A DNA stretch of 64,000 nt from positions 36,394,001 to 36,458,000 of the forward strand of contig OX597839.1 in NCBI GenBank assembly GCA_951406725.2. Direction: 5' to 3'. The translations under genes were made by a program, and so were the position numbers. Under the pieces are notes generated by a model. The model had not been told where the DNA came from. It saw only the letters and a program-made list of their open reading frames with translations, and did not search any database. The first letter of the stretch is position 1; every line of letters begins with the position of its first letter. Of this stretch, positions 1 through 64,000 are shown in pieces. This DNA comes from Octopus vulgaris. Taxonomy: Eukaryota.

Positions 1-1154
1 ATTTGGTACAGGGCCAGGAATTTCAGGGAAGGGGACGAGTCAAGTACCTCAACTCTTGTGCTCGACTGGTACTTATTTTATCAATACCGAAAGGATGAAC
101 GGCAGAGTTGACCTCGGTGGAATTTGAACTTGGAATGCAGACAAGAAATAATGCTTCTAAGCATTTTGTCTGAAGCAGTAACAATTCTGCCAGCTCATTG
201 CCTAAGTAGAGAGAAAAAAAAAAATAATAATAATAATTTGGGTATTAATCATATAATATTGCGAACAGAGTTGCTGAACAAAAAAAAAAAAAAAAGAAAT
301 TAAATAAAAAAGATAAATAAAAAGAATGGGGTTCTTTTTTATGAGACAACTTGAACTAAATTTTGGTTGTTTATAAAAGACGAAAACAAAAGAACCAGTT
401 TGAAATGTAGGTAACAGAAGAATTCTTGATGTAAAAGATTGTTGCGTTACAAGAAAACAGAAAGTAGTTATGTCAGTGTGTGTCAGACAGCACAGAAATG
501 GTGTTGTAGGAATAAGAAGCCTTTATTTAAAGGGATTGTTTCTATACAACAGTTGTATGAGAAACAATTACACCATGGAAGGCGCATGTTAGCCATTTCA
601 AAAACACACAAAGACTCTTAACCACTTAGACTTTTTACTGCGGAAGGTGAATATATCCACTTAAAATTTCTTTACCCTTAACTGCGGAAAGCAGTTTTAT
701 ATACACCAACCTATCTTTTCTTGAAGAATGTCAGGCTTGAAACTAATTTTTTGTTGAGATGTGTCGAGTTTATTGAGGTAACGGGATTTGCAGAAAAATA
801 TCAATTCTATTTTTTGGTAGATATTTAACACCATTACTGCAATAACAAGTCAGGTGAGGTACTGGCAGATGGACTGTTGCATCCTCCAATTGATCAATGT
901 CCAATATTTTAAATCCAGGTTTGTCCCTGTTAACGAGGGCGACCGGATCTACCTCACTCTTACAGTAACCACTCTCACACCATCTCGCCAAGTTTTGGGC
1001 ATCTTCCCCTCTTCAAGCCGACCCTCCCAATTTCCGCCTCCGCCTGTCCCTTCCACATTTTCTTTGCTCAACCTCGCTTTTGCGGTTCATTCACTTTAAA
1101 CTCGTCCCCCATTTGTTGGTATTTGCTTGGGTCATCCTTGGCTGCTTGGAATAA

Positions 1155-1600
1155 ACATCATCATCATCATTTAGCGTCCGCTTTCCATGCTAGCATGGGT
1201 CGGACGGTTCAACTGGGGTCTGGGAAGCCAGGAGGCTGCACCAGGCTCCAGTCTGATCTGGCAGTGTTTCTACAGCTGGATGCCCTTCTTAACGCCAACC
1301 ACTCCGTGAGTGTGGTGGGTACTTTTTACGTGCCAACAACACAGGTGCCAGACAGAGCTGGCAAACGGCCACAGATGGATGGTGCTGTTTACGTGCCACC
1401 GGCATGGGGGCCAGGCGAGGCTGGCAACGGCCACGAACAGATGGTGCTACGTGCCACCGGCATGGGGGCCAGGCGAGACTGGCAACAGCCACAAACGGAC
1501 GGTGCCTCCATGCGCCACCGGCACGGAGGCCAGTCGGGGCGCTGGGCTGGCAACGGCCACGATCGGATGGTTCGCCTACTTGTCACCGGCACTGGTATCA
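1155..1600 (-). mobile_element. Retroposon family C ((GAT)n tail, internal tandem gccggtggcacgtaaaaagcacc modules)
   Basis: Shared 3' block gtggttggcgttaggaagggcatccagc...catgctagcatggaaagcggacg..aaatgatgat. Other copies at about 6200, 10790, 20650, 26122, 29009, 29656, 39375, 40846, 44603, 48045 and 56263. Confidence 0.85.
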
Positions 1601-1865
1601 CAGCTGCAATTTCCATTGATGCTGATCGACCTCGATCCAGGGTCAAATACATATTGGCTTCAAACACACCAGCATCGGTTGTCAAGCAATGATGGGGGAA
1701 ACAAACACACACACACACACACACAGATATATTCATGACAAGCTTCTTTCAGTTCCCATTTACCAAATCTAGTCACAAGGCTTTTGTTGGCCCTGGGCTG
1801 TTGTAGAAAACACTCAAAGTGCCATGCTGTAGGACTGAGTCCGAAGCTGTATGGTTTGGAAGCAA

Positions 1866-2096
1866 GGCGGCGAGCTGGCAGAAACGTTAGCATGCCGGGC
1901 GAAATGCATAGCCGTATTTCGTCTGTCGTTACGTTCCGAGTTCAAATTCCGCCGAGGTTGACTTTGCCTTTCATCCTTTCGGGGTCGATTAAATAAGTAC
2001 CCGTTACGCACTGGGGTTGATGTAATCGACTTAATCCGTTTGTCTGTCCTTGTTTGTCCCCTCTCTGTTTAGCCCCTTGTGGGTAATAAAGAAATA
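1866..2096 (+). mobile_element. tRNA-derived SINE family B (Nin/Deu-like core)
   Basis: ggcggcgagctggcagaa head, gagttcaaattc B box, gcctttcatcctttcggggtcga core; 13-bp TSD ggtttggaagcaa; inserted into an older SINE-A. Confidence 0.88.
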
Positions 2097-3190
2097 GGTT
2101 TGGAAGCAAAGTTCTCAACCACTCAGCCCCTTGCCTGCAACTATCAGCCACACCTTTTTTATGTATAGATAATTACTTCTGTACTTTCTTGTAATACACT
2201 ATATGCATGTGTATGTGAGCATTCACAAGTATTTACATCCATAGAATCTATAAATCTATATATACACATAGACAATCTATGAATAAAATTGTAAAATTGA
2301 ATTCCTTTCGTTGTGGGACAAACTACTTTGTTGACACTGTGCTGACACTATTTAGTTATGCTTCTTATTCAATACTGCATATTGATGATGATGATGATGA
2401 TGATGATGATATGGTCACCATGTTTACCTGTCACACATTATTGACACTGCTTTGTTCAAAGTATCTAACTTTGGAGATTATTCTAAAATCTTTTCAAACC
2501 TCCACAACAATTCTTCAGTCCCATCTGCATTAAATACCCCTTACACATGCACATTGAGTTACCCCTCGCCCCCAAGCAGGTGCAGGCATGGATGTGTGGT
2601 GAAGATGTTTGTTTTGCAATCGTGTTGTTAAGAGTTAGGTCCCATTATGAAGCACCTTAGGTGAGTGACTTCTACTACAGCTGCTATGGGTGACCAATAC
2701 CTGTATTCTGACTATTTCTATATTAAGGCGGTGAGCTGGCAGAAACGTTAGCACGCCGGGCGAAATGCGTGGCCGTATTTCGTCTGCTGTTACGTTCTGA
2801 GTTCAAATTCCGCCGAGGTTGACTTTGCCTTTCATCCTTGTGGGTAGTAAAGAAATATATTTCTATATTTACATATGTGTGTACACCTTAATAACCAGTC
2901 TACAACAGCCATTAATTTAAAACAATGGCAATAAATAAGAATCATATTTGACAGAAATCTGAATGCTAAAGGGTTAAATCTTTATGACACCAATCCTGTG
3001 CCCCTGCTTCTACGATACAAACCTTCCTGTTTTAACCCCTTTTAATATCACTCTCTCCGAGACTATACCCCTGCTTCTATGGTGTTTGTTTTGCAATCAT
3101 GTTGTCTAGAGTTCGGCCCCACTATGCAGCACCTCGGGTGAGTGTATTTCAACAGGAGTATGGTAACAAAAGGGTTAAAGTGATCTAAAG

Positions 3191-3389
3191 CAGGGGTTCC
3201 CAAACTATGATCCGCGACCCACAGATGGGTCGTGAACGGAATCTCAGTGGGTCGCAAAAAGTTATAAAATTACGCATTAGCTTTGATTAACTGCTGTCTA
3301 TCGAGATAGTTCAAGTAGAGTTAAGTGGGTCGTCATAAACTGGTGTGATAAATAGTGGGTCGCGACTCTAAAAAGTTTGGGAACCACTG
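3191..3389. mobile_element. hAT (Charlie-like) MITE
   Basis: TIR CAGGGGTTCCCAAACT / AGTTTGGGAACCACTG; 8-bp TSD atctaaag/atctaaac. Confidence 0.85.
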
Positions 3390-3655
3390 ATCTAAACTAA
3401 AATCTTCTATCCAAATTGCATGTTTATTCAGGTTCCAAGTACCAGTTTAATAATGACGGTTATTTTGCTAAATTCTTCATTATTTTCAAACTTCATTGAA
3501 ATAATCTTGGTGTGAGTTTCAAAAATATGGTTGTGAAAAGGGCTAAAAAAAAAAAAAAAACCAGTTTCGAAAAAACGCAACTATCACCTTTCTCAAATAC
3601 GACCACTTGTCATCTAGGGTGAACCTTACATCTATTCAGTATAATTGCTGTTTAC

Positions 3656-3876
3656 CCCTTTAGCATTTAAACCGGCCATATCCGGCCAAAAGTATTCTGC
3701 TTGGTTTATGTTCAAACTGGCCAGATCTGGTCTCTCACACCAACCCTACAATATCGTTTTAAAAATTAACAGCTACCTCATAAAAATCTCATAACTACAA
3801 GATAATGCATGATTAGTTCAAAACAATGTGGATGAAAAGGCATTAATTTTGGCAGAATAATGTGAACACTAAAGGG
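3656..3876. mobile_element. piggyBac-like MITE, same family
   Basis: Near-identical to 5447-5667; flanked by TTAC on both sides. Confidence 0.85.
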
Positions 3877-4419
3877 TTACTACCCAACCTCGGATGGAGC
3901 TGGTTGCTGTTAGTTACTAACCTACTTCCGAGGTGGTGTGATATCTTCAATGAAAGGTCTGACCAGATACGAGCAGGTTTTCCCAACAATATCTTGGTAT
4001 GGCTTAACTTAATTAACACAGTTACCTATTTATGTCACAACCACACCTACCCTTATTCCACCCACTCATGATGCGTTTACGCTGCTTTAATATGCATTGA
4101 TATTGACATTAGATTACAAATCACTTTTAATCTTATCTCTCTCTCCCTCTTTCTTTCTATGTATGATTTAATATATCTATCTATCTATCTATTTATCTAT
4201 ATATTATACACACATAATAATACATAGGTGTGTACGTTACATATTTCTTATTTATTTAGATGTAAACACATAACACACCTATATATATATATATATAGCG
4301 TGGGTGTCAAAGTTACACAAGTCATTCAAAAGCTGAGAGTTTCTTGTGTTGCATACATCAAACTAGTTTGAATTTGACACTTTTGTATACTGAGTTCTGT
4401 TTAGCCTCATTGTACAATG

Positions 4420-4789
4420 TGTGTGGGTGGGTGTGTGTGTATATGCATATGTGTGTGTGTATATTTATATGTATATATGTATACATATGTGTGTGTGTGT
4501 GTGTATATATATATTATGTATGTGTATATGTATGTATATATATATATGTATATATGTGTGTGTATATATATGTATGTATATATGTGTGTGTATATATATG
4601 TATATATGTGTGTGTGTATATATATGTATGTATATATGTGTGTGTATATATATGTATGTATATATGTGTGTGTATATACATGTATGTTATATATGTGTGT
4701 GTATATATGTATATATATATATATGTGTGTGTGTATATATATATGTATATATGTATGTGTGTATATGTATGTGTGTGTATATATACGTA

Positions 4790-4820
<31 letters not shown>

Positions 4821-4961
4821 TTGTATATATATGTGTGTGTGTATATATATATATGTATTTGTGTGTGTGTCTATCATACCCAAGCCTTCTGGTAACATGT
4901 GTACACACACACACACACACACGCATCTCTGTATATGTTTGCGGGTATATAAATATGTATA

Positions 4962-4996
<35 letters not shown>
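4420..4996. repeat. Compound (TA/TG)n microsatellite
   Basis: Directly visible; similar tracts at about 25770-26120, 50505-50665, 51195-51360, 55730-55922 and 61745-61875. Confidence 0.95.
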
Positions 4997-5381
4997 CATG
5001 GTCTGATCAATAAGTATCTGGACTGTTGCCATAGTGACAAAGCTAAAGCACGCAGAGTGAGGCCGCTTGGCACAGACTGGCTTTGAACCCTGCTGCACAT
5101 TCACACAAAGTTTTAACGTTCCAAATCACTTCCGCAGTTTACAGCAATGCTTGGAAGGAACATGTGTATAGTGTGTGTTTGTTGCATTGACCTCGACTGG
5201 GAAAGTTGAGCAGGGAATCTGCATCAAATTTTGCCAAAAGCTTGGTAAATACCTGCTCAGAGGCCTATGCAAAGTTTCAAAAAAGTCTTCATTGTTCTCA
5301 ACACAATCAAGGAGAATTTGTGCAACTGAAACCCGAGTTTCTTTTTTCGTCAGCTGAAAGCAGTTTTGGCGCAACAGACAT
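4997..5381 (+). mobile_element. Mariner-derived non-autonomous element, truncated
   Basis: TA|catggtctgatcaataagtatc end; remnant EQGICIKFCQKLGK of the mariner transposase N-terminus. Confidence 0.75.
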
Positions 5382-5434
5382 TGAATGATGAGGATGATTT
5401 TATATATAAAAATATATATATATATATATATATA

Positions 5435-5980
5435 TACAAAATTTAACCCTTTAGCATTTAAACCGGCCATATCCGGCCAAAAGTATTCTACCTATTCTAT
5501 GTTCAAATTGGCCAGATCTGGTCTCTCACACCAACCCTACAATATCATCTTAAAAATTAACAGCTACCTCATCAAAATCTCATAGCTACAAGATAATGCA
5601 TGATTAGTTCAAGGCAATGTGAATGAAAAAGCATTCATTTTGGCAGAATAATGCGAACACTAAAGGGTTAAAGGACTGGCCACTAAAAGTGGATGGTCAA
5701 CATGCTAGAAATAGACGTCAAAATTGCTATTTTCCACAAAGAAAGTGTTCTTAAATAAAAAAACTCAGCACAAACCAAAGCATTAAAAATAAGCAAGACA
5801 AATGAAAATATACGAAATAAAAGCAATTTTGACGTCTATTTCTAGCATGTTGACCGTCCACTTTTAGTGGTCAGTCCTTTAAATTTTGTATGTAAAAATA
5901 TTTTAATCTTTGGATTTTTTTAATATGCTAAGCCACTGGTTTTAATTGATTAATATCAATTTCTACCCTTATTAAATTTT
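5435..5980. mobile_element. (TA)n-embedded inverted-repeat element, interrupted by a piggyBac-like MITE
   Basis: Arms 5435-5728 (minus the MITE) and 5822-5890; homologous to 36495-36680 (-). Confidence 0.65.
5447..5667. mobile_element. piggyBac-like MITE
   Basis: TTAA|CCCTTTAG...CTAAAGGG|TTAA. Confidence 0.85.
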
Positions 5981-6665
5981 ATATATATATATATATGGAT
6001 ATATATATATATATATATATGGATACCAGGACCTTTGGAGATATGCTGTGATTGAGCAGACTTGGCAACTAAAGTGAGATCGCAGGCATGGCCAATGCCA
6101 GTGTTGCATGTCCAGCCCTTTTAGAAGTACCCTTGGTGTATGTCGGTCGATATGATATGCTTGAGAAGACCTTTTGAGTCAAGTAAAACCAAAATTGTAG
6201 CTATGGTCAGTGCCCCCAGACTAGCTTCCATGCCGGTGGCACGTAAAATGCACCATCTGAACGTGGTCGATGTCAGTGTCCCCTGAATGGCTCCCGTGCT
6301 GGTGGCACGTAAAAAGCACTATCTGAACGTGGTCAATGCCAGGTTTACCTGACTGGGTCCTGTGCTGGTGGCATATAAAAAGCTCCCTGACTAGCTCCCA
6401 TGATGCTGGTGGCACGTAAAAGCACTATCTGAATGTGATCGATCCCAGGGCCGCCTGACTGACTGACTCCTGTGCCAGTGGCACATAATTGCACCCTCTA
6501 CACTCTCTGAGTGGTTGGCGTTAGGAAGGGCATCCAGCTGTAGAAACACTGCCAGATTAGATTGGAGCCTGGGGCAGCCATCTGGTTTGCCAGTCCTCTG
6601 TCAAACCGTCAAACCCATGCCAGCAAGGAAAATGGACGTTAAACAATGATGATATATATATATAC

Positions 6666-6700
<35 letters not shown>

Positions 6701-7307
6701 GTGTTGGTGTGTGGGACATGTATATATATATATATGTATATATATATATCATCATTGTTTAACGTCCATTTTCCTTGGTAAAAGTGGTCGTGTTAAGAAA
6801 AAGACTCTACACACCCGTTCTAATATTTACACAACATATATATATATATATATATATTGTGTTGGTGTGTGGGACATGTATATATATATATATATATATG
6901 TTGTGTAAATATTAGAACGGGTGTGTAGAGTCTTTGGCAAACTGTTTTCTTAACACGACCACTTTTACCATCACATAACATCAGTGTTTGGTGAACACAC
7001 ACACAAGGATGCAATAGTCACTCAATCTGCTGAAAATAGCGACCAAAGCACTCGCAAGTCACATGCTTAAAATGAAAGCTATTGTATCAATCAATACATT
7101 TCCTGATAGGGGAATGACGAAATCATTTGAAATGCAACACCTTTCTATCAGCTTTGATCTGAGATCACATGACAGTGTCACAAGGTGTTTACTTTCGAGA
7201 TATTGAAGGAAATACCTTGCAGGGGCATATTAACTGCTAAAAATAGCAGCTTAATTTTAATTTTACACATATCACACGCTACTGTCTTAAATTAGAAAAT
7301 GTCACCA

Positions 7308-7341
<34 letters not shown>

Positions 7342-7482
7342 GTTTGACTTTACGTGCACAGATACACACATACAGGTGTCGGCTGTCCAACTTAGCAGTT
7401 ATTGAGGTCTATGAAAGATAATCTTCTTCCTACAGCCTCAACTGTTGGTAATATATATCACCAGTGTTGTTGTTTTAATGTC

Positions 7483-7614
7483 TATTATATATATAATTAT
7501 CTTTTTTTAATAATTTTGATATATATTTAAAATAATATAAATTAATTAATCTTATGTATTGGCTTGAGTTTTTCATTGTATGATTTGCCTAATAGTGGTT
7601 TTATCTCTAATTTA

Positions 7615-7622
<8 letters not shown>
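7483..7622 (+). mobile_element. Fragment of the 35.8-36.3 kb element family
   Basis: Near-identical to 36200-36330 and ends at the same point before (TA)n. Confidence 0.75.
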
Positions 7623-7668
<46 letters not shown>

Positions 7669-7933
7669 TAGGGGACAACTGATGAAGGGATTGTTCTTTA
7701 TGTTGCCTTTCTCATTTCTCTATTTGTTTCTTTCGTTGTCTGAAAAAAAGACGGTGGAAAAGGTTTGACATTGGCCATGCGCAGATACACACATACAGGT
7801 GTCGGCTGTCCAACTTAGCAATTATTGAGGTCTGTGAAACATAATCTTCTTCCTACAGCCTCAACTGTTGGTAATATATATCACCGGTGTTGTTGTTTTA
7901 ATGTCCACTCTTCCATTCTTGCGTGTGTCATAT

Positions 7934-8165
7934 GTATTTCTTTACTGCCCACAAGGGGCTAAACACAGAGGGGACAAACAAGGACAGACAAAGGGATTAA
8001 GTCGATTACATCGACCCCAGTGCGTAACTGGTACTTTATATATCGACCCCGAAAGGATGAAAGGCAAAGTCGACCTCGGCGGAATTTGAACTCAGAACGT
8101 AACGGCGGATGAAATACGGCTACACATTTCGCCCGGCGTGCTAACGTTTCTGCCAGCTCACCGCG
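7934..8165 (-). mobile_element. SINE family B
   Basis: Inverted copy; further copies at about 2727, 24331, 42830 and 43826. Confidence 0.85.
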
Positions 8166-8721
8166 TGGGTCATATGGACTTGTTGAAGCCATTTCCTTTG
8201 CAACTTTGCTACCAAGCAGGGGGTGGGTCAAACTTAGCTCTAAATTAAAAAGAGTGAAAGAATGAACAAGCACACACACGACAGGCTTCTTCCAGTTTCC
8301 GTCTTCAATTTCCATTCACAAGGCTTTGGTTAGAGCAGGGTTACAGTAGAAGACACTTGCCCAGGTGCCCTGTAGTAGGTTTTTGCCCCTGAAATCATAC
8401 CTGCACCATCGCACCCCTATTTTGTAAAAAGCCCTGGTGCTGGTGCCATGTCAAAACACCCAGTACACCCTATAAAGAGGGTGGTGTTAGGAAGGGCATC
8501 CACCTGTAGAAGCCTTGGCAAAATAGAAAATTGAAGCCTGGTGCAGCTTTCTGGCTTGCCAGCTCTTGTTAAGCCATTCAACCCATGCCAGCATGGAAAA
8601 TAGACATTAAATGATGATGATATTACTGAAACTATGCAAGGACAACCCAATTTCGCTGCAGATCACAGATCAGAAATTAAGAAGGAATCTATAGTCCAGT
8701 TTTTCTTGTCTAAATATTCAT

Positions 8722-9107
8722 AAGCAGGAGTGGCTGTGTGGTAAGTAGCTTGCTAACCAACCACATGGTTCCGGGTTCAGTCCCACTGCGTAGCATCTTG
8801 GGCAAGTGTCTTCTGCTATAGCCCCGGGCCAACCAATGCCTTGTGAGTGGATTTGGTAGACGGAAACTGAAAGAAGCCTGTCGTATATATGTATATATAT
8901 GTATGTGTTTGTACCCCTATCATTGTTTGACAACCGATGCTGGTGTGTTTACGTCCCCGTCACTTAGCGGTTCGGCAAAAATGAGACCGATAGAATAAGT
9001 ACTGGGCTTACAAAGAATAAGTCCCGGGGTCGATTTGCTCGACTAAAGGCGGTGCTCCAGCATGGCCGCAGTCAAATGACTGAAACATGTAAAAGAGTAA
9101 AGAGTAA
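8722..9107 (+). mobile_element. tRNA-derived SINE family A (about 400 bp)
   Basis: Pol III A/B-box-like head (tggctgtgtggtaag, gggttcagtccc), internal (TA/TG)n, (GAGTAAA)n tail; many copies in the window. Confidence 0.9.
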
Positions 9108-9385
9108 GCAGGGTGTGATTTGAGAGAGGTTTCTTTCATTTGCTGTTTCTAGCAGTCCAAGGAATAAAGCAACGTGTCAGTTTTCTACCAAAACATGTTT
9201 GTGTTTGTTGAGACCAATGTTTATATTTGGTTTATTGCGTATTGATTCTGTGTCCTACTTCTTTGAGATTTGTTTATCTTTCTATGTTAGCCAAGGGTTA
9301 GACTTGATCTGGCTGACCTATTGATCAAAGATGCCCCAGCTGTCACTGTATTGCCCCTTTATACAAAACGGCTGTATATCCAAGT

Positions 9386-9587
9386 CAGTGCTTTTCAAAC
9401 TTTTTTGCTGAAGTGGAACCCCAAGGAAACATTCCACTGGCTCGGGGAACCCCCGTGCAATAATTTAATCGTCTTATGCACACATCTCTGCACAGGAGAA
9501 TTAAAAATTACTGCCGATTTTAGCATTTTTGTAACTTCTTGCGGAACCCCTGGACTGTACTGGTGGAACCCTGGTTGAAAACCACTG
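9386..9587. mobile_element. hAT MITE
   Basis: CAGTG...CACTG ends; perfect 8-bp TSD atccaagt. Confidence 0.88.
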
Positions 9588-9659
9588 ATCCAAGTTGTCT
9601 TTCATTTTCTTCAAACTTCTTTGATACCAGTCTACCTAAGACTACTCCTGGTCCTCTGC

Positions 9660-10075
9660 TCTCTTTACTCTCTTTTACCTGTTTCAGTCATTTGACTGCG
9701 GCCATGCTGGAGCACCGCCTTTAGTCGAGCAAATCGACCCCGGGACTTATTCTTTGTAAGCCCAGTACTTATTCTATCGGTCCTTTTTGCCTAACCGCTA
9801 AGTAATGGGGACATAAACACACCAGCATCGGTTGTCAAGCAATGCTAGGGGGACAAACACTGACACACAAACATATACACACACATACATATATATATAT
9901 ATACATACATATATACGACAGGCTTCTTTCAGTTTCCGTCTACCAAATCCACTCACAAGGCATTGGTCGGCCCGGGGCTATAGCAGAAGACACTTGCCCA
10001 AGATGCCACGCAGTGGGACTGAACCCTGGACCATGTGGTTGGTTAGCAAGCTACTTACCACACAGCCACTCCTGC
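9660..10075 (-). mobile_element. SINE family A
   Basis: Full-length inverted copy. Confidence 0.9.
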
Positions 10076-10729
10076 TACAAATTTCCTGTTCAAAAATGAT
10101 CTAAATTCAAATCTTCCATCAAAATTTCATATTATGTTTCAAGCAGCAATTTAATAACAGCAAAGTTATTTTGTTAAATTCATTATTTTAAAAATTAATC
10201 GGAACGAAGGCAACATTTTTCATCAGGAATGTTATTACAAAAGGGTTAAAGTTATCTAAATTAAAAACTTTCCATCTAAATTTCCTGTTAATTTACTTCA
10301 GACACAGCTTAATAACGATAAAGTTATTTAACTCAGTTTTTCATTATTTTCAAAAATAATTGAAACAAAAGCAATGTATTTCAACAGAAATACGATAACA
10401 AAAGGGCTGTGATTTGTATGAGATTTGGCTGCTATTTCTAGCTTGTTGAGTGATCTTGTTGATATTTCCTTATTTGATGATAGAAATGGTTGGATTTTCA
10501 TTACTATTATTATTAACATGGTCAGCCGGTAAAACCATTAGGGATTTGGACAAAATGCCTTGTGGTATTTTATCTGGCTCTTAATATTCTGAGTATAAAT
10601 CCCCACATAGCCAACTTTGCCTTTCATCATTTGAGGGTCAATAAATGTACCAGTTGAGCATGGAGTCAATGTATTCGACTAGCCCCTACCCTAAGATGTT
10701 TCACGCCTTGTGCCTATTGTCCAAAGCTT

Positions 10730-10762
<33 letters not shown>

Positions 10763-11389
10763 AAGCCAAATGGTAAATATTTATTAAATCATCATCATCA
10801 TCGTTTAACGTCTGTTCTCCATGCTAGCATGGGTTGGACGGTTCGACCGGGGATCTGGAAAGCCAGAAGGCTGCGCCAGGCTCCAGTCTGTTCTGGCAGT
10901 ATTTCTACAGCTGGATGCCCTTCCTAACGCCAACCACTCCGTGAGTGTAGTGGGTGCCTTTTATGTGCCACTGGCACAGGTGCCAGGTGAGGCTGGCAAC
11001 GGCCACGGTCGGATTGGTGCAATTTACGTGCCACCGGCATGGAAGCCAGTCGAGGCGGCACTGGCATCGGCCACGATTCGGATGGTGCTTTCTACGTACC
11101 ACCAGTCCAGGGGTCCTGGCATCTGTCGGGTGCCAGTCATAGGATTGGTTCAATTTCGATTTTGATTTCACTTGCCCCAACATGTCTTCACAAGCAAAGG
11201 GGGTTGGCATGGGTGCCTGTCGTCGGATGATATATGATAAAAATAAAACCAAACTGAAATAAAAACATTTGTGTTTTTAATCAGAAAAATTTAAAAACAA
11301 CTGTACTCAGTAGTCTGTGTGTGTGTCTGTCTGTCTCTCACTCTCACACACACGCACATACACACACACCTGCATAAATTAGTAATATA

Positions 11390-11820
11390 CTAGCAGCATA
11401 GCCCGGCGTTGCCCGGGTATGTAAGAGCCCCTAGTAGGCAACGACTAATCCCAATCTAGTCCTTTCCCTCTAGGGAACGAAGGCGCATGTGTAGGTTGCA
11501 ATGTCTTCTCTTCACTCGAATACTTCTGTGTATACGATGTTCCTAGCTGTCTTTTTGGGCGATAAAAAGGTCGAGTTGTGTCCCCTAGACAGAAAATGTG
11601 TTGCATATAAAAAGCTTAGATTCTCGACCCCATGTCGAATTTATCGATTTTTTCAGAACTGGGGGAACTTTTCAAAATTTTCGCTGCGTCAGTTTTGAAT
11701 TATGACATTGGGCTATGTGTGTGTCAAGTTTCATCAGAATCGGTTGAAAGCCGTGGTCAGGGTGAGGGTACAACCTGACAGACACACAGACAGACAAACT
11801 GCCGTTTATATATAGAGAGA
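11390..11820 (-). mobile_element. Non-autonomous Helitron
   Basis: Minus strand A|TC start, 3' hairpin CCCGGGCAACGCCGGG, then CTAG|T; no TSD. Confidence 0.82.
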
Positions 11821-12419
11821 TATTAAGCATGCATGTGTTCACATAGTCACATAGATTCTTTCACTCTCTCTTACACACATGTACACACATGCATGAATAC
11901 ACACACACACACAGTCATACACATGTACTCACAATTTACACACACACACACACACACACTCCTGCATCACTGATATTGAATTAATCCTCCTCCATCTTTC
12001 GGGTTATTTCAATAACTTATTAATTTTCTTCGTTAAGTTCGCTACTTCATTCTCCTAATTACTCTAAACCCACGCCAAGTGGATATTACACTAAGATCAG
12101 ACATGTTAATCCAATTAACTGCTTACCGACCAATTAGTGGTAATTAGACAAGCTTTCGAGGCCAATTTTCTCTCTTGTCACTCGGAGAATCGTGTACTTG
12201 TTACATTAGATGTTGAGGCATCATTGTTTCAAGTTCAAATACTGGTGATGGCAGCTGATGACACATTGTACTTTTAGAAATAGTAATTTGAGTATCAGTA
12301 ATTAACGAGGGTCCATTTAACTAACTGTCCACTCTTTTAATTCTAATTTGATTTTTATGTCTCAGAAATGAAAAACAGTACAGCACCTAGGTACTAAGAG
12401 ATGTATTGTATAGTACCTG

Positions 12420-13108
12420 GCTATTAGTATGACAGTATAGTACCCCTAGCTGTTAGTATGGCAGTACAGTACCCCTAGCTGTTAGTATGGCAGTACAGTA
12501 CCCCTAGCTGTTAGTATGGCAGTACAGTACCCCCAGCTGTTAGTATGACAGTACAGTACCCCTAGGTGGCGAGCTGGCAGAAACGTTAGCACACCGGGCG
12601 AAACGCGTAGCCGTATTTCGTCTGCCGTTACGTTCTGAGTTCAAATTCCGCCGAGGTCGACTTTGCCTTTCATCCTTTCGGGGTCGATAAATTAAGTACC
12701 AGTTATGCGCTGGGGTCGATATAATCGACTTAATCCCTTTGTCTGTCCTTGTTTGTCCCCTCTATGTTTAGCCCCTTGTGGGTAGTAAAAAAATAAGTAC
12801 AGTACCCCTAGCTGTTAGTATGACACTACAGTACCCCTAGCTGTTAGTATGACAGTACAGTACCCCTAGCTCTTAGTATGACAGTACAGTACCCCTAGCT
12901 GTTAGTATGGCAGTACAGTACCCTTAGCTGTTAGTATGGCAGTACAGTACCCCTAGCTGTTAGTATGGCAGTACAGTACCCCTAGCTGTTAGTATGGCAG
13001 TACAGTACCCTTAGCTGTTAGTATGGCAGTACAGTACCCTTAGCTGTTAGTATGGCAGTACAGTACCCCTAGCTGTTAGTATGGCAGTACAGTACCCCTA
13101 GCTGTTAG
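12420..13108. repeat. 29-bp minisatellite
   Basis: Unit agtacagtacccctagctgttagtatggc. Confidence 0.95.
12566..12796 (+). mobile_element. SINE family B inserted in a 29-bp minisatellite
   Basis: Family B sequence interrupts the array. Confidence 0.88.
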
Positions 13109-15094
13109 CATAACTATAGTACTTGTTACAAATACAAAGGGAGATGACTCATGTTCTGTTCCTTCCCCCCTCCCATTGCCAACATTCTGGAATGGTCTCT
13201 GGAGATCACCATTGTTCCTGACACGATTAAGAAGCTTATTTTGCAATCATGTGGTTTGGGTTTGATCTCGCTGTCAGAGCAGAAGCTGAACCACGTGGTT
13301 ATGAAACTTTGAATTGACCAATATCTTGCAAAAGAAGTTTGGTTGATGGAAACTGAATGGAAGCCCATTGTGTGTGCACATGTCTGAGCGCTTGTGTGTG
13401 TGCGTGTATATATACACAGGAAATGAAATCTTCTTCCATGCAAGTAGACATCATCATCATCATTCAGTTTCCCCTTTTCCTTGTTCATATGGGACAGACA
13501 GAATTTGCTGTCCCCACTCCCCCACTGCTTGATAACCGGTGACTGTTTGTGTTTCTGTCCCCTTGACACTTCAGCAAAAGGAGCTGATAGGAATAAGTAC
13601 CAAAAAAAAAAAAAAAAAAAAAACTACTGGGGTCGATTTGTTGGAGTGATTCATGCCCCAGCATGGCCACAGTCCATTGACTGAAACAAGTAAAAGAACT
13701 TACATCTGTTACGTTGATAGTTTTTTTTTTCCTTCTCTCTGAGTTTGACAGATTAATTTCTCTTTGGCACCTCACATTTGGTTTATATAACTGACTGACC
13801 TGATTTCTGTTGAACAGATTTTAAAATAGAAAAAAAATAACCCAACAAAAAACAAACAAAAACCCAAAACCAAACCCCAACCCTCTTACAGTTCCGGTTC
13901 ATTCTATTAGCGGTTCTGAAATTGATACCATTTTTCTTCCTCTTTTTAACTAAGAAACTTACTATATGTTCATCTGGTTTCTCTGACAACTTTGTTCATT
14001 TCTGGATCCAGTTTCTGGCTTATTTCTGGGTCTTGTTGGGTCTGGCTGGTCCTGCCTGAAATTGCCTTTTGGTTCATATAATTTCTGCTTGTTTGTAGGA
14101 GTTGGTTTCCTTAATTGCGAGAGAAATTCTGTTGAGATGAGGGGATTCTATTTCTTGTGATAAAGTTGATTCTTTGTGAAAAAATCTCGCAGAATCAATG
14201 CCATTGTTCTTGTAACCTTGACAACTTTTAAGTTTGCCTGTACCAGAAACAGAACAACAACGTAAGGAAAAACAAGGCACTGGCTCCCTACCAATATCCT
14301 GGAATATTCATACAAATATTGGAAGAATTAGCCTAATATTACTCTTTTACTTGTTTCAGTCATTTGACTGTGGCCATGCTGGAGCACCGCCTTTAGTTGA
14401 CCAAATCGACCCCAGGACTTATTCTTTGTAGGCTTAGTATTTATTCTATCGGTCTCTTTTGCCGAACCGCTAAGTAACGGGGACGTAAACACACCAGCAT
14501 CTATTGTCAAGTGATGTTGGGGGACAAACACAGACACACAAACATACACACACACACACACACATACATATATACAACAGGCTTCTTTCAGTTTCCGTCT
14601 ACCAAATCCACTCACAAGGCTTTATTCATTAATAGAACAAGATTGAGAAATAGTTTGCATATGTGACATAGAATATTGCTAGCCACATCTAGCAATATCT
14701 TTTTCTTTGTTTTGTTCCCCAACTCTTTTTCTGTTTTATGACACCCTTGGTGGATTCAAAAATACCAGTGGCATGGACAAAGCACCCCAATGCTCTGTAA
14801 AGTGGTTGGCATTAGGAAGGTCGTCTGGCTGTACAAACCATGTCCAAGTTGACACTGGAGCCCAATGTGGCCCTGCGGCTCACTGGGTCCAGTCAACCTG
14901 TCCAACCCATACCAGAATGAAAAATGGATGTTAAATTATGATGAGATCTGTTTGAGGGTCTAAAATTATAGTTAGACAATTCTGCCTGTTGGGGTGTGGA
15001 GGTCACCGTAACATGAGTCTATCTGAGAAGTATAATGAGGTTATGGATGACGGGGCAGTCTGAATATAATTATTGTAAAAAAATACAAATATTT

Positions 15095-16010
15095 ACTCAT
15101 TTACTTGTTTCAGTCATCTGACTGTGGTCATGCTGGAGCACCGCCTTTAGTCGAGGAAATCGACCCCAGGACTTATTCTTTGTAAGCCTGGTACTTATTC
15201 TATTGGTCTCTTTTGCCGAACCGCTAAGTTTCGGGGACGTAAACACACCAGCATCGGTTGTCAAGCGATGTTGGGGTGGGGGGGGGGAAGAAACACAACA
15301 CACAAACATACACATATATATATATACATATATACGACAGGCTTCTTTCAGTTTCCGTCTACCAAATCCACTCACAAGGTTTTGGTCAGCCCGAGGCTAT
15401 AGTAGAAGACATTTGCCCAAGGTGCCACGCAGTGGGACTGAACCCGGAACCATGTGGTTGGTAAGCAAGCTACTTACCACTGAGCCCCTCCTACGCCTAT
15501 ATACATAGGAAATAGCTTTTCTTTTAAGCACATTAAAGACAAATGTCTGTTGAGTTTAATCTTTTTTATTTCTGATTTTCCATGATGCCTCTCTCTTTCT
15601 CTTTCTCTTTACTCTTTTACTTGTTTCAGTCATTTGACTACGGCCATGCTGGAGCACCGCCTTTAATCGAACAACTCGACCCCCGGGACTTATTCTTTTG
15701 TAAGCCCAGTACTTATTCTATCGGTCTCTTTTGCCAAACCGCTAAGTGACGGGGACATAAACACACCAGCATCGGTTGTCAAGCAATGCTAGGGGGACAA
15801 ACACACACACACAAACACACAAAGACGCATGCATATATATACATATATACGACGGGCTTCTTTCAGTTTCCGTCTACCAAATCCACTCACAAGGCATTGG
15901 TCAGTCCGGGGCTATAGCAGAAGACACTTGCCCAAGATGCCACGCAGTGGGACTGAACCCGGAACCATGTGGTTCGTAAGCAAGCTACTTACCACTGAGC
16001 CCCTCCTGTG
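15095..16010 (-). mobile_element. Two tandem SINE-A copies (15095-15495, 15600-16010)
   Basis: Both match family A and share duplicated flanking sequence. Confidence 0.88.
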
Positions 16011-16064
16011 CCTATATACATAGGAAATAGCTTTTCTTTTAAGCACATTAAAGACAAATGACAA

Positions 16065-16482
16065 GGCGCAGGAGTGGCTGTGTGGTAAGTAGCTTGTTTA
16101 CCAACCACATGGTTCCGGGTTCAGTCCCACAGCGTGGCATCTTGGACAAGTGTCTTCTGCTATAGCCTCGGGCCGACCAAAGCCTTGTGAGTGAATTTGG
16201 TAGACAGAAACTGAAAGAAGCCTGTCGTATATATGAATATATATATATATATATATATATATGTGTTTGTGTGTCTGTGTTTGTCCCCCTAGCATTGCTT
16301 GACAACCGATGCTGGTGTGTTTACGTCCCCGTTACTTAGCGGTTCGGCAAAAGAGACCGATAGAATAAGTACTGGGCTTACAAAGAATAAGTCTCGGGGT
16401 CGATTTGCTCGACTAAAGGTGGTGCTCCAGCATGGCCGCAGTCAAATGACTGAAACAAGTAAAAGAGTAAAAGAGTAAGAGT
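16065..16482 (+). mobile_element. SINE family A
   Basis: Full length; flanked by an aaatg duplication. Confidence 0.9.
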
Positions 16483-16837
16483 AAATGTCTGTTGAGTTTT
16501 AATCTTTTTTATTTCTGATTTTTCACGATGCCTCTGTTTACTTTGGGACAATAGCAATCCTAAGTCGAGTTGTTTTGAGATTTTCCCAGTCTTCTCTGTA
16601 TCTCCATTTATCTGTCTGTCTGTCTGTCTCTCTGTTGTGAAAGTACTGTTTTCACTTGTGTATTATTGTACCGTGTGTGTATCTCACTGTATTTCTGTCT
16701 GTGTGTGATTGTATCTCTCTATTTTTTTTGTTGAAGCGATTGGCCCCTGGTGAACCCCCCCCCCCGGTCTCATTAACTTTCCTTCTCTCCTAAACCCTAA
16801 CGATGTTTACATATTCCTTGTTTATATTTTTTTCCAG

Positions 16838-16904
16838 ATAATCCAGAACCAGACAGTGAAGTATGAAATAATCCCACTCTCTCCATTATCCAAGCATAGA
16901 TTAA
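16838..16904 (+). CDS. CTDNEP1: CTDNEP1/Dullard coding exon (first visible; 67 nt)
   Basis: tttccag acceptor and gtaagt donor; encodes IIQNQTVKYEIIPLSPLSKHRL, matching the Dullard segment [22 protein letters not shown]. The N-terminal exon was not found in the window. Confidence 0.93.
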
Positions 16905-17344
16905 GTAAGTAATCCAAACGTGTTCCTTTTTGAGTGGTGGTCATGATGTAAGGGAAGCGTGTCGAGTGTGCTTGCTGGAGTGACAGTGGGAGGAAGAAAA
17001 CAAGAGATGGTGGGAGGACAAGGATTTACTACAAAGACTGTAGGACATTTAGAGCGATTTTTGTAGGTGGTGGTCAGATGTAGGAAGGATGACCAGCTTG
17101 TGTGGTGGAGTGGGGGGTGCCTGGACTAAATTCAGTTGTTGTTTCTGAGATGTAGAATTTGTATTTTTTGCATATATTCTGCTCTGTAGATGGCTAAATC
17201 AGTGGTCAGTATTGTAGAGCCACTGTCCAGGTAGATAGCAGTGGTTAAATCACCAGCACTTTGACCCTTTAATTATAAAATTAAGTTTTTTGTTTATTGC
17301 AGTAACGATGTTTAACATCATTCTACTAAAAAAAATAGAATTGG

Positions 17345-19090
17345 CATTTTCTGAAAGTCACATTCCTTCAATAAACTTGACATGTTTCAACAGCAAATTG
17401 TTCCAAATATGACCTTCTCCAATGAAATTTTGAATAGATATATCTGATTTCTGCAGTTATGGTGTTAAATATCTTCTGAAAAAATATTTTCTGCAAATCA
17501 CATTCCTTCAATAAACTTGACATGTTTCAACAGAAAATTGTTCCAAACATGACCTTCTCCAATGAAATTTTGAATAGATATATCTGATTTCTGCAGTTAT
17601 GGTGTTAAATATCTACTGAAAAATATTTTCTGCAAATCACATTCCTTCAATAAACTTGACATGTCTCAACAGAAAATAGCTTCAAACATGACCTTCTCCC
17701 ATGAAATTTTGAATGGATATATCTGATTTCTGCAGTTATGGTGTTAAATATCTACTGAAAAATATTTTCTGCAAATCACATTCCTTCAATAAACTTGACA
17801 TGTTTCAACAGAAAATTGTTCCAAACATGACCTTCTCCCATGAAATTTTGAATGGATATATCTGATTTCTGCAGTTATGGTGTTAAATATCTTCTGAAAA
17901 AATATTTTCTGCAAATCACATTCCTTCAATAAACTTGACATGTTTCAACAGAAGATTGTTCCAAACATGACCTTCTCCCATGAAATTTTGAATGGATATA
18001 TCTGATTTCTGCAGTTATGGTGTTAAATATCTTCTGAAAAATATTTTCTGCAAATCACATTCCTTCAATAAACTTGACATGTTTCAACAGAAGATTGTTC
18101 CAAACATGACCTTCTCCCATGAAATTTTGAATGGATATATCTGATTTCTGCAGTTATGGTGTTAAATATCTTCTGAAAAAATATTTTCTGCAAATCACAT
18201 TCCTTCAATAAACTTGACATGTTTCAACAGAAAATTGTTCCAAACATGACCTTCTCCCATGAAATTTTGAATGGATATATCTGATTTCTGCAGTTATGGT
18301 GTTAAATATCTTCTGAAAAAATATTTTCTGCAAGTCACATTCCTTCAATAAACTTGACATGTTTCAACAGAAAATTGTTCCAAACATGACCTTCTCCCAT
18401 GAAATTTTGAATGGATATATCTGATTTCTGCAGTTATGGTGTTAAATATCTTCTGAAAAAATATTTTCTGCAAATCACATTCCTTCAATAAACTTGACAT
18501 GTCTCAACAGAAGATTGTTCCAAACATGACCTTCTCTATGAAATTTTGAATGGATATATCTGATTTCTGAGTTATTGTTAAATATCTTCTGAAAAATATT
18601 TTCTGCAAATCACATTCCTTCAATAAACTTGACATGTTTCAACAGAAAATTGTTCCAAACATGACCTTCTCCCATGAAATTTTGAATGGATATATCTGAT
18701 TTCTGCAGTTATGGTGTTAAATATCTTCTGAAAAAATATTTTCTGCAAGTCATGTTCCTTCAATAAACTTGACATGTTTCAACAGAAAATTGTTCCAAAC
18801 ATGACCTTCTCCCATGAAATTTTGAATGGATATATCTGATTTCTGCAGTTATGGTGTTAAATATCTTCTGAAAAAATATTTTCTGCAAATCACATTCCTT
18901 CAATAAACTTGACATGTTTCAACAGAAAATTGTTCCAAACATGACCTTCTCCCATGAAATTTTGAATGGATATATCTGATTTCTGCAGTTATGGTGTTAA
19001 ATATCTTCTGAAAAAATATTTTCTGCAAATCACATTCCTTCAATAAACTTGACATGTCTCAACAGAAAATAGCTTCAAACATGACCGTTC
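17345..19090. repeat. Tandem satellite, about 140-bp unit, about 13 copies
   Basis: cattccttcaataaacttgac recurs at 17361, 17501, 17640, 17779, 17919, 18058, 18198, 18338, 18478, 18613, 18753, 18893 and 19033. Confidence 0.97.
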
Positions 19091-20063
19091 CTCAGCAAAA
19101 AAAAAAAAAAGATTGGCATATAAAACTAGTTTCTGTAGTTAAGGGTAACGAAATTTTGAGTGGTGGATAGATCTGATTTCTGCTTTAAAAATGTTTACCA
19201 TTTAACTGCAAAATTAAGTCTCGTGGTTATTTCAGTAATGATTCTAAATACCAAAAATTAAAAAAAAAAATTAAAAAAAAGCTATTTTCTGCAAGTCATG
19301 TTGCCTCATAGAGGTTAGTCTTGCCTGGTTTGAACTATTATTGACAGAGAAACAGCTAGACAACAGCTTAAAGAGGTTCTGGCATGATAAGGTGGTTAAG
19401 CTAACCCTAAGCAACTTGACTTTGTAGCCTGGTTTTCATTCCTTGGTGTAGCTATTTAACTTCACCACCCACATTACTAATGCCAATGGGGAAAAGGATG
19501 ATTGCCACACATTCCCAGTTTGCATCATGTTTTGATCCAATTTGTCTGTGTCTAATGTCACCATGCGTGCTGGCAAGAAATGTTTCTGGTCATTAGCAGT
19601 GGTGATCTTATCATTGGATTGTCCTGCTCTGTGTGTGTTGTCCCAAGCCAGAGAAATGGTCAATTGAAGAATCATGTAATTGACAATCTAGTCGTGACCA
19701 TCTCATCTTAGTAGTAAGAGGAAGGAGAGACATGTGTTGTCCTCTTATGTTTGGGACTGCAATTGTCAAATCAATTCATATTAAAGACAGGAAGGGCATT
19801 TGTTTAGGGAGTGATAGGATTGGCCTCATAGAGGTTAGTCTTGCCTGGTTTGAACTATTATTGACAGAGAAACAGCTAGACAACAGCTTAAAGAGGTTCT
19901 GGCATGATAAGGTGGTTAAATGTTTATTATGCTAAAGCTTTTACTTCATATATAAATATATATATATATATGATATATATATATATGTATCTATAGTTAA
20001 AAGTGAACCAAAGGCACTGGAGTGGATTTGGTAGACAGAAACTTTGTGGAAGCTCTTTGACTC

Positions 20064-20469
20064 CATTATTAACCACACAGACTTAACATGTATGCTTTGT
20101 GTATTTTCCGGTGGCTACAATAGCGTGGTGGAGTGTATCCACTCTTAAAGCATTGGTTGTTAAAACACCTGTCATCGACAGGTGAGGTAACTCACCTTCA
20201 GTCCCATTTGGGAGTGATGGACACTAATGTTTTGATATTTTTGTGGCTTGTCAACATCATGTATCCGCCAGGATTGAGGGCAAGTCACCTAGCTAGTCCA
20301 TGACCAGTGTCCAACACCCCCAAGCGGGATAAAAGGTGAGTTACCTCATCTGTCCATGACTCAGGTGTTTTAACACCCGATATTCTGAGAGTGTATATAC
20401 TCCACCACACTTTTGTAGCCACTGGAAATATACGAAGCACATATACTTGAGTATATGTGGTTAATAATG
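20064..20469. repeat. Long imperfect foldback (about 160-bp arms)
   Basis: cattattaaccaca...ggtgaggtaactcacctt...tggacact pairs with agtgtcca...aaggtgagttacctcatc...tgtggttaataatg. Confidence 0.85.
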
Positions 20470-20494
20470 TTTATTATGCTAAAGCTTTTACTTC

Positions 20495-20550
<56 letters not shown>

Positions 20551-21417
20551 CTGTAAAAGTGAACCAAAGGCACTGGGTCAGGTCAAAATCAAAATGCAGA
20601 CACAAATTCATTCTATAACCAGCAAGGATTATAGAATCTTGAAGGTGCATTGCCACTGGACTGGCTCCTGTGCAGGTGGCACATAAAAAGCGCCATTTGA
20701 GCGTGGCTGCTGCCAGTACCGCGCGACTGTCCCTCGTGCCGGTGGCACGTAAAAGCATCCACTACACTCTCGGAGTGGTTGGCGTTAGGAAGGGCATCCA
20801 GCTGTAGAAACTCTGCCAGATCAAGATTAGAGCCTGGTGCAGCCATCTGGTTCGCCAGACCTCAGTCAAATCGTCCAACCCATGCTAGCATGGAAAGTGG
20901 ACGTTAAACGATGATGATGATGATACACAAATTAATTCTATAACGAGCAAGGCTCATAGAATCTTGAAGGTGCATATGCTGTTGATTTTTTTAATGTTTC
21001 TAAATGTTGAAAATGGTTTTGTCTAACGATGTGATGTCTCCATTAACCAATTAAAAATTAATTGGAAACAGCTGTAGGGAATTGACGACTTATCCATTGA
21101 TTGTTATTCACACGCACACACACACATGCTTGCATTTGTCCTTTTGCTGCCGCTTGACAACCAGTGTTGGTTTGTTTGTATCCCGACAGTTTAAAGGTTC
21201 GGCAGAAGAGACTGATAAAATGAACGTCGGACATTAAAAAGCAAAAATAAGTAGTGGGGTACATTAGTCGATTCATTCATCTAAGCCCCTTCAAGAATAG
21301 TGCCCCAGCATGATCACGGCCTGATAACTGAGGCAAACAAAAGTACAAATACGAATAAGAGACAAAAAGCGAATGGACAAACCAACCAAATAGAATTGTA
21401 ATAGATTATAGAAAATA

Positions 21418-21582
21418 GGCGTAGGAGTGGCTGTGTGGTAAGTAGCTTGCTTACCAACCACATGGTTCCGGGTTCAGTCCCACTGCGTGGCATCTTGGGC
21501 AAGTGTCTTCTGCTATAGCCCCGGGCCAACCAATGCCTTGTGAGTGGATTTGGTAGACGGAAACTAAAAGAAGCCTGTCGTA

Positions 21583-21625
<43 letters not shown>

Positions 21626-21843
21626 GCATGTATATGTTTCTGTGTCTGTGTTTGTCCGCTTAGCATTGCTTGACAACCGATGCTGGTGTGATTACGTCCC
21701 CGTCACTTAGCTGTTCAGCAAAAGAGACCGATAGAATAAGTACTGGGCTTACAAAGAATAAGTCCCGGGGTTGATTTGCTCGACTAAAGGCGGTGCTCCA
21801 GCATGGCCGCAGTCAAATGACTGAAACAAGTAAAAGAGTAAAG
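21418..21843 (+). mobile_element. SINE family A
   Basis: Full-length copy. Confidence 0.9.
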
Positions 21844-22120
21844 ATTGGCTAGGTGGACGGGGAGGAGGTGGTAGTGGTGGTGACCATGGCCATAATAAAC
21901 TAAATCTGAAGCTATTATGAAAAAGACTGGACTGAGAGTTTATAAATGTTCTGCTGCCATCTCAAGTGGGTGTCTAAAAGTGGGAGCATAAGATAAGAAT
22001 ATTGCACTTGAGTCATTTCAAGTGCCTCATGATACAGGGATGTCTTTTGTTATAACCTGAATTATCATATTCCCAAATTGTAATTTATTGTATGTATGTA
22101 TTTTGTTTCTTTATTCCTAA

Positions 22121-22518
22121 CTAGCAGTATCACCCGGCGTTGCTTGAGTTTGTTTCGACCCTTTAGAATTGGAATTTTTGAAAAGTAAAAACTTTGCATT
22201 ATGTAGCTTGTTATTCTCTTTAAGTGAATATTTTTCTGGTTGAAATACACTGAAAAATGGCGACACAGCAGTAAAAAAAAAAATCGTAAAAAATAGGGAT
22301 TTTCATAGAAAAAAAGCACCTTTTTGATGTAAATAATTTTTGGTTTTAACATGGTCCGATTTGAATTTTATCTTCCAAGGAATGAAGAGCAAGCTTTCTT
22401 CTATCATACTCTCAATTTTGGTCAACTTGTGCCGCAAGGTATCGGAGGAGATAGTGTTAGTTGAAGGCTACCAAACCTGCCATACACAGACAACTTCAGC
22501 TTTATATATATAGAGAGA
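22121..22518 (-). mobile_element. Non-autonomous Helitron
   Basis: Same termini as 11390-11820 (TCTCTCTATATATA...GCAACGCCGGG...CTGCTAG) with a different interior. Confidence 0.78.
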
Positions 22519-22552
22519 TTTAATGGGTTTTGTTCTGATATTTTGTTTAGAT

Positions 22553-23245
22553 CAGGGGTTCTCAACCTTATTTTGCTTGTGAACCCCCCTGAAGCAATTT
22601 TTTCATCTGTGGACCCCATATATATGCACATGTAAATTTATGAAATAAAATATTTGTTGTAGGTTAGTAAAAACCAACACTGAAACAATTTCGTTGTATT
22701 CATAACATAAATTCCAAATAGAAATCTTGAAAAGTTCAATAAATACAGGTACCTCTTTCTAGTAAATAAAATATATAGGTGCAGGAGTGGCTGTGTGGTA
22801 AGTAGCTTGCTAACCAACCACATGGTTCTGGGTTCAGTCCCACTGCGTGGCATCTTGGGCAAGTGTCTTCTGCTATAGCCCTGGGCCGACCAATGCCTTG
22901 TGAGTGGATTTGGTAGATGGAAACTGAAAGAAGCCTGTCGTATATATGTATATACATATATATATGTATGTGTGTGTGTTTGTGTGTCTGTGTTTGTCCC
23001 CCCCAACATCGCTTGACAACCAATGCTGGTGTGTTTACGTCCTCGTAACTTAGCGATTGGCAAAAGACACTGATAGAATAAGTACTGGGCTTACATAAGA
23101 ATAAGTCCTGGTGTCGATTTGCTCAACTAAAAGGTGGTGCTCCAGCATGGCCACAGTCAAATGACTGAAACAAGTAAAAGAGTAAAGAGTATATGGACCC
23201 ACAAATCACAACTTTTTATTTGTGGACCCCGGTTGTGAGCCCCTG
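22553..23245. mobile_element. hAT MITE with nested SINE
   Basis: CAGGGGTTCTCAACC / GGTTGTGAGCCCCTG; TSD gtttagat/gcttagat; SINE-A inserted at 22778-23190. Confidence 0.8.
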
Positions 23246-23639
23246 GCTTAGATCATCATCATCATCACCATTGTTTAATGTCTCCTTGAGGCCAATTTAA
23301 AAAAAAGAATTTTTTTTGAAATTTTGTTTTTTAATGGTTGCCGGATGCTCTTGTTGTTGTTGCCAGTTCTTGCTTATTGTTTCCAATTGGGAAAATATTT
23401 CCCTATGACCGGACTTGTTTTTCAAGTGAGACTGGAAACAAAGAATACCACTTGTCCGATGGAGTCACGCATTTACAGCTTATCAAGTGATGCCAAGCCA
23501 AGGAGACACACACACAATACATTTGTCATTGTTCTTGTCTACTTTTCCATTCCCCGCATGGGTCAGATGGAATTTGTTGAGATGGATTTTCTACAGATGG
23601 ATGCCCTCCCTGTTGCTTACCCTCATCTGCTTCCCTACC

Positions 23640-24160
23640 CCTGTGTTACGCAGTTCCATGAATTTCGCATCATCAGTTTGGAACCCCTATCTTGCTCAGA
23701 ACATTGACCTCCTGGAATCTGTCCAGAGACGTGCAACCAAACGCATACCCTCCATCAGACACCTACCATACTCTGAGCGCTTTGTTTCCCTGGGCATGGA
23801 TTCACTGAAGCTCCGGCGTCTGGCGATGGACTTGGTAAACACCCACAAAGTTATTAACCACCTCACCAACGACAACACTGAACACCTTTTTGATCTCCAT
23901 GTGTCTAACACACGTGGACATGCCTACAAAGTCAGAAAACAACACAGCTCCCATGACTTTCGGAAGCATTTTTTCACGCTCAGAGTTGCTGAAGCATGGA
24001 ATAAACTGCCTGCGTCAGTTGTTGACTGCCATGACACTGCATCCTTTAAGGCCCTCATGCTTTCCGAAATCCACCGAAACTACACCTGATTATATATAGA
24101 CTTTAGATGAGTTGTAGTGCACCTGAGCACTGTACACAATTATTATTATTATTATTATTT
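23640..24160 (+). mobile_element. CR1-clade LINE 3' fragment
   Basis: SVWNPYLAQNIDLLESVQRRATK...NTRGHAYK...RKHFFTLRVAEAWNKLP, then a short 3' UTR and (ATT)n tail. Confidence 0.9.
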
Positions 24161-26064
24161 TAATACACAATAGAGTTATAGATAGGGTCTGTTAACAGTT
24201 TCAAACGAGAATGTCTGATGAGGATCCATGGCAAGGAATGGTGGAAGATACGGGTTACCTTTTTGAATAGGGAGTGAATGAGAGACAGAAGGGTAAGATG
24301 CACTGGAATAGATATAGACTGGTTGGTATAGGCGGCGAGCTGGCAGAACCGTTAGCACGCCGGGCGAAATGTGTAGCCATATTTCGTCTGCCGTTACGTT
24401 CTGAGTTCAAATTCTGCCGAGGTCGACTTTACCTTTCATCCTTTCTGGGTCGATAAATTAAGTACCAGTTACACACTGGGGTCGATGTAAACCGTTGACT
24501 TAATCTGTTTGTCTGGCCTTGTTTGTCCCCTCTGTGTTTAGCCCCTTGTGGGTAGTAAAGAAATAGGTATAGTGAGGACAAGTCTGTCAACAGAGGTTAG
24601 GGCATGTATACAGATGGATAGAGGAACGAGGAAGAGTAGCTGTCAAATACTTTCATCCTCTCTAGCTGACCACCACTGCTGACCTGGCCAGAGTGGGAGG
24701 GATGGAGCTAGGATGGTAATAAAGTGGTTGTGAAAGATGAAGATTTTGAATTAGAGTGAGTGTGATATTACTCAAGAGGTGAGGGGAGATTTAGGTCTTA
24801 CCTAGATATAATGGGGCTAGAAATAGATGCCCTTAATATTAATTAAAATTTTAAAATTTGTAGTGTTAATGAAGGTGTAAACTCATTGGGAATAAAAGAA
24901 TAATAAAAAAAATTAAGATGACAAGTAAAAATAAGACATTTATTTATTAAGTTTAAGTCAAATTATTAGGCCCATGGATGAAGGAAATAATGGGATAATG
25001 GACAATGGGAAATAGATATCATATAAGTCAATTAGTGATATATAATATGTGTGTGTGTGTGTGTGTGTCTTCCGCACCACTGTTTAATAACTGGTGTTGG
25101 TGTGTTTATGTCCCCATAACTTAGTAGTTTGGCAAAAGAGACCAATAGAATGAGTATCATGCTTAAAAAACAGAAATAAGTACTGAGGTTGATTTGTTTC
25201 TACTGAAATTCCTTAAGGCATGGCAGCAAAAAGTGTGTCCACACATAGAAGGCTTCAACATAGTTTCCGTGCACCAAATTTACAAGTTAGGCTATAGGAG
25301 AAGGCCCTTGTTCAAAGTACAGCGCAGTGGGATTGAACCTGAAACCATGTGGGTGAAAAGCTAGCTTGTTAACCACATGGCTGTAGACTGTGCCTGTAGT
25401 TTGTTGTTGTTGTTGTTTGTTTTTGAAAGTGAGAGAGCAACAATGTTTTTGAGTTGCGTAGAAGAATGCAGAGTTGTGTGAAGCAGCAACAACAACAACA
25501 AAAGTGACAACTGATACTGCATGGATTTCACGGCCTGAACTTTAACCTCGTGTTTGAGATAAACAAAACAGCAACTGCGTTTGTCCTCAAAGAAGAGTTT
25601 TTGGTTCAGTTGATGACGGTTGTTGTTGTTGTTGTTGGTTGGCTGGTATTGCTGCTACGCAGGCTGTAGCTATCAGCAGATTAGAATTTCATCTACACCA
25701 GAACTACCCAAACCGACAACATTAATCTTGTCTCTTTATCTTTAACAGAGTCCTTATTAGATATATGTGCGTGTGTGTGTCTATGTCTGTATAAATGTAT
25801 GTACATACACATATATGTATATACATACATATATATACACACACACACACACACACATGTGCATATACATATGGGTGTGTGTGTGTGTGTGTATATATAT
25901 ATGCATGCACACACACACAATCATGCATATACACACATATTCTTTATTTGATGTGCATCCACATCTGTTTAAAATCACACATCAAAAGGTTTAAAAACTG
26001 TTATTTTAGATACTTCAAATATATCTTATATATTCTTATACATACTGTATTTTGCATGTGTGTG

Positions 26065-26124
<60 letters not shown>

Positions 26125-26941
26125 CGGTGGCACGTAAAAAGCACCCATCTGATTGTGGCTGTATGCCAGCCTCGTCTGGCCCCCGTGCCGGTGGCATGTA
26201 AAAAGCACCCACTACACTCACGGAGTGGTTGGCGTTAGGAAGGGCATCCAGCCGTAGAAACATTGCCAGATCAGACTGGGCCTGGTGCAGCCTTCTGGCT
26301 TCCCAGACCCCAGATGAACCGTCCATGGAAAGCGGACGCTAAATGATGATGATGATATATATATATATATGTGATGGGCTTCCACACAGTTTCCATCTAC
26401 TAAATCCACTTACAAGTAGTTGGTTGATCTGGTGCTATAATAGAAGGTACTTGCCCAAGGTGTTCACACAATGGGAACTGAAACTAAAACCTCATGGTTG
26501 TGAAGTGAATTACTGAACCACACAGCTACGCTCAATCCTCCGTATGTGTGTATTTTCCCACAACGTTGAAAAGGAATGACATTCATTTACAACAATCACG
26601 CGATATCAAAATCAGGAAACACACTCACACACATGTACACAGGCACACACACACACACACACACATATGTGCAATGAAACTGAAAGAAGCTTTTGTGTGT
26701 GTGTTGTGTTGTCTTAACATTGCATAATTGTTAGAAATGAGTGTTACTCATTTTCAAAATTCTGTGGAAACAAGTCTGGTTATGGGGCAATATTTACCTT
26801 GGTTGGTGACAGAAAGGGGCATCTGGCTACAGAAAAGCTGCCTCAGCAAATTTTACTTGAAATGGAAATAATAATATATATACACACACACTCACACACA
26901 TACACATAGTTACACATACACACACACACTCACACATACAT

Positions 26942-27362
26942 ACTCTCTTTTACTCTCTCTTTTACTTGTTTACTTGTTTCAGTCATTTGACTGCGGCCAT
27001 GCTGGAGCACCGCCTTTAGTCGAGCAAATCAACCCCGGGACTTATTCTTTGTAAGCTCAGTACTTATTCTATCGGTCTATTTTGCTGAACCGCTAAGTGA
27101 CGGGGACGTAAACACACCAGCATCGGTTGTCAAGCAATGCTAGGGGGACAAACACAGAGACACAAACATACACACACGCACACATATATACATATATACA
27201 ATGGGCTTCTTTGAGTTTCCGTCTACCAAATCCATTCACAAGGCATTGGTCGGCCTGAGGTTATAGTAGAAGACACTTGCCCAAGGTGCCACGCAGTGGG
27301 ACTGAACCCAGAACCATGTGCTTGGTAAGCAAGCTACTTACCACACAGCCAATCCTGCGCCT
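26942..27362 (-). mobile_element. SINE family A
   Basis: Full-length inverted copy. Confidence 0.9.
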
Positions 27363-28950
27363 AGGCATATATATACACATGCACACACAGAGATTTAAAG
27401 GGAGGGTAAATCACAGTAAATCTGCAATTTTCCACTTTCCTGTTTTGTTTTATATATATATATATATAGTGTGTGTGTGTGTATATACACGTGCATGCAC
27501 ACACACAGAGCAAAATTTATAAATTAACTCATATTTGAAGATGAATAGGTGGGGGTTAGTGATGATGGCAGAAGTTACTTGTGGTTGTGTGTTCTGCAGA
27601 CATGTAGCCCCCTTCATCTCTGTCTTCCCCCTCTCACTGTCTGTCTGTCTGGGTGGACCCACCAATCCTGCCTGTTTATAACTTTGCATAGAAGGGAGAA
27701 AGTGTTTTTTTTTTTTCTTCTTCTTATCTCTGTGATAAAGGACACAAGGAGCTGGTCTGTGTAACCATCTACCTACCTACCCACCCACCCCATTCACCCT
27801 GGTACCAGAGGTGAGGGGATGGTTGCCGGTGGGGGGCGGGGCAGCGGCAGATAGTATGATGATGGCGGTGGTGGTGGTGGTGGGCAGTAAATGGCTTAGA
27901 TGGTAGCCTTACAAGCAGCAGCTGTGGTGGTGGCGGTGGGGGGGGGGAAAGTAGGCTGTACCCCCTCCCCCTCACTCCTCTGCTACCACATTCCATTCTA
28001 CTGAGACTGGGTCTTGGACCACCTCTCTCGCCTCCTTTCATCTCTCTCAAGCCATAGCTTAATCCCCTCCACCCCCCCAGGCACCTCTACACTCTTACCT
28101 CATCTGGCTTTTATAACACCCCCACCCCACCTTCCCCAGCCTCCTCCTTTTAACCCCCCCCTCTCCAATCCTCTGCTATCGTTTCCTCCATCTTCATCTT
28201 ACCCCCCCCCCCTACAGCTGCCACATTTAGATTTTATAAAACCTTGAAGCGTTTACCATCAACTCCCATCTTTCTCACAATTTCACCCAACCAGTGACTA
28301 TCTCTTGTCTTTTACATTTTGCTTTTTGTTTCGAGACTGTAGAAAGAGATTTGGCTGCTCTTTCTAGCGGCTTCAACGACCACACCTTTGATACACCCCG
28401 CGTCTTTCTTCTCTCTTTTACTTATTTCTGTCATTCGACTACGGCCATGCTGGGGCACCACCTTGAATTTTCAGTTGAATCTGTCAACCCCGGTACTTAT
28501 CCTTTTAAGGCTTGGTACTTCCGTCTCTTTTGTGGAAACACTAGGTTAGGGTTAAACACAGGCGCCAGTTGTCAAGCAGCGCACAGGGTGGTGGAGGCAC
28601 GTGCACACACACACACACACACACACGAGTAATGTCTCTGTATATACAAGTTAATTTGTTCCCACCCCACCCCCTGAAGACCACTTGTAAAGCAGAGCAA
28701 TAATTTCCCATAATGGCAGTGCCCCAGCATGGCCACAGCTCGTGAGCTGAAACTAGATAAAATAAAAATAAAAAAAAATAGTAGCAATGTTATAAACTAT
28801 AATTCGTCCCCCCACCCCCTGACCCGAAAAATATTTTACCTGTAGAATTTATAATACTCGTAAATAAATGGCAATAAAACAACAGCAGAATGTAAAGAAT
28901 ATTTTATGTAAGGTAAAAAGAATGTCAAAAATCATTTATAATAAAAAAAC

Positions 28951-29005
<55 letters not shown>

Positions 29006-29466
29006 ATGCTGGCGTTAGGAAGGGCATCCAGCTGTAGAAACATTGCCAGAAAAGACTGGAGCCTGGTGCAGCCTTCTGGCTTCCCAGATCCCCGGTTGAA
29101 CCGTCCAACCCATGCTAGCATGGAGAACGGACGTTAAACGATAATGAGGATGATGATGTTTTCTGAATCACTTTCCCTTACACTAGACACGCACACACAA
29201 TCACTTGTAGACACGATCATCGATTCACAAGCACTCATAGACGGACTCATAGATGTCTTTTTGAAAAACAAGTCTTGAGTTGTCTGCTTAGAAGAAGCTT
29301 CTTTTTTGCTCTCTGTAGATTTCTTGGTAACACACAGAAGCATTTGTTGTGGGAGAAGAAACTTGTGAACTTTGTTCGAAATTTGGATCTTGAGCTTGAA
29401 AAATAAAACTCGTAAACCCAGGATCTTGTAACGTGGGTCTTCATAAAGTCAGGTGTTACTGTATGA

Positions 29467-29508
<42 letters not shown>

Positions 29509-30405
29509 TCTTTACTCTCTTTTACTTGTTTCAGTCATTTGACTGCGGCCATGCTGGAGCACCGCCTTTAGTCAAGCAAATCGACCCCAGGACTTTATTT
29601 GGTTGTTATATTGACCCTTTAAGCTTTCAAATTATTCTCTCAAATGGCAATACTTCATCATCATCATCGTTTAACCTCTACTTTCCATGCTAGCATGGGT
29701 TGGACGGTGCAACTGGGGTTTGGGAAGCCTGAAGGCTGCACCAGGCTCCGGTCTGATCTGGCAGTGTTTCTACAGCTGGATGCTCTTCCTAACGCCAACC
29801 ACTCCGTGAGTGTAGTGGGTGCTTTTTAAGTGCCACCGACACAGGTGCCAGACGAGGCTGGTGAACGGCCACGCTCGGATGGTGCTTTTTATGTGCCACC
29901 AGCACGGAGGCGAGGCAAGGCTGGCAAACGGCCACGATCGGATGGTGTTTGTTACGAATTAACCATACATTATCTCAAGATGTTGATGGTGTGTTTGTAT
30001 ATTTTTGAAATGGCATTGTAGAGTAGGCGTAAGAGGCCAGCTGTGGCCAGTTTGAACATAAAGCAGGAAGAACATTTCAGTTGGGTATGGCTGGTTTAAA
30101 TGCTAAAGGGGTTTAAGATCAGGTGTCTATATCGAGATCTTCTGATTGGTAGATGTTGTGGTCCTTATTTTAAGGATAATAGGGAGAGATTTAATAGTCC
30201 CTTGCCCTTAGTGTAAGCAGTACAGAACAAAAGAATTACAACTTTTGTAAACAGCTGTCAAAGCCTTGTTTGGTGGTTGTTGTTGTGACAGGTGACAATG
30301 TTTTTTTTGTTATATATATATAAATACACACACACACTCTATCACCCTACTTCAGCCAGAGTGGGTGTACTACCTGTTTTGAAGGATTAGTCATATATAT
30401 ATATA

Positions 30406-30790
30406 GGTGTAGGAGTGGCTGTGTGGTAAGTAGCTTGCTTACCAACCACGTGGTTCCAGGTTCAATCCCACTGTGGAGCACTTTGGGCAAGTGTCTTCTG
30501 CTATAGACTCGGGCTGACCAAAGCCTTGTGAGTGGATTTGGTAGACGGGAACTGAAAGAAGCCCATCGTATATATATATATATATATGTTTGTATGTCTG
30601 TGTTTGTCCCCCAAACATCGCTTGACAACCGATGCTGGTGTGTTTGCGTCCCCTTAACTTGGCGGTTCGGTGAAAGAGACCGATAGAATAAATACTGGGC
30701 TTACAAAAATAAGTCCTGGTGTCGATTTGTTCGACTAAAGGTGGTGCTCCAGCATGGTAGCAGTCAAAATAACTGAAACAAATAAAAGAA
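30406..30790 (+). mobile_element. SINE family A
   Basis: Full-length copy; partial or degenerate copies also near 14340, 25050, 33936, 37005, 45400, 54605 and 57440. Confidence 0.88.
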
Positions 30791-30811
30791 TAATATATAT
30801 ATATATATATA

Positions 30812-33456
<2,645 letters not shown>

Positions 33457-33705
33457 ACTTCCCACTTTGCTGGTGGTGATGTTAATGGGGAGGGTATTAC
33501 CTGGTAAAACCCTGTCCCCCTCCCCCCTCTCTCTGCCCCAACCTGATTTCTGATATTGCTGTGTCATCTACATTTGAGAGTCCACGGGCCATCCACCACC
33601 CATCCCTACATGCTCTTCCCCCACTTCCTTTCCACAATTACATCTGACACTGTCAGTCACTACCAAAGCCATTTCCACCACCAACATTCCCATCACCACC
33701 ACCAC

Positions 33706-33766
<61 letters not shown>

Positions 33767-34090
33767 GCATAAGTGTATTTATAGCGTTCATAAGCAAGAG
33801 TGCATTTTGCTCCAAAAATACCAATATGAAAATTTCTCTCATGGTAACTACTGGAGTACAGTTTGTTCTAAAAAAGCATTTATGTTTAAGTGGCGATACA
33901 CACACACACACACACACACATATACATATATAATAGGTGCAGGCATGGCTGTGGTAAGAAGCTTGCTTTCTGACCACATGGTTCCAGGTTCAGTCCCACT
34001 GCATAGCACCATGGACAAGTGTCTTCTACTATAGCCTTGGGGCAACCAAAGCCTTGTGATTTGGTAAACGAAAACTGAAAGAAGTTTGTC

Positions 34091-34126
<36 letters not shown>

Positions 34127-34231
34127 CAAAATATCATAAGTCCTGGGGTTGATTTGTTTGACTAATACCTTTCAATGCAGTGCTGTAGCATGGCTGCAGT
34201 CAAATGGCTGAAATGAGTAAAAGAATATATA

Positions 34232-35075
34232 CATGGTCCGATCAATAAATATCCGGACTGTTGCCAAGGTAACAAAGCTAAAGCTTACAGAGTGAAGCCA
34301 CTTGGCACAGATTGACCTCGAGTTCTGCTGTGCATGTGCATTAAGTTTTAACGTTCAACCTCACTTCTGCTGTTTACAGCAGTGCTTGGAAGGAAGGTGT
34401 GTAGTGTGTGATCGTTGCATGGACCATAACGGAGAAAGTTGAGCAGAAAATCTGCATCAAATTTTGCCAAAAGCTTGAGGATACTTGCTCAGAGGCTCAT
34501 GCAAAGTTTTCAACAAGTTTTCATCATTCTCGACACAACCAAGGGGATCTTGTGCAACTGAAACCCGAGTGTCTTTTTGGTCAGCTGAAAGCAGTTTTGG
34601 CACAAACTTGGCAGACATGCATCTCATACCCAAATCTTCAGTGATAATGGACTGAACTGAACCGTAACAAATCTGCACTTCTTCTGATAACTCATGGATG
34701 GGGATTCAGTGATTTTCCCCTCACAGCTGCACATGCATCTGTGATGTTTTTCTTAATTCTGTTGGTTGCTGGTCTCCTAGAACATTCATCAATATCGACA
34801 TTCTTTCATGCGTCTTGGAAACGTCTGAACCACTCGTACACTTGTGTGAGGCTCATACACCTCTCTCCATACACTTTCTGCCACTTTGCATAGGCCTCTG
34901 AGCAGGTATCGCCGTGACATCTTTCTCTGTCATGGTCAATGTGATGATCACATGCTACACACCTTCCTTCCAAGCACTTCTGTAAACAGCGCAAGTTAGC
35001 TAGAATGTTAAAACTTTGTGTGCATACACAGCAAAGCTCAGGGTCAATCTTTGCCAAACGGTTTCACTCTGCATT
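34232..35075. mobile_element. Mariner derivative with two inverted left ends
   Basis: + strand EQKICIKFCQKL; - strand KVYGERCMSLTQVYEWFRRFQD (mariner HTH); left-end sequence repeated in inverted orientation at about 34940-35075. Confidence 0.8.
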
Positions 35076-35526
35076 AAGACCCATCAAAGCCCTAAACATT
35101 TCAAAAGATTTTGGTGTCCCCATGAAAGATTATGTAATTCAAAATAGGAACAATAACAAACCATAAAATGAATTTTTATTTTTCAAAATGAGACAAAACA
35201 GTAAGGGGGGGAAATAATGTTTATTTTTGTCTCCTTCCACTTTATTTATATTTGAAAAGTTTTCCTCCTACTTTTTGGAATTGCAATGTCTTTGATCAGA
35301 TCCTCAAAATTAATCTTAGGTAACACATCTGCATCTATACTAAATAGAGATAAAGGCATCCCAAATATTATTTTAGCAATTTTCAAGTGATTTCTTTTGT
35401 GTAGTAGACCATTTACCATTTCTTTGGTATCCCCCCTTCCTTCCCTTGATGGCCTAAGCACGTGCTTATTTTGCTTAATGGTGAATCCAGCGCTGTAGAT
35501 GCTAACTCCCCACTTTATTGTTGCAG

Positions 35527-35645
35527 GTATGCTGAAACGAAAGACCTTAGTATTGGATCTTGATGAAACTTTAATCCACTCCCACCATGATGGAGTTTTA
35601 CGTCAAACAGTGAAACCAGGGACTCCACCAGACTTTGTATTAAAG
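35527..35645 (+). CDS. CTDNEP1: CTDNEP1 exon with catalytic DxDxT motif (119 nt)
   Basis: ttgcag/gtaagt boundaries, phase compatible with the previous exon; (S)[39 protein letters not shown]. Confidence 0.97.
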
Positions 35646-36005
35646 GTAAGTGGCATTGAGTAAAGGGAATTGCTTGTCGTTTTTACCTGCACACCACACC
35701 ACACACCCATACACTTTTAATTGGCTCTTGAGTCACGTACTGCTTATTAAAAATTATATATATGAATATATATATATATATATATATATAATAATAAAAT
35801 ATTAGGGAATAAATCCAAACTTACAGGGAAAAAATCAGATTTAGGATTGAATCCAATTTTATAGTAAAATATTATATTATATTAAATTAGAGATAAAACC
35901 ACTATTAGGCAAATCATACAATGAAAAACTTAAGCCTATACATAAGATTAATTAATTTATATTATTTAAATATATATCAAAATTATTAAAAAAGATAATT
36001 AATAT

Positions 36006-36075
36006 AACACTACGATCGTTTCATGGCTGTTCAATTCTTAAAATTTTCGAGTTACAGTCATTCTTCAGGTGGTTT
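36006..36075 (-). ncRNA. Inverted copy of the hammerhead motif
   Basis: Reverse complement of 36128-36197, in the other arm of the palindrome. Confidence 0.78.
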
Positions 36076-36127
36076 ACATATTTAACTTGGCGAGGTCTAA
36101 TCAATGAACTCGCCAAGTTAAATATGT

Positions 36128-36197
36128 AAACCACCTGAAGAATGACTGTAACTCGAAAATTTTAAGAATTGAACAGCCATGAAACGATCGTAGTGTT
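36128..36197 (+). ncRNA. Minimal type I hammerhead ribozyme motif
   Basis: cac-CTGAAGA-atgactgt...acagccat-GAAA-cgatcg-TA-gtg: stem I, core, stem II, palindromic stem III, GUA cleavage triplet at 36190-36192. Confidence 0.8.
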
Positions 36198-36370
36198 ATA
36201 TTAATTATCTTTTTTAATAATTTTGATATATATTTAAATAATATAAATTAATTAGTCTTATGTATTGGCTTAAGTTTTTCATTGTTTGATTTGCCTAATA
36301 GTGGTTTTATCTCTAATTTAATATAATATATATATATATACACTTTATTTAAAGCAGCAGAAAATTCAAC

Positions 36371-36417
36371 AAAACCTGTTACTCTGAGTTTCACGTTCCC
36401 GTTCGTCGGACAGTTTT
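36371..36417 (-). ncRNA. Second, unrelated minimal hammerhead motif (U4C core variant)
   Basis: Reverse complement aaaactgt-CCGACGA-acg ggaa cgt-GAAA-ctcagag-TA-acag g tttt, followed downstream by AATAAA and (TA)n. Confidence 0.7.
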
Positions 36418-36494
36418 TGCTAGTATTTGAGTACTCTTTTTTCCACCTTGTTTCACATTTATGTGTTTACTCTGGTATATATATATATATATAT

Positions 36495-36680
36495 CTAAAG
36501 TTAAATAATGAGGATAGAAATTAATATTAATTAAATTAATATCAATTTAAACCAGTGGCCTGGCATATTTAAAATAATCCAAAGATTCAGAAAAATTATA
36601 TGACATACAAATAAGAGGAATGACCACTAGGTGGATTCCTAATATGCTAGAGGAAGACCCCATATGGTCTGACCACTAAG
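36495..36680 (-). mobile_element. AT-rich element end homologous to 5822-5980
   Basis: Shared blocks ctagcat, tcca, agtggtc, tgtatgt, tctttgga, aatatgc, gccactggttt; abuts (TA)n. Confidence 0.62.
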
Positions 36681-38551
36681 AAAAATTGTTCTCAAGAAAT
36701 TGCAGTCGTGGCAGATGCTGGGGTCATGCAAATGGCACCCGTGCTAGTGGCACGTAAAAGCACCCATTACACTCTCAGAGTGGTTGGCATTAAGAAGGGC
36801 ATCCAGCCGTAGAAAACCATGCCAAATCAGACTGGAAGCTGGCGCAGCCTTCCAACGTGCCAGCCCAGTCAAATTGTGCAATCCATGCCCTCATGGACAA
36901 CAGAAGTTAAATGATGATGGTGATGATGATATATATATATATGTCAGGCTACTTAGAATAAAGAATTAAAATTATGATGTTTTACTGTCAATAAATTAAT
37001 ATACCGACCAAAGCCTTGTGAGTGGATTTGGTAGACGGAAACTGAAGGAAGCCCGTCGTATATATGTATATATATATGTATATATATGTGTATGTGTTTG
37101 TGCATCTGTGTTTGTCCCCCCCCCCCAATATCGCTTGACAAACGATGCTGGTGTGTTTACGTCCCCGTAACTTAGTGGTTTGGCAAAAGAGACCGACAGA
37201 ATAAGAACTAGGCTTACAAAGAATAAGTCCTGGGGTCGATTTGCTCGACTAAAGGCGGTGCTCCAGCATGGCCACTGTCAAATGACTGAAACGAGTAAAA
37301 GAGTAAAGAGATACCATATTGGATGACATGTGATTGAGTTTTTTCCCTTAAAAATAAAAAAGAATGTCTCAAAACATCGCACCAGATCCTATTTATAAAG
37401 TTGGGCCTCTCATAGACTTCTGCACACTAAAATCTTTGTTTCTTGAATATGTGCTGCTGGAATTGGGGTGCATCCAATATGCTTACGTCATCAAATGTAG
37501 TATGTGTATATGTATGCTTGTGTTTATGTATGTATAAATGTGTGTATATTTTTATAATGTTTTTCTTGTTTCTGTCATTAGGCTGTGGCCATGCTGGGGC
37601 ACCCACTGCCTTGTAGTGTACGTATATATTTATATGTACATGTGTGTGTATGTAATCTATGGAAGTAAGTGTTTTTCTAGCGACAACAGAATCTACTGAA
37701 CTAGTGATTCTGTCGTTACGCACAACACATGTACGTCTTTAGTCGGTTCAGCTACTACAACAACAACAACAACAACAACCATTGCTGTTAACTATAGCCG
37801 AGTCCCCCCCCCCCGGCTGCCACCCTACACCCCTGTAATAAATACCACAGATCTGCTTACCACCGATTGTAGTTTGGTAAACAACACCCTTCACATACCA
37901 ACCGACCGACCGACCGATCGGCTGATTCTGATGGAGCCACTGAGCCAACCGAAAGTAATTCCTCATCAGTCAAGGTTATTTACTGAGAAACAATCATCTT
38001 CTTACCGTTCTTCTCAAATAACTGGATTCCTTTTATTCCATTCTTTTTCTCTCTCTCTCTCTCTTCCTTCCACCTTTGACTTTCCCTCGCCCTCTCTTTC
38101 ACTCCTCCCCCCCTCCGCCGCCATCCCATTGTATCCTTGTAGTTTGCTAATTATCTGGCAAGATGCCCGTTCGGTTCTTATGTAACCCGACATGTCATAA
38201 ATGTGTGAATACCATTGTTGCATCAGTTAACAACATTACTGATGTTGGAAGAGATGTGTGTGTGTGTGTGTTTGTTCGGTTACATCACAGCAGAACCAGG
38301 CTGTGGGGGGTTTGCAGTGTGCAGCATGGTATGGTGACAGGGTGGATGGTGAGAGAGAGAGAGAGAGAGAAATAACTATCATATTCGATACATAAAAGAT
38401 GCATGTCGTTTTTTTTTTCAAAAAAAAATATCCCTAAAATCACCTCCGGTCCCATAAGCTTTAAGGCATGAAAAACTTTTTTTTCCCCCCAAATATGTGC
38501 AGCTGAAATTGGGGTGCATTTCATATGCGTCTTTTATGCCATCAAATCTGT

Positions 38552-38610
<59 letters not shown>

Positions 38611-38863
38611 CAAGGGTAAGTTTACGAAAATAAACAAAAGACGAAGGCAGGTGGTGTACAAAACAAACAAATGTATTAGTATGGCACTCAGAAATAGAAA
38701 AAGTCTTTTACGTTTCAAGCCAACACTCTTTGACAGAAAGATACACAGAAAAAAACAAGGAGAGAAAAAAAATGTGTATAGTAGCTAATGATTTATCATG
38801 GTGTCCTATATATATATTCAGTAATTATTAGCGAAGGAAGCAGTCTAAAATATCGAAAAGCAG

Positions 38864-39080
38864 TCTTTATATCCAAATAAAGCTGGATGTCTTTGTTAGA
38901 ACACCGAATACTGCATTACCAGCCTCGAGAGATCCTCTCGTGTTGGCTTTTGATGCATAAAAGCACAAACAGAGATAGTGTGGTTTTATGCACTGACACC
39001 TGTGTGAGAGGATCACCCAAGGCTAATTACGTAGTATTCAATGTTCTAATAAAACATCCATCTTAAGTTGGATATAAAGA
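38864..39080. repeat. Imperfect palindrome of about 215 bp
   Basis: tctttatatccaa...gatcctctc...tgcataaaa pairs with ttttatgca...gagaggatc...ttggatataaaga. Confidence 0.8.
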
Positions 39081-40057
39081 TCACACACATTTTTATACCA
39101 TATTTTATGGTATATCATGCATTTTGTTTCTGAAAAAAGAAATGTCTCAGGATATCACCCTAGCCTTCCCATACATTTTAATGTACTCAAATATTTTTTC
39201 ACCTGAATGCACATTAAACGATGATGGTGGTAATGTATACTGTAATGACCGATGTATAAGTCATACTATTTTATACTATTTATACTAAAAAAAAAAATAC
39301 CTTGGGTGTAACTTACAGGGTAAAGCTAAATGTATGAAAGGAAAAAAAATTTTGTATCAGGACGTAAAAAACATTTCAAGCGTGGCCATTGCCAGTACCA
39401 CCTGACTGGCCCTCATGCTGGTGGCACGTAAAAGCACTCACTACACTCACAGAATGGTTGGCGTTAGGAAGGGCATCCAGCTGTAGAAACTCTGCCAGAT
39501 CAGATTGGAGCCTGGTGCAGCCATCTGCCCCGCCAGTCCTCAGTCAAACTGTCCAACCCATGCCAGCAGGGAAAGCGGACATTAAACAACAACAAACAAA
39601 ATATGCTCTACTGAAATTAGGGTCTGTCTAAATATGCCTGAGCATTTTTTACACCTCCAAATATGGTATTTTGGCATTGTTTATTTTTAGCCATATTCAG
39701 TCCGGATCCTGTAAATCTTGTGTAATTAGGGATGTTCTAGTCACAATCGTCCCCTCTTTTATTTCAGATATAGTGTATCTTGGACTACATTATTTAATGT
39801 AACCTCCCTACCTTTTTTTTTTAAAGATTGTAGACTGGAGGTGTAGGCTGCTGTTAGATAAGTTTCTCATACATTACATCTATTATGTCTGCTCTGCTCC
39901 CATGTTTTTGTACTACATGACATCCACCTTCTGTCCCCTTATCTTTCTCAGCCATCACATCTGTCTAACCCCTGCCATGTCTTTGTCATACTCTGTATCC
40001 AACTTCCCCCTATCACCTCTCTGTTATACATTACACCCCTTCCCCATTTCTTTGCAT

Positions 40058-40660
40058 TACATCACATCCTGCCCCCACTTTGTCATGCATCACATCCTGC
40101 CCCCACTTTGTCATGCATCACATCCTAACCCCACTTTGTCATGCATCACATCCTACCCCCACTTTGTCATGCATCACACCCTACCCCCACTTTGTCATGC
40201 ATCACATCCTACCCCCACTTTGTCATGCATCACATCCTACCCCCCACTTTGTTATACATCACATCCTGCCCCCACTTTGTCATGCATCACATCCTACCCC
40301 CACTTTGTCATGCATCACATCCTGCCCCCACTTTGTCATGCATCACATCCTACCCCCACTTTGTCATGCATCACATCCTGCCCCCACTTTGTCATGCATC
40401 ACATCCTGCCCCCACTTTGTCATGCATCACATCCTACCCCCTCTTTGTCATGCATCACATCCTACCCCCACTTTGTCATGCATCACATCCTACCCCCACT
40501 TTGTCATGCATCACATCCTGCCCCCACTTTGTCATACATCACATCCTGCCCCCACTTTGTCATGCATCACATCCTACCCCCCACTTTGTTATACATCACA
40601 TCCTGCCCCCACTTTGTCATGCATCACATCCTACCCCCACTTTGCATTACATCACATCCA
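40058..40660. repeat. 28-bp minisatellite
   Basis: Unit catcacatcctrcccccactttgtcatg; explains the three overlapping repetitive ORFs. Confidence 0.95.
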
Positions 40661-41484
40661 CCAACCTCCACCTCTGTCATACATTACAGCCATAAATGTG
40701 TTTCACTGGTAACTTTGTGTTTGTGATGATGGCATAACTGGCCAAAGCTTTCGAAGTCACTGTCAACAATATCCTTGTTTAAGAATAAACCTGTTCTCTA
40801 AAAATGTAAAGAGAAATCCTTGAGCTGAGAGATTTAGAAATGCAATCATCATCATCATTGTTTAACGTCCGCTTTCCATGCTAGCATGGGTTGGACAGTT
40901 CAACTGGGGTCTGGGAAGCCCGAAGGCTGCACCAGGCCAGTCAGATCTGGTAGTGTTTCTACAGCTGGATGCCCTTCCTAACGCCAACCACTCCAAGAGT
41001 GTAGTGGGTGATTTTATGTGCCACCGACACAGGTGCCAGACGAGGCTGGCGAACGGCCACGCTCGGATGGTGTTTTTTACGTGCCACCGGCACGGAGGCC
41101 AGTCAATGCGGTACTAAACAAGCATTAACTGTTATGTGTCTATGGGTTGTGGCTGGGTGTTTGTATGTGTTTATACGAGCATTGTATGGTGTATGTTCAA
41201 ACACGAGTGAGATGCAGTCTCTGTCTTGGCTTGTTGCCACAGAACTCGACATATGTAGCCTTGTACAAGAACAATGGTCCTCTAGAATTGTCTCATCACC
41301 TGTAAAGGGTAATGAGGTGTGTGGACTGCACTGATGCTGTGCTGTTGGGATGATCATGTCGTTTGTTCTTCTCATCCAGAAAAGAATGGATGACATCTAA
41401 TGTGGCAGAGAATTTGAAGTTGGTTTCAATAGATATGCATCACAATACCTATATATTTATATTTATATTATTTTCTACTTCCAG

Positions 41485-41556
41485 GTTATCATAGATCGAC
41501 ATCCTGTTCGTTTCTTTGTGTATAAGCGACCTCATGTTGACTACTTCTTAGAAATA
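41485..41556 (+). CDS. CTDNEP1: CTDNEP1 exon (72 nt)
   Basis: ttccag/gtaagt; [24 protein letters not shown]. Confidence 0.97.
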
Positions 41557-42114
41557 GTAAGTATCCACATCTCTCCTGTTACTACTGCCTTTGTGATTAG
41601 AACTCTGGAACCCTTGGTAATCAAAATCTCTCATAATGGTACAAGTTACAGATGGTTATCAACTTTTATTCATTAGTCTCTTTCATCTTCTCTGAGTATT
41701 TAATTGAAACTGTCTCTATACAATGTACTCTGGGTGGCCAAATACCCTGTGCCTCAAACTTGTGTGCTCAGTCTGCTCTACTGTTATATAATGTACCTAG
41801 GGTGGCCAGCACCCTGTTCTTTCTGTACCATCTTTGTTGGGTATTCATTCTAAAATGGCTCTATACAATGTACCTGAGGGGTCGGGTAGTATCCTGCTTT
41901 CTGTACCATCTTTGTTGGGTATTCATTCTAAAATGGCTCTATACAATGTACCTGAGGGTGGGGGTAGTGGCCTGTGCATCTACCTTGAAGGCTTAGTTTA
42001 AGCAGTCTTTATATAAGATACCCAGAGCAGCCAGTAGTACCCTGTTCTTTCTGTGTATCATAACATTTAATCCAGGTTAATCAGAATTCTATTGCATCTG
42101 TACAAAAGCTATCT

Positions 42115-42390
42115 ACAGTCCGGTGGATTGTACTTTCACATGGCACCTATTAACAGCCAGGTATACTGTGCATCAACCTGTTTTTAGCTTGGTGGATTGT
42201 AGCTTCACATGACACCTGTTTCCAGCCAGGTGGAGTGTATCTCTACATGGTTCCTGTTTACAGCCAAGTGGAGTGTAACTCTATTCATAGTTCCTCTTTA
42301 CAGCCAAGTGAAGTGTAACTCTATTCATGGTTCCTCTTTACAGCCAAGTGGAGTGTAACTCTATTCATGGTACCTGTTTACAGCCAAGTA
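42115..42390. repeat. About 40-bp minisatellite upstream of a CTDNEP1 exon
   Basis: Unit cagccaagtggagtgtaactctattcatggttcctcttta; an additional ~80-bp duplication lies at 41815-41960. Confidence 0.85.
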
Positions 42391-42473
42391 GCCTGTGTGT
42401 TATTTTTCTCCTTTGCTTGTTTGTTTGTTTTTTGCTGGGCATCCTTATAACTTTTGTCCCACTCTGTGTCCAG

Positions 42474-42590
42474 GTTAGCCATTGGTACGACTTAGTTGTC
42501 TTCACTGCTAGTATGGAGATCTACGGTGCCGCAGTAGCAGACAAATTAGACAACAATCGAGGAATTCTAAAGAAAAGGTATTACAGACAG
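42474..42590 (+). CDS. CTDNEP1: CTDNEP1 exon (117 nt)
   Basis: gtccag/gtaagt; [39 protein letters not shown]. Confidence 0.97.
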
Positions 42591-43299
42591 GTAAGTGGTC
42601 GCTTAATTACAGGTTTTTCCTGTCACATTTGCTGTTGTTGTTACATTCCAAGTTCAAATCCTGCCCAGGCCAACTTGGCCTTTCATTTCTTTAGGGGTAG
42701 AGTAGATGTGTGTGTGTGTGTGTGTGAGGCTGTTTAATTTGATACCAGTAATATACTGAGCTCACATTTTCTCCCAAATCATTATTTAGGTATTGATAAA
42801 CTAGGTATCTGTTAATCTGACTATAATCCTTGAGCTGGCAGAAATGTTAGCACGCTGGGCGAAATGCGTGGCTGTATTTCGTCTGCCGTTACGTTTTGTG
42901 TTCAAATTCTGCCGAGGTCAACTTTGCCTTTCATCCTTTCAGGGTCGATAAATTAAGTACCAGTTATGCACTGGTGGCAATGTAATTGATTTAATCCCTT
43001 TGTCTGTCCTTGTTTGTCCCCTCTGTGTTTAGCCCCCTGTGGGTAGTAAAGAAATATACAGTAAAAGATGCTGCTACTACTACTAGTAGTAGTAGTAGTA
43101 GTGTGCCAGGCTCCTGTGTTTGCTTTGGCATGGTTTCTGTAGCTGGATGCTCTTCCCAATGCCTCTTTACCGAGTGTATTGGATGCATTTTTTGTTGGTA
43201 CCAGCATTAGGGAGGTCTGTTGAAAGACAAGACCCCCCACCCTCAACTAAGTAAGGGAATGTAATATTGAAGGATGTCAAAGTAGATGTTAATAATAGG

Positions 43300-43815
43300 A
43301 AGTGTTATCATGTCCATTGTTTTGTTTTGGTATAAAAGATGGCCTATAGCAAATATTCTGCTCAATACCACAGATTTGCTTGTCAGTTGTTTGACCTTAA
43401 CCAGTTGAGCATGTCCCTTAGTGGCTGACGATATGTGCATCTCTGATCACGAGCAGAAATAGTGGGGGAGCATCATAGCCATGTGTCGAGAGGGATTCTT
43501 TGGGGTTTGAATAATTCACCTCTGGAAGCATGGGTGTTTCATTCAACATCCTTAAACAACCCCTATTCAGAGACCTTTTGAGCAGGATGGATTACTTTAC
43601 CTGAAGAAAATTCTAACTGGGCCCCCACCTGCAAGGTCATGTGCTGTTTATCTTGATATGAGATCACCATGTCGTGCACATATGGTTGTGATGCATGTGC
43701 CTAGTGTACCCTTATCAGACGGGTAGTCATGATGGGTATACTGGGCTTCGTATATTTTACCCCAGTGTCACTTTGATGGCATGCACTGCTCTCACTCAAT
43801 AATAATAATAATAAT
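43300..43815 (+). mobile_element. Probable retroposon 3' end with (AAT)n tail
   Basis: Compositionally distinct, GC-richer block ending in caataataataataat; family not identifiable from the window. Confidence 0.45.
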
Positions 43816-44176
43816 CATGGTGAAGGTGGTGAGCTGGCGGAATTGTTAGCACACTGGACAAAATGCTTGGTGGCATTTCATCCGTCTTCTTATGTTCTGA
43901 GTTCAAATTCTGCCCTGGTTGACTTTACCTTTCATCCTTTAGGGGTCGATAAAATTATTTACCAGTTAAGCACTGAAGTTGATGCAATTGACTTTCTCCC
44001 TCCCCCAAATTGCTGACCTTGTACCAAAATTTGAAACCAATAATAATAATAATAATAATGATGATTGTAAGGAGAATGGTGATGATGGTGATGATGATGA
44101 TGATGAAGAATATGGTGACAGTGATGAGAATGGCTATGATGATGATGATGATGATTGTATGCTTATTATATTCCAG

Positions 44177-44288
44177 CATTGCAGTTTTGATTTTGGCAGT
44201 TACACCAAAGACTTAGCAGCTATCAGTAGTGACCTGTCCAGTATATTTATCTTGGATAACTCTCCAGTAGCATATAAATCTTACCCAG
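44177..44288 (+). CDS. CTDNEP1: CTDNEP1 exon (112 nt)
   Basis: ttccag/gtaagg; [37 protein letters not shown], including the FCP/SCP KDL and DNSP motifs. Confidence 0.97.
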
Positions 44289-46325
44289 GTAAGGCACCGC
44301 ATTATTTCACCATTATTATGCCACATATATGCGTGTGTGCATGTGTTTTTGTTTGTCTTGACCAGGGCTTTGCAAAGTGGAGGTCCAGTGTGGTTTATCC
44401 AGGGGATGGGGAGTTGATAAACACCTGAAATGATTTTGAGACATAAAGGTGCTGAATTATTAGCAAACTAGTTTTTTTTTCCAACATGAATCAGGTTGGA
44501 TTTAAAAAGGTCTCTCTGAAATACAATATGATGATGCATAATATGTTTGTTCCTTCTCCAGCCATGCCTGACTCATAAGGGCCGGTTTCCTGGTTTCCTT
44601 GGCACGTAAAAAGCACCATTTGAACGTGGCCGATGCCAGCGCTGCCTTGACTGGCTTCCGTGCTGATGGCACGTAAAAAGCACCAGTCTGATTGTGGCCG
44701 TTGCCAGCCTCGCCTGGCATGTAAAAAGCACCCACTACACTCACGGAGTGGTTGGTGTTAGGAAGGGCATCCAGCTGTGGAAACGCTGCCAGATAAGACT
44801 GGAGCCTGGTGCAGCCTTCTGGCTTCCCAGATCCCCGGTCGAACCGTGTAACCCATGCTAGCATAGAGAACGGACGTTAAACGATGACGATAGGTTCCCC
44901 ACCTGTATGGGACGCCTGTCCGTTGGAGGTGAGCTGCAAGATGCAGGAGGAAAGAGCGAGAGAAAGTTGTGGCGAAAGAGTCAGCAGAAGTTCGCCATTA
45001 CCTTCTGCCGGAGCCACATGGAGCTTAGGTGTTTCGTTCATAAACACACATCCTGGTCTGAGATTCGAACCTGCAATCCCTCGACCTCAAGTCCACTGCT
45101 CTAACCACTAGGCCATGTGCCTCCTGATACATAATACCTTAGCAGATATTACATCATTGACATGCAACACCACATGGCTGACTGGTGAATCGATTAAAGA
45201 CCAGGGCACACTTTTTATGAAGACATCGTGATGGAGATGATACAAAATATATTTGGAGGTGTGTAGTGATTTCAGGTTAAAACTCAATAATTTCCACATG
45301 AAATAACTGGAATTCACAAAACCCATATTTCATATCAAATATATTTATTATATCAATACTAAATTTTTATCGTTCTTTATTAATTTCATTAAGTATTTAA
45401 AGCCTTGTGAGTAGATTTGGTAGATGGAAACTGAAAGAAGCCCATTGTGCATATATATATGTGTGTGTGTGTGTGAGCCTTTGTGTCTATGGTTGTCCTC
45501 CACCACTGCTTGACAACTGGTGTTGGTGTGATTAAATTCCCGTAACTTAGTGGTCTGGCAAAAGAGAACCGATAAGATAAGTACCAGGTTTAATATGAAC
45601 AAGTATTGGGGTCGATGAGTGTAATCTGTGAAAGGGTCAATGATACAAAGAGTTTGCCAGCTCCTGGTCCAGGCTGCGTGGAAAGCAGGCATAATGATTG
45701 TAGGATGATGTTGTGTTCTGGGATGTTCCGCACATCTTTGATGTTTGGGGGTGATTTTCCATGGCATGTAGGGTGTGGGATGTATAATATGCTAACAATG
45801 TAACAGTGTGTGTGTGTGGTGTTAGGAAGGGCATCGAGCTGTAGAGACCCTGCAAAATCAGACAGTGGGGCTTGGTGCAATCCTCTGGCTTGCCACCTGT
45901 CAAACCATCCAATCCACGTCAGCATGGAAGATGGACATTAAATGATGATGATATCACTTCAGTGTTTCTTTCCTTTGTGTTATCATCACTATTTGATATC
46001 TGGTTTTCCATGCTGGTATGTGTTGGCCACTTTTTACAGGATCCAACCAGTTGCAGGGTCATGTTGAGCTCCACCGTCAACTTTGGCATGGTTTCTACAA
46101 CTGGATGCCCCCCCCAACACCAACCATTTTACAGTGTGCAACTAGGGGCTCTTTTTTTTATCATACCACTGGAACCCATAAAGTCACCAATTGACCGAGA
46201 AGAAACTAGAAAAGCCCCTTCTACTGAGTGGGTGAGGCTCTATTCTTGAGAGGGGGGAGGTGGTTTTATGCCAGAACTGGAAATGTTTTTTAAATATTTT
46301 TCTTTTTTTCTCCTTCTGTTTTCAG

Positions 46326-46468
46326 ATAATGCAATCCCCATTGACTCGTGGTTTTGCGACGCCCGTGACACAGCTCTCCTGTGTCTCTTACCCATGTTGG
46401 ACGCCCTCCGCTTTACCAACGATGTGCGTTCGGTCCTCAGTCGTAACCTCCATCTTCAGCGCCCATAA
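46326..46468 (+). CDS. CTDNEP1: CTDNEP1 terminal coding exon (143 nt incl. TAA)
   Basis: Polypyrimidine tract plus ttcag; (D)[46 protein letters not shown]. The six exons sum to 630 nt, in frame. Confidence 0.97.
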
Positions 46469-49400
46469 CATCCAACGGGCAATTTGTTAGTTGATACAAC
46501 ACCATCACCTGTTCACTTTGCTTCCTACGGGTTTGCCCGAGGCTGACCCCTCATTCTCCGGCACCACTCACAGTCTTTGTCAATGTTGTTTGTCGCTAAC
46601 AGCGGCCACAGTAGGGTTTTTTACTGTTATTGCTGCTGTTGTTGTTGTTGTTGTTATTAGGTGGTGGACAAACGGCTGCAGACTTTTATTCACTACAATC
46701 AACCACATTTCATCAATCATGGTGTTTGCCCTACGCTCAGACGTTCAGAACAGCTCGGACATCACCGACTGTCAGAACGTCTTGCGAATGTCCACCTAAA
46801 AGACAATAATAATAATAATAATAATAATGATGATGATGATGGTAATAATCTCAAGACAAACTGTCTCCCTTGTTGAGAAAGACTACCAAAATATTTTTCA
46901 AGACAAAAAAGAAAACAAAAACATCCAAACAAAAGGGAGAGAAAAAAAACAACAAAACACAACAAAAATAACAAACAAACACAAACACAATTATTTAAGA
47001 AGATGAATATCTAAAAATGACAATGAAAAAAAAGAAACACCTGTAAAAGAAGACAGGTAAAAAAATAACAATTTCATGAGATAAACAGAGAATGAAATCC
47101 ACTCCAAAGAAGACCCTTTTTTTTTTACTATCAATTTGCTGTTTATCTCTGCAGATTGCAACCCAGCCCCTTTTTCCTTTCGTTGTCACTAGAGAGTTCC
47201 ACTTGCCCTCCTCCCAAATCCCCCCCTCCTGCAGACTTTTCACCCCCCCGCCCCCCAACTCTTCAAGTCATATTGACATCTGTACATAGTTCCATGGCAA
47301 ACAATAATAATAATAATGTTGTTTCACTGAACTGAAGTGAAATGGTTTTTCTACAACATCCGGCTGTTCCTTGTGGGTCGTGTGCCGTGAAAAAGAAATC
47401 AGAGACAATGTAAAACGACCACCACCCCTCTTTAAAAAAAAAAGAAGAAAATCACAATCATTGCAGTGGGGGTGGGTTTTACCTTTTTAGCCAATCTTCA
47501 TCTCCCCTCCCTCCCCACCCCAACTACCACAATAGATGTATTCTGAATTTTTTTTTTTTTGTTTTTCTTTCACTTTAAAAGAAAAAAAGAAAGAAAAGGA
47601 GAAATAGAAAATTAATTTCTTTTTTGTTGTTTTTTTGTTTTTATTGTGATGTTTTTGGAATCTTTATCTGTTTTTATTTGAAGGAAATATTTGGAGATGA
47701 GAAAACATCATCTTGCCCTGAACTCGGGGGTTTATTTTTCTACAGAGGGACAAATAGAAAGATGGAGTCATGTACACAGAAAAAGATAGAGAGAGAAAGA
47801 GTGAGAAGACGACATTTCTTCTGTTACTCTTCGTTTTGAAATTTCACGTTTAGCCTTTTTCGCCATTTTATCTGTAATGATTCCATTCTTTCCTTGAGTT
47901 CTTGCTCCAAACCCATCCTCACCAAATAATTACAGAATATTATGTTTTGTTCTTCAGATGCTAGAATGTGTGTGTTTATGAGCAAAACGCCTAAGCTCCA
48001 TGTGGCTCCGGCAGAAGGTAATGGCAAACTTCTGCTGACTCTTTCATCATCATCATTTAACATCTGTTGTCCATGCTGGCATGGATTGGACGGTTTGACA
48101 GGGCTGCGCCAGACTCCAGTCTGATTTGGCATGGTTTTCTATGGCTGGATGCCCTTCCTAACGCCAACCACTCTCAGAGTGTAATGGGTGCCAATTTGCA
48201 TGACACTGGTATCTGCCATGACTGCGATTTTGCTCAGTTTGATGGGTCTTCTTCTCAAATACAACATAATGCCAGAGGTCTCGGCCATTGCCTCTGTGAG
48301 GCCCAACACTCGAAAGGAACTTAGCCACTTTGCCTCTGTAAGGTCCAACACTCAAAAGGAACTCAGCTACTTTGTCTCTGTAAGGCCCAGCATTTGAATC
48401 ACTGCAGATGAGATATATACAGCTTGGGTTGGGTCTCAAGTTGGAAAAGAACCACTGATGCTCTCTTCATAGTGACTTCTCTTGCTATTGTTTCACTAAC
48501 CTCTCCACTCAGTGTTGATTGATCAAGAGAAGGCTTTTGACAGAATATGCTCTTTAATCCAACAAAAAAAAAACGAGATTCCCTGTGAGAGAAGAAGGGC
48601 AGATGGCATGATGCAGGTGCTTGAATCGTAGTGAGATGTAGACACTTAGTGCAAAGGTTGGGAATAGTAACAAGGTAGATTTGTCAACCTGAGGCTATAG
48701 TAAAAGATACTTGCCTAAGGTGCGATGCAGAAGGAGTGAACCCAGAAACATATGGTCAGGAAGCAAGCTTCTTATCGTACAGCCATGCCTGAGCTTGCAT
48801 ACATCATCTATAATATAAATATTGTACATTCATTGAATGTATAATATTATGGTAGAGGAATGCTGAGATAGAGAAGAGCCGAGAGAAGAACTGGTTATCA
48901 GAGGGATCAAATGTATTGCAGAAAAGCAGAAGCAGGGGATTCGTGTGGAAGGATCCAATTGAAGGGGAATAGTAAAGAAGTGGTGAAGGCTAACCTCAGG
49001 ATCTTGGTCCTCACGGGAGATGAGGATGGAATACAACAGAGGCAGGACTCACCAAACTTATGCAAGCATGGGAAAATAGACGTAAAAATGTGGATTATGT
49101 GTATAGTATATATATATATAGTGGAAGAGGAAAAACTATATATTATGTACGTACGTGCATGTCCTTGGTGATGTGTGAGGGCATGAAATGACATTGCTAT
49201 CAAGTGGAATCGTGTCCGAGGACGGACGTATTCCAGCTATCTTGTCGAAGGAACTATGAAAGTCTTAAGAAGGCTTAATCGGTTGCATTTGCAGCTATTT
49301 ATAGCGAAAGAGATCCTAAAGAAACACGGAAAATGCTGTCAAATGTGAGGATCCGGGGTAAAAACAAGGGACATAACTGGTACAACGAAGGGAGATAACT

Positions 49401-49748
49401 GGCATTACCTCATTATTTATAAAAGTTCTTAAGCGGGAATTGCATTAAACTTAAGTCTTTTTTTTTTTATTATTTTGAAGAATGTGAGAATAACAATATT
49501 TCAAATATTACTATAGCAACAACAATCTTTGGACAAAGCAGAGAGTTCAATATTTAGAAGAGATTTCTGGTTGAGCAGAATCGTAAGAGAGTCAGGAAAA
49601 ATGGTTCCCCATCTCTTTACACATGTATATATATAAATATAAGGAAGTTGTTTCAATTATTTGTACTTCACTTTGACTCTCAGAGTCCAAAATTATTACA
49701 TAGAAAACGAATTATTAAAATATGTTCCAATTATAATTATTTCTATGT

Positions 49749-49987
49749 GGAGGTGCATGGCTTAGTGGTTAGGGTGTCAGCATCATAATCGTAAGATTGT
49801 GGTTTCAATTCCTGGACCGGGCGACGCGTTGTGTTCTTGAGCAAAACACTTCATTTTCACGTTGCTCCAGCCTACTCAGCTGGCAAAAATGAGTAACACT
49901 GCAATGGACTGGCGTCCCGTCCAGATGGGGGAACACATATGCCATAGAAACCGGGCCCATGAGCCTGGCTAGGCTGTAAAAGGCCAC
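49749..49987 (+). mobile_element. V-SINE-like element
   Basis: tRNA-like head (tggcttagtggttagg) and V-core-like ctgcaatggactggcgtcccgtccag. Confidence 0.7.
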
Positions 49988-50302
49988 ATTTTAAAAAAAA
50001 ATAATTTCTAGTTATTAATAGTAGATATTTTTAAGGTGCTAAACAGGTGGAATCATTAGCGCATCAGACAAAATGCTTAATTTCTTTCAAAACCCTACAT
50101 TCTGAACTGAAATCTTGTCAAGACCAACTTGGCTTTATGCCTTTTTGGAGGTCAATAAACTAAAGTACTTGTCAAATATGGCGTGAGGGATTATCAACTT
50201 GCCTTCTCCCACTAAGATTGTTTTTCCCTTGTGTTTCAATTTGAAACCATTCTTTTATCTGTTTCACTGGACTACAGCTATGCTGGGACACCATCTTGAA
50301 GG

Positions 50303-50505
50303 TATTTGTATCTAGGGCGTCACCCTTTGTAGCAGTTAACTATTATGCTGCTACACAAGTCATTGGGGATGACTCCTTCGTGTATCACCTGGTTAACTAT
50401 ACGGGTGACTAGGCTGTAGCCGACACTGCCAGATATTTTGAGCATCTCTGCAGTAATACCTGATGCGCCTGGGGCTTTCCCTGTCTTCATGCTTCTAATT
50501 GCCTT
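50303..50505 (-). mobile_element. RTE-clade LINE fragment (RT N-terminal part)
   Basis: KAIRSMKTGKAPGASGITAEMLK...IPNDLCSSIIVNCYKG. Confidence 0.85.
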
Positions 50506-51198
50506 ACACATACATACACATATTCATACATATACATATACACACACATATATATATATACACATACATATATATATACACACATACATATATACACACA
50601 CAGATATATATATACACACACACATATATATATATACACACACACATATATATATATATATATAATTAAATTTGGAGTATAACTGAGTTAAAGATATTAG
50701 AGAGTTTGTTTTTTAAAGCCAAATTATATCTTCAAAGATAAATACATATTTCTGTCTATTTTTACCTTAAAAATTAAACATTTAACATAATAAATGTGTC
50801 ATAGGAAATAATCCTAATGTTTTCAGTTTCTAATTTAGTTAATGGAGATTTTTCTATAAGAAAAATTATTATTTTATTTACTTCTTAAATAAATAGTTTA
50901 ACTCTATTTGCTAATTTATTTAACTATTATCATTAACCTATTATGACTATAATTTTAATTCGAATTTTTTTCGGTTGAATTTAAACTTAATCAGCCATGA
51001 AATACACTTAATTATTACTTATTATATTATATTTATCATTCTTTTTATACTTTTTTAGATCTAGTTATAAGTTATATATTATTAAAAAATATATATATAT
51101 GTATATAGATATATATTATTTGTTATTTATATAGTTATACTGTGAAATTTGATTTAATACTAAATTGAATTTTTCTGTTATACTCCCTAATATTATAT

Positions 51199-51239
<41 letters not shown>

Positions 51240-51361
51240 CATATATATATATATACATACATATATATATACATACATACACACACATATATATATATAC
51301 AAACATATATATACATACATGCACATATATATACATACATACATACATATATATATACATA

Positions 51362-51575
51362 CATTTTCACACAGCTATCCTCATCCATTCTCGCCACATG
51401 ACCATACCAGCGCAGTCGTCTCTCTTGCACACCACATCTGATGCTTCTTAGGTCCAACTTTTCTCTCAAAGAACTTACACTCTGTCGAGTATGCACACTG
51501 ACATTACACATCCATCGGATCATACTGGATTCATTCTTTGTGAGTTTATGCATATCCTCAGCAGTCATGGCCCAT
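51362..51575 (-). mobile_element. RTE-clade LINE fragment (C-terminal part)
   Basis: ESSMIRWMCNVS...[20 protein letters not shown]. Confidence 0.85.
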
Positions 51576-51849
51576 ACTTTATTTTATTGACCCCAGAAGA
51601 ATGAAAGGCTAAGCTGAACCAGGCAGAACTTGAACCCAGCATATAAATGGAAATCAACCTATCACTCTTCTAACTTTGCCATGAAAGTGCATGGCCTTGT
51701 GGTTAGGGTGTTCAGCTTATAATCATTAAGGCTGTAAGATCAATTCCTGAATCAGGCAGCATGTTGTGTTCTGGAGCATTTCACATTCTCCCCTCAAATA
51801 TTATTCAAGTCACAGAAAACCATGAACACCACTACATCAAATAGCTATG

Positions 51850-52910
51850 TAAGATTTAAATATATCATTTTCAAACTAGCTATTGCCTCAATGGTCCTGT
51901 GGGTAAAGACATACAGACATAGCAACACATATACCCCTTGGACAACGGATCAATCTTGGCCCATGGCATATACTGATTGTGTTTTTTGTTTTCTTCCTCC
52001 TTTTAACACATCTCGAGAGAAAAATAAAATGAAATCTGAGACTGAAACCTCCATCCACCCCCACTGTTATTGATTTATTAGTCTGATAGGTTTAAATATA
52101 TTATTTTCACACTAGTTATTGTTGTTGTCTTGATGGTCTTGTGGGTAGAGTCATGGACACAGTAACACCCAAACCTCTTTAACTAAGGTTCAAACTTTGT
52201 GAAAGTAGTCGGTGTTTTTTTTTTTCTCCCAACCTTCTCCATTTACAGAAAAAAAAATAAAATCATATCACAGTCCCTACCTGAGACTGAACCTTTCATC
52301 TATCTACCCCACTGTCTTATTTGTAACCAACCCCCCTTTATCTACTGGGCCATTAGGCCCGTAATACTACTTATAGTAAAAATGAGATACTTAAATCTAT
52401 TTTAATGATTGGTTGGTGATAGATTTAAATATATTACTTTCAAAGTAGCTATTGTTGTTGTCTCAATGGTCTTGTGGGTAAAGTCATGGACACAGTAATG
52501 CACAAACCTCTTTAACTAAGGTTCAATCTTGGCCTGAGGCTCCTTGTTAAATTTTTTTTTTCTCCATTTACAGAAAAAAATAAAACAAAATAAGATCCTA
52601 TCACAGTCCCTACCTGGGACTGGAACCTCTATCTACCCCACTGTCTTGTTTGTAACCTACCACCCTTATCCACTGGGCCATAAGGCCAGTAATACTACTT
52701 ATACCAAAAATGAGATATTTAAATCTATTTTAATGATTGGTTATTGATTAAATTAGCCTGATAGGTTTAAATATATTATTTTCACACTAGTTAATGTTGT
52801 TGTCTCAATGGTCTTGTGGGTAAAGTCATGGACCCAGTAACACACACACACACACAAACCTCTTTAACAAAGTTTCAATCTTGGCCTGAGGCTCTTTGTT
52901 AATTTTTTTT
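51850..52910. repeat. Diverged tandem duplication, about 340-bp unit
   Basis: tttaaatatattattttca...atggtcttgtgggta recurs near 51855, 52090, 52425 and 52765. Confidence 0.85.
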
Positions 52911-53719
52911 AAATATATATTAACAGCAATAGATAATTACTGTATATATACATATTTCATAGCAAGAGATGGCAGTATGGGTTTCCGCCCCGACATCCGA
53001 AACTACTGAATAATTGTCACATATTACATTTTAAATGTATAACACATATATAAATATATGTATGTGTGTGTATATCATATAAGACTTCTTGTAGTTTTTA
53101 TAGTTATAATATATATATTATAAACACACACTCTCTAATGTAAGAGATCACTTTTGGCTGCTTGGCTTCAGAATCAAAGCCATAATTTAGATTTCACTCC
53201 AACACTTTCCCCCTTTCTCTAATCTACAGCACATCAGAATTGATGAGGTCAGCTGTTATTTTTGTTATGTTACTTTCTTAGTTTAAGTAGCTCCATAGAT
53301 CACCAAGAGTTGAAACATAGATAAGGAATTTCTTTGTTCTGGTGCAGACGTTAAGTTGCTTCAGACAATATAAACAGAACCCATTCTCTTAGCCCCATGT
53401 TCAGTACTTTTCCATCACTTTAATGCAACGGTCAGTTCTTCCTTGTTTGCTTTGCTTTCTAGCAGACAGCTTGACCTGTCAGACACACCACTTCCACCCC
53501 TCAAAGTAGATTCCCTTTATCGCTGCTGCTACTAACTTAAGAGACATGTCACACTGGCCACAGTGAACTACAGATTTGCCAACGACACATCATCGCTCTG
53601 TGGCTTTCTTCTTTCTAAAACTTGCTTTCTTATGCTTTCAACACTTCTCTCTACTATGACATTAGTAATGCACATCTCCCTTAACTGTTACACACACACA
53701 TATAAATATATCAACTTAA

Positions 53720-53929
53720 CCCTTAAGCATTCAGATTATTCTGTCAAATGTAAAGCTTATGTATTCACACCATGTAAAATTAATCTTGCATCATTTCATG
53801 GCTTTGAGATTTCAATGATGCAATTGTCTATTTTTAAAATGACACAATAAGATAGCTATGAATGACCATATCTGACTAGTTTGAACATAAAACAGGTAGA
53901 ATATTTTGGCCAGTTTGAACACCAAAGGG
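53720..53929. mobile_element. Degenerate piggyBac-like MITE
   Basis: TTAA|CCCTTAAGC...CCAAAGGG|TTAA; related to 5447-5667 in the opposite orientation. Confidence 0.65.
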
Positions 53930-54280
53930 TTAAATACGTAGCTAAAAGATGGCTAGGTACATAAATTGATGAGGTGGGAAAGAGAGAGAGAGAGAGCAAT
54001 ATATTAGTTTGTGTAGAATAAGCAAAGATGTCAAATGCGATCTGTGGTTTTGTTGTTTTGATAGTAACAAGCTGAGTTGTATGAATAGCAAAGTCTGTTC
54101 ACATGACTTGTCGACCAATGACTGAGCTGACTGCTTGGAGACATCACTCATATCTGTCGCACATCAATTCACGTACTTAATACTATATAATGCAATTGCA
54201 GCATAAAGCTGTAGTCAACATTTATTATGTCTCACTTCATCAATAAACAGTAACAAAAACTATACATTTTATATATATAT

Positions 54281-54580
54281 AAAATATTAGAAAGAAACCA
54301 CCTTTTATCAATTCAAAATGGATAATTAAATTACACCATCTAGAAAATTACATATAATAGAAAAGTTAAAATTAAAATAACAATTAAAAAGTAAAGGTTA
54401 AGTAAATTACAAAAATAATATAATGTATATAATAGGTAGAAAAACATTTTGAATTGATAAAAGGTGGTTTTTTCCCTAATATTTTATATATATATTATAT
54501 TGTGTGGAATTTGACTTAGTATTTCTAAATTGAATTCTTTTTCCCTGTAAGTTTGGATTTTATTCCCTCAAATAATAATT
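54281..54580. mobile_element. (TA)n-embedded element with 40-bp outer inverted repeats, plus a second end fragment
   Basis: 54281-54320 is inverted at 54445-54485; 54538-54569 (ttttccctgtaagtttggattttattccct) matches the reverse complement of 35804-35832. Confidence 0.6.
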
Positions 54581-54911
54581 TATATATATATATATATAGT
54601 TTTCTACTATAGCCTTGTGAGTAGATTTGGTAGATGGAAACTGAAAGAAGCTTGTCATGTATATATATATATATGTATATGTGTGTCTGTTTGTCTGTCC
54701 CATCCCCACCATTGTTTGACTACCCAGGCTGGTGTGGGTACATCCCGTTAGCTTAGCAGTTCGGCAAAAGAAACCGACAGAACAAGTCCTGGGGTTGATT
54801 TGCTTGGTTAAAGGCGGTGCTCCAGCACTGCCACAGTCAAATGACTGAAACAAATAACAGAATAAAAGAATATATATATGTGTATATATATATATATATG
54901 TATGTATATAT

Positions 54912-55728
54912 GTTGTTGACAGGGCCATTAGGGAAAAGAAACAGGCATGGAAGGCCTAGAAGAACATTGGTAGCAGGGAACTGTATCAGATCAGCACCAG
55001 GGAAGCTAGGAGACAGGTTTACTTAGCCAGAGGGGAAGCAGATAAGAAAAAAAAAATTGCCAATGTTCTGTGTTGTGAGGGCCAAAGACTTGAAGAGTTT
55101 CATGTTGCAAGACAGTGTGTGAGAGAGAACCGTGATGTCGTAGAAGAGAAATGTGTCTGCATGGATGATGGCTCACTTGCATTTAATGAGGCTGCAAAGA
55201 GAGAGAGAGTTGGAGATGCCACTATGAAAGGTTGCTAAATGAAGAGAATGAATGGGAGAAAGTCTGCCGAATGTTGATCCAACAGAGGGATCAGCTATTC
55301 GAATTGACAGTTCCTTGGTAGATAAAGCAATTAAGAGTATGAAAACAGAGGTATCAAATTGTTGGATTGGGTAACGAAAGTCACAGAAAGGCTCATAGCC
55401 CAACTAATTAGGGAGGGAGTTAGTCTAGACAAGATGCAGTTTGGGTTTGTGCCAGGGAAAAGTACCACTGATGCTGTATTTCTGATAAGACAGTTGCAGG
55501 AGAAATACCTAGCCAAAGACAAACCTCTCTACTTGGCTTTTGTTGACATGGAAAAACCTTTGACAGGGTCCCCTAATCCCTTATCTGGTGGTCAATGTGG
55601 AAACTAAGGATAGATAAGTGGTTAGTGAGAGCTGTACAAGCCATGTACAGGGAAGCTGTCAATAAGGTGAGGGTCGGCAACGAGTATAGTGGGTAGGGCT
55701 CACCAAGGATCAGTCCTCAGCCCCCCTC
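54912..55728 (+). mobile_element. Degenerate RTE LINE fragment (RT core)
   Basis: MQFGFVPGKSTTDAVFLIRQLQEKY...LYLAFVDMEK and HQGSVLSP, with frameshifts and deletions. Confidence 0.88.
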
Positions 55729-56812
55729 TTATATATATATGTATGTATATATGTATATATATATGTATGTATATATATGCATGTATGTATGTATATATGT
55801 ATGTGTGTATATATATATATATGCATGTATGTATATATATATATATGCATGTATGTATATATATATATGTATGTGTATGTATATATATATGTATGTGTAT
55901 GTATGTATATATATATATATATGATATATTTAAAAAAAACTTAGGGAATAATAATAATTATTGCAGGTTATCAGGATATTTACTATTTTACACTTTACAA
56001 ACAGTATCAATTATAATATTACAAATTCGGGATTTTACCAATAGGACCACAACTTCAATTTCAGAACAACCTCATTTTCTGGAGTACACATAGAAAGTTA
56101 TATCCAAAATACTAATCTAATAATATAAGCATTTTAAAGCCTACTATAACATACAATAAGAATAAAGTACATTAGAATAAGTTATATATTATTTAAACAT
56201 ATTTTAAAAATTTCATATATACCTTACCTGTTATTAGTCTGTGGGGAAAGAAGATAATATTAATCATCGTTTAGCGTCCGCTTTCCATGCTAGCATGGGT
56301 TGGACGGTTCAACTGGGGTCTGGGAAGCCAGAAGGCTGCACCAGGCCCAGTCTGATCTGGCAGTGTTTCTACGGCTGGATGCCCTTCCTAACGCCAACCA
56401 CTCCGTGAGTGTAGTGTGTGCTTTTTACATGCCAGACGAGGCTGGCAAACGGCCACGATTGGATGGTGCTTTTTACGTGCTACCGGCACGGGGGCCAGGT
56501 GAGGCTGGCAATGGCCACGATCGGATGGTGCTTTTTACATGCAACCGGCACTGGGGCCAGGTGTGGCTGGCAATGGCCACGATCGGATGGTGCTTTTTAC
56601 GTGCTACCGGCACGGGGTCCAGGTGAGGCTGGCAACGGCCATGATCGGATGGTGCTTTTTGGTGATTAATATATATGTATACATGGTGTTTGGGCTAAAC
56701 TTCAAGATATTTTGTTTCCTCTTTTTCAGGACCAGTTTCATGTATAGAATAACAGTCAGTGGAAATGTAGAGCATAAAGATTAAAGCTGTAGTTGAGAAA
56801 AAGTTAGTTGAT

Positions 56813-57210
56813 AGGCGCAGGAGTGGCTGTGTGATAAGTAGCTTGCTAACTAACCACATGGTTCCGGGTTCAGTCCCACTGCGTGGCATCTTGAGCAAGT
56901 GTCTTCTGCTATAGCCCCGGGCCGACCAATGCCTTGTGAGTGGATTTGGCAGACGGAAACTGAAAGAAGCCTGTCGTATATATGAATGTGTGTGTTTGTG
57001 TGTCTGTGTTTGTCCCCCCAACATCGCTTGACAACCGATGCTGGTGTGTTTATGCCCCTGTCACTTAGCGGTTTGGCAAAAGAGACCGATAGAATAAGTA
57101 CTGGGCTTCCAAAGAATAAGTCTCGGGGTCGAATTGCTCGACTAAAGGCGGTGCTCCGGCATGGCCGCAGTCAAATGACTGAAACAAGTTAAAGAGTAAA
57201 GAGTAAAGAG
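56813..57210 (+). mobile_element. SINE family A
   Basis: Full-length copy. Confidence 0.9.
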
Positions 57211-58216
57211 AGATATGGAAGGTTGGAAGCCATGTGAATATAGGGGAAGAGTTGACTATCATGATGATTTGCACCAAATATTAAAATGTTCAATGCTCTT
57301 GGAACACTGTAAAGGCTGTTAGATGGACGTAGGCAGCTGCATTGGAGTCTATGAAGTTGTGGCCAGGAGCAAGGGGATTATTTTTAGGTGTGTCCCCAGT
57401 GAGGGGGACATCATGAAAGAAGTCCATCGTATGTGTGCGTTTGTGTATGCGTATATATCTGTGTTTGTCCCCCCAACATCACTTGACAACTGATGCTGTT
57501 GTGTTTATGTCCTGGTAACATAGTGATTTGGCAAAAGAGATCGATAGAATAAGTACTGGGCTTACTAAGAGTAAGTCCCGGCGTCGATTTGCTCGGCTAA
57601 AGGCAGTGCTCCAGCATGGCCACAGCCACATGACCGAAACAAGTAAAAGAAAGGGTACACATGCATAGAAGTGATAGGTATGTTCAAGGGACAGTTGCTG
57701 TGTATTTAGATTTGAAATAAAGGTTAGTTCTTTGGCCCCAATTAAAATATATTCAGAGACAAACAGACAGACAGACAGTCAAGCACATCGCAGTACGAAT
57801 ACAAAAACACATTGGACAGATAAACAGCAGGCATTAGGCATTATAATTCATTTATCTTCAAGTTGGAAACTGATTTTAAGGCAAAACTATTTGGTTTTTA
57901 TTTTCAGTTGGAAGAAATATGATCAAATTCTCTTCACAAGAATCAATATTACATTAATAATCAAACAGTTTCAATGCACCCTCCCCCAAAGAACAAAAAA
58001 ACAACAACAACATTTGCAGGAGATGCTAAGTGGGCGCAGTGTTGCAGTTGTTTGGTCCAAGGTCAGTTCGGATTGAGCAGACCCATGGTCACATCTGTTC
58101 CAGTCATGAGACCATTTTCGTTCCCCTGTTTATCCAGAACTACATTTTCTAATGTGTCATTTTCTTTTTTTAATTTAAGCTTATAAGGGTGTGATTTGAG
58201 GGACAATTGGCTGCTA

Positions 58217-58357
58217 TAAGGTTGTCCCAAAAGTTCGTAGAAAGTCTTGGAAAATAATGGTCTTTATTTTGAGGAATAATTTTTGTTGCTTTTGTTAGTA
58301 CTTGGTGAGTAAAAATTCAATTTTCGCAAGTGTTTACGAGCTTTTGGGACAACCTAA
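58217..58357. mobile_element. Tc1/mariner MITE
   Basis: TA TSD; TIR aggttgtcccaaaagttcgta / tacgagcttttgggacaacct. Confidence 0.75.
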
Positions 58358-60571
58358 TATTTCAGGTTGGTCAAGTGATCTTGAAGAGATACCCTCTTTA
58401 GTTAAGCGATGATGTTGATAGTAATAGCTTTGTGGTCCAGTAGAGGTGGGGTTTTTGGCCCAATGGTGGGGGAGGTGGTTTTCTGGTACAATGGTGCAGG
58501 TGTGGCAAACAAAATCAGAAGAAATCAGTTCTGGATATTTTCCAGGTTTCTTCGTGACAACAGATTCTCTGAAGAAACCACCACGTTTTTTGTGGTGCTG
58601 TTAAAATTCCTGATAAGGAAATAATTAACATAAATATGTATTAACAGGCCTGCTCGCTTAGCCAGCGGGGTGGCGTCGTACGAAGGCTAAAATAATGCGG
58701 AGCGCATTGTGACCAGCGATGTGTAGCAAGATCTGATGGTCTGGTCAGTCACGTGATCACGTGATGTATTAACTATTTGTCTCAATAACTGGAGAATTAA
58801 CAAGGTCCAGTGATTGAAAAGATAACAGAGAGAGAGAGATAAATATATATACATAAATATATATACATGGAGTGGGAGAGAATCAGAGAAAAAAGGAACA
58901 AAGAACTAATATTGAGACAGTGTGTAGTTTGGATCCTTCGCAACACAGAACTGGTGAAACCTGGGCCTCGTTAGACACGTTTCTATGTTGTTCTCAGTGG
59001 CAAACAGAAAGAAACCTGATAGTTTTGTCTACAGGCATGTCATAGATGACATACATACGCACACCTTTAAGTAGTTACCACCTGTAATCACAGGTAACAT
59101 GAATCAATCACCACAATACATTTGATGTAAGACTTTTTGCACCACCACCACCACCAGCAGCATCTCTACATTGCTGTACCTTAAAAATACACAAGGAAGT
59201 TTAAGACAGCTGCAAGATAAAAATTATGGTTTAAATTGTCGTATGATAACTTTGGATTATAGTAGTTGAACTCCACTCGTATAAGGCCCCTTTCATGAGA
59301 AAATTTATTTTACTGTAAAAAATAGGTTTCCAACAGTTTGCATAGAATATGATATTAGAGAGGTGAGATAAAGGACAGTGTGTGTGTGTTGTGTGTGAGA
59401 GACAGACACAGAGAGAGCGAATTCTCTCGAAAGATGACTGACAAACAATATTTAGACTCGAGGACTTCTAACAGGTCTGTAATTGCTTTAAATATTCAAA
59501 CAATACATGGAAATCATATTAACAATTGATATAAATAAGGCAATCTAAGATGACTAAATAATGGACTTCTGGATGTGTATAATAATAATAATAATAATAA
59601 ATAAATAAAGATGATGAAAGTTTATGTCAGGAACAGAAATCTTTTTTTATATAAAGCATTTAATAATATATGTGTGTGTATATATTTTTCTGAAATATGT
59701 TTATAGAAATACTGTGTTTTTTTGGTTTTATTGTCAATAAGTGTGTGTGTGTGTGTGTGTATACATACATGCATACATATATATATATATATATGTACAG
59801 ACATGCAACCATCTTGACACATGACCTCACCCAGAGAAGACTGGAAAATTCTTAAATATATACCAAGTCAATTTTGACTGAGCAACTACATTAACTATTA
59901 GACTAACTATAATTTTTAGAATTATATGTAGGTTAATTATTTATAAAAAAAAATTAATTTAATCCCTGTAAAATGAAGCAAAATCATTTATTCAAAAACT
60001 AAGGAAGGAAATATAACCATTGCACAACAACCAGAACACGGTTTTTTTCTTTCAATGTAGATCACACACACACATCTATCACAACTACTCTATAATAAAA
60101 TAACAGAAAGACATCCTAATATAAAACCTGCCTCTGGCTGTCATTCAGTGATAAACTTACTCAGTTATAAACATTTGTGGGGTTATTTGATATAAATTAC
60201 ATTTAATAGCTGGCATAAATTACACTAATGCTATTTATTCCTATGTTCTGAGATTTGGGTTTCTAGACAAAAATATAGAAATATTGCTTTGAGACAGATG
60301 GAACTTGAAGTAGATAAAGCTATAAATAATTGTAGACGACAGATGAGGGTCTTGCAATCTTTTGCTGAACAATCTAACCTGCACAGATGGTTTGTTTATA
60401 GGGGTCAAATGTTTGTGCTGTGTATGAGTTCCCTCAGCCCATCCAACTGACATTGCCTGAACAAGTGCACGGTGTGTCAGATGTGAATGGGATTTGCTCA
60501 AGAACACAGTGCATTGCTCAGTCTGGGAATCAAAACCATAATCTTGTTATTATGAGTGCGATACTCTAACA

Positions 60572-60772
60572 CAGTGGTTTACAACCAGGGTTCCGCCAGT
60601 ACAGTCCAGGGGTTCCGCAAGAAGTTACAAAACTGCTAAAATCGGCAGTAATTTTTAATTCTCCTGTTCAGATATGTGTGCATAAGACTATTAAATTATT
60701 GCACAAGGGTTCCTCGAGCCAGTGGAATGTTTCCTTGGGGTTCCGCGCCAGCAAAAATTTTGAAAAGCACTG
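60572..60772. mobile_element. hAT MITE, same family as 9386-9587, inverted
   Basis: Perfect 8-bp TSD ctctaaca; internal sequence matches the reverse complement of 9386-9587. Confidence 0.88.
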
Positions 60773-61321
60773 CTCTAACAACTAGGCCATGCTCCCTCAC
60801 TTCTATAAATAATAGTGTGTAGAATATTTGGCTAAAAACCTCCTTGGATGGGAAAAGTTGAAGGTTGTCCAATGTACCAAAGTGACCGGTTTGGACTTCT
60901 CCATCGTCACTAGAAGCTTTGGTTTTACTATACAAATAATGAAATTCGTAAATTGTACGGTAAGAATGAAATATTACGCTTGGTTTCCAGTCATGAAAAC
61001 TGCTGAGGTGTGACATGAAATGCTGGTGGCTGTTTACACATACAAACAAATGGACAGTGTGAGAGAAAGAGAGATGAGGAGAATGTGTGTGTGTGTGTGT
61101 GTGTGTGTGTATCAGTGTAAATTCTTATTTATATATATACATACACACATAAAGAGTATGTGTAATTATGTGTATATATGCGTCAAAAAGTATATGTATT
61201 TTTTTTTTTATATAAATATACACATTAAAAAGGAAAGAAAAAAAACAACGAAATAATTAACAAGAGTAAGTCTGCTCGTTAATTGAACAAGCGAAGGTTT
61301 GAAATAGGGATCGTGTTGCAG

Positions 61322-61356
<35 letters not shown>

Positions 61357-61738
61357 GTGTCAATATCTTTGAAATTCCAGAATTGTTTACTGGTGAATGC
61401 AACATGATGCAACTGCGTATAAGAGTGGAGTGGAGTAAGGTCAAAGAGAGAGTTAGACTCGAGAGTGGAGTGGAGTGGAGTGGAGTGGAGTGGAGCAAGG
61501 TCAGAGGTGAGTCGGAGTCTTTCACAAGGAAAATAAAGCACAGTGGTTCATTAATATATCGAAAGTGCAATTGTTGTAAGGCTAATGTTCTTATCACAGA
61601 GAAGCCGACGAGAGTCAGATGGAAGGTGGGAGGAGATGGTATTGTGGTCACTAGGCCTGGGGGGAGGGGATGCAGGAGGGGAGTTAGATACAAGATTTCT
61701 GTTGATGAGAGAGAAGAATAAGTCTTAAGTTAAATTGA

Positions 61739-61881
<143 letters not shown>

Positions 61882-61983
61882 CATGTTTGCGAGCATGTGT
61901 GTGTGTGTATATATTCTTTTATTATATTAGTTTCAGTTAGCGGCTGTGACTATGTCGGGGCACTGCCATTAACCAAAGGTTTT

Positions 61984-62096
61984 GCTTACAATGCCCAGGG
62001 TTCCCAAGCAATCACCCATCTTAGTACTAACTAGGCTTGATGTTACTTAACTTCAGTACTGGACAAGAACCAGTGTTTTCAACAGGATATGGCTGT
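61984..62096 (-). pseudogene. 5S rRNA pseudogene
   Basis: Reverse complement acagccatatcctgttgaaaacactggttcttgtccagtactgaagttaag...ttagtactaagatgggtgattgcttgggaa...tgtaagc aligns to metazoan 5S (boxes A and C recognisable), with many CpG-type transitions and no oligo-T terminator. Confidence 0.88.
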
Positions 62097-62414
62097 GTGT
62101 GCAAATTATACATACAATGTATATATTATATATATTTTCATGTATATACAAGGTTACTGTATTTTTAAAACAAAGCGAAAGAAAAAGTACTCATGAGAGG
62201 AACATGTGAGGAGTATCTTGTCTGTTCCAACATCAGTACTCCTTGTATTAGCAGGAGTAACTTTGCTTCAAAAATACAATTGTATGTTAACCTATATTAA
62301 TAATAAATATTATTAACTATTTAAAATAAGCATTTAACAATATGTTTGAATTAAAGTCTAATAAATATGATTCTATAAAGAGTGTAAGCACTTTCACTGA
62401 TGGTATATATATAT

Positions 62415-62706
62415 TGTTTGTTCCTTCTTGAGCCATGCTTAGCTCATAAGGGCCGGTTTCCTTGGCGTATAGGTTCCCCACCTGGACAGGACGCCGGTCC
62501 GTCGCAGGTGAGCTGCAAGATGCAGGAGGAAAGAGTGAGAGACAGTTGTGGCCAAAGAGTCAGCAGAAGTTTGCCATTACCTTCTGCCGGAGCCGCATGG
62601 AGCTTAAGTGTTTCACTCAAACACACACATTGCCTGGTCTGAGATTTGAACCCGTGACCCCTCGACCGCGAGTCTGCTGCTCTAACCACCAGGCCATGTG
62701 ACTCCA
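62415..62706 (-). mobile_element. V-SINE-like element
   Basis: Reverse complement has a tRNA-like head and cctgcgacggaccggcgtcctgtccagg; a second copy at 44546-45124 is split by a family C insertion. Confidence 0.7.
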
Positions 62707-63752
62707 TAATGATATATATATATATAAATACATACACACACACATGTATATAGCCTCAGGTGTAAAGAAGATGTTGGTTCACAAAGTATAAATAGGTTTT
62801 TATCAAAACTAAAATCTTGCCATATTTAATGTTTGAGCCAGATATGAATGGCTCACAAGTCAGATGTTACAGTGCACATTGAAAAATAGGGGCTGTTTTA
62901 GCTTAATTCTAAACTGGGAGATACAAAATTTCTGTAATAATGGCTCTTCATTAAATTAGAAGACAGAATGGTTCCTTGCTGAACTGATACACAAAATAAG
63001 ATCCGTAGCAGTGGTCCCTTGTGAAATTGGCAAACAGAAAGGTCTTCTCTCACTAATCTAGTTGGTAAATACAAAGGGTTGTGAAAGTGGCCCTTGAATA
63101 CATTGACAGGTAGAAAAATCTAGGAGATACTAAATGTTGTGCGACAACAGTCTCGTTTAGTTAATGGGTCCACAGTAGGGTCTGTGAGAGTCATCTAGCT
63201 CTCTGTAGAAAGCGTGATGCTGTATGGTTAACTGGTAGGCATTCATATAGGGTCTGTGATGCCTGGAGTTATGTAACAAAAGCATGTTGCCTGCAAGTGT
63301 AGCATCAGTGATGTTAATAGTTGCTCCGAATGTCATTGCTTTGTATACAAGTGTTGGCATGTTCAATGTATTGTCGATAGAGCAAATGTTGTACAGTTGG
63401 TATTATTATTGGTATTATTATTGGTATTATTATTGGTATTATTATTGGTATTATTATTATTATTATAGTTTCTGTGATGCATTTAATTATTCCACAGAAG
63501 CAAGCTAACTGCAAATGCAGCATCGGTGATGCTCTGGGTCGCACTCAGTTGCACAAATTGGTGTTGGTATGTTGTTGTGTTGAAGTGAAATTAAACAATG
63601 TCCACTCGGAGAAAGCATTGTAGAGACCAGAGAAGACCAGTGAGACAGGGACCGCTGTTGTCAAAAGGATACAGAGAAAATAAATGGACAAGAACTCATA
63701 CTGTCTACATAGAACAAGGGACGGAGGGGGGTTCGGGTGGGGGGGTCAGGGG

Positions 63753-63907
63753 CTACTGTTGTCTGCACGTTCCATTTTTACTAGTTGGCTTCTTTAGTTT
63801 CTTGTTTCGGTCAATAGTTGCAGCTCTCCGTTGCCCTGGCACTGGCTGAATCTGCTGACCGGTGCCGGTCATTCCATCATTTAAATCATCATCATTTACA
63901 GGTTCTT
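63753..63907 (-). CDS. Probable terminal coding exon of an unidentified convergent gene; polybasic plus CaaX-like C-terminus
   Basis: Minus strand: long T tract plus cattccacag acceptor, then phase-1 open frame xEPVNDDDLNDGMTGTGQQIQPVPGQRRAATIDRNKKLKKPTSKNGTCRQQ*. Confidence 0.72.
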
Positions 63908-64000
63908 CTGTGGAATGAAAAAAAAAAAAAACAAATTAAAAATAGAGCAAAATATAATTGAAATATCTGTTAAAAACTTGTTAATTTAAGATTTTTATCT

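Follow-up and report, generated by a model that had tools for sequence, protein, structure and literature searches.

Two spliced pLTRs in head-to-head arrangement, derived from a Hydra-clade Penelope-like element, in an intron of octopus CTDNEP1

A palindromic element with a hammerhead motif on each strand lies in an intron of octopus CTDNEP1, which raises the questions of what it derives from, how its inverted arms were formed, and whether its ribozyme acts on the host pre-mRNA. A sequence-only reading of the window (the whole 64-kb stretch of DNA that was analysed) had described a 540-bp palindrome of two near-perfect inverted arms around a 14-nt spacer, inserted in (TA)n within the CTDNEP1 intron. 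The inverted arms were recovered (Table 1), with four mismatches listed between them, i.e. three substitutions and one base within the spacer region, and with a 14-nt spacer at 36095-36108 under strict pairing. Only about 458 bp is palindromic, however, and the element is asymmetric owing to an extra tail of about 83 nt on the left arm. The intronic position was also borne out, as human CTDNEP1 matched the exon at 35529-35646 (E 9e-18) and further exon-like stretches, located by motif, occur on the plus strand at about 41500, 42500, 44255, and 46340; the palindrome is therefore intronic between that exon and the exon-like stretch near 41500. With regard to target-site duplication, both ends of the element lie in (TA)n, and the four sequencing runs compared with the window yielded neither an empty site nor a usable host transcript. 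No PLE ORF pieces were detected in the window or in the 10 kb to either side.

Table 1. Features of the CTDNEP1 intron insertion and its surroundings (window coordinates; unit positions refer to the repeat unit).
Feature	Position	Strand	Remarks
CTDNEP1 exon with DLDET catalytic motif	35529..35646	+	Intron begins GTAAGT at 35647
(TA)n target, left flank	35755..35790	.	Read from sequence
PLE 'tail', unit ~243-322, left arm only	35789..35872	-	Same tail after both pLTRs of locus L141
Left arm and right arm	35873-36097 / 36106-36330	inverted	225 nt each, 98% complementary
Left arm, pLTR exon 2, unit 30-~238	35873..36081	-	
Type I hammerhead motif, antisense to host gene	36011..36071	-	Motif at 36068-36011; predicted cut after 36011
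Exon 1, 29 nt, from inferred transcription start 36110; spliced junction 36082/36081	36082..36110	-	
Head-to-head junction: 14-nt unpaired spacer and 2-nt microhomology (36109-36110)	36095..36110	.	
Right arm, unit ~17-242, tail-less, ends in (TA)n; spliced junction 36121/36122	36109..36335	+	
Type I hammerhead motif, sense to host gene	36132..36195	+	Core 36135; predicted cut after A36192
Second repeat family remnant, own hammerhead-like motif 36409-36380, core CCGACGA	36340..36475	-	Adjoins palindrome, also inverted

The hammerhead described for each arm was found in both with all of its listed parts, namely stem I (cac/gtg), the core CUGAAGA, a stem II with 7 of 8 pairs, GAAA, the palindromic stem III ACGAUCGU, and GUA, and the sense cut falls where it had been placed. 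Both motifs have the make-up of a minimal type I hammerhead (core CUGANGA, GAAA, UH, stems I and II, palindromic stem III), and their presence on both strands is a consequence of the inverted duplication. When the 64-kb window was scanned with pairing constraints, these two motifs and one neighbouring motif were returned and nothing else; a loose hammerhead pattern was at chance level in the window, with 21 matches vs a shuffle mean of 9.9 and 7 of 100 shuffles as high. The covariance-model search that had been proposed gave no hammerhead in an Rfam scan up to E 10, the output being just hairpin and miRNA-like chance matches. The monomer is predicted to fold only weakly (z about +1; -1.1 kcal/mol), and in the predicted cofold of two copies the palindromic stem III pairs between molecules (-20.4 kcal/mol). 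Excerpts of PMC4209133 describe minimal PLE hammerheads as having no monomer activity and weak activity as dimers. Across 188 distinct copies of the family, the 11 core positions varied less than the remainder (0.007 vs 0.036), i.e. the core is preferentially conserved as the sequence-only reading anticipated. In the stem alignment 98.6% of cells were paired, and covariation among 6 subfamily copies was weak, with one double change (101 of 500 shuffles as high).

Several other repeats were observed around the palindrome. The adjoining remnant is likely another PLE pLTR; the CC of its core was kept in five of six other copies in the fetched loci, CCGANGA also occurs in other families, and CCGACGA may be a natural core variant. 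A solo, tail-less arm of the palindrome's own family at window 7488-7629 is 96% identical, with its start a few nucleotides beyond the hammerhead cut. At window 54464-54585 lies a piece that resembles the tail; it is 73% identical to the unit and comes from a related family. Similar tails recur in other loci, and the PLE tail may be a shared protein-recognition signal. Window 34288-35071 contains MITE-like inverted arms of 154 nt (81% complementary, 476 nt apart), and window 33230-33375 a near-perfect hairpin of about 140 nt with sub-threshold miRNA matches. The flanking DNA of the fetched loci (1.1 Mb) contained about ten unrelated minimal hammerhead-like families with a palindromic stem III.

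The genome comprises 2.8 Gb in 227 contigs. Within it the arm proved to be a young repeat with 1118 candidates, 40 of which were scored, most being 97-99% identical, and a 29-nt family pattern had 2,108 exact matches genome-wide; most samples were the first matches in genome order and exact patterns, and are biased towards young copies. In a position-ordered sample, (TA)3 or more directly followed the 3' end in 74 of 79 copies, in agreement with the (TA)n targeting previously suggested. The parent was found by walking upstream from longer copies, arriving at locus L141, where the order is 5' pLTR, tail, ORF (4428-6860, with breaks), a 3' UTR of ~1.3 kb, AGTT, intron, hammerhead, tail, and (TA)n. 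The pLTRs of L141 are 94-95% identical to the window unit, and the ORF sits between two repeat copies in both L141 and L140. A fully intact ORF was absent among 12 long copies, the longest open frame being 745 aa and 5'-truncated.

The parent ORF itself had no Pfam match, and searching PDB sequences with the ORF profile yielded no significant match. Aligned with 7 of 13 homologs, the ORF gave a profile match to a Pfam-positive RT/GIY-YIG PLE from the same genome (598 columns, prob 96, E 2.6e-9), and its homologs carry PF26215. The parent ORF contains the Hydra-clade motifs DKT (not DKG), YRDD, CxCx5C (CTCRDKTKC), CxxC (CYLC), and CxH (CRH), without CCHH; at the RWK position near the N terminus L141 reads RIKWK, and seven homologs read RWR or KWK/RWK. 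According to excerpts of PMC8557442, the Hydra clade is characterised by such ORF motifs and targets (TA)n. Judged by the ORF motifs of the parent and (TA)n targeting, the window element belongs to the Hydra-clade PLEs. The family also displays PLE (EN+) traits, i.e. linkage to an RT/GIY-YIG ORF, direct or inverted pLTRs with an optional tail, and a pLTR hammerhead. The proposed Penelope-like origin was upheld in this way, with copies tied to an RT/GIY-YIG ORF and not to a DDE transposase. The accompanying proposal of a non-coding element or retrozyme had to be abandoned, as the palindrome is a fragment of a coding PLE and is arranged head-to-head, not as head-to-tail monomers. It can be stated with high confidence that the feature is real and represents a Hydra-clade PLE insertion that consists of two spliced pLTRs set head-to-head and is a dead end.

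A GIY-YIG family search of the genome led to a PLE with a 781-aa ORF that is distinct from the parent; two of its loci carry only inserted pieces of the window family. This PLE (L149-L152, e.g. L149:2245-4587) is apparently active, with many identical-scoring 781-aa RT plus GIY-YIG frames and an upstream ORF. In L145:4593-6830 and its homologs, asparagine-rich stretches occur between the RT and the nuclease, as reported for rotifer PLEs, and in L146 several direct repeats of unit 134-242 lie downstream of a pLTR, forming a satellite-like derivative.

Comparison with the parent revealed a feature of both window arms that the sequence-only reading overlooked, namely their spliced state. The parent intron is 851 nt long (GT..AG), begins 29 nt after AGTT, and ends 10 nt before stem I; both arms lack it, their exons are joined exactly, and the join falls at one nucleotide across the fetched loci. 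The intron coordinates were fixed by an 851-nt GT..AG joint in sequencing run X1; as evidence of RNA splicing this joint was rejected, the RNA nature of the run being a guess and the joined form being present as DNA also. Genome-wide, exact matches numbered 568 for the spliced junction and 229 for the intron-retaining (3') junction, about 2.5 to 1. An extension of at least 100 nt into the 3' UTR, scored from BLAST lengths, was present in 26 of 30 intron-retaining copies (sampled from 36 with an intact donor) vs none of 30 spliced copies (sampled from 33 reaching AGTT; p 8e-13). The spliced copies had a fixed 5' start, with short upstream extensions of at most about 45 nt in 11 of 30. An untemplated G preceded AGTT in 10 of 19, several of them explained by the partner arm; it would fit a cap, which is suggestive only. 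A GTAAGT in the tail is a candidate second donor site.

The excess of spliced short copies, together with a direct tandem of two units (L020), might indicate an independent non-autonomous family, either retrozyme or SINE-like, amplified from its own short masters or from circular RNA. Within single subfamilies, however, spliced and unspliced forms coexist and have their diagnostic bases in common, and the short copies carry no sequence upstream of the start. Furthermore, a test for head-to-tail tandems, the layout of animal retrozymes, showed the window and most multi-arm loci to be head-to-head, with the single two-unit tandem the one case seen, and an independent family is considered very unlikely. 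The preferred reading is that of fragments from the 5' end of a PLE transcript. Transcription would start near AGTT, and the cap-proximal intron would be spliced from the 5' pLTR while the same intron would be retained in the read-through 3' pLTR. Priming in the spliced 5' pLTR would then yield mini-copies of 240-320 nt only, and priming in the unspliced read-through 3' pLTR would yield the long, ORF-bearing copies, so that the known retention of PLE introns would be explained without an antisense template. For rotifer PLEs an antisense template was proposed, and an unspliced sense template was left open (PMC3846280).

The inverted arrangement was examined across the family. The 3' ends of copies cluster around two positions, nt 242 and nt 320, and in a position-ordered sample of 33 head-to-head junctions one tailed arm was paired with one tail-less arm in 31, two junctions had no tails, and none had two (p 4e-7 vs independence). 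An earlier set of 46 junctions, which overlaps the 33 in part and counts two complex loci twice, contained 40 with one tail, none with two, and 6 without a tail. Among the 19 classifiable of 36 pairs, 14 were spliced on both arms, 5 were unspliced on both, and none was mixed. Arm-arm divergence was 1.7% vs 4.4% to other copies, and arms shared nine rare variants. Differences between arms fell at common family alleles in 11 of 104 cases, one of them in the window (36286), so that a second RNA molecule may have served as template in some pairs.

These genomic patterns point to twin priming on sense RNA, and not antisense self-priming, as the origin of the inverted pairs. Following a cut in (TA)n, each DNA end would act as a primer for the copying of sense RNA that had been spliced but not cleaved. 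One end would prime at the end of the tail (~nt 322) and the other at the inner site (~nt 242), in most cases of a single RNA molecule, with microhomology then linking the two cDNAs. Twin priming would fit in vitro work on a PLE protein (excerpts of PMC11167929), in which both strands were nicked and extended, starting from two sites on the RNA that lie on either side of the tail. The window arms span the hammerhead cut, indicating that the window template was uncleaved.

Self-priming on an antisense template, as put forward for rotifer PLEs (PMC3846280), would accommodate the intron kept on both arms in five head-to-head pairs. The 14 pairs precisely spliced on both arms, including the window, argue against it, since the sense GT-AG sites are not available for splicing in an antisense RNA, which would lack the intron only where the copy it was transcribed from had lost it already. 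The 5' ends also follow the start and the ribozyme cut of the sense RNA, and an antisense origin of the head-to-head structure is given very little credence. Another alternative is fold-back of the first cDNA at its 3' end, after which it would serve as its own template and depart at the TA-rich site near nt 242. The window junction, which is nested with a 2-nt stem and a 14-nt loop, is compatible with such a fold-back, as are the nested junctions in 14 of 33 (position-ordered) and 28 of 46 (earlier set) and the splice state and nine rare variants common to paired arms. In 16 of the 33 junctions and 12 of the 46, however, each arm carries sequence absent from its partner, which one cDNA cannot supply, and in L050 the arms are non-overlapping and abut (12-242 and 243-320); the 16 junctions and L050 go beyond a single fold-back cDNA. 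Fold-back also leaves the absence of two-tailed pairs unexplained and is regarded as improbable, twin priming being preferred.

The 5' ends of the copies bear on whether the hammerhead is active. Of the 2,108 matches, the first 100 were classified by start position relative to the scissile bond: 35 arms began at -3..+28, 6 within the 32 nt that follow, and 5 still further down, while 11 began at -20..-4 and 13 at -80 to -21; a further 18 reached spliced exon 1, and 12 retained the intron. For exact starts genome-wide, truncation at the bond was found in 22 of 30 loci examined (31 matches) vs 5 of 10 one base upstream; minus duplicates and one deletion, this became 18 vs 4 (p 2e-6 against equal rates). 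The exact-cut starts span several subfamilies and flanks. Separately, a T stands just upstream in 19 of 22 exact-cut copies (L295-L324) and an A in few, which might be due to non-templated addition of an A when the cDNA was completed.

The accumulation of starts at the cut suggests that the hammerhead likely cuts in living cells; part of the RNA would be cleaved in vivo, and the 3' products would also be copied. The same accumulation could be produced without cleavage, by stalling of the reverse transcriptase at a folded or dimerised motif or by TA microhomology, a somewhat unlikely reading. In its favour, the sequence after the cut is TA-rich, excerpts of PMC11167929 report no RNA-seq reads ending at the cut for an anole PLE, and the 11 arms starting within stems II-III, inside the ribozyme, indicate that stalling at the fold also occurs. 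Against stalling as the general cause are the edge at the scissile bond, sharp to a single base, the G at the scissile-bond start, which offers no TA homology, the six starts only in an equally TA-rich downstream stretch, and the weak monomer fold. Ribozyme mutants of the anole PLE were unaffected in insertion in vitro (excerpts of PMC11167929).

Taken together, the palindrome is probably best explained as spliced 5'-end PLE fragments, twin-primed, inserted in (TA)n, with a partly cleaving ribozyme and a neutral effect on the host. Directly observed parts of this explanation are the assignment to the family, the ORF of the parent, the precise loss of the intron, two preferred 3' ends, the one-tail asymmetry, and three 5'-end classes; its mechanism is read from genomic copies throughout. 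The fuller joint reading is about evenly balanced. In it, both break ends, handled by a dimeric PLE protein, would prime at two fixed sites on one sense RNA, giving the one-sided tail; intron retention would result from 3'-pLTR priming, the spliced 5' pLTR yielding only mini-copies; and the hammerhead would cleave in vivo, with its 3' products integrated to the nucleotide.

For CTDNEP1, the sequence-only reading had allowed either self-cleavage of the pre-mRNA or masking of the ribozyme in a long double-stranded RNA. Self-cleavage is unlikely, as the antisense arm is transcribed first and every one of the 64 ribozyme nucleotides is paired in the predicted pre-mRNA hairpin (-334 kcal/mol), the ribozyme fold being at -1.1 kcal/mol; the masking option stands, and the ribozyme is predicted to be masked by the 225-bp hairpin in the host pre-mRNA. 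The intact sense motif, 546 nt downstream of the exon, could be taken to mean that the hammerhead was co-opted and cuts or regulates the CTDNEP1 pre-mRNA. This is highly improbable given the hairpin, which pairs the whole ribozyme, the youth of the insertion (97-99% identity among copies), and the inactivity of minimal motifs of this kind as monomers (excerpts of PMC4209133). The insertion is likely harmless and without host function, and any host effect would more likely come from long double-stranded RNA.

Inverted pLTRs, tails, and PLE hammerheads are already known. In a literature search mostly outside subscription papers, no report was found of spliced PLE retrocopies, PLE twin priming, or genomic ends at the cut, nor any earlier report of the strict one-tail rule. 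The results bear on three questions that the cited papers leave unsettled, i.e. whether the PLE template is sense or antisense and why introns are kept (PMC3846280; excerpts of PMC8557442), the origin of inverted pLTRs with a one-sided tail, and in vivo cutting by PLE hammerheads (excerpts of PMC8557442 and PMC11167929). More than 2,000 young arms point to the RNA, the pair of priming sites, and the cleavage position involved. Taken alone, the locus is a remnant of a transposon, and its many sister copies matter more.

In L1 twin priming, two target ends prime on RNA, and the inverted junction shows microhomology between non-overlapping arms. The octopus arms, in contrast, usually overlap, which would need strand displacement or a second RNA. 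Hydra-clade PLEs, as presented in excerpts of PMC8557442, share a single ORF with the DKT, CxCx5C, CxxC, and CxH motifs and no CCHH, as well as a canonical hammerhead, (TA)n targets, pLTRs, a tail, and inverted 5' copies. According to the same excerpts, Hydra elements are generally under 3 kb with tails of 30-40 nt, whereas the octopus element is about 5 kb, with a 3' UTR of ~1.3 kb, an 851-nt pLTR intron, a tail of ~80 nt, and KWK at the position of the RWK motif; large numbers of spliced pLTR-only copies are not mentioned in those excerpts. Drosophila virilis Penelope (excerpts of PMC2377424 and PMC4209133) is similar in having a pLTR start site, a 5' UTR intron shortly after it, an intron end beside helix I, a palindromic helix III, and inverted terminal copies. 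Its copies keep the 75-nt intron, whereas the octopus majority is intron-less by exact-pattern count. Animal non-LTR retrozymes (excerpts of bioRxiv 10.64898/2026.07.22.740005) are likewise related to pLTRs, short, and non-coding, and contain a type I hammerhead, but are arranged head-to-tail with one ribozyme per monomer, unlike the head-to-head, spliced octopus copies with their coding parent. The Anolis element PAc Poseidon, in the excerpts of PMC11167929, is likewise reverse-transcribed from two internal start sites on either side of the tail, inserts at AT-rich targets, uses RNA that has not been cleaved as its template, and shows nicking and extension of both strands in vitro; those excerpts report no RNA reads at the cut and do not address inverted junctions, whereas in the octopus genomic 5' ends mark the cut.
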